This document shows positions 1 to 32,000 of a stretch of 32,000 bases of DNA, piece after piece. This stretch comes from Candidatus Baldrarchaeum yapensis (GTDB lineage Archaea > Asgardarchaeota > Baldrarchaeia > Baldrarchaeales > Baldrarchaeaceae). The position numbers were made by a program, and so were the translations under genes. The stretch's first letter is position 1. Each line of letters starts with the position of its first letter. A model generated the notes under the pieces. The model did no database searches. It was not told the DNA's origin and was given only the letters and a program-made list of their open reading frames with translations. The stretch is taken from assembly GCA_016840465.1 (NCBI GenBank), contig JAEOSH010000004.1, positions 1 through 32,000 on the forward strand. The letters are read 5' to 3'.

Positions 1-169
1 GTTATGTATTCGTAGAAAATTAGAAGTTAAAAAGACTAGCTTTGAACTTGCTTAAATACACTAGACAGCAAAAAACTGATTAGAATTAGGAAGATATTAA
101 AAGCCTCCGTTCCCCCCGAACGCCCCCCGATGAGGCCCTCCCGATAAGGAGGGACGGAACGGGAGAACC

Positions 170-219
170 GCTCCATCCAGTACCAAATATTACCAAAAAC
201 TCATAAAACTGGATGGAGC
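170..219. repeat. Perfect 12-bp inverted repeat with a 26-nt A-rich spacer
   Basis: GCTCCATCCAGT (170-181) is the exact reverse complement of ACTGGATGGAGC (208-219); it abuts the left end of the acyl-CoA synthetase remnant. Confidence 0.8.
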
Positions 220-220
220 A

Positions 221-761
221 GAGAACGGCAAGGACGTGTTGCATGACGGAAAGACCATGGGCGAGGTCGTTGTCAGAAGTCCTGGGCTCACACTCGGCTA
301 CTGGAAGGATACGGAGAGGATCGCGAAGTTCTGACCCTGATGGTTCGTTCAGGATGGGAGGCATTGTAGTGGTGGACGAAGAAGGCTATATCCTTATAGT
401 TGACAGGTTAAAGGAAGTTATAAAGAGTGGTAGCGAGCAGATTTTCTCAATAACACTTGAGGATCTCATATCGAAGTATCCTGCGGCTGTTGAGGTTACG
501 GTAATAGCCGTAAGGGGGTCAGAAGTGGAGTAAGTGCCTCCTAGTGGTTGTTGTTTTGAAGCCGGAGTATAAGGGCAATGTTTCTGAGGATGATCTGAGG
601 AAGCTTCCCATGTAATACGTGGAAAAGGGAGTCATTCCGAAGTAGTGGATCCCAGACAAGATCGAGTTTGTTGACTCAATCCCGAGGACGAGTGTCGGAA
701 AGAAGGATAAAAGGATAAGAAGGATCTCCGCGAGAAGTATAAGGATCTTGTACTTCCATGA
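221..761 (+). pseudogene. C-terminal remnant of a long-chain acyl-CoA synthetase (AMP-binding/ANL superfamily), multiply disrupted
   Basis: Frames stitch to ENGKDVLHDGKTMGEVVVRSPGLTLGYWKD / GGIVVVDEEGYILIVDRLKEVIKSG..ITLEDLIS / KW..LVVVVLKPEY..YVEKGVIPK*WIPDKIEFVDSIPRTSVGKKDK / DLREKYKDLVLP*; in-frame stops at 613-615 and 643-645 plus at least three frame changes; 5' two-thirds of the gene absent. Confidence 0.85.
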
Positions 762-1139
762 TACGCAATTTCCCCATACTCTCAGAATCGATTATTAATT
801 TCTCTTTTCCTTTCCGTTCATTTTTCATCCATATGTAGCAGGGCCGCACTTTGATTTAATATTAGTTTCCCTCAAATATCACCGACGCAACCTCTAGCAT
901 CTGATGCTATGTTCCCTAAGAGGTTAGTATTGACATTTAAATTGCAAAAATGTGGACTTTCTGCGTTGACATGAGCGATAGGTTTCAGAACTGCTGCTAT
1001 AACCTGTAAGTTTCAATCTTTTGGCTCTGAGCACGAGTTCTTGATGTCTGATATGAGGTGGAAGGCTAGGGCTTGGTTTTGGGCATCAATTGTTACTTAT
1101 ATATCTCTCTTTGGTGACAATAGTTTGTGAGGTGTATGA

Positions 1140-2429
1140 ATGTCCGTACGCATGCACATTCCTAGGAGCCTCAAGAGGTTCAAATACCTGTATGATATGC
1201 TCAGCGCTTTCCTAGGAGGGGGATCACTTAAAATAGGGATTAGAAAATTGCGTATTCCCGAGTCCATGCACTTTTTGAAAGAAAGTGGTGATGAAATTAA
1301 CGAATTCATTCGAGAGCGGATATATCCCCTTTATGAGTCTGAAAGCCTCCTCGTCGGAGTCGTTCAGTACACTTATGATGGCGAGAATGCGGAGATGAGA
1401 ATGTGGTATTCTTCTCTCGCAAGCAACGAGCATAAGAGTTCTCTCGCCTCAAAAATCTCTCCTGAAGTGTTTGTGCAGGATCCCGGAGATCTCTCGGTTC
1501 TGGATGTAGAGGGACTCCACGTATGCTACGTATTCTCTGAAATGAAGAGAATCCTTGAGGGAGGTCTGAGACCACGCTTCAAAAGTTTCAGAGACTTCGT
1601 GATCGAGCATCTAGATTACAGAATTTTCTTAAGAGATAGGGATTTATACGACCGGTTGCTTAAGGGTCTGAGTTCGTCAATCACGGATCTGGCGGAGAAA
1701 TTAGGCGCGAGGTTTTCATCGGAGATGCTGAAAGCGGTATACGGGAATAAGATCGTCAGGGAGGTTCTAAGAAGCGCTGTGACCCTCCGAGATGACGAAA
1801 TTCGGAAATTCCTCGAAGACGTGGTGCATGAGATGCTGGTGCGTGCGCTGAGCGGACGCAAAGATGATATTATTTTCACATGTGATGTTCCTCTTTCGGG
1901 AGATGATCGCAAAAGTAGGCGTGAAGTCCGCCCCGTTGCCGCAAGGTACGAATTCTTCTCGTGTAAAGAGACTGAACACTGGGTTGTGGGGACCCTTTGC
2001 AGGGATCCCCGTAATAAATTAAAGGTCTGCTTGAGGATTCCTCTTGTGACGGATGTGAGTATACCAAGTGATCCCCTGATAGTATTATCAGTCTATCCTC
2101 TTGATGTAAGGTCGTCTATGTTTAGAAACTATGAGCATATGCTTATTGTCATAAGACCTATTTTTTCGGGAGAAAGTATTGAGCACGCGCGGTCGCGCTG
2201 TGAGCATGTTGTTGGCAGCGAAATCAACCGGATTAATGATACTCTTAGGAGGAGGTACGATACAACTTTTGCCGAGGCGGTACTCACCCATTACGAAGTA
2301 ATTACAATATCGGGGGTTCCAAGGAGGAGAGCGAGAGAAAAAGTATATAAAACGCCCCTCTCATTAGAAGCAATGAACATTAAGCAGAGATTGAAGGAAA
2401 GGCTGAGAGCTAGAAGATCAATTTTCTGA
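1140..2429 (+). CDS. Hypothetical protein, 429 aa (possible longin/DENN-like N-terminus, unproven)
   Basis: Long open frame; TATA-like TTATATA at about 1098-1104 and GAGGTG SD-like site at 1129-1134; 12 nt before the GTPase-like gene. Confidence 0.75.
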   Translation: MSVRMHIPRSLKRFKYLYDMLSAFLGGGSLKIGIRKLRIPESMHFLKESGDEINEFIRERIYPLYESESLLVGVVQYTYDGENAEMRMWYSSLASNEHKSSLASKISPEVFVQDPGDLSVLDVEGLHVCYVFSEMKRILEGGLRPRFKSFRDFVIEHLDYRIFLRDRDLYDRLLKGLSSSITDLAEKLGARFSSEMLKAVYGNKIVREVLRSAVTLRDDEIRKFLEDVVHEMLVRALSGRKDDIIFTCDVPLSGDDRKSRREVRPVAARYEFFSCKETEHWVVGTLCRDPRNKLKVCLRIPLVTDVSIPSDPLIVLSVYPLDVRSSMFRNYEHMLIVIRPIFSGESIEHARSRCEHVVGSEINRINDTLRRRYDTTFAEAVLTHYEVITISGVPRRRAREKVYKTPLSLEAMNIKQRLKERLRARRSIF

Positions 2430-2441
2430 GCGTGGGAAATT

Positions 2442-3248
2442 ATGCGAACCTCTCTATTCCGTAAGGAAAACGTCGTATTACTGTTGGGGCCCACCTATGC
2501 GGGCAAGACGTCTTTCATCGTAACCTCTTGCTGCTTTTTAAGTTACGCAGAGAAGAAGTTGAACCGGAAGATATTCGTTGAGGGACATCTTCCCGGGGTT
2601 TATAGCACCACTGATCCGCAGGAGGTATGTACAAAGACGATTCTAAGAGCAACAATAATATCAGACGAGGTTAAGTTGCGTGGGGGACGTGGGCTCCTCC
2701 GCATAGTGTCTGTTAGCGGGCACCCTCCCGAGAGCGGCGTGATTCGCGACGATATAGAGCACTTCGTTGCTGGGCTTGCCGACTCTAATCTTAGGTTTAC
2801 GTTCTTCTTCGACCTCGAATACGACCTTGAGAGGCACATCACCATGTTCAACGACTTCTTTTTCCCCATAATAAATAAGGCGATAGGAAGGGATCATGTG
2901 AGAGACATCCTCCTCTACAACAAATTCTTCGTAGTTTTAAATAAGGGGGATAGAATTCTACTTGAGGGCGGTATAAGAGAGTTAGAGGACAGAGTCGAAG
3001 AGTATGAGTCGACATTTCTTGCTCTCCTCATAAAGTCCTACGATCTTCCCGAGGAGGAAGTTCTTAAGAGTTATCGCTCATATGTGACGTTCTGCAACGT
3101 TAGAGAGCATGCTAAACTGCGAGATGAAGTACGCGAACTTCTCAAGAATGCCATTCGTGCATTCTTAGATATGTGCAAACCCGTACTCGGCCCCGATGAG
3201 CATAGATCTCTCGATGGTCTCGTTGGTGAATGGCTAAGGCAGAAGTGA
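2442..3248 (+). CDS. Divergent TRAFAC-class P-loop GTPase-like protein, 268 aa
   Basis: G1 LLLGPTYAGKTS, candidate G2 Thr in YSTT, degenerate G3 (IVSVSGH in place of DxxG), G4 FVVLNKGD. Confidence 0.7.
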   Translation: MRTSLFRKENVVLLLGPTYAGKTSFIVTSCCFLSYAEKKLNRKIFVEGHLPGVYSTTDPQEVCTKTILRATIISDEVKLRGGRGLLRIVSVSGHPPESGVIRDDIEHFVAGLADSNLRFTFFFDLEYDLERHITMFNDFFFPIINKAIGRDHVRDILLYNKFFVVLNKGDRILLEGGIRELEDRVEEYESTFLALLIKSYDLPEEEVLKSYRSYVTFCNVREHAKLRDEVRELLKNAIRAFLDMCKPVLGPDEHRSLDGLVGEWLRQK

Positions 3249-3451
3249 TCACCGGCAGTGTTATCACAATATCGCTTTTTCATACCCGCTTAACTGATGC
3301 CTTACTACCATATACTATCACGCGCCTCATTACATAATCTACGGATCATTTAATATCGATTAACCTCGTATGTTCCTCTTTCAAAGTACTTACTGACAAT
3401 TACACCGCGAAGGGAGAAATTTTCCAGACGAGAGCCCTCATCCTCAGTCAG

Positions 3452-3646
3452 TTGGGCCTAACGGATAAGGCGGCCGAGTTTATTTACAAATGCACGCTAT
3501 GTGGACAGAAACGTATAATATTGCATTCGTTGCCGAGAAACTCTACCCCTGAGTTGGTAAATGACACGATAGAAAAGGGAATCCCCGGGATGTACGCAAA
3601 TCTTCCACCTGAGTTGCTCAAGGGACTCAGAAAAGAAGGTCCCTAA
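3452..3646 (+). CDS. Small hypothetical ORF with one CxxC (KCTLCG); possibly a gene fragment
   Basis: ORF track; the frame stays open upstream to 3338 without a good start codon. Confidence 0.3.
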   Translation: MGLTDKAAEFIYKCTLCGQKRIILHSLPRNSTPELVNDTIEKGIPGMYANLPPELLKGLRKEGP

Positions 3647-3759
3647 GAATTTTGGAATATTAATGGAGTTAAAAAGAGAATGAATCTAAACAATCTATCT
3701 AATCCTCAGTGTTCGGTCTGCTACCATTTCATTTTTCATTTTAGAGGGCGACATGAACT

Positions 3760-4155
3760 ATGCAAGAAAAAAGAGTTGGGCTTTATTTTTGCCTTGTTTT
3801 TGATTTTGTCAAGGGAGTCTAATCCTCCATGACCTTTTCATATTTCCCGCGTATGCAATACCGATGGATTAGATCGGAAAGTTTACCGATAAAGAGGTTC
3901 ATGGGTGCCACTAGCTTCGTGGGCCTTACGGGTAGAGCAATATCGGTCGCAATGACCCTAGGGGCTATTTTCTTCATCGGGAGTTCGAGAACGTACTTTA
4001 CATATCTTACGGCGTCTCTCCTCATGGCTTTCATTTTAGCACTGCTTCCCCTAGGGAGAACATTTTCATGCAGTAGCATAAGAGCTTTCACGGATATTCT
4101 TAGTATGTTGAGCCTCTATAGCAAATTTGTCAACTTAACAGTAATCGACGTTTAA
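3760..4155 (+). pseudogene. Probable remnant of a membrane/MFS-type transporter gene
   Basis: Hydrophobic segments in several frames (LGFIFALFLIL; AISVAMTLGAIFFIG..YLTASLLMAFILALLPLG), no coherent start. Confidence 0.3.
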
Positions 4156-4264
4156 AGAACTTGTGACCTTCTGCACGTGAGCTATTTTAACTTCTAAGAA
4201 AGGGACTTCTCCCGAGAAAAGAGAGCGAACGTGTTCATTGATAATGTTGCGTAGAGGAGGATAA

Positions 4265-4704
4265 TTATTTCAGAAACTCGGAGAGAAATTCGTTCGGCGT
4301 GAGAACGCCGATAATTATTTTCCCCTTGAAGTGTTTTACATTCTACGTTACGAAGCACCAGGGAGACAATTCCTCTAACGTCCATGCTATCATCGCGTCT
4401 CCGTAGTGCATCCCCTTGGCGATGTAGATTATAATTCTCTCAACGTATGACGTCCACTCCGGTGGGAAACTCGGATACAGGATCACGACATCTCGTGCCC
4501 TCAAATAGGTTTCATAGAGAGAGTATGTCTTTTCCTTCGTCCACGCGAGCGATACTATTCCATAAAGTTCTAACAGGTTATGTATCGTTAAGCCGATCCT
4601 GTAGTTCTTCTTCACTTCCTGTAAGAACCTCTCATTCGGTCGTACCGGGTGTCATGAGTATACACGTGATGGATGGCCAGGACATCGGTATCAACTGCCA
4701 CCAC
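4265..4704 (-). pseudogene. vapC: PIN-domain (VapC-like) toxin, inactivated by a frameshift and a nonsense codon
   Basis: GTG start overlapping the antitoxin stop; MVAVDTDVLAIHH, frameshift near 4640, ..IHNLLEL..MHYGDAMIAW..FVT*NVKHFKG..VLTPNEFL; TAG at 4343-4345 where W is expected. Confidence 0.8.
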
Positions 4705-5023
4705 GTCTTCGTACACGGTTCATCAACTCCTCTACAGTCATCTTGCCGAAAACCTTAGCTACAAGTTCCGTGGCCTCCTCTCTAGGTGTCACTGGTATAT
4801 CGTCGAAGGTTTTGTCCTGGGGGATCACACCCCTCTCGTATTGCGCCCACAGTATTGCCTCCTCCCGCAGGGCATTGTACTTCATCAGAATATGCCGTAT
4901 TCCGTCAATGACAGTCTCGCTCCTACTACGATATAGTCCCTTGCGTTTAAGCTCGTCCATCAATGCGACCATCTTACGGGGGATCCGAACTTGGATTAGT
5001 ACGCTTTCTTCTCCCTCTCCCAT
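4691..5023 (-). CDS. Ribbon-helix-helix (CopG/Arc/MetJ) antitoxin-like regulator
   Basis: LIQVRIPRKMVALMDELKRKGLYRSRSETVIDGIR is an RHH signature; stop overlaps the PIN gene start. Confidence 0.8.
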   Translation of the reverse strand: MGEGEESVLIQVRIPRKMVALMDELKRKGLYRSRSETVIDGIRHILMKYNALREEAILWAQYERGVIPQDKTFDDIPVTPREEATELVAKVFGKMTVEELMNRVRRRGGS

Positions 5024-5177
5024 GGAACCGCACCACCAAATCTGATTACTTCAATTATAAGTCTTTCAAATATAAGTACTGCAAAAACATATGGTGCCTC
5101 CGCAATGCTATTTGCGGCCGCGTTGCTTTTACCCCGCATGAGTTGAAGTTTCCGCATCCCCAGCAATCATAAATTAA

Positions 5178-5185
5178 GGAGGTGA
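5178..5185 (+). promoter_or_regulatory. Shine-Dalgarno site of pcp
   Basis: GGAGGTGA 4 nt before the in-frame GTG at 5190. Confidence 0.7.
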
Positions 5186-5189
5186 TTAT

Positions 5190-5834
5190 GTGGAGGTCTT
5201 CGTTACGGGTTTTGAGCCTTGGGGTGAAGAGGACTACAACCCGAGCGGTGAGGTTGCTAAGAGATTAGATGGGCAGGTAATAGGGAGTGCACGCGTCAGG
5301 GGGCTGGTGCTTCCCGTATCATACAAGAGGGCTAAAGAGATTCTAATAAATGCGATAGATGCCCATAGACCGAGGATAATCCTAGGGGTGGGGCTTGCGC
5401 CGAACACAACCTGCATCAGGGTCGAGCGCGTCGCAATAAACGTAATGGACGGAGGGCCTGATGTTGATGACTACAAGCCTGTGGATGAGCCGATAGATCC
5501 AAATGGCCCCGCCGCATACTTTGCAACGATACCCATCAGGAGGATTGTCGAAAAGTTGAAGGAAAACGGGATACCTGCGGTTATTTCTAACAGTGCGGGG
5601 ACCTTTCTGTGCAATTTTGTCATGTACTGTGCACTGCACCATGTTGCGCTGAAAAATTACGATACGAGAGTGGGGTTCATCCACGTGCCGTACACTTCCC
5701 AGCAGTCCGCACGGAAGCAGAAGACGTTCATGGGCATGCTACCGCCGAGTATGCCACTAGAACTCATAGAGAAGGGCATAAGAATAGCGGTAGAGGAGAT
5801 CATCGGAGAACTGGAGCACAAACATGAGCATTAA
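5190..5834 (+). CDS. pcp: Pyroglutamyl-peptidase I (peptidase C15)
   Basis: VTGFEPW..YNPS, catalytic E in ERVAIN, C in AGTFLCN, H in GFIHVP, plus DPNGPAAYFATIP. Confidence 0.95.
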   Translation: MEVFVTGFEPWGEEDYNPSGEVAKRLDGQVIGSARVRGLVLPVSYKRAKEILINAIDAHRPRIILGVGLAPNTTCIRVERVAINVMDGGPDVDDYKPVDEPIDPNGPAAYFATIPIRRIVEKLKENGIPAVISNSAGTFLCNFVMYCALHHVALKNYDTRVGFIHVPYTSQQSARKQKTFMGMLPPSMPLELIEKGIRIAVEEIIGELEHKHEH

Positions 5835-5988
5835 TACGATTCACGTGAAACTTTTATGCATTCTTCATAACTTCTCGAATCTCGAACGGATTCAATTTGA
5901 ATGATCCTCTACATTTCGCAAAAGATCTTTTAAACGGAACGGATCATAAAGTATACAAGTTTATAAGTTGATTTGTCTACATATCTAC

Positions 5989-6258
5989 ATGGTGATGCCG
6001 GTGAGTACCACTATCAGGATCTCGTTAGAGGACAAGGAGCGTCTTGCAGTGTTTGCAAAGAAGGTGAATGCTAAAAGTCTAGCGGAGGCCCTTAGAATAG
6101 CTATTTCGATGGCAGAAGAGAAACTTGATGAGTTTAAAGGCAACATCGAGGCTTTAAAAGAACTTTTAAAGAGTGCAGGTCGCGTCGGTGGTAGAATATC
6201 AGAGAGGGTTGATGAAGAACTCGCGAATATAATATACGAGGAGAGCAAGGAAGAATGA
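5989..6258 (+). CDS. vapB: VapB-like antitoxin
   Basis: STTIRISLEDKERL N-terminal DNA-binding motif; ATGA overlap with the PIN gene; start probably ATG 5989 or 5995 rather than 5968. Confidence 0.75.
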   Translation: MVMPVSTTIRISLEDKERLAVFAKKVNAKSLAEALRIAISMAEEKLDEFKGNIEALKELLKSAGRVGGRISERVDEELANIIYEESKEE

Positions 6259-6743
6259 GCATATTTGTGGATACGGGCGTTTTTTATGCGATGCTTGATC
6301 GGAATGATGCTAATCACATGGACGCCGTAGCCATAATGATACATGCGCTTGAGGGGAAGTTCGGTCAGGTAATCACAACCGACTATGTAGTTCTAGAAAC
6401 AACATTACTCCTCAAGGCGAGGATCGGTTCTAAGACCGTTGAGGATTTCTTGAGATTTCTCGAACGGAGCGGAATAGCCACGGTTGTGGTTGATGAGGAA
6501 ACGTACCGGAGAACTGTAGAATTGATGAAAAAACATCCCGAGAAATTGAGTTTATGCGATGCCGCTACCTTGGTTATTATGAAAGACTGGAAAGTAAAGA
6601 ATCTGGCCACATTCGATCTGAGAAGCTTTGGTAATCTGGCGGTGGCCATTGTAGGAAAGGGATACTTCAACTCATTGTCTGAGAAAGAAAAAAGAAGAAT
6701 TTCTTCTCTGATCGAGAGGTGGAGCGTTCAAAAGGATATATAA
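6255..6743 (+). CDS. vapC: PIN-domain ribonuclease toxin (VapC), apparently intact
   Basis: IFVDTGVFYA, TTDYVVLET, LSLCDAAT, LATFD acidic catalytic set. Confidence 0.9.
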   Translation: MSIFVDTGVFYAMLDRNDANHMDAVAIMIHALEGKFGQVITTDYVVLETTLLLKARIGSKTVEDFLRFLERSGIATVVVDEETYRRTVELMKKHPEKLSLCDAATLVIMKDWKVKNLATFDLRSFGNLAVAIVGKGYFNSLSEKEKRRISSLIERWSVQKDI

Positions 6744-6797
6744 AGTAGTGTAGTGATGAAGAGACGTTTTTTGTTTGCTGAATGTAATGTTGAAGTA

Positions 6798-7373
6798 TTA
6801 TAGATTCTTGAGAAGGCAGAATATGTGCGTGCATGTTTTATACAATTCCTCCGTGCTCGCCCCCTTGACCAAATGTAATAGGATATCCTTTGATATAATT
6901 TCTTGCGCGGATTCGACACTCCTTATACGGCCCTCGATGTTAGGATTCCTACGAAGCAGGAGTAAGACCCTGTGATCCTCTATTGAGTGTCTTTTGAAAT
7001 TAGAGAACTCATGCACGCCGCTCACGGACATGTAAATCTTAAGATTTTGGTTCTCAAGGTGGAGTATGAATGTCTGATGGCATATCTGTTCGAAATTACG
7101 TACTTTTAATCCTTTAGCATTTAAACTGTCAACAAAACTCATAATTCGTTTCTCTACAGTGAAATTCTCGGAATCGAGAATCACACCTATGGCTTTTACC
7201 CTCTTAAACAACCTTGTGAGCAGAATCATTACGGATGAGATCGAATTAGAGAATCTATTCCCTCGCAATCGGCAACTCCGATTATTTTTCTCTGCTGCTG
7301 GCTTTAGTTTCTCGATTATTATTTTTACGATTTCACTTTCCGTGCTTCCCTCGCATAGTACTAGAGCATCCAC
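6798..7373 (-). CDS. DUF3226-like / TOPRIM-fold protein, partner of the AAA ATPase
   Basis: LVLCEGSTE (EGxxD/E), IGVILDSE (DxD-like), HSIED; directly downstream of the ATPase. Confidence 0.55.
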   Translation of the reverse strand: MDALVLCEGSTESEIVKIIIEKLKPAAEKNNRSCRLRGNRFSNSISSVMILLTRLFKRVKAIGVILDSENFTVEKRIMSFVDSLNAKGLKVRNFEQICHQTFILHLENQNLKIYMSVSGVHEFSNFKRHSIEDHRVLLLLRRNPNIEGRIRSVESAQEIISKDILLHLVKGASTEELYKTCTHIFCLLKNL

Positions 7374-7438
7374 TCTAGGGAGTTTGCGGAGGATTATTTC
7401 GATGAAGTTGTTTCGCGGGTTTTAGTTGTATTAACATT

Positions 7439-8505
7439 TTAGAACACGTAAAGCAATCTTATATCGATGCCCAATTTTCTGAGAAGTTCCGCGTCGTCTA
7501 GAGAGAAGTTTTGTGAGGTCACGGTGCCGTCCGAGTCTCTCTCCAGATATATGACCGATGATTCTATTCCGAGGTTTTCAGCTAATTCCTTAGCTATGGA
7601 TACAAATTCGACGCTGTGCGTTGACACTAGGAGTTGAAAGTTCTTATCCTTAGCCAATTTGAAGATGAAGTCTGTGAGGCTTCTAAGGCCAACCGGATGC
7701 ATGTGGTTTTCCGGTTCCTCGATAAGAACTAACGTTGGATTAGATGCCAGGAGCAGGAGGGATACAAGGATTGCTATTCTTGCACCATCTCCGAGATCAT
7801 CTATTCTGACCGTGGTTTTAGATGTTTGAAGAACAAGAATGTAGGTATCACCAATGGGGACGAATGTAAGTCCCTCGGCGTCGGTTTTAAACTCGTCCCT
7901 TACCATAGAAACTATTTCTTTATCTAATCTCTTAGAAACAACCTTAGCCCACGCATATCTTTCGATGAGGGAAGGCTTTGAGAGGAGTTTGTGATCTATA
8001 AACAGCACCCCCTCCAGCAATTTCTTCACGTCACTGTATTGTTTAAGCAGGTCCTCGCGACGCGTGTACGAGGCTTCAGTTTTACTCATGAGGTATCCAT
8101 CCGCCAGTTTGACGAGCCCCTCATCCGTTAGGAGGCGCACAGGGAAATCGGGACGATGTGAGCCCAAGGATATGCTTTTATCGAGTACATGAAATTCTAG
8201 ATATTGGCCGTCCACGCGGAGTTTTACTATTATGTTCTTGGAGGTACCTATCTGGTGCCATAGCACGTCTTTAGACGTGTTCCAACTGCCTCTTCCTCCC
8301 CTCCGGGAAATGAGATAGTCCAATTTCATTTCGTCTCTGATGATGTCCTTATGTGAAGCACAGGAGGATATTAGATAAAGGGTCTCTAGGAGGCTGGATT
8401 TACCGGCGCCATTTCTGCCAATGAGTATTGTTAACTGTTTTAAACCATCTATCGACGCCCTGCTGATCCCCTAAAGTTCTCCACATCGATACGTTCGATA
8501 AGCAC
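7439..8505 (-). pseudogene. ABC/SMC-like AAA ATPase (AAA_15/AAA_21 type) with a single-base frameshift in the 5' region
   Basis: AGGAGG SD, then GTG 8505 MLIERIDVENFRG; one G short in the run at 8468-8471; the shifted frame gives ISRASIDGLKQLTILIGRNGAGKSSLLE (Walker A), continuous with ORF 7439-8329 carrying DLGDG signature, LIEEPENHMHP Walker B/D-loop and STHS. Confidence 0.85.
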
Positions 8506-8723
8506 ATTTGATCCTCCTATCCTTCACGGGATCCTTCTTCGGTTGATTTATATTATTAAGGTTGCTCTGGAAGCTGCTCATTACATGTGTTAAAATATTT
8601 TGTCTTTTAGGAGGCGGTTGAGAGGCAGATATAAAGAATGAGAGAGCCCTTTTTGCCTTTTCTGCTCAGAAGAAGTTTGTGAAAATTTGGGTTTCAAATT
8701 CGGATATATGGGGCATCTCACTC

Positions 8724-8746
8724 TAAACTTTAGATTCTAAAGTTTA
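8724..8746. repeat. Perfect 23-bp palindrome, putative protein-binding site
   Basis: TAAACTTTAGA-T-TCTAAAGTTTA. Confidence 0.75.
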
Positions 8747-8807
8747 AGAATTATTGATAAAAGTTTTTAGAAATTCGATATGCGATGTGATTGTCGTATT
8801 CCTTTGT

Positions 8808-10103
8808 TTATTTCTTCACGGCACTATCTCTGAACACCTGTACCACGTCGAGTATCTTTATGTCAAAGTTTCCTGCCTCTGCAGCATCTCTAAGATTCCT
8901 CTCGCAGAAGGGACATGCGGTCAACAGCACAGATGCCCCGGTCTCTTTCGCCTCTTTCAATCTCTCAGTAGCGGCGAATAGCGCCAGATCCTTAAATGCC
9001 GACTTGACTCCCGCGCCCGCTCCGCAACACCATGCATTTCTCCTATTTCTGACCATTTCGGATAATTCAAGCCCAGGTATCTTCTTAATTACCTCTCTCG
9101 GGGGCTCATACAGTCCCATGTGCCTCCCTATATGGCACGGGTCGTGGTACGTGACCTTCCACCCTATTTCTCTTTCCGGTTGCAAACCCCCGTCCTTCAT
9201 TAACCTAAGTAGGAACTCCGGTGCATGTAGGATCTCAGCATCGATTTCCAACCCGAGCCTCTCCGGATACACCTGCTTCAACATCCGGTAGCATCCCGCG
9301 CATGAGGTGACGATCACACTCGCTCCCGTCTTCTTGAACTCCTCAACATTGTGTCGCGCGCACTCTTCTGCAATATCCACCTGTCCTGTCCAGAACAGCG
9401 GTGATCCGCAACACCATTCATCCTTCAAAAGGGTGAACTTCAGCCCAGATGCCGAGAGTATCTCAAGCATCGCCTTTGCGACTTCCATTTCCCTGTAAGA
9501 GCATGTGCATCCCACGAAGTAAACTACGTCTGCCTTTTCGGGAAGTTCCTTTACTTTTGTTGCGTTCATCCAGTTGCGCCTGTTTGCATGTAGCTCCATG
9601 TAGGGGTTATGTTCCTTTCTGACCCAGTCCCCGAATCTCTTGTGCTCCGGCATTGGACCGATGCCGCGCTTTACAAATTCAACACGAGCGGCAAATAGCC
9701 ACTCCAATGCGTAGTTATGAATTTCAGGAAGCTGACATTGTTGCGTACAGTTTCCACAGAGGGTGCAGTGGTAGAATATCCTTGCTATTCTTTCGGACCA
9801 CTCGAGTTTGCCCGATAGCAGTCCCCATAGCAGGAGGTTCTTTCCACCTAGGTAGAATGCCTCGAACTTCCTCAGTTCTCCACTTGGGCAAACTCTGCTC
9901 CAGTACGCATCTTGGTAAACGTACCTGCATTGTCCGCATTTTCCGCAGAAGTACACCACCCTCTTATAGTACTCAAGTTCTCGGTTTCTCTCCAGTTCGA
10001 GCTGTTCCGGTGCCTTTCTAAAGGTTATTCCGGTGCCCGGGATGTAATTCTCTAGGGACTTCTTGAAGAGGGAGAGCAGGAGTTCACGGGTTTTAGAGGA
10101 CAA
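8808..10103 (-). CDS. (Fe-S)-binding oxidoreductase subunit, HdrD/GlpC/GlcF-like (4Fe-4S dicluster + two CCG domains)
   Basis: CGKCGQC..CP, CTLCGNCTQQC, YFVGC, WCCG, TSCAGC, TYHDPCHIGR, WCCGAGAG, TACPFC. Confidence 0.93.
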   Translation of the reverse strand: MSSKTRELLLSLFKKSLENYIPGTGITFRKAPEQLELERNRELEYYKRVVYFCGKCGQCRYVYQDAYWSRVCPSGELRKFEAFYLGGKNLLLWGLLSGKLEWSERIARIFYHCTLCGNCTQQCQLPEIHNYALEWLFAARVEFVKRGIGPMPEHKRFGDWVRKEHNPYMELHANRRNWMNATKVKELPEKADVVYFVGCTCSYREMEVAKAMLEILSASGLKFTLLKDEWCCGSPLFWTGQVDIAEECARHNVEEFKKTGASVIVTSCAGCYRMLKQVYPERLGLEIDAEILHAPEFLLRLMKDGGLQPEREIGWKVTYHDPCHIGRHMGLYEPPREVIKKIPGLELSEMVRNRRNAWCCGAGAGVKSAFKDLALFAATERLKEAKETGASVLLTACPFCERNLRDAAEAGNFDIKILDVVQVFRDSAVKK

Positions 10104-10115
10104 GAGCCTCCCCTC

Positions 10116-11585
10116 TCACAGTCCATGTCCCGGATTCATAATCCCGTTGGGGTCGAGGAGCTTCTTTATCTTCTTAATCAATTCGAGGGCGTTCTGGTCC
10201 GCTTCCCTGAAGTTTCTTTCCTTTGCCCATTTCGGCGCCTTATATCGGATCACGCTCGGCAGTTCTCTGACTTTCTCGTCTATCTCCATCAGGCACTTGC
10301 GGGCGCGTTCGAAATCCTCCGGGTCGTCCTTATTGAAGTTTATGTTGACCCTTCCGATCCAGTAGTGCCCGCCTCCCATCACCCTACCGTACATTTGTGC
10401 CCGCTTTCCATATTTCTTCGCGACTGATAATGCGATCTTATAGTACTTCACGACGTCACGGGATGAGAGGTAGCTTCCGATCCACTCGCCACCTCCGCCA
10501 TATGAGAAGTTCCAGCAGTTGTAGAAGTGGATGGGTGGGTTCATGAGAGTGTATCCTTGGATTCTCGCCTCCTCAGGGAAGAAATTCAGTGCCATATTGG
10601 CATCCGCAACTATTCCTCCTCCCTCAGATACTATTTTCTCTAGCGCCTCTCTTTTCGCTTCCATCTCCTTCTCAGTGTACGCCATTATCGCGACAAGGCC
10701 GTAGAAGTCTTGGTATCCAGCCTCCTCTGGGTCAAGCGGCAGTTCTTCACTCTCGTGGTAACCCAGCAGTGACATCATCCACGTGTAGTTGACAAAGCAC
10801 ATATCTACAATTCCTATTCTCGCGCGTGCCAGTTTTTTGAATATGTTAACACCCTGCTCAAATGTATTTGTCATGACTATGAAGTACTCCGTTGGAAGGT
10901 TGGGCCATAGCTTTATTCCTGCTTTTGTCACTATTCCAGTTGTTCCGTCCCAGCCGATAAACAGGCCTGCAAGGTCAGGGAGTGGAGCCCGGCCATACCA
11001 GTAGTTAGTGCACATGCAAGATCCTACTCTCACGACCTCACCTGTTGGGAGTACGACCTCCAGTCCATTTATGAAATCCGCTCCGGTTCCCGCGATGAAG
11101 CCGAGGTCAGTAAAGCCGTAGCATATGTAGCAGGGTATCACACCGGTCCCGGCGGGGGACCACGTTATCCCGGCTCTCAGATTCGGGTGATGCTTTTCTA
11201 GATATCCCTTCAGATCTCCCCAGGTGACCCCCGCCTCTATTATTGCGTACATGTCGTCCTCATTTACCTCCAGAATTCTGTTCATTCTCCTCAAATCTAC
11301 AACTATGCCTCCCTCTTTTGGTATTGCGGTCCCGCCGATGTTTATACCGGATACCCATGGGACAACTGGAATTTTTTCCCTATTCGCGAGCTTCATTAAC
11401 GCCTGTATCTCTTCTGTGCTACCCGGCATTACCACAAAATCGCAATGTCCTGGCTCCTCCGCGGTTACGAAGTCCCAGTGGTACAGATAGGTGATCTCCG
11501 GGTCGTCGGAGACAAAGTCGGGACCAACAATCTTCTCCAGTTCCTTCCTTATCTTTTCCTTCCTCTCACCCTCCAGTTTCTGCAT
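10116..11585 (-). CDS. FAD-binding oxidoreductase, VAO/PCMH superfamily (GlcD/D-lactate dehydrogenase-like)
   Basis: VVMPGSTEEIQ, PWVSGINIGG, DLRRMNRILEV, GLEVVLPTGEV, GTTGIVTK, C-terminal LDPNGIMNPG. Confidence 0.9.
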   Translation of the reverse strand: MQKLEGERKEKIRKELEKIVGPDFVSDDPEITYLYHWDFVTAEEPGHCDFVVMPGSTEEIQALMKLANREKIPVVPWVSGINIGGTAIPKEGGIVVDLRRMNRILEVNEDDMYAIIEAGVTWGDLKGYLEKHHPNLRAGITWSPAGTGVIPCYICYGFTDLGFIAGTGADFINGLEVVLPTGEVVRVGSCMCTNYWYGRAPLPDLAGLFIGWDGTTGIVTKAGIKLWPNLPTEYFIVMTNTFEQGVNIFKKLARARIGIVDMCFVNYTWMMSLLGYHESEELPLDPEEAGYQDFYGLVAIMAYTEKEMEAKREALEKIVSEGGGIVADANMALNFFPEEARIQGYTLMNPPIHFYNCWNFSYGGGGEWIGSYLSSRDVVKYYKIALSVAKKYGKRAQMYGRVMGGGHYWIGRVNINFNKDDPEDFERARKCLMEIDEKVRELPSVIRYKAPKWAKERNFREADQNALELIKKIKKLLDPNGIMNPGHGL

Positions 11586-11716
11586 ACATTACACCTCATA
11601 CGGAAGGAGACGGTTCGACAACCATAGAATACCTATAAATATTTTTTTTCGGATTATAAGGATAGTACGCAGTATGCGGATATATACGTTATGGGGAGTT
11701 TCTCGCATGAGGGGGT

Positions 11717-12846
11717 TTGACGGTGGTGCTTGTGGGCGCACTTCAACAACTTATCAGTATTGGTGAGAAATTGACGAACCCGTATCTGGAAGAGTGGAAG
11801 AGGAAGGGAAAGAAAATTATCGGGTTCATATGCTCGTACGCCCCCGAGGAACTCCTCTATGCTGCGGATGTCCTACCATACAGGATAAAGGCTTTGGAAT
11901 CTGTCGAAACAACCATGGGTGACGTATACCTGTACAAGTACCACTGCACCTTCTGCCGCCACCTCCTGGATCTCGTCATCAGGGGGAGGTATGACTTTCT
12001 GGACGGAGTCGTTTTCATGAACCCCTGCGATACGATACGCAGGGTCTACGAGATCTGGAAGAAGATGAAGGTCCTGCCCTTCATGGGCTTTGTCATGGTG
12101 CCCCACGTGATAAATGAGCACGGTTCAAGTTCTACCTTGAGGAGTTGAATTACCTGAAAATGGAGCTGGAGGAGCATCCTCGATGAGGATCTGGAGAGGG
12201 CAATTTAGGTATACAACGAGATAAGAGATCTGCTCGAGAGGTTATACGAGTTAAGATCGGAGGAGAAACCAAAGATATCGGGGACGGAGGCTCATAAGGT
12301 AGTCATAGCCGCGTCCTCTATGCCTAAGGACGTGTATGTTAAGATATGTTAAGATGTTAAAGGAGGCGCTGAAGGAAATCGAGCAGAGGGAGGGGATCTC
12401 TGAGTACCGGGCGCGCGTCATGGTTGCGGGAAGCATAGGTGACCGCTCCGACCTCATAGAGATAATAGAGGATCTGGGCAGGGTTGTGGTCACCGACGCC
12501 CTTTGTACTGGAACTAGGTGGTTTATGAACAAAGTTAAGGAAAATGGAGATCCCTTTGAGAACATAGCCCGCAGGTACTATCAGCACAATCCGTATCCTA
12601 GAATGATAGGAGAGTACGAAAGAAAGCGCAAAATGATACTCGAGTTGGCGAAAAAGTACGATGTGGATGGTGTCATCTTCCAAAGGATTGCGTTCTGTGA
12701 TTATCATGCCGTTGATTCTGTACTACTAGCAAAGGAATTGGAAGATGAAGGAATTCCGGCAATCGTCTTGGAGAGAGTATTTGCTGACCGATGTCGGGAG
12801 GTTCAGAACGAGAGTTCAGGCGTTCCTGGAAATGATAGAAAGGTGG
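11717..12846 (+). pseudogene. 2-hydroxyacyl-CoA dehydratase / benzoyl-CoA reductase D-component family subunit 1 (HgdB/BcrC-like), disrupted
   Basis: KIIGFICSYAPEELLYAA, NPCDTIRR..; frameshifts near 12123, 12178, 12336-12355 (10-bp duplication) and 12778; TAG at 12206-12208; later frames give DALCTG, DGVIF..FCD, GRFRTRVQAFLEMI. End coordinate approximate. Confidence 0.85.
12336..12355 (+). repeat. 10-bp tandem duplication that frameshifts the dehydratase gene
   Basis: ATGTTAAGAT ATGTTAAGAT; removing one copy restores KDVYVKMLKEAL. Confidence 0.85.
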
Positions 12847-12878
12847 GGGCGTTCTTTATGTGTGCATCCAGATAGCCC

Positions 12879-14317
12879 ATGCCTGAGGATTATAAGGGTT
12901 TTGAGATGCTAGCTCGTGTTAGAAGCGTTGCCAACGTTGCGGGGATGATTCTCGACAGTTATAAGAGTGGAGAGGAGTTCCTCGAGGACATGAAAAACTT
13001 TGTTACATATTTTCCGGAGTATGAGAGGAAAGTTGTGGAGAACATATGGAAGGACTTCCTGCTGGCGGCGTTTGAGCCTCATCACAGAGAGTGTGTTAAG
13101 GCGGGTTCTCGTGCTCTTGCTAAGATTTATGATCATCTTATAGAGATTATAGAGAGAATCCAAGAAGGATATCCAGTCGTTTATAACTACTTCGGAATGG
13201 ACGCAACGTGACTCTGGACACTCGATGTCACACCAATATGTGGGGAAATGCCTAGCGGAATATGTGCCGCGATCTTTGAGCCTGGGTTTGAGGATGCCAT
13301 AGACAGGTGTGAGGCTTTAGGTATAGCGCATTTCCTTTGTTTGGCACAAAAGTACCTCATTGGAGCAATAGACCTCAAGCAACTTCCAAAACCAAGTCTG
13401 CTAATAAAAACCACGGTACCCTGCAGTTCCAGCAACATGCAATACGAATACTTGGCGGCGAGGTATAAGGCCCTTAGTGCTCGTTGATTGCCCCTATTAC
13501 ATAAACTACAGAGGGTTCAGGTATTTGGTGGAGGAGTTCAAGCATGCAATCACGGAGTTCGAAAGAATAGTGGGCTAGGAGATCGATGAGAGGAATTTGA
13601 AGAGGGTGTATGAGGAGAGCAACAAGATCTATAGGTACCTCCAAGAATTGTACGAGCTGAGGAGGAATGTTCCCAATCCCGATCTAGGATTTCTGAGAGT
13701 TTTTGATGTTGCACTTTTCTTTCTAGAACCTGTATTTCCTGAGGTAACCGAGTATTTCAAACTGAGAGTGGAGGAGGTAAAGAGAAGGGTACAAAAGGGA
13801 GAGTTTATAATTCCTCCTGAGAAGACAGAGATAAGGTACCTGATAGGGTACATACTTGACGTTTACTATCTGCCCCCTGTTTTGGTGGCTCGAGAAGACA
13901 TACGGTGCGACGTATCTCACGTGCTTTATATCGTACGTCTGGGATGGGATCGTGGATACCAGTGATCGCGAGTCCATAATTGAGGGGATCGCGCGGAGAA
14001 CCATGAATCTTCCAATGGTTAGACAGTCCATAAGCTTCTCTGATGTGTGGATAAATGATGTATTGAGGATATGTGAGGAATTGAAGGCGGATTGCGTAAT
14101 TTAGACAGGACATTTCGCATGTAAGCACGGATAGGCACTTGCAAAACTGGTGGAAGACGCACTTATGGAGAAACTGGGAATTCCGTTCTTCAGACTTGAT
14201 ATGGACCTAATGGATAAGAGGATGACGTCTCCTGAGTAACTAAAGTCCCAATTGGGAACATTCCTCGAAAGCGTTCTGCTCAAAAAGAGAAGACAAAAGA
14301 ATAAAACAATCATATGA
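12879..14317 (+). pseudogene. 2-hydroxyacyl-CoA dehydratase family subunit 2 (HgdA/BcrB-like), disrupted
   Basis: Pieces: ..PVVYNYF, HFLCLAQK..G, TVPCSSSN, VDCPY, LFWWLE..GA, DCVI*TGHFACKHG*A, LGIPFFRLDMDLMDKR; in-frame stops at 13209, 13576, 14102, 14132, 14237 and frameshifts near 13475 and 13875. Confidence 0.85.
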
Positions 14318-14424
14318 CATTTAAGGCAATTTTATAGTAATCTTTAAACATTTTTCCGACTCATCATTGCGAATAAAGTCCAAGTATGCTGTCTTCACAT
14401 CGTGAACACATGGAAAGAATTTTT

Positions 14425-14458
14425 ACTTTACCCCCCAAAGTAGTTTGGGGGGTAAAGT
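14425..14458. promoter_or_regulatory. Perfect 15-bp-arm inverted repeat at the ATPase start (candidate operator)
   Basis: ACTTTACCCCCCAAA-GTAG-TTTGGGGGGTAAAGT. Confidence 0.75.
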
Positions 14459-15533
14459 TTTGAGCATCTTTCTTCAGCGTCCCTGCGAATCGAGAGAGGA
14501 GTTGTTCGATAGGGACGACGAATTAGAGATGGCGGTAAAAGCGATCAGAAATGATATATGGTTATCAATATTAGGACTAAGAATGAGTGGAAAAACAAGT
14601 TTAGCTAAAGTTGCCGCAAATATGCTCAGTTCAGAAGGTTATGACAGCATCTATGTGAACCTGATGGGTGTAAGGGGCGTTAGAGACGCGGCGGAGAGGA
14701 TTTTGTCGTCAATTCCACGCGGTCTTTTGGAGAGAATTAGAGAACTAAAAGGATTCCTCGAAGCGTTAGGAGTCGCGGTTACGGGTATGAGGTTCGAAGT
14801 TAAACTAAAAACGAGTACAAGTTCTACAAAAGTGCTCGAGAAGCTATTTTTAGAATTGTCGAGGAGAAGAAAGCTTATTGTGATACTCGATGAAGTTCAG
14901 GAGATAAAGGGGGGAGTAAACCACTTTTTAGCGATGTTATCGAGGCTAAGGGCGAGCACAAAAGAGTTAATATTCATTTTCACGGGATCGGCTATAGGGA
15001 TGATGCGTACGTTGCTCTTGCCGTCGCCCAGAAATCCCCTTTACGGCAGAACACCGGTGAAAATCGAACTTAAACCGTGGAGCAGAAAATTAGCAATATC
15101 CTATTTAGAGCATGGCCTCTCCAAGTGCAATGTGAAATATTCGGACGAGGAGTTAGAAGAGGCAGTTTCAACGTTAGGAACTCTTCCAGGCTGGCTAAGC
15201 TTCTATGGACTGAGAAGATGTTTAGGAATGCCTCATGAAAAGGCGCTGAAGGAGGCCAGAGAGCAGGCAGTAGGTATTGCCCGAAAGGAACTGGAAAATC
15301 TGCTAAAAAATCGCGAAGAATGGGCAAAAAAAGTATTAAGAATGCTGACATATGGTTCTAAGTGGACCGAAATGCTTACGGAGGCTAATGTTTCGACAAG
15401 ATCGCTAAGCAACCTTCTCCAAACACTGAAAAGCCTATATCTCGTAACGGAGGAAAAAGGAGTATACACTATAACCGACCCGGTGTACCGGCAGGCAACA
15501 TTGACAATGAAAATTGAGAATCATGCATTATGA
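14445..15533 (+). CDS. Archaeal AAA+ ATPase (ATPase_2 / STAND-like) with C-terminal winged helix
   Basis: RP..SREELFDR..EL N-terminus, Walker A GLRMSGKTS, Walker B VILDEVQ, FIFTGSAIG, PLYGR, wHTH ending ITDPVY; true start may be TTG 14460. Confidence 0.9.
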   Translation: MGGKVLSIFLQRPCESREELFDRDDELEMAVKAIRNDIWLSILGLRMSGKTSLAKVAANMLSSEGYDSIYVNLMGVRGVRDAAERILSSIPRGLLERIRELKGFLEALGVAVTGMRFEVKLKTSTSSTKVLEKLFLELSRRRKLIVILDEVQEIKGGVNHFLAMLSRLRASTKELIFIFTGSAIGMMRTLLLPSPRNPLYGRTPVKIELKPWSRKLAISYLEHGLSKCNVKYSDEELEEAVSTLGTLPGWLSFYGLRRCLGMPHEKALKEAREQAVGIARKELENLLKNREEWAKKVLRMLTYGSKWTEMLTEANVSTRSLSNLLQTLKSLYLVTEEKGVYTITDPVYRQATLTMKIENHAL

Positions 15534-15542
15534 TGAAGAGCG

Positions 15543-17147
15543 GTGTCCCAAATGCCATCTAAGTACTCTGCAATTGTCATAATTTTGGACGGATGTAATG
15601 TGGAGTCACTCCGAAAGGCCAAGACACCGATAATCGATGAAATTATGGAGGAGGGTGCTTATACATTAAAATGCAAGTCCGTCTGTCCCTCTGCAACATA
15701 CACGGGTCATGCATCAATAATAGCGGGAACCCACCCTAATGCTCATGGGATAGTCGGCAACAGTTTTTACGATCGGGATGGAAGAAGAATTGTCGATTTT
15801 GACGTAGAAGACGTAAACAAATACCTTACGGCGAAGACGCTATTTGAGATTGTGAAGGGGAAATCGATCGCGATAGGTGAGCCCATCACGAGAGGTGTGC
15901 ACCTTGCAGTTCCCAAGAGCGAGGTTCAGTCTGGAGATCCCGCATCTTGGGATTCCTACGCTATGAAGAAATCGACGGAGTTAATAAGGGCGCATAGGCC
16001 TGTCCTTACGGTGATAAACCTTCCGGGAGTTGACAGGATATCGGAGTTGCATGGTCCCTTTAGCAACAAATTTTTGAGTTATCTGGAGGAAGTGGACACG
16101 CTCATAGGGGATCTTATTAGAGTTTTGGATGAAACATATGAGGACTACCTTCTTGTTCTATTGGCGGACCACGGAATGGTGCCAGTTCATAGGAATGTGA
16201 ACATCTACGAGATTCTGGAAGGGCTCGACGTCGTTGTTTGCGTATCACACAGGGCAGCCCACATCTACATATCGGGTGAGGAAGAAAGAGAGGAAACTCT
16301 TAACAGGCTCGAATCTGATAATAGGTTTGAAGTCGTAATGCAGTATTCAGAGCTATCGCGGTATAATTTGGATAATCCGCGCTCTGGTGATATCTTCGTT
16401 ACAGCAAAGGAAGGATACGAGTTGGGCCTCGAGCCACTTAGAGGAAGCCATGGTGGTATTTGCTCAGGAGAGTTTATTGTCCCATTAATTGTTAACAAGC
16501 GCGAATATGCGGACCTTCTCGACGGTTCTAGCATAACGATCATTAATAGGATTGTGACCCGGTATTTACGTGAGAAGAGGGCCATAGATTTTGTAAGGGA
16601 GATGTTAAAGTCCACGGACCCGGCTCACGGATGGGATCACACGAGCAGGGTTTTAAAGTTAGCAACCGAGTTGGCTTTGAAGCATGACGCTGATGTGGAG
16701 GTAGTGAGGCTTGCATGCATATTTCATGACTGCGGCAGAGGAAGAGATCCAAGGGGGCACGAGGAGAGAAGCGCAAATTCCGCAGAAAATTTCTTAAGAG
16801 GGGAAGGGCTTTCCGAGGAGATGATACGGAGGGTGAAGAACGTCATTCTGATGCATCATGCCTCCCCCGAGGAGTTAGATACCGTGGAGGAGAAAATTTT
16901 GTGGGATGCGGACAAATTGGACGCGTTGGGCTTAATAGGCTTGGCCCGTTGCCTTCTGGAGGAGGGGTATAGGGGACGAGGTATAGAGGATGCAATAGAG
17001 CACCTTCTCAGGGACGTATGTAAGTTCGGAAATAAGATGCATTTTAATGAGACCAAAAAGATTGCAGAAGAAAGGGTTAGGGAGGCCATGGATCTGATAA
17101 AGAAATTGAGGGGAGAGGAACGGGATAAAAATGCTGACGATATTTAA
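15543..17147 (+). CDS. Fusion of an alkaline-phosphatase-superfamily (NPP/phosphodiesterase) domain and a C-terminal HD hydrolase domain
   Basis: IILDG, PSATYTGHASIIAG..HGIVGN, LADHG, GSHGG; then AHGWDHTSRV, IFHDCG, HEERSA, LMHH, WDADKLDALG in one continuous frame. Confidence 0.9.
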   Translation: MSQMPSKYSAIVIILDGCNVESLRKAKTPIIDEIMEEGAYTLKCKSVCPSATYTGHASIIAGTHPNAHGIVGNSFYDRDGRRIVDFDVEDVNKYLTAKTLFEIVKGKSIAIGEPITRGVHLAVPKSEVQSGDPASWDSYAMKKSTELIRAHRPVLTVINLPGVDRISELHGPFSNKFLSYLEEVDTLIGDLIRVLDETYEDYLLVLLADHGMVPVHRNVNIYEILEGLDVVVCVSHRAAHIYISGEEEREETLNRLESDNRFEVVMQYSELSRYNLDNPRSGDIFVTAKEGYELGLEPLRGSHGGICSGEFIVPLIVNKREYADLLDGSSITIINRIVTRYLREKRAIDFVREMLKSTDPAHGWDHTSRVLKLATELALKHDADVEVVRLACIFHDCGRGRDPRGHEERSANSAENFLRGEGLSEEMIRRVKNVILMHHASPEELDTVEEKILWDADKLDALGLIGLARCLLEEGYRGRGIEDAIEHLLRDVCKFGNKMHFNETKKIAEERVREAMDLIKKLRGEERDKNADDI

Positions 17148-17156
17148 TCCGGAGAG

Positions 17157-17615
17157 TTACATTTTCTCTAGGGCTTCAAGCAACTTGTCAATATCTATGC
17201 CGAGTTCCTTAGAGAGTTTTTCCCTGCCCTCGCGGTACGCCTTCTGCATCACCGGAATCATCTGGGACAGTCTCATCATTTCCCTGATGGAGCCCTTCAC
17301 CTTAAGCTTCTTAGACATCACCGCTCTCATCACGGACATCTTGTTCATCATTATCCTATCCAAGTCCGCCGCCTTTGCTTCTATCTCTATATCGGCATGC
17401 TCGAGTGGCTCCCAGTGGACAATGACTTCTCCATCTTCCTTGAGTTCAGCATCAAAAATGAGGTTCAAATCGGGGGCTTTATATCTCACAACCTTACGTT
17501 CGCCTCTTAGGAGTTTCGTGCATGCCTGCTTGAATTCATCTTTATATAATGTGAGCATTTCTTCCATGAGCCTCCTCACAATATCCTTTACCCGATCGAT
17601 GGAAATTTCTGCCAT
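17157..17615 (-). CDS. SCP2 sterol/lipid-binding domain protein
   Basis: ADIEIEAKAADL..AVMSKKLKVKGSIREMMRL matches the SCP2 C-terminal motif. Confidence 0.8.
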   Translation of the reverse strand: MAEISIDRVKDIVRRLMEEMLTLYKDEFKQACTKLLRGERKVVRYKAPDLNLIFDAELKEDGEVIVHWEPLEHADIEIEAKAADLDRIMMNKMSVMRAVMSKKLKVKGSIREMMRLSQMIPVMQKAYREGREKLSKELGIDIDKLLEALEKM

Positions 17616-18019
17616 TTATAGCACCTTCTCATGGCGTAAAGTTTGAACTTCGAAGACACTTATTTTTCCTGATTCCGTCGTTTATTTATCTGTGTTTAGA
17701 GTTTTGTATTTCGTCGAAAAATTTGCCCGCGGTTCCTCTATTGCATCTTAAGGTTCCATTTGAGGAAATAATGCTATGATTTATGATTAAGATATCGAGT
17801 TAGGCTTTGTCTTCGACTCCTAAACTCTAAACTAGAGTGGCAAATTCTACAGGTACATATTCCATGCAAGTAATTTCTCATTTTTCGTAAAGGGAGCGTA
17901 TTAACAATGCTTAATAGCGAGGAGGATTATTCCAGCGAAACGATTATGTCTTCAAAGTTATGATTTTTTAAGAACCTTGAAGATCCGTTATGTGTGTATG
18001 ATAGGCAAAGGTGAAGAAT

Positions 18020-19741
18020 ATGACGGAAGAGCGTCCCTCCTGGGACGAGTATTTCATGGAGATTGCTCATATTGTCAAGAAGAGGTCGACATGCCTCCGC
18101 AGAAAGGTGGGTGCCGTTCTGGTAAAGGATCGGAGGATTCTGGCTACCGGATATAACGGAGCGCCGAAGGGGCTACCACATTGCGCCGAAGTTGGGTGTA
18201 TGCGCATAGAATTGAACATACCATCAGGAGAGAGGCACGAGTTGTGCTTGACTCCGGAAGTGGAGATATTAACGGAGGAAGGGTTCAAGGCGATACGGGA
18301 TGTTATCGCCGGTGAGCGCGTTATGACCCATGAGGGAGTTTTCAGGCCCGTGGAGAAGGTTATAGTGCGTGAATACAACGGCCCGGTCCTTGTCATAAAA
18401 CCTAAAGGTCTTCTTCCGGTGAGGTTAACACCTGAACATCCCGTGCTCGCGATCAGGACTGTTAGACGTGTAAATGACCGAAAGGCGATATGCAAAGAAG
18501 CATGTGTGAATAGGGTTAAGGAGAGATGTAGTAGGCCGTTTCAGGATTATAAGGAGGAATGGGTGCCCGCAGCATGCTTGAACTACGGCGATCTCCTTGT
18601 GTTTTGTTTTGACAATAGAGTTTGCAAGTTAAAGGAACTAGATCTGGCAAAGTATGTGGATCCGCCTCCGGATCTTTACATAAGAGTTCTTAGGGCGAGG
18701 GAGAGCGATCTCTTATATTGCGATATTGACGAAATTTATGGGATGAGCCGTGCGGTTGCGTGGCAATGGATGCACGGAAGCGCCCCAAGAAGTCATATAA
18801 TAGTTAGGAACGGCATGTTGCACATGGAGACTAGCTCCAGTAAGGACATACCGGCGGTTATTGAGGTAAATCCAGATTTGTTGTGGCTATTTGGTATGTA
18901 TTTGGCCGAGGGGTACTCATCTGGGAATCAGGTAGTTTTTTGCCTCAATGTCGAGGAAGGAGAACTTGCTGAGCGAATAGTTTCGATCATGAAGGAGCAT
19001 TTTGGGCTCACTCCGTACAAGCGTGGGAATGGAGCATCATTGCGTATTGTTTATTCATCAAAGATCCTAGCCACCGTATTTGCGAGAATGTTGGGCAGCA
19101 ACTCATATGACATGAGATTGCCTCAAGATTTCATGCTTCTTCCGCCATCACTCCAGTATTATATATTTTCCGGGTGGATTCAGGGCGACGGTCATGAGGA
19201 TGATCATGAAATATGTGCAACAACTACATCGAGGATTCTTGCTTTACAGATGTTCCAAATATGTCTTAGACTCGGAAAGATTCCATCTTTAGACGTTCAG
19301 CCGCCTAGGCCTCGTGTGAGATCCAAGATGTATAGGCTTGTATTGAAGAAGAGACCAAAAGTTGCAACAAGATACTTGCGTGGTAATAAACTCTACACGC
19401 CAGTTTCTCAGATAAGGATTGAGAATTACCACGGAGCCGTTTACAATTTGGAGGTAAGCGAAGCGCACTCTTATACAACTACGTCCTTTGTAGTTCATAA
19501 TTGTCGTGGGGTGCATGCGGAGCAAAATGCAATAATTCAGGCGGCTGTTTTCGGGGTTAGCACAAAGGGGGCCACTCTTTATTGTACCACATTCCCCTGC
19601 GTGATATGCGCGAAGATGATAATAAATGCGGAGATAAAGGAGGTAGTTTATGACGACGATTATGAGGATAAGTTGGCAAAAAAGTTGCTGGAGGAGGCGG
19701 GTATAAAGGTTAGGAGATTTCGGCTACATTCCAAAGATTAA
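18020..19741 (+). CDS. dCMP deaminase (cytidine/deoxycytidylate deaminase family) precursor containing an intein
   Basis: N-extein [27 protein letters not shown]; C-extein [17 protein letters not shown]; ATG at 18020 (ORF track starts at GTG 18011); about 154 aa after splicing. Confidence 0.95.
18245..19501 (+). mobile_element. Intein (419 aa) with LAGLIDADG homing endonuclease
   Basis: Block [14 protein letters not shown], block B LTPEHP, LAGLIDADG motifs [12 protein letters not shown] and [10 protein letters not shown], block H TTSRILA, block F VYNLEV, block G VVHN followed by +1 Cys. Confidence 0.95.
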
Positions 19742-20117
19742 TTGTCAGATTTGCATAACTGTTATTTAAACGGAAGTTTTATTGCCAATTTTTTATCTAG
19801 TTGCTTTTGTATAGCCACAAGTCGATTACTTTCAATAATCCCTCTCTACGGTTTATTTTTCCAATACGTGAATTTTCTAGGAGATTAAATATTAAAATTG
19901 CAAATTTTTCATCTCGTAGATTAAATATCTTTCTCTAATACAATTAATTGGGGTGCAGGTCAATGGCACCAGGCGTCGGGTGCGACCCGGCTCCCCTATA
20001 ACAATGCACATAAAATACCACGGCATCACAACATATTTTTTATTTTAGGAAAATTAATCGGATTTTGATCTCGTGATCAAATTTAAATTGCTCCCCGTGA
20101 ACTTTTCTCGACGTGCC

Positions 20118-20555
20118 ATGAGCGATGTGGTTGTTGAGAGGTTGATTGCACGCGGTCATCCAAATATAAGGGCGACTCATAGAACCACACTCGAAATTAC
20201 GAAGGAGCGTCACCTGACGCCGCGTGGAGATTGCATAATAGCGGTGGGTGCGACCAAGGGACTTAGGGACTTCAGTGATGAATTTAAGAAACTTGCCAGG
20301 AGATCCGATACGGAAATAATTCTGATAATAGAGGTCGATCGCCTTAGGGATGTTGTGAGGGGGTTTGGCGATCCGAGATTGACGTTCGATCATCCTACCG
20401 ATATCGTCTGCCGGAAAAGTACTTACACTTGTGGCAGGACGCTGATGGTGAGGTGCAACAAGGCGGCCGTTGACATAGACAGGAGAATCGTGGAGCGGAT
20501 GAAAGATCCCTCATCGGTAGTGGAGATCACGATTATCGCGCGAAGCCTCACCTGA
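20118..20555 (+). CDS. DUF371 (MTH639-like) archaeal protein
   Basis: ARGHPNIRATHRTTLEIT..LTPRGDCII, DIVCRKS, NKAAVD; ATG 20118 preferred over 20073. Confidence 0.85.
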   Translation: MSDVVVERLIARGHPNIRATHRTTLEITKERHLTPRGDCIIAVGATKGLRDFSDEFKKLARRSDTEIILIIEVDRLRDVVRGFGDPRLTFDHPTDIVCRKSTYTCGRTLMVRCNKAAVDIDRRIVERMKDPSSVVEITIIARSLT

Positions 20556-21648
20556 TTCTTCCATCAACGACGACCTGCCACTTTCGTGGTGCATACTCTC
20601 TCACAACTCTCGTACTCAGGATTTCCTCTAAGATTCTTCCGCTTCTCTCGACACCTTTTCTCAGAATCTCTACCGCCTCTCCTTTCGGATCCTGGCCGCC
20701 AGTAATCGTGTAAAAGTGGACGATTCCACCCTCGCTTCGCAATCCTATACATGCAACATCGATGAACTGATGAGCGTAAAGAGGCAAATTCATAATCACT
20801 CTCGTGGCCTTCCCTCTAAGCCTGCTCGGAACGATGTCGCGTGCATCTCCGAGTAACGGTATAACTTCTCCCTTAAGCTTGTTTAACTCGATGTTTCTGC
20901 GAAGGCACTCGATAGCGTGGGGATTCTTATCTATCGCAAAGACAGTTGACGCGGTGCGTTTTGCTATGAGAATGGCGAATGGTCCAACCCCCGTGAACAT
21001 GTCGATGACAACCTCATTGTCGGATACTTGAGATGCCACCCTCAAATGTTCAGTCGAAAGCCTAGGACTGAAATACACATTCGCAACGTCGACGTAAAAC
21101 AGGCATCCATGCTCTCTGTGAATCGTCGTAGTTCGCTTATCCCCCGCAATATGTATGAGCTTTCTAACTCTGAACTCCGTATCCACGGGGCCCACCTTCG
21201 CGAAGACCGCCCTCACGTTCTTATGCACCCTCATTATAGCTCTTCCTATCTCCTCACCGTACCTCATGACCTCCTGCGGCACCTCGATGACCGCAATATC
21301 CCCTATTATGTCAAATGACCTACGAACCTCCGCCAGTGCGTCCTCCGGAATTTTCCCGGCCAGAACCTCTTTAATGCTTCGGGGCCCTATTCGAACTTTC
21401 TCGAAATTCTCCACTACGAACGATACATCGGCAATTTCCTTGAGCGTTTGGAGATCCTCCGAAGATGGTTCCCTAGAGAGGGGGAAAACCACATGACTTT
21501 CAGTTCTTTTAACCCTAAGGTTCTTATCCAGCAGACTTCTCTCCAATAAAAATTTTCTAACTTTTTCGGCGGAACTTTTCTGCACTTTAATGCCGATCCT
21601 TTTCTGGAGGACAATGTTGAAATCGGGAGACAATGTCCACACCCACAA
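20548..21648 (-). CDS. trm5: tRNA (guanine-N1)-methyltransferase, Trm5/Met-10+ family
   Basis: SFDIIGDIAV, HREHGC.F.VD, YFSPRL..EHLRV, DMFTGVGPF, VIMNLP; start may be TTG 21633. Confidence 0.9.
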   Translation of the reverse strand: MWVWTLSPDFNIVLQKRIGIKVQKSSAEKVRKFLLERSLLDKNLRVKRTESHVVFPLSREPSSEDLQTLKEIADVSFVVENFEKVRIGPRSIKEVLAGKIPEDALAEVRRSFDIIGDIAVIEVPQEVMRYGEEIGRAIMRVHKNVRAVFAKVGPVDTEFRVRKLIHIAGDKRTTTIHREHGCLFYVDVANVYFSPRLSTEHLRVASQVSDNEVVIDMFTGVGPFAILIAKRTASTVFAIDKNPHAIECLRRNIELNKLKGEVIPLLGDARDIVPSRLRGKATRVIMNLPLYAHQFIDVACIGLRSEGGIVHFYTITGGQDPKGEAVEILRKGVERSGRILEEILSTRVVREYAPRKWQVVVDGRIR

Positions 21649-21739
21649 CCACGTACATTCTCAAAATCGAGATTCTTCAGGTATATGGGTAGGATCAGAA
21701 ATATTTTCGCGAACGTCAGAAATTTTCTCGGGTGATACC

Positions 21740-22891
21740 TTGCGGGCATCTCTATTGCCCCATATTGCCCTACTTTCCATAATTCTGATCACCTATACAA
21801 GTATAACGATCCTATTCCCAGTGATCCCGCTTTATGCATCGTTTCTCGGAGCATCCAAATCGGAAGTTGGACTTATCGTTGGCATCTTCAGTTACGTTGC
21901 GGCGTTGCTCCTAATACCTTTCGGAGCTCTCTCCGACAGATTCAGCCGACCAGCAATATTAATGTTAGGAATCGCCCTCCTCTCATCCGCATATCTCCTT
22001 TACCTCGCCATTGCGTCAACAAGAGATCTGTTTGTCGTTAGGATTGTGCATGGCGCGGTAATTGCCCTCCTTCTACCCACTATAACAGCGCTAATAATAG
22101 ATCTTTCTCCTCACGAGAGGAGGGGCGCGTATGTGGGCGTCATGAGTATGGCTATGCAGGTGGGGTTCGTTTTCGGACCGCTAATCGGCGGAATACTTCT
22201 AAGCGTCTACGGGTATCATGGAACATTCATCGCATGTGCAATGCTCGCAATTGTGTGCGTAGCTCCTTGTGGCATCCTGGTAATGAGAAGGAACTTCGTG
22301 AGCAAGATGAGTGCATACTCCCCTGAGGAGTCATCCTTTTGGAACAGGAAAGTTCTCGCGGCGTTGCTGATACCTGCACTTGCAACATTAACCTCGGGAA
22401 CAATAGTATTCTCGGTGCCCCTTTTCGTCAAAGAAATGGGTATGGGTAGTGTGGAGGCGGGTGTTGCCATTTCCTCTATGTATGTTACATCCGCAGCGAT
22501 GAGGATTCCCGCAGGTGTCTTATCTGACATAAAGGGAAGAGTAAAGGTAATACTGGCCGGAATCTTCATAGAAGGAGTCGCAACTACGATGTACTACTTA
22601 ACGAGCGATTGGGTGGGGGTATTGCTCGTTTCTGCCACCGTGGGCATCGGTATGGGGATGGTAATGCCCGCATCCATCGCAATGCTTGGGGATTTTCTCC
22701 CACATGAGAGGAGGGGTATGGGAATGGGGATGATGAGCGCCTCGATGCAGCTTGGCATAGCGCTGGGCGCTTCCACGATGGGGGTTGTTGCCGAATACCT
22801 GGGATTCCGGCTAATGTACGTCATTTGTGGCACGGTACAGCTGGTACTAGCATCGGCGGTAGCCCTAGCCTTCTTCTTACTACGCTCGTAA
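21740..22891 (+). CDS. MFS transporter (12 TM)
   Basis: Motif A GALSDRFSR and GVLSDIKGR, two repeats with ERRG; TTG 21740 with GGTGA SD preferred over ATG 21590, which would overlap trm5. Confidence 0.9.
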   Translation: MRASLLPHIALLSIILITYTSITILFPVIPLYASFLGASKSEVGLIVGIFSYVAALLLIPFGALSDRFSRPAILMLGIALLSSAYLLYLAIASTRDLFVVRIVHGAVIALLLPTITALIIDLSPHERRGAYVGVMSMAMQVGFVFGPLIGGILLSVYGYHGTFIACAMLAIVCVAPCGILVMRRNFVSKMSAYSPEESSFWNRKVLAALLIPALATLTSGTIVFSVPLFVKEMGMGSVEAGVAISSMYVTSAAMRIPAGVLSDIKGRVKVILAGIFIEGVATTMYYLTSDWVGVLLVSATVGIGMGMVMPASIAMLGDFLPHERRGMGMGMMSASMQLGIALGASTMGVVAEYLGFRLMYVICGTVQLVLASAVALAFFLLRS

Positions 22892-22996
22892 GTGCCGGAC
22901 CATATATGCCGGATTGTTAATTTTAAAAGCAACAACCTAACCTATTTCATGAACGTGTTCCCAGGCGCCCGTTCACGCTTTTAAAACCAATAAAGG

Positions 22997-23917
22997 TTGT
23001 CTCCTATGAGTGGGGTGCAGATATTCCCCGTAATATACCCAATACACATAGTGAGGGCGTGGAGGGTCTTCAATGAAATAGAAGACGGAAAGCCTATGAC
23101 AGAGGCTGTTAGAAAGGTTGCAAGCATCTTTAAAATAAAGGAATCGACTGCAAGGACGTATGTGCGGTCTCTGATCTCCCTGGACCTCGTCGAAAAGAGG
23201 GACGGAAATTTATACAAGAAGTTCTCGCCGAAAAATTATGCGGAGTTCAGAGATCAGGTTGTGCAGAAAGTCTGGAGCAAGGCCGGTGGACTTCTAGAAA
23301 AGGCCATAGAGCATCTAAGAAGGAACGGAGTTTCTCCTTCTCCAGCGGCAATATCCGCGGTACTGTCCTCCTGGGGCTATAGGGTTTCGGAGTGGAGAGT
23401 GCGCAGTGCAATAAGCATGCTTACAAAAGCGGGCCTTGTCATGAGATCGAGAACCTTACATGTGCAGCAACCGCCGAAGACGGAGGATTATCCCACTACT
23501 GTCGCAATAGAGTTGATGAAGGCCATGGGTGGAAAGGCGGTGGCGAGAAGGCTGGCCACCGAGATGATAAAGTGCGGGATGACGAGAGATGAAGTCCTGC
23601 GTGCGATAAATACGTTGCTCGTAAGCGGCAAAATGAAGAATTATGATGTTCCTGATGCTGTTTACACGGCATGCGGAAGGGTTTTGGAGAATAAAGGGCT
23701 GGAGACCCTGTATAAACCCGTACAGGTTACGCGTAAGGAGTTGGAATCGTATCTTGGGGACTTGCCGGATGAGATTAGGAGGGACATTATCCAAAAATTG
23801 CTGGACTTTGGGTCTAGAAGGCCCGATATTGTGCTCATTGTAAAGAAAGGGACCGACTTTGATGTAGTATTCAAAAAACTGTGGGATGAGGATCACAGGT
23901 TTTTCCTAGAAGTATGA
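22997..23917 (+). CDS. Hypothetical protein with about three winged-helix-like repeats
   Basis: ESTARTYVRSLISLDLVE, EWRVRSAISMLTKAGLV, RDEVLRAINTLLVSGKM; probable ATG at 23006 with a TTTTAAAA TATA-like box at 22979-22986. Confidence 0.6.
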   Translation: MSPMSGVQIFPVIYPIHIVRAWRVFNEIEDGKPMTEAVRKVASIFKIKESTARTYVRSLISLDLVEKRDGNLYKKFSPKNYAEFRDQVVQKVWSKAGGLLEKAIEHLRRNGVSPSPAAISAVLSSWGYRVSEWRVRSAISMLTKAGLVMRSRTLHVQQPPKTEDYPTTVAIELMKAMGGKAVARRLATEMIKCGMTRDEVLRAINTLLVSGKMKNYDVPDAVYTACGRVLENKGLETLYKPVQVTRKELESYLGDLPDEIRRDIIQKLLDFGSRRPDIVLIVKKGTDFDVVFKKLWDEDHRFFLEV

Positions 23918-23928
23918 GATGACCGCTA

Positions 23929-24270
23929 TTATGCTTCCTCCATCTGCTCCTCTCCAAAGGTGAGTAGAGAGAAAACTATGTGGTACCCGAGCACTATTTT
24001 CCCCTCACTCAGCAACCTCATTACCTCCTCATCTCTGCTCTCCACAAGTTCACGGAATTCGGACAGAGTATATGGAATTACGTTAAACTTCTGCCTCAGA
24101 CCCTCCGCAACCATCTCTCTCCTTTTATCAAACGATACGTCCTTAAAGGTATCCGATACTATCAGTAGATCCTTCTCTCGTATCACTAAAACCTTAGGGC
24201 TTAATGTCTCCACCATTGTGAGCAATTCGGAAACTTCACGATCGAACATCTGGACCACGCCCATCGACAT
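23929..24270 (-). CDS. Minimal nucleotidyltransferase (MNT)-fold protein lacking the GS..DxD catalytic loop
   Basis: KDLLIVSDTF..KRR..NVIPYTLSEF..LSEGKIV resembles the archaeal MNT C-terminal half. Confidence 0.5.
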   Translation of the reverse strand: MSMGVVQMFDREVSELLTMVETLSPKVLVIREKDLLIVSDTFKDVSFDKRREMVAEGLRQKFNVIPYTLSEFRELVESRDEEVMRLLSEGKIVLGYHIVFSLLTFGEEQMEEA

Positions 24271-24446
24271 ATGCCTCTAGGTCGATTATGCTAATCCTAA
24301 AAAAGAGTTTTCCACAGGGATGTTGCCGGGTGTATCGAACTAACGGAGTGTCGGCATACTGCCCATGAAGGAGAGCAACGTCCTTTCTCAAAAACTATAT
24401 ATCTGCGGGTTCACAACTCTTTTTTTGGCACTCCTCTTAATGGCAT

Positions 24447-25433
24447 ATGGGCCTGCGGAGAGGTGTGCACTCCGTGCCAAAGGTATTCGCCGTTTTCTTA
24501 ATTCACAAAGACGGAACAACCCTGTTTTCGAAAACCTATGTGACCGGATGGAGCGATACCGAACTCGTAACTGGCTACATAACAGCGCTCTCATCGCTCG
24601 CCAGAGAAATTTCGCCAGATAAGAGGGGTGCGCTCAGATCCATTGACGCGGGGGAGGTGAAATTCCTCCTGGAAAGTGGAAGGAACATTCTCGGCGCACT
24701 TGCTGTCGACTTTGAGGATAGATATTCGAGGGATGCGCTTAGGATGATAGTAGACAGGTTTGAGCAAAGATATTCAGCGGAATTGGAAGAGTGGGACGGC
24801 GATTTGTCGAAGTTTGAGGATTTTGAGCAGGATTTGGAGAAGATCTTGCGGATAATTACGATCAGGGAATTTCACATCCCCCACCTCGTTAAGAGGACGG
24901 CATCTGATGTCAAGATCAATAGAGATTACTGGCCGATCGTGAGCGCAATAAACGGCCAGCGGACAATAGAGGAAATTTCGAGGGAGGTGGAGGTCGGACT
25001 GGAAGAGACAATAGAGAGGATAAAGGATCTCATGAGGGATGGCATTGTCACCGTCGACATACTTTATCCGTCGAGATACGCGGCATCGGTCGGAGAGGAA
25101 CTGATCGCGCGTGCCTTTCGGGAACTATCGAAGATCCTCGGGGCCAAAATTGCGAAGAAGTACCTCATACGTAGCATGGGCGCATTTGAGGAATATCTCG
25201 ACATAAGGGACACGGTTGTTAGAATGAAGAACATAGAACTGCTAAGCTGGTCGTACTTACCCGCTGAAATATTCAATATTGCCGTGAATGCGGTGCAGAA
25301 ACTTGCAGACGTGGCCGGGAAAATTATCGGCGCCGTCTCCAGAAGAATTGCCGAGAAGGTTAGAAAATCTGTCTTGGAGGAACATATAAGTGAACTCGGA
25401 AGGTTGCATATCATCGAAAGGGGTGAACTCTGA
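24447..25433 (+). CDS. Longin-like domain + winged-helix protein (Asgard-type)
   Basis: VFLIHKDGTTLFSKTY..LVTGYITALSSLAREI..LRSI..IVDRFEQRY..WDGDLSKF (longin/sigma-adaptin-like), then INGQRTIEEISREV..IKDLMRDGIV (wHTH); start may be GTG 24474. Confidence 0.7.
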   Translation: MGLRRGVHSVPKVFAVFLIHKDGTTLFSKTYVTGWSDTELVTGYITALSSLAREISPDKRGALRSIDAGEVKFLLESGRNILGALAVDFEDRYSRDALRMIVDRFEQRYSAELEEWDGDLSKFEDFEQDLEKILRIITIREFHIPHLVKRTASDVKINRDYWPIVSAINGQRTIEEISREVEVGLEETIERIKDLMRDGIVTVDILYPSRYAASVGEELIARAFRELSKILGAKIAKKYLIRSMGAFEEYLDIRDTVVRMKNIELLSWSYLPAEIFNIAVNAVQKLADVAGKIIGAVSRRIAEKVRKSVLEEHISELGRLHIIERGEL

Positions 25434-25732
25434 TGGAGTTTCCGGTACCATCGACAGATATGCTACTAGACACTATCTTCACAATAATATTTGTGATAAT
25501 TACCATAAGTAGCATCGTTTGCGCGTATACTCTCTCCAAGGGAAAACTCGCAAAATCGTATTATGTTTCGGCAACCGGCGGAATCATCGGACTTCTAAAC
25601 CACTCATTAAGTCTCTCCCGCATCACATTACCGTTTCAGTGGTTTCCCGTGGCTCTTGACATGTTCGCCCTATTGTTGATAGCCGTGGCACTGGCACACA
25701 TGGCATCTACCTATTACTCGGAGTGGAAGTAA
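25433..25732 (+). CDS. Small membrane protein (about 3 TM), translationally coupled to the longin gene
   Basis: TGATG stop/start overlap; three hydrophobic segments. Confidence 0.65.
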   Translation: MEFPVPSTDMLLDTIFTIIFVIITISSIVCAYTLSKGKLAKSYYVSATGGIIGLLNHSLSLSRITLPFQWFPVALDMFALLLIAVALAHMASTYYSEWK

Positions 25733-25734
25733 TG

Positions 25735-26619
25735 TCACCTCCGCTCACCGAGTTTAAGAGCAATGTATCGTGCCACCTCCCGCGCAACATTCAACCCTGT
25801 AGTTTTCTCGAGCCCTTCAAACCCGAAGAACGCATTCCATTCAAGAAGATACACGGAGTTGTCGATGCCCGGAAGCAAATCCAGCCCGTACATGTCAAGT
25901 CCGGTAATTTCAGTAATCATCGGAGCTATTTGTTCCGCAACCCGTACACACTCGAATGCGACCTTACTAACCCTCCCCATTTCCTCTATTTTGAGACCCT
26001 GACCTCCGCAGTGGATGTTATGACGAAAGTCCCGCTCATTATACCTGGCGAAACTTGCTACAACCCTTCCCCCGATAACAATCGATCTTACATCATAATT
26101 GGGATTATGAATGTACTTCTGAAGAAAAATGCATCCATATTTCCGGAGGAGTTCCTCTAACAACTTGGGGGCAAACTCGTTCCATTCTATGAGTTGAACA
26201 CCTAATCCGCGGCCGGATGCCAGAGGCTTAAAAACAACCCTACGGTGCGACTTCAAAAAACTAACCGCCGCGTCGATGTCTCTTGTAACAAGCGTATCCG
26301 GCATCTTAACATGATTCCTCAAATACTTCGACCATAATAGGTAGATACTGGCTTTGTCGGAGTTCTCCACTGCTTCCTTTCTGTTGATAACGTAGACCCC
26401 CTGCCTCTCAAACTCCTCGAGCACACAAAACTGAAAAACCATCGACACCGTGGGATCATACCTGTGCCAAACCACTCGGGGAAGATTCTCACCCTTAAAC
26501 GGTAACGTTATCTCATTCCATGAAAAAATCGAATGCAACACTCCTAACTTTTCCAGTTCCTCGGAAACCCTCTCAACCTCATAGCTTATCTTTCCACATA
26601 ATATCCACACGGATGACAT
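25735..26619 (-). CDS. RimK/LysX/CofF-family ATP-grasp ligase
   Basis: VINR..A..NSDK, MPDT, VVFKP..SGRGLGV, LQKYI, DVR, FRHN..GG, GLDL, LEWN. Confidence 0.88.
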   Translation of the reverse strand: MSSVWILCGKISYEVERVSEELEKLGVLHSIFSWNEITLPFKGENLPRVVWHRYDPTVSMVFQFCVLEEFERQGVYVINRKEAVENSDKASIYLLWSKYLRNHVKMPDTLVTRDIDAAVSFLKSHRRVVFKPLASGRGLGVQLIEWNEFAPKLLEELLRKYGCIFLQKYIHNPNYDVRSIVIGGRVVASFARYNERDFRHNIHCGGQGLKIEEMGRVSKVAFECVRVAEQIAPMITEITGLDMYGLDLLPGIDNSVYLLEWNAFFGFEGLEKTTGLNVAREVARYIALKLGERR

Positions 26620-26623
26620 TCCT

Positions 26624-27805
26624 TCAAATTACTCCCCTTTCCTTAAGTTCTCTTATTTGATTGTCCGAGTATCCCAATTCTCTCAAAACTTCAACCGTAT
26701 GTTCCCCCAATACGGGGCCCACATTCCTTACACTCATTTTTGCATCTGAGAACTTCACTGGAAATCCCAATTGTTTCAACTTTCCTGTTCTTTTGTCCTC
26801 AACCTCTATTACCATCCCTCGTTCTTTGACATGCGGGTCATTGAATACCTCACCAAACGTGTAAACCGGACCACAACAGACATCCGCCTTACTGAGAATA
26901 CTAAACCACTCGTCTCTCGTCTTCTCCTTGAAGATCTTCCTGAGTTCCTCGAAAACCTTTTCCCTCTCATCGCCCGTTACAAAGTGCTTAGATCTCAGAT
27001 CGTCGCGTCCAACTGCTTTACAGAAGTTTTCCCAAAACTTTGGCTCTAGGCACGCTATAGTTATGTATTTCCCATCTTTTGTCTCGTAAACATTGTAAAA
27101 TGGGAAGCCCCCGTTTAAAAGCATCTCACCGCGCTTAGGTTCCACATTCTCAATAAAGTAATTGATAGCATGTATCGAAAGCCATGAGATTGCACAATCG
27201 AGCATCGATACATCAATATACTGTCCTCTTCCTGTCCTCTCCCTTGCAATGAGTGCCGCAAGAATGGCCATCGCGGCAAACATTCCACTTGATAGATCGG
27301 CTATTTGCACTCCCGGTATTATCGGCGGACCTCCCCTTCTCCCAGTAATTCCAAGAATCCCGGCAATCGCGATGTAGTTTAGGTCATGACCTGGAAAGTC
27401 CCTATAAGGTCCGGTTTGCCCATAACCGCTTATCGAGCAGTAAATCACCTGAGGGTTGTATCTCTTTACGGTCTCGTAATCGATTCGCAGACTCTTAACA
27501 ACCCCTGGCCGGAAGCTTTCCACTACAACATCCGCCTTCTTGACAAGTCTATAAAAGATTTCACGCCCCTCCTCGGTTCTCAGATTAAGTGTCACGCTCT
27601 TCTTATTCCTGTTAATGTAGTAATGCATTGCGCTGTAACCCGCCACCAATGGGGGATACCAGCGAATGTAATCCCCAGCGCGTGGCTCCTCTATTTTTAT
27701 TACCTCTGCACCCATATCTGCGAGCAGAAGGGTGCAAAAATCCCCGGGGAGCAATCTGGTGAGGTCAAGTATGCGTATACCTTTAAGTAACTCCATGTCA
27801 CCCAC
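26624..27805 (-). CDS. CoA-transferase family III (CaiB/BaiF)
   Basis: GIRILDLTRLLPG, LADMGAEVIKIE, NRNKKS, ESFRPG, SISGYGQTGP, GHD, DVSM; start may be ATG 27797. Confidence 0.95.
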   Translation of the reverse strand: MGDMELLKGIRILDLTRLLPGDFCTLLLADMGAEVIKIEEPRAGDYIRWYPPLVAGYSAMHYYINRNKKSVTLNLRTEEGREIFYRLVKKADVVVESFRPGVVKSLRIDYETVKRYNPQVIYCSISGYGQTGPYRDFPGHDLNYIAIAGILGITGRRGGPPIIPGVQIADLSSGMFAAMAILAALIARERTGRGQYIDVSMLDCAISWLSIHAINYFIENVEPKRGEMLLNGGFPFYNVYETKDGKYITIACLEPKFWENFCKAVGRDDLRSKHFVTGDEREKVFEELRKIFKEKTRDEWFSILSKADVCCGPVYTFGEVFNDPHVKERGMVIEVEDKRTGKLKQLGFPVKFSDAKMSVRNVGPVLGEHTVEVLRELGYSDNQIRELKERGVI

Positions 27806-28918
27806 TCACGGAAGCTTGTCAAGAATACTTGTATCGATCTCATGTAAAAAGAATTCGGGGAGCCTGTCCTTCATCTGCTCTCTCCGCCTCCTATGTTCTT
27901 TCAGGAATCTGCTGACGTACTCACATAGCCTGTCCTTGCACTCCCCGCATATCAGGTTCCCGGACATGCAGTCCTGTCTGATTCTCTCAACCTCCGCGTC
28001 GTCCTCAATAAAGTACACATAAAACATCTCGAATACCACACATATGTCTGGATTGCCGCCCTTCTCCCTCTGCTCCCTAATGGTTGGCTGTCCTCCGGTG
28101 AACGCGTTCCATACCTTCTTTCTCGCCTCCTCGACATCATCAGTGGTGAATATGCATGTCTGGGGCTCACTAGCGCTCATCGGCTTGCCAGTAAGTCCTC
28201 TCAGATACTTCAAATAAAGTCCCGCAGGTTTGAAGAGTCTGAGCTTCGCTGCCACATCCCTGCTGATCCTAATGTACGGGTCTTGGTCTATGGCGACGGG
28301 TACTACTGTCGGGAGTCCGTACACAATTTCTGGGAAGAGAATATGTGCCATCTGTATGCACGAGTAGAATATCTCCCCCGGGTTGTTGTCATCTCGGAAA
28401 CCGAAGACTGCTCTTACTGTACTGTACGTGAGGTGGCGTGAAAGCCTTATTGCCGCCTTATAAACCCATGGGTATTCCGAGGAGATGAAGAACTTTGTCT
28501 TCTTTGGGTCATATCCCAATGCCACAATGTCGAGTGCGTTATCAAGTGCGTAGTATTGTGCCTCTTCCAGATTTTTTACCTTTCTGAACACGTACTTCTC
28601 ATCATCTGACAGGGGCACATAGACTGATGCGCCGTATTCCCGCTGGAGGTATAGATTGAGTTCGTAGACGAGGAGGTGTCCTATATGGAGTTTGTTGGAC
28701 GGGCCTCTACCGCTCAGCACCGCAAACGTTCCACCAAGATTCGCTATATCGAGAATTTTATCGAAGTCCCTATGCGCGAATATCACCTTCCTGCGAATGA
28801 GCCTATGCGGGTTCTTGAACCTGTTAAGGATAGGTTCTATTCTCTCGACCCCAAAGTACTCTATTAGTCTCTCGTAATCCGTCGTTTTCTTGACTTCTCC
28901 TGCCTCCACTATCGCCAT
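27806..28918 (-). CDS. trpS: Tryptophanyl-tRNA synthetase, archaeal/eukaryotic type
   Basis: GRGPSNKLHIGH, SDDEK, AIDQDPY, GKPMSAS, AFTGG, CGECK; ATG 28918. Confidence 0.95.
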   Translation of the reverse strand: MAIVEAGEVKKTTDYERLIEYFGVERIEPILNRFKNPHRLIRRKVIFAHRDFDKILDIANLGGTFAVLSGRGPSNKLHIGHLLVYELNLYLQREYGASVYVPLSDDEKYVFRKVKNLEEAQYYALDNALDIVALGYDPKKTKFFISSEYPWVYKAAIRLSRHLTYSTVRAVFGFRDDNNPGEIFYSCIQMAHILFPEIVYGLPTVVPVAIDQDPYIRISRDVAAKLRLFKPAGLYLKYLRGLTGKPMSASEPQTCIFTTDDVEEARKKVWNAFTGGQPTIREQREKGGNPDICVVFEMFYVYFIEDDAEVERIRQDCMSGNLICGECKDRLCEYVSRFLKEHRRRREQMKDRLPEFFLHEIDTSILDKLP

Positions 28919-29009
28919 AGTTCTTTCCTCTCTCTTAGTGATTAATAACTCACAAATCAATTAAAAATGCTCAAGTTTATGAGTTTTCGGATCAGAATCT
29001 TGAACCTTC

Positions 29010-29525
29010 TCAAGTCTTGTTAGCCTCTCCTTTTCGCTCAGTGAGAACCTCTTCAAGCGCTCTTTTTAGTTTATCGTATGTGGCGTCTAAGGCCTCGGGT
29101 ATAACCTTAGTATCAGCAAGCACGGGCATGAAGTTCGTGTCCCCCACCCATCGTGGAACAACATGCACATGCACGTGTTCCTCTATGCCGGCGCCTGCTG
29201 CTCTCCCTATGTTGACGCCTATGTTGAAACCATCGGGATTCATTGCCCTTCTTATGAATTTTAAGGATAGCGTTATGAGTTTCGAAATCTCTAAGAGTTC
29301 TTCGTCATTCAGGTGTTCAAGGCTGGGCACATGCCTATATGGCGCGATCATGAGGTGCCCGCTGTTATACGGGAATGCGTTGAGAATTATGAATGCGGTT
29401 TTTCCGCGATAAAGTATGTAGTTCTCCTTATCCTTATTCTCCTTGGGCTTCTCGCAAAAGATGCACCCTTGGGGCTTTTCCATGAGTATGTACTTGATCC
29501 TCCAGGGAGCCCACAGGTGCTTCAT
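29010..29525 (-). CDS. hit: HIT-family hydrolase (FHIT / Ap4A phosphorylase-like)
   Basis: [46 protein letters not shown]. Confidence 0.93.
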
Positions 29526-29534
29526 CCATCACAC

Positions 29535-30248
29535 CTATCCCTTGGACTCTTTCATCTTTCTTAACTCCTTTTCTGCCTCGTTTAGGTCCTTCACAGTGTC
29601 TATGGCTCTCCAGTAGCCCCGTGCCTTATATCCCCCAAGTTTCCCTTCCTTTGCGAGTTGCGGGAATGCCGTGTTCTCGATGTCGCCAGCATCCGGCAAC
29701 ACCTCAATGATTTCTTTGTTCATGATGTAAACCCCACCATTTATCCAGTAGGGAAGTTCGGGTTTCTCAACGAACCCTCTAATCGCGTTGGTGGCGTCAT
29801 CGACTTCGACTATGCCGTAGGGGCTACGGAAGGGGACGAGCATTATCGTGGCCATGAAGTTGGACTTCTTATGGAACTCTATCATTGGTCTGATGTCTAT
29901 ATCGAGTATTATATCTCCATTTGTTGCGATAACATCCGGATCGTCATCATCCACAAATTTAAGCGCCTGCTTTATGCCCCCACCCGTCCCCAACTTTTTC
30001 TCCTCAATAGAGTACTTTATCCGCACATCAAAGTTCTCGCCATTTCCGAAGTACTCCATTATTTTCTCATACCTATACCCGCATGCTATCACTATGTCCC
30101 TTATTTTGTTCTTCCTAAGCCACTCTATCTGATACTGGAGGATGGGCTTTCCTAAGACCTCAACCATGGGCTTGGGACGATCCGCAGTGAGAGGACGTAG
30201 CCTCAGCCCGAGGCCTCCCGCGAGTATTATCGCATGCATGCCATTCAC
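29535..30248 (-). CDS. NDP-sugar synthase / nucleotidyltransferase (MPG1/RmlA-like)
   Basis: IILAGGLGLRLRPLT..RPKPM, LGTGG, NGDI, FVEKP, INGGVY, YWRAIDT. Confidence 0.92.
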   Translation of the reverse strand: MNGMHAIILAGGLGLRLRPLTADRPKPMVEVLGKPILQYQIEWLRKNKIRDIVIACGYRYEKIMEYFGNGENFDVRIKYSIEEKKLGTGGGIKQALKFVDDDDPDVIATNGDIILDIDIRPMIEFHKKSNFMATIMLVPFRSPYGIVEVDDATNAIRGFVEKPELPYWINGGVYIMNKEIIEVLPDAGDIENTAFPQLAKEGKLGGYKARGYWRAIDTVKDLNEAEKELRKMKESKG

Positions 30249-30337
30249 ACCTTGCCAGTTGTTGCATGAGTTAAAATATCAAAATACTAATGAATCTTTA
30301 GTGCTTCATTGCAATAGTGCGGAGGGCGGTGTCGGTC

Positions 30338-30805
30338 ATGAGTAGGAATGAGGAAGCCGCAGAGGAGCGAGAGGGAGTTTTGAGAATAGGAGTGTCCCTC
30401 CCAGCAAATCTGTTGAGGGAGTTCGATGAGATCATCGGGAAGATAGGGTACACGAGCCGGAGCAAGGCATTGGCGGATGCGATAAGAGATTTCATAGACA
30501 AGTACCACTGGCTGAGAGAGGAGGAAGAGACCGTCATCACCGGGGCCCTGACCCTCATCTACACGATAGAGAAGCGGAACCTCCCCGAGGAAATTCTGGA
30601 AATACAGCACAAGTATGAGGATGTCATCAGCGCGTCCATGCACATACATCTGGATGAGAGTCGTTGCTTGGAAATACTGGCGATCAGGGGTAGTAGATCA
30701 AGGATAAAGAAGTTAGCCGAGGAACTATCGGCAAAGAAGGGGGTAGAGCAGGTTAAGGTCATAACTACCTACTACAGGGGGAAGAGTCACTCAGAAGGAG
30801 AGTAA
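30338..30805 (+). CDS. nikR: Nickel-responsive regulator NikR
   Basis: RIGVSLP RHH strand, SRSKALADAIR, Ni ligands QH..MHIH..CLE; ATG 30338. Confidence 0.92.
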   Translation: MSRNEEAAEEREGVLRIGVSLPANLLREFDEIIGKIGYTSRSKALADAIRDFIDKYHWLREEEETVITGALTLIYTIEKRNLPEEILEIQHKYEDVISASMHIHLDESRCLEILAIRGSRSRIKKLAEELSAKKGVEQVKVITTYYRGKSHSEGE

Positions 30806-31415
30806 GCGCGGCGGCAATTGCGCCGTTCTGCGCATTTATTAGATTGTCTGCCGAACCCACTATCAGGACATCTCCTTCCATTATGTCAAACTCCTTCCTC
30901 AGAATTCTGGACACCTTTTCCGGAACCTCGTAATCTCCTGGCGCTAGGAACAATTTACCTCCTTTGGAAATTATCGTAGTTGCGCCCATCGCCCCCGCCA
31001 TAATTGCCGCATCCCTCTGCTCAACTCCGGATTTGACGATATCTGCAAGACCTCTTAAGTGACAGACTACATTTACCGGTCCTACCGCTATCTCCTCGAA
31101 CCCCTTAACCTCCTTTATCGCTTTTATTCGGCTCATTATCTCGTCAGCAACTTTATTTCCCAGTTCTGTGAGAAAGTGTCCACGCCGCGGCCTCACACCG
31201 ACAAGTCCCAGTCTCCTCAGGTGTTTAAGTAGAGTCTTGACCGCGGCCTCTCCCAGTCCCAACTCTTTCACCAGTCGGTATCTACCCACTAGTCCCCCCT
31301 CCCTCTTCAGGATGAATATTGTCATTATTATGTGATGGGGCTCAAATACGGGCGACGGACCGACCGATCTTTTCCTAAAAAGATCCGATATTAGGGATTT
31401 GAGAGACTTCCCCAC
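30765..31415 (-). CDS. wHTH + DUF4443/DUF2111-like archaeal protein
   Basis: GRYRLVKELGLGEAAVKTLL..L (wHTH), GVEQRDAAIMAGAMGATTI; convergent 41-nt overlap with nikR. Confidence 0.7.
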   Translation of the reverse strand: MGKSLKSLISDLFRKRSVGPSPVFEPHHIIMTIFILKREGGLVGRYRLVKELGLGEAAVKTLLKHLRRLGLVGVRPRRGHFLTELGNKVADEIMSRIKAIKEVKGFEEIAVGPVNVVCHLRGLADIVKSGVEQRDAAIMAGAMGATTIISKGGKLFLAPGDYEVPEKVSRILRKEFDIMEGDVLIVGSADNLINAQNGAIAAALTLLLSDSSPCSR

Positions 31416-31596
31416 AGCGGTTCACCTAGAACTCTACGACTTTGCTGTTGCAATTTTATCAGGACTCCCCGGAATATTTAGATATCGGAAGTAGTTGCCG
31501 ACCCGTAATACTGGGCTCATGTGATGGTTCCCGATTTGTCATCGTAAATTTTTATTTAGTTCAGCATTTACACTTAGTCGACGGCGGTGGATATGC

Positions 31597-32000
31597 ATGA
31601 GTAAAAAGCCGATGATGGGATCTTACTATCTCCTGAAGGTCGTACTGATAGGAGACGGCGGGGTCGGGAAAACGTCTCTGTGTCGGAGGTTCGTTGAAAA
31701 GAAATTCGAGCACAAATACCTCCCGACAATAGGCGCCGATTTCTATGTTAAGAATGTCTTCCTCGACGACGTAACCCCGGTGAAATTCCAAATATGGGAC
31801 CTTGCTGGGCAACCTAGGTTTCATTCCGTGGTTGACATGTACTTCAGAGGAGCGCGGGGGGCGTTGGCAGTATACTCCGTCGTTGACAGGGAAAGCTACA
31901 ACAATCTCATCAACTGGGTGAAAAGGCTGATAGAGAAGTCGGGAGTGCGGCCTCCACCTGCAATAATGATACTGGGGAATAAGATAGATCTCCGCGCTGG
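31597..32000 (+). CDS. Rab-like small GTPase (3'-truncated by the window edge)
   Basis: Hand translation: MSKKPMMGSYYLLKVVLIGDGGVGKTSL..YLPTIGADF..KFQIWDLAGQPRFHSVVDMYFRGA..LGNKIDLR; not in the ORF track. Confidence 0.93.
   Translation, partial: MSKKPMMGSYYLLKVVLIGDGGVGKTSLCRRFVEKKFEHKYLPTIGADFYVKNVFLDDVTPVKFQIWDLAGQPRFHSVVDMYFRGARGALAVYSVVDRESYNNLINWVKRLIEKSGVRPPPAIMILGNKIDLRA

Follow-up and report, generated by a model that had tools for sequence, protein, structure and literature searches.

An apparently undescribed family of Asgard GTPases with dedicated partner genes and no aspartate in the G3 motif

To our knowledge, Asgard genomes are rich in small GTPases, and we know native regulators for few of them. 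A locus in Candidatus Baldrarchaeum yapensis poses the problem in a pointed form: a GTPase gene whose G3 motif has lost the Walker B aspartate lies directly behind a gene for a putative partner. What is this pair, and how could such a GTPase act as a switch? We addressed this question in a window of 32,000 nucleotides (assembly GCA_016840465.1, contig JAEOSH010000004.1, positions 1 to 32,000 of the forward strand), for which an earlier sequence-only reading had described an orphan GTPase-regulator pair, either an Asgard signalling switch or a defence module. The Asgard host is correct, as the phylum of the host genome (2.27 Mb, 96% complete) includes Candidatus Njordarchaeum guaymaensis.

The compact two-gene operon proposed in that reading was confirmed. 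Gene A (1140-2429, forward strand, 429 aa) encodes a soluble putative partner and is followed after a gap of 12 nt (2430-2441) by gene G (2442-3248, forward strand, 268 aa), which encodes an enlarged TRAFAC-class G-domain recognized with AlphaFold2 (AF2), Foldseek and VIA. Judged by sequence, a TATA-like box (TTATATAT, 1097-1104, forward strand) is a putative archaeal promoter of the operon, and a Shine-Dalgarno-like GAGGTG (1129-1134, forward strand) lies 5 nt 5' of the ATG of gene A. A sigma-70 promoter scan was set aside as inapplicable to archaea. The pair had also been called intact amid decayed neighbours, and this description holds: both ORFs are full length, the upstream acyl-CoA synthetase gene (221-723) is broken across three frames, and frameshifting also affects the PIN gene at 4268-4704. 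Contigs from two other studies (runs X4 and X5), which are near-identical to the window and possibly from the same strain, span 900-4400 with 6-7 substitutions and zero indels. A and G are real, intact and linked genes. Neither GC content (0.46-0.47; genome, 0.46) nor codon usage (13th and 24th percentile) gave a sign of recent foreign origin. Within the window, the neighbours of the pair include two VapBC-type pairs and an AAA_21/DUF3226 pair. The clear holders of the window DNA were all sediment, vent or seawater metagenomes, and among those listed there was no RNA dataset.

The AF2 model of G (pLDDT 78.8, pTM 0.82) and fold searches with it recovered the TRAFAC small-GTPase fold, in agreement with the earlier reading of the second gene as a GTPase. 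Foldseek and VIA matched the model to GTPases with Z 14.5-13.0 and rmsd 2.9-3.6 over 174-181 residues, with Arl2, Rag, MglA and EF-Tu among the top matches. The best solved match was chain 9edr_G of a tubulin cofactor complex (Z 14.5, rmsd 2.9, 178 residues), and others included LokiRagO (Z 14.2), RagD (Z 13.1), MglA (Z 13.0) and Ski7 (Z 12.5); as these scores are nearly tied, they fix the GTPase class but not the family. Strands 75-81 and 84-90 of the model form a consecutive pair, giving the antiparallel strand that marks TRAFAC proteins. The surplus of 80-100 residues lies in a long helix 1, an insert in switch I, extended helices 3 and 4 and a helix at the C terminus. Searches of Pfam, NCBIfam, PADLOC and PHROGs returned no curated family above cut-off for either A or G, and a phmmer search of G against the PDB was empty.

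The three motifs reported in the earlier reading, GPTYAGKTS, IVSVSGH (residues 88-94) and NKGD, are all present, and we compared them across nine distinct members of the G family. G1, the P-loop GPTYAGKTS (2487-2513, forward strand, residues 16-24), is invariant at G16, P17, G21, K22, T23 and S24, and G4, the guanine-specificity motif NKGD (2940-2951, forward strand, residues 167-170), at N167, K168 and D170. The G2 Thr71 and Asp75 (T-x-x-x-D, 2652-2666, forward strand), both invariant, align with TLFFD of MglA (Thr54/Asp58-type) and TIGVD of Rab. The remaining invariant positions are C31, L33, E37, C63, G84, S92, G93, F121, D124 and T216. All nine sequences thus carry G1 GxxxxGK[ST], the G2 threonine and G4 [NT]KxD, and these motifs are beyond chance given the recovered fold and their conservation in nine relatives down to approximately 30% local identity. 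In the G3 region S90-V-S-G93-H94 (2709-2723, forward strand), alignment to SRbeta and to Rab/Arf places Ser90 at the aspartate of DxxG and His94 at the glutamine position, as had been claimed. The first position is Ser, Ala or Thr in all nine sequences, so loss of the aspartate is a family trait, and S92-G93 is invariant, whereas the His94 column varies (H, N, Y, L, N, L, Y, D, F). This rules out His94 as a catalytic residue. Thr71 and Gly93, both invariant, are the residues that sense the gamma-phosphate in functional switches. Two further invariant residues, Cys31 in the long helix 1 and Cys63 in the switch-I insert (2532-2630, forward strand), are specific to the family, and their conservation in 9/9 sequences makes a disulfide or metal staple possible.

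The family is rare. Its nine members come mostly from hydrothermal Asgard archaea and bear no family name, and searching 1.84 billion representatives with a profile yielded six matches. Clear matches were present in 5 of 400 Asgard genomes, namely the host and four of the seven genomes of the Njordarchaeum family, and G was not found in four other genomes of the host's order (82-91% complete). The GTDB-wide scan covers the matches listed, and the family may extend beyond the Asgard archaea. Two weak matches, G319 (L014) and G177 (L035), were excluded as other Asp-less G-domains on long branches. A single-sequence query of viral contigs, which reaches close relatives, found no relative of G, and the viral structures matching G were generic GTPases. 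We found no description of the family in a literature search conducted mostly outside subscription journals. G represents a real GTPase family under selection, apparently undescribed, with dedicated partner genes. The locus of G differs in each lineage. Several copies reside among housekeeping genes, the cassettes carry no nuclease or toxin gene, and that of L016 lies near a V4R/TRAPP-like gene.

The absence of the G3 aspartate had been presented as exceptional. This proved not to be the case, as there is precedent both in MglA and in four further small GTPases of the same genome, three of MglA type (TATGQ, TVAGQ, GAPGQ) and one Arf-like (TVGGQ). The G3 motif of MglA reads TVPGQ in Group 1 and GTPGQ in Groups 2-5 (PMC4316618). 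MglA is active with threonine in place of the Walker B aspartate since an aspartate of the neighbouring strand substitutes for it (PMC11016934; bioRxiv 2022.06.23.497301), and Asp58 is the residue that takes this role (PMC11016934). In a joint alignment, Thr71 and Asp75 of G coincide with the T-x-x-x-D motif of MglA. An aspartate four residues after the threonine is also frequent in Rab and Arf in the same alignment, and Asp75 alone is therefore no proof of compensation. G itself sits on a very long branch separate from MglA and was not nested in the MglA clade in the best trees; a joint G-MglA clade was not rejected (p-AU 0.44) in tests that had three MglA rows and an insecure root and excluded EF1a, GPN and the two Asp-less rows on long branches.

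We then considered whether the gene in front of G is a dedicated partner. The label of orphan did not survive comparison with other genomes, as both A and G have linked relatives elsewhere, and the linkage that had been predicted was found: homologues of A lie immediately 5' of G in two other lineages, in which G is 60% and 37% identical, giving three lineages with A-G adjacency in total. In L016, one of the Guaymas-type contigs (L016-L018) with the 37%-identical G, the A homologue is full length (427 aa, 24% identity, E 1.7e-32) and lies 68 nt upstream. In the short contig L004, the C-terminal 80 aa of A (approximately 53%) end 13 nt upstream of the 60%-identical G. Synonymous sites are saturated, with dN of 0.30-0.37, a pattern consistent with purifying selection. 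The partners in the cassettes diverge faster than G. A co-fold of A with G gave weak support to their interaction, scoring 0.37 compared with 0.00 for the best of three controls. Of 80 solved complexes 58 passed the co-fold mark, as did 2 of 110 mismatched pairs; passes at or below 0.60 comprised only 7 of the 80 solved complexes but both mismatches. The A-G runs had at least 35% of contacts in common, with a partner pLDDT of 32-37. With the conserved adjacency as prior, the balance of probability from this modelling favours binding of A to G.

Protein A is predicted to comprise a beta-containing N-terminal part (residues ~1-140), a helical part (150-240) and a beta-meander with long helices (265-429), and no membrane helix was predicted in it. 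By alignment, its most conserved part (1980-2327, forward strand) holds WxxGTLC (281-287), R[IL]P[LI]VxDxSIP (299-309) and ISG[VI]PR (390-395). The segment that had been quoted as recalling a longin or uDENN pattern is indeed present, at residues 70-92 and 118-132, and is conserved in the L016 homologue. The AF2 model of A had pLDDT 38, from a 6-row alignment that mixed two groups without detectable homology and was possibly harmful, and an Atlas model had pLDDT 0.33. A fold search with the pLDDT 38 model returned helical-hairpin matches alone (Z up to 6.4), with DENN, longin and GAP1 unlisted, a result that counts against none of these folds. The sequence-only reading had named three outcomes that would count against it, namely that A would model as an unrelated known enzyme, that the genes would be unlinked in other genomes or that G would lack a G-domain fold. 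None occurred; linkage and the G-domain were positively recovered, and the model of A had pLDDT 38.

The two-gene picture was incomplete. In five of nine lineages, and so in most relatives, G is followed by a third gene, C, which overlaps it or starts a few bases behind it. C encodes 273-292 aa, with an alpha/beta N-terminal domain without a P-loop and then one or two predicted membrane helices. The N-terminal domains are weakly similar across clades for two of three pairs (z 4.1-5.9), and C occurs in both branches that part at the deepest split in the tree of G, which suggests that the three-gene form is probably ancestral on a tree whose root is insecure and whose Njordarchaeia copies are kin rather than independent. 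Four Njordarchaeia-type cassettes open with a gene for a soluble protein of 344-389 aa, in the place and size class of A. Homology of this gene to A was undetected by hhalign, HMM and profile shuffles; both have a G-x-P motif ahead of the last helix, a likeness that is only suggestive. By eye, the strand-helix order of C resembles a degenerate G-domain. We found no sequence support for C as a paralogue of G. In the host, a search with the C profile A4 downstream of G and genome-wide found neither a homologue nor a remnant of C, and a hydrophobic 108-aa ORF at 3829-4155 did not match this profile. L004 also has no C behind G, the next gene being on the opposite strand. Two Njordarchaeia genomes carry G without a detected partner; in G315 it occurs with neither A nor C, and in G312 it lies behind an unrelated 323-aa gene. 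The A-G pair looks like a shortened form of a rare three-gene, membrane-linked cassette.

We put at about even the chance that this cassette is a partner-dependent GTP switch that was ancestrally tethered to the membrane. In this reading G, which belongs to an unnamed TRAFAC family, would act as a molecular switch that binds GTP, with A as its dedicated soluble partner. On the observed fold and motifs, G would bind Mg-GTP through G1, Thr71 and NKxD, and by analogy with MglA the invariant Asp75 of strand 2 would replace the missing Walker B aspartate. With neither glutamine nor a conserved arginine finger, hydrolysis by G alone would be slow and a partner would be required to switch it off or reload it; A is the likeliest candidate, as a GAP, a GEF or an effector of the GTP state. 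In the ancestral order of soluble partner, G and C, C may dock the switch at the membrane, and the host lineage and its 60%-identical relative, with no C beside G, would have retained A and G as a soluble pair. We consider a lineage-specific switch in signalling or membrane remodelling, akin to other Asgard GTPase-regulator operons, to be its likeliest role. The G-domain fold, the nucleotide-binding motifs invariant in nine sequences and the MglA precedent with Asp75 aligned to its compensating aspartate all speak for the partner-dependent switch, as do the three-lineage adjacency of A and G, the signal of purifying selection, the weak co-fold score, the recurrence of C after G and the housekeeping context of several copies. 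Set against it are the ordinariness of the Thr+4 aspartate in Rab and Arf, the low pLDDT of A, the solitary G of G315, the unrelated upstream gene of G312 and, in the Njordarchaeia-type copies, an upstream gene that is not detectably homologous to A. The patchy spread and the toxin-antitoxin-rich neighbourhood in the window would also fit defence.

Such a defence role, in an anti-virus conflict module like the DO-GTPase systems with A as a GAP1-like sensor or scaffold, G as the switch and C as a degenerate GTPase anchor or effector, is in our judgement unlikely. DO-GTPase1/2 clusters are the best and longest Atlas shape matches to G (TM by query 0.61-0.64, 214-235 residues), but other GTPase classes score close to them (Rag 0.59-0.61, an Asgard G-domain cluster 0.60). 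The scarcity of the family (5/400 Asgard genomes), the loci that change between lineages, the toxin-antitoxin and AAA_21/DUF3226 neighbours here, a HEPN gene adjoining the L042 cassette and the faster divergence of the partners all point in the direction of conflict. In DO-GTPase systems the GTPase comes with a dedicated partner, and often with a second GTPase copy (38%) and a membrane component (67%) (Kaur et al. 2020, PMC7159879). C might answer to this with its predicted membrane helices and beta-alpha pattern, but has no sequence link to G and was not found in the host. DO-GTPases are defined by a Walker B glutamate, GAP1 and variable effectors (PMC7159879). The conserved glutamate is absent from G, whose G3 region has no invariant acidic residue in nine sequences, and no GAP1 or DO-GTPase Pfam model matched above cut-off: PF19975/PF19993 reached E 0.033 in one of nine G members with none near cut-off, a search of 251 Asgard genomes for PF19993 was negative, and at E up to 1 none of the upstream genes matched any Pfam model, GAP1 (-N, -M, -C) included. 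The cassettes of L016, L041, L042, L044 and the window contain no variable effectors, either as genes or as fusions, and those of L044 and L041 lie among housekeeping genes (helicases, transporters, creatininase, surface proteins). We also hold it distinctly improbable that A regulates G as a GEF or GAP with a DENN/longin (profilin-like) fold, in another Asgard roadblock/longin/DENN-GTPase operon. Operons of this kind are known in Asgard archaea (bioRxiv 2020.10.19.343400), the top solved matches of G include Rag and MglA, users of roadblock/longin partners, and A has predicted strand-rich N- and C-terminal parts with helices after each, a loose profilin-like fit by pattern reading that extends to the quoted segment kept in L016. 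The likeness is one of strand pattern alone, and none of our results speaks firmly against this reading.

We considered three further readings. A pseudo-GTPase scaffold, as in Ski7, would bind GTP or GDP without hydrolysis, have A and C as constitutive partners and use the Cys pair for structure or redox input. The lack of conservation of the G3 aspartate, the Gln/His position and the arginine finger, the two invariant cysteines and the Ski7 fold match favour such a scaffold, yet the gamma-phosphate sensors Thr71 and Gly93 are invariant, MglA is active without the aspartate, and Group 1 Rup lacks the glutamine, for which supply from a GAP has been proposed (PMC4316618); we regard a scaffold as highly unlikely. 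The window copy might also be a remnant, non-functional after loss of C and decaying like its frameshifted neighbours in a 96% complete genome where C was not found. This is extremely improbable and largely refuted, as both ORFs are full length here and in the contigs of other studies and L004 keeps the A-G order and every motif at 60% identity. We also give a small chance, on a par with that of a DENN/longin partner, to a new class of G-protein. In this class G, an active GTPase with a catalytic chemistry of its own, without Asp or Gln and with a Cys-stapled switch I, would pair with C as a membrane-anchored dead G-domain in a Rag- or SR-like heterodimer controlled by A, whose fold would be new among GAPs and GEFs, the whole being an Asgard-born machine for membrane signalling or immunity.

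With its three-gene and two-gene forms, the cassette brings together a GTPase and the soluble partner and membrane anchor that match it, all from hydrothermal organisms. It could show whether a second family, distant from MglA, has undergone the MglA type of Walker B rewiring, and how a switch without Asp and Gln gets turned off. Its reach is limited: the family is very rare, was absent from those cultured Asgard lineages that were searched, and has no demonstrated eukaryotic connection. Greater interest attaches to the folds that A and C adopt, to the two invariant cysteines and to the joint lack of Asp and Gln.

Among known systems, G is most readily compared with MglA-MglB of Myxococcus xanthus and Thermus thermophilus (PDB 5ymx), with which it shares a G1 beginning with GP, the Thr+4 aspartate, NKxD, an adjacent partner gene, the absence of the G3 aspartate (Ser, Ala or Thr in 9/9) and the fold (Z 13.0, rmsd 3.4, 174 residues). 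Unlike MglA, G has no PGQ: the residue after S-G is H, N, Y, L, D or F, and Gln in 0/9. The residue before the G2 threonine, an intrinsic arginine finger in Group 1 MglA or threonine in Groups 2-5 (PMC4316618), is Ala70 in G, with Arg in 3/9 members and Thr in 0/9. The G family is also longer (250-285 aa compared with 160-180 aa), gene A encodes a protein of 430 aa where MglA has a small roadblock partner, and no small roadblock gene was found beside G at any G locus examined. As G has no PGQ, no conserved arginine finger, a greater length and a very long branch, we have not filed it as MglA. With the DO-GTPase/GAP1 systems (PF19975, PF19993), of which YcjX is a relative (PMC11237479), G shares an enlarged TRAFAC G-domain with helical inserts, a dedicated partner gene and a membrane component, but its cassette has no Walker B Asp/Glu, zinc ribbon or variable effectors, and GAP1 was undetected. 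The Asgard roadblock-GTPase-DENN/Rag-like operons (bioRxiv 2020.10.19.343400) resemble A-G in their host and in coupling a GTPase to a putative regulator, and LokiRagO (PDB 8yl2) is close to G in fold (Z 14.2, rmsd 3.1, 181 residues); unlike these operons, A-G lacks a roadblock gene as well as a fused roadblock/longin domain, and is rare and patchy rather than conserved in most Asgard archaea. SRbeta, which pairs with the SRX longin of SRalpha (PDB 1nrj), has a similar G1 (GPQNSGKTS) and a His after the G3 glycine, a residue unconserved in the G family, and its sequence match to G is weak (E 0.006; Pfam SRPRB in 4/9 members, best E 0.0095); unlike G, SRbeta keeps the G3 aspartate and has an N-terminal membrane anchor. 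What is known, then, is the Asgard GTPase-regulator operon and the MglA-like rewiring of the active site, and what is new is an apparently undescribed Asgard GTPase family together with its partner genes.

Upstream of the two-gene module, the C-terminal half of an acyl-CoA synthetase gene (window 221-723, + strand) is split across three frames and contains stops; intact paralogues of this broken gene are present on C12 and C41. Just downstream of the module lies an open stretch (about 3340-3650, + strand) that has no start codon, carries a CxxC motif (YKCTLCG) and resembles the Fe-S/CCG oxidoreductase encoded at 8808-10103. This stretch is probably a gene fragment. One contig of sequencing run X6 lacks 41 bases at 3791-3833, just 3' of the module, and this gap is a strain-level deletion.

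Two VapBC-type pairs follow, one consisting of an RHH gene and a frameshifted PIN gene (4268-5023, - strand) and the other of a small gene and a PIN gene, apparently intact (5968-6743, + strand). Next to these, at 6798-8329 on the - strand, an AAA_21 ATPase gene, with AbiLi/AriA/Old-like matches, precedes a DUF3226/TOPRIM-like gene. Since the 296-aa ATPase ORF aligns with this family over its C-terminal part only and has no visible Walker A motif, this ATPase may be truncated.

Contig L016/L017, which includes homologues of both module genes, is labelled 'Thermofilum sp. ex4484_82' at NCBI. However, it encodes a winged-helix protein, whose N-terminus we read as roadblock-like, and a V4R/TRAPP-like gene, suggesting that it is possibly a misbinned Asgard contig. 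At L029:490-1560 (+ strand), the final 40 residues of the Njordarchaeia-type gene found upstream of the GTPase are fused to an unrelated AT-rich ORF, probably through chimeric assembly. The GTPase copy at L021:8001-8799 is in two pieces of 113 aa and 162 aa and is near-identical to the unsplit G315 copy. As this is the partner-less form, the split copy may be decaying or mis-assembled.

A canonical Rab-like GTPase (WDLAGQ) begins at 31597 on the + strand and extends past the window end at 32000. Elsewhere, a tight operon (L014:4182-10000, - strand) encodes a membrane protein, a 479-aa ParA/MinD-like protein and an unknown protein of 636 aa, along with G319, a 308-aa GTPase whose G3 motif, LATGGG, again has no Asp. 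The 231-aa GTPase G177 (L035:1492-2187, + strand) has G3 FAPGG and Asn four residues after the G2 Thr. Its motifs indicate a further Asp-less Asgard family, one without the MglA-type substitute Asp.

Follow-up and report, generated by a model that had tools for sequence, protein, structure and literature searches.

A predicted class-1 LAGLIDADG intein in dCMP deaminase, an apparently overlooked intein host, from Candidatus Baldrarchaeum yapensis

The window analysed here, a stretch of 32,000 nucleotides from contig JAEOSH010000004.1 of the Candidatus Baldrarchaeum yapensis MAG, carries a dCMP deaminase gene interrupted by an insert with the sequence motifs and predicted fold of a 419-aa class-1 LAGLIDADG intein. 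The interrupted gene encodes the only dCMP deaminase of the CDA fold in the genome. We consider it very probable that this is a case of a selfish element in a host that has been overlooked, and not of a new kind of system.

Positions 18011 to 19741 of the forward strand form a single uninterrupted reading frame of 576 aa with GTG at 18011 as its first codon. Public gene calls begin instead with the ATG at 18020, which yields 573 aa (the form seen in P0003), and the stop codon is at 19739-19741. Pfam places dCMP_cyt_deam_1 in two separate stretches, with Intein_splicing, Hint_2 and LAGLIDADG_3 between them. The intein begins with C79 (18245-18247) and ends with N497 at 19501, followed by the +1 residue C498 (19502-19504); the DNA junctions read ...CACGAGTTG/TGCTTG... 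and ...CATAAT/TGTCGTGGG... The intein separates L78 from an invariant host Cys that precedes HAE by four residues, and a deaminase of 157 aa (154 aa counted from the ATG) is left when the 419 aa are taken out. An initial annotation, made from the DNA letters, had placed a full-length LAGLIDADG intein at 18245-19501 (C79-N497) directly before HAE and had expected a normal deaminase of about 154 aa upon its removal. Its coordinates, residues and DNA junctions proved exact, and intein-free orthologues (G004, G002) join at this junction. The features of the gene are as follows.

18011..19741, + strand: dCMP deaminase precursor including the intein, entire gene (frame, Pfam, NCBIfam, P0003)
18011..18244, + strand: N-extein, 78 aa, with helix 1, strands 1-2, GYNG at 18149-18160 and the invariant C28, H57, C58 and C63 (Pfam, alignment, translation; motif definition from PMC12088426)
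18245..19501, + strand: predicted intein, 419 aa (C79-N497), class 1 with homing-endonuclease domain (domain matches, predicted structure)
18245..18283, + strand: block A of the intein, opening with the nucleophile Cys1 (C1 in 27/27 family members)
18428..18439, + strand: block B, TPEH, with T62 and H65 in intein numbering (H in 27/27 and T in 26/27 family members)
18455..18556, + strand: Cys-rich insert in the Hint domain (family alignment, model)
18881..18913, + strand: LAGLIDADG motif 1 (...YLAEG), 11 residues, catalytic Glu at intein E222 (alignment, translation)
19160..19192, + strand: LAGLIDADG motif 2 (...IQGDG), 11 residues, catalytic Asp at intein D315 (alignment, translation)
19427..19462, + strand: block F (...VYNLEV...H...) (alignment, translation)
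19484..19501, + strand: block G, SFVVHN, with the penultimate His and terminal Asn (alignment, translation)
19502..19738, + strand: C-extein, 79 aa, with the +1 Cys at 19502-19504, HAE at 19514-19522 and the PCVIC Zn ligands at 19595-19609 (Pfam, alignment, translation)

The precursor scores 92 bits against PF00383 (cut-off 25) and contains the catalytic Zn motifs HxE and PCxxC. The allosteric motif of dCMP deaminases has been defined as G(Y/W)N(A/G) (PMC12088426), and the GYNG at 18149-18160, invariant in 160 exteins, satisfies this definition. From HAE, PCxxC and GYNG the host is assigned to the DCTD/ComEB-type dCMP deaminases (EC 3.5.4.12 family). Scored on the interrupted precursor, the NCBIfam ComEB equivalog reached 139.8 bits, below its cut-off of 219.45, and the protein was therefore assigned to the dCMP deaminase family and not to the ComEB equivalog. 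The anti-phage dCTP deaminase (NF041025), which combines a kinase-like N-domain with a deaminase, was also rejected: the score is 111 bits against a cut-off of 400, and the alignment covers the deaminase part alone.

When 40 related genomes were searched in six frames, intein-free orthologues came up, among them two from the same order: G004, which is 84% identical over both exteins, and G002. In both, the two parts of the query, as far as residue 79 and from residue 498 onwards, adjoin exactly at the predicted junction, and the translation across it reads ...SGERQEL-CRG[VL]HAEQNA... The initial annotation had also described the +1 Cys as conserved in the host; the junction residue is Cys in 120/120 intein-free homologues, which identifies it as a native host residue. 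C28, H57, C58, C63, GYNG, HAE and PCxxC are invariant or nearly so across these 120 homologues and 40 spliced exteins. The model of the 84%-identical empty orthologue (pLDDT 92.6) fits the S. mutans dCMP deaminase 2hvw with a TM of 0.85-0.87 and an rmsd of 1.7 Å, and places the junction Cys in the loop directly before the HAE helix. The allosteric motif lies in the N-extein, as do three of the four Cys that are invariant, and the C-extein holds all the catalytic Zn ligands and the Glu. Before splicing the deaminase is in a split state and presumably inactive, and the precursor as a whole probably gains activity only once spliced.

The MAG comprises 2.27 Mb and is 96% complete; no second CDA-fold deaminase (PF00383) was found in it. 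ThyX is encoded, ThyA was not found in searches of the MAG, and there is one dUTPase/Dcd-like gene with a score below its family cut-off. The MAG has only one other intein, likewise of the LAGLIDADG type, in a 968-aa ribonucleotide reductase at G000:C61:26260-29166 (L106:761-3667, minus strand). Both inteins thus interrupt enzymes of dNTP synthesis. Separately, a 275-aa frame at G000:C55:22915-23445 has two LAGLIDADG_3 domains and no Hint match, and may encode a homing endonuclease that is free-standing or carried by an intron. The Trm5 gene beside the deaminase in the window has its best named relatives in Ca. Bathyarchaeia, at 47-52% identity. The organism is found in hydrothermal-vent, sediment and seawater metagenomes, and an assembly artefact was ruled out by the recurrence of the occupied allele in contigs of several runs.

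Translation of each piece verified that the splicing residues are all present, as the initial annotation had stated: C1, TPEH as the TxxH motif, the penultimate His and terminal Asn (H496-N497) and the +1 C498, together with both LAGLIDADG motifs. Across 27 family members there is little or no variation at the residues of blocks A, B, F and G or at the two LAGLIDADG acids. On the precursor, TIGR01443 (intein_Cterm, NCBIfam) scores 24.1 against a cut-off of 15.6 and PF14528 (LAGLIDADG_3) 28 against 22.5; PF14890 (Intein_splicing) gives 30.6 bits against 35.8, and TIGR01445 (intein_Nterm) 22.2 against 24.5. AlphaFold modelling of the intein from the 27 homologues gave a pLDDT of 89.8 and a pTM of 0.88. 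The best PDB matches of the model in Foldseek are all endonuclease-bearing inteins (7qsu, 2cw7, 7qst, 1vde and 1dq3; E 3e-20 to 5e-11), and this agreement of the predicted structure with solved inteins (E 3e-20) is far more than chance would give. For the nuclease core of the model, I-DmoI and I-Tsp061I are the matching structures, with about 173 columns aligned and a TM by target of 0.57-0.67. Taken by its motifs and modelled fold, the insert is a genuine and canonical intein of class 1, and its homing endonuclease is of the double-motif LAGLIDADG type.

Two peculiarities of the intein are worth recording. The Cys-rich insert has the family consensus C-x7-C-x3-C-x8-C, which could form a small Zn knuckle; the window copy has Arg for the first Cys of this pattern, and this insert is the sole low-confidence region of the AlphaFold model. 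In block F, the intein has Asn in VYNLEV where Asp is common. This Asn is probably tolerated, since it is invariant within the intein family (27/27 members). The nearest relatives of the intein outside deaminases are in B12/radical-SAM (Tes-like) and redox enzymes, at no more than 36% identity.

We infer that the intein of the window splices. Following standard intein chemistry, the precursor of 576 aa would be translated and undergo an N-S acyl shift at Cys1, the thioester would be transferred to the +1 Cys, and cyclisation of Asn419, aided by His418, would free the intein. An S-N shift would then yield the normal deaminase of 154/157 aa. The endonuclease would be predicted to cleave alleles that lack the intein at the conserved stretch which codes for SGERxEL/CRGxHAEQNA, and after such a cut the intein would be copied in by repair.

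The insertion site is occupied in many other organisms. About 40 protein clusters (500-600 aa) have the exact site and the intein family in common with the window, at 37-57% identity to the window copy in the intein and 49-67% in the exteins. A DNA pattern for the C-terminal junction was run over 185,579 species genomes and found 11 besides that of the window, all of them MAGs: one each of Archaeoglobaceae, Archaeoglobales and Ca. Methanoxibalbensis ujae, four other archaea, two Omnitrophota, one Planctomycetia and one Selenomonadaceae. Empty alleles are far commoner, with at least 8000 short homologues at E <= 1e-10. The suggestion of the initial annotation that the site might be unrecorded stood in one respect, as no description was found in the searchable literature, and was weakened by sequence data, where the site is widespread in archaea and bacteria, is also used by an HNH intein and has a second site nearby. 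In the databases the genes concerned have no label, or are called 'hypothetical' or 'deoxycytidylate deaminase'. In a scan of IMG/VR with the intein alignment for a viral reservoir, the inteins that turned up were all distant (21-31% identity when the whole intein is compared), and no deaminase was among their hosts.

An unrelated intein with an HNH_3 endonuclease is found at the identical site in P0072, P0076, P0098 and L103 (Selenomonadaceae MAG JAFZMV010000119), where the junctions read ...GERHEL/C...HN/C[MV]AVHAEQN. A second insertion site (site b) lies nine residues downstream, after HAEQN, and is occupied in G001 and P0044-P0048, with the +1 Cys replacing the usual Ala. The surroundings of HAE thus form a hot spot in multiple lineages, in which two sites are nine residues apart, LAGLIDADG and HNH nucleases use one site, and occupied alleles occur in archaea and bacteria.

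In G001, a genome of the same order, L014:2292-4880 (minus strand) encodes an 862-aa dCMP deaminase whose site-b intein has an HTH_3 domain beside its LAGLIDADG_3 domains. The same gene has an N-terminal in-frame fusion to a LAGLIDADG_2 domain (PF03161) of about 225 aa, so that two nuclease modules are present on a small enzyme. P0011, a partial sequence from a Ca. Bathyarchaeota MAG, has the same-site intein and an extra N-terminal extension of about 64 aa before the deaminase start RPSWDEY.

The history of occupancy was followed on a careful extein tree of 48 rows. The clade that contains the window is well supported (99/88) and also holds nine empty alleles and one allele occupied at site b, and at least five occupancy changes (gains or losses) are forced by well-supported branches. 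An AU test rejected a single clade of all occupied alleles (p 0.0016). It also rejected a clade of the window with the Archaeoglobales-type group, which has its closest inteins (p 0.023); this group was chosen once a first tree had been seen. In a quick version of the tree, of 159 rows, the AU test for the window with the Archaeoglobales-type exteins gave p 0.7, and a better tree had escaped the free search. The conflict between occupancy and the extein tree points to past horizontal spread or to repeated loss.

Whether the intein may still be mobile, a possibility raised in the initial annotation, is a separate matter from its past movement. It may be an old resident that has kept splicing and has an endonuclease that is inactive or is left without targets in the population, and to this we give somewhat less than even weight. 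Such an intein would have to splice still, its host gene being the only one for dCMP deaminase, and its persistence would rest solely on imprecise loss being destructive to that gene. The intein looks old since no relative above 57% identity was found among about 15 billion proteins, the nearest being 54-57% identical with near-copies nowhere, and since its GC is like that of the host (intein 0.457, window 0.464). In the contigs of four metagenome runs only the occupied allele was seen, with 0 differences, and no contig joins across 18245-19501 as a same-strain empty allele would, which is weak evidence as it comes from contigs only. Decay is seen elsewhere in the family, with the catalytic acids lost in 3/27 and 2/27 members and deletions in P0036 and P0037, and in the window copy the Cys-rich insert has lost the first of its Cys.

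Against this, the window copy keeps both catalytic acids and both complete LAGLIDADG motifs, and its endonuclease domain is as conserved relative to the closest homologue (57%) as the Hint domain (58-59%). The nuclease domain also folds with high confidence in the AlphaFold model, and the samples contain other organisms whose empty alleles encode the same target peptide. In runs X3 and X6, high-depth contigs of other organisms align at window 19514-19551, to the HAEQNA-coding stretch only; upstream they code for GERHEL-CRGL, and are intein-free alleles with the same target peptide in the same community. On balance we lean slightly towards a nuclease that still cuts.

An unlikely alternative, of which the initial annotation had given the outline, is that splicing is conditional, with the +1 Cys doubling as a structural Zn ligand together with C28, C58 and C63, and with Zn, redox state or temperature gating the dUMP supply for ThyX. 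C28, C58, C63, C498 and H57 are invariant in 160 exteins, and C28 and C58 align with Cys19 and Cys49 of the T4 dCMP deaminase, which we take to be structural Zn ligands. The deaminase gene is single-copy, and with the only other intein of the MAG in the ribonucleotide reductase, both interrupt dNTP synthesis. Control of splicing by Zn and by disulfide formation is known in other inteins. No open paper was found that names the residues of the structural (second) Zn site of dCMP deaminases or shows that the equivalent Cys binds Zn; what argues for Zn- or redox-gated splicing is that the Cys does not vary. On the other side, the distribution, patchy and at odds with the tree, is the pattern of a selfish element, no regulatory need is evident because the closest extein relatives are without the intein, and the dUTPase/Dcd-like gene offers an alternative route to dUMP. 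If splicing were conditional, the hydrothermal metal or redox state would gate maturation of the sole dCMP deaminase and, together with the intein of the ribonucleotide reductase, dNTP supply would be under post-translational control.

It is highly improbable that the intein is unable to splice and has inactivated the deaminase gene: the block F Asn in place of Asp and the two profile scores slightly below their cut-offs would fit this, but the 576-codon frame is unbroken, all nucleophiles and assisting residues are retained and invariant across the 27 homologues, the catalytic and allosteric residues are all retained in the exteins, and the gene is the only deaminase copy in the genome.

A selfish intein in an overlooked host accordingly remains our preferred reading. 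The occupation of the site in dozens of metagenomic archaea and bacteria indicates an ordinary intein in such a host, and by its sequence record dCMP deaminase appears to be a repeatedly invaded one. The finding extends the range of intein hosts to a small zinc deaminase of the dTTP pathway, and it fits the preference that inteins are known to show for active-site motifs in enzymes of nucleotide metabolism. It also has value for annotation, as these intein-bearing genes are labelled 'hypothetical' in public records. The compact 154-aa extein is in addition a system for asking whether a +1 Cys in a metal site makes splicing metal- or redox-sensitive.

The initial annotation had remarked that dCMP deaminase is not a classic host, and no description of an intein in a zinc dCMP deaminase was found in the searchable literature, probably because all carriers are uncultured. 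The deaminase intein known from the literature is the halobacterial 'dtd' allele in dCTP deaminase, an enzyme described there as new among intein hosts (Soucy et al. 2014, PMC4071816). It is likewise in a pyrimidine-deaminating enzyme of dTTP synthesis. dCTP deaminase belongs to a dUTPase-like, zinc-independent family (PMC12088426), and since it is unrelated in fold and mechanism to the zinc enzyme of the CDA fold, the two are not the same allele. In the survey of Novikova et al. 2016 (PMC4760082), COG category F (nucleotide metabolism) is enriched and the hosts include ribonucleotide reductase and ThyX, with dCMP deaminase absent from the top-15 host lists. The inteins of ribonucleotide reductase and ThyX belong to the same dTTP-pathway network as that of the window and differ from it in the host protein.

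The closest counterparts are the same-site inteins of the MAGs (Archaeoglobaceae JALWDS010000031, Archaeoglobales QMZE01000177, Ca. Methanoxibalbensis ujae JAOQIN010000008, Omnitrophota and Planctomycetia; P0004-P0039). These agree with the window in insertion point (...ERxEL/C ... HN/CRGxHAEQ), intein family and architecture, whereas they lie in other extein clades and some of their nucleases are decayed. Among solved structures, TliVMA/PhoVMA (7qsu, 7qst), PI-TkoII (2cw7), PI-PfuI (1dq3) and PI-SceI (1vde) likewise have a Hint domain split by a double-motif LAGLIDADG nuclease, Cys1, TxxH, HN and the +1 Cys, and they too interrupt a nucleotide-handling enzyme at one of its active-site motifs. 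Sequence identity to these inteins is only 10-14%, and the intein of the window differs from them in its additional Cys-rich insert downstream of block B and in its block F Asn. Their hosts are an ATPase, polymerase or reductase, whereas the host described here is a zinc dCMP deaminase of 154 aa.
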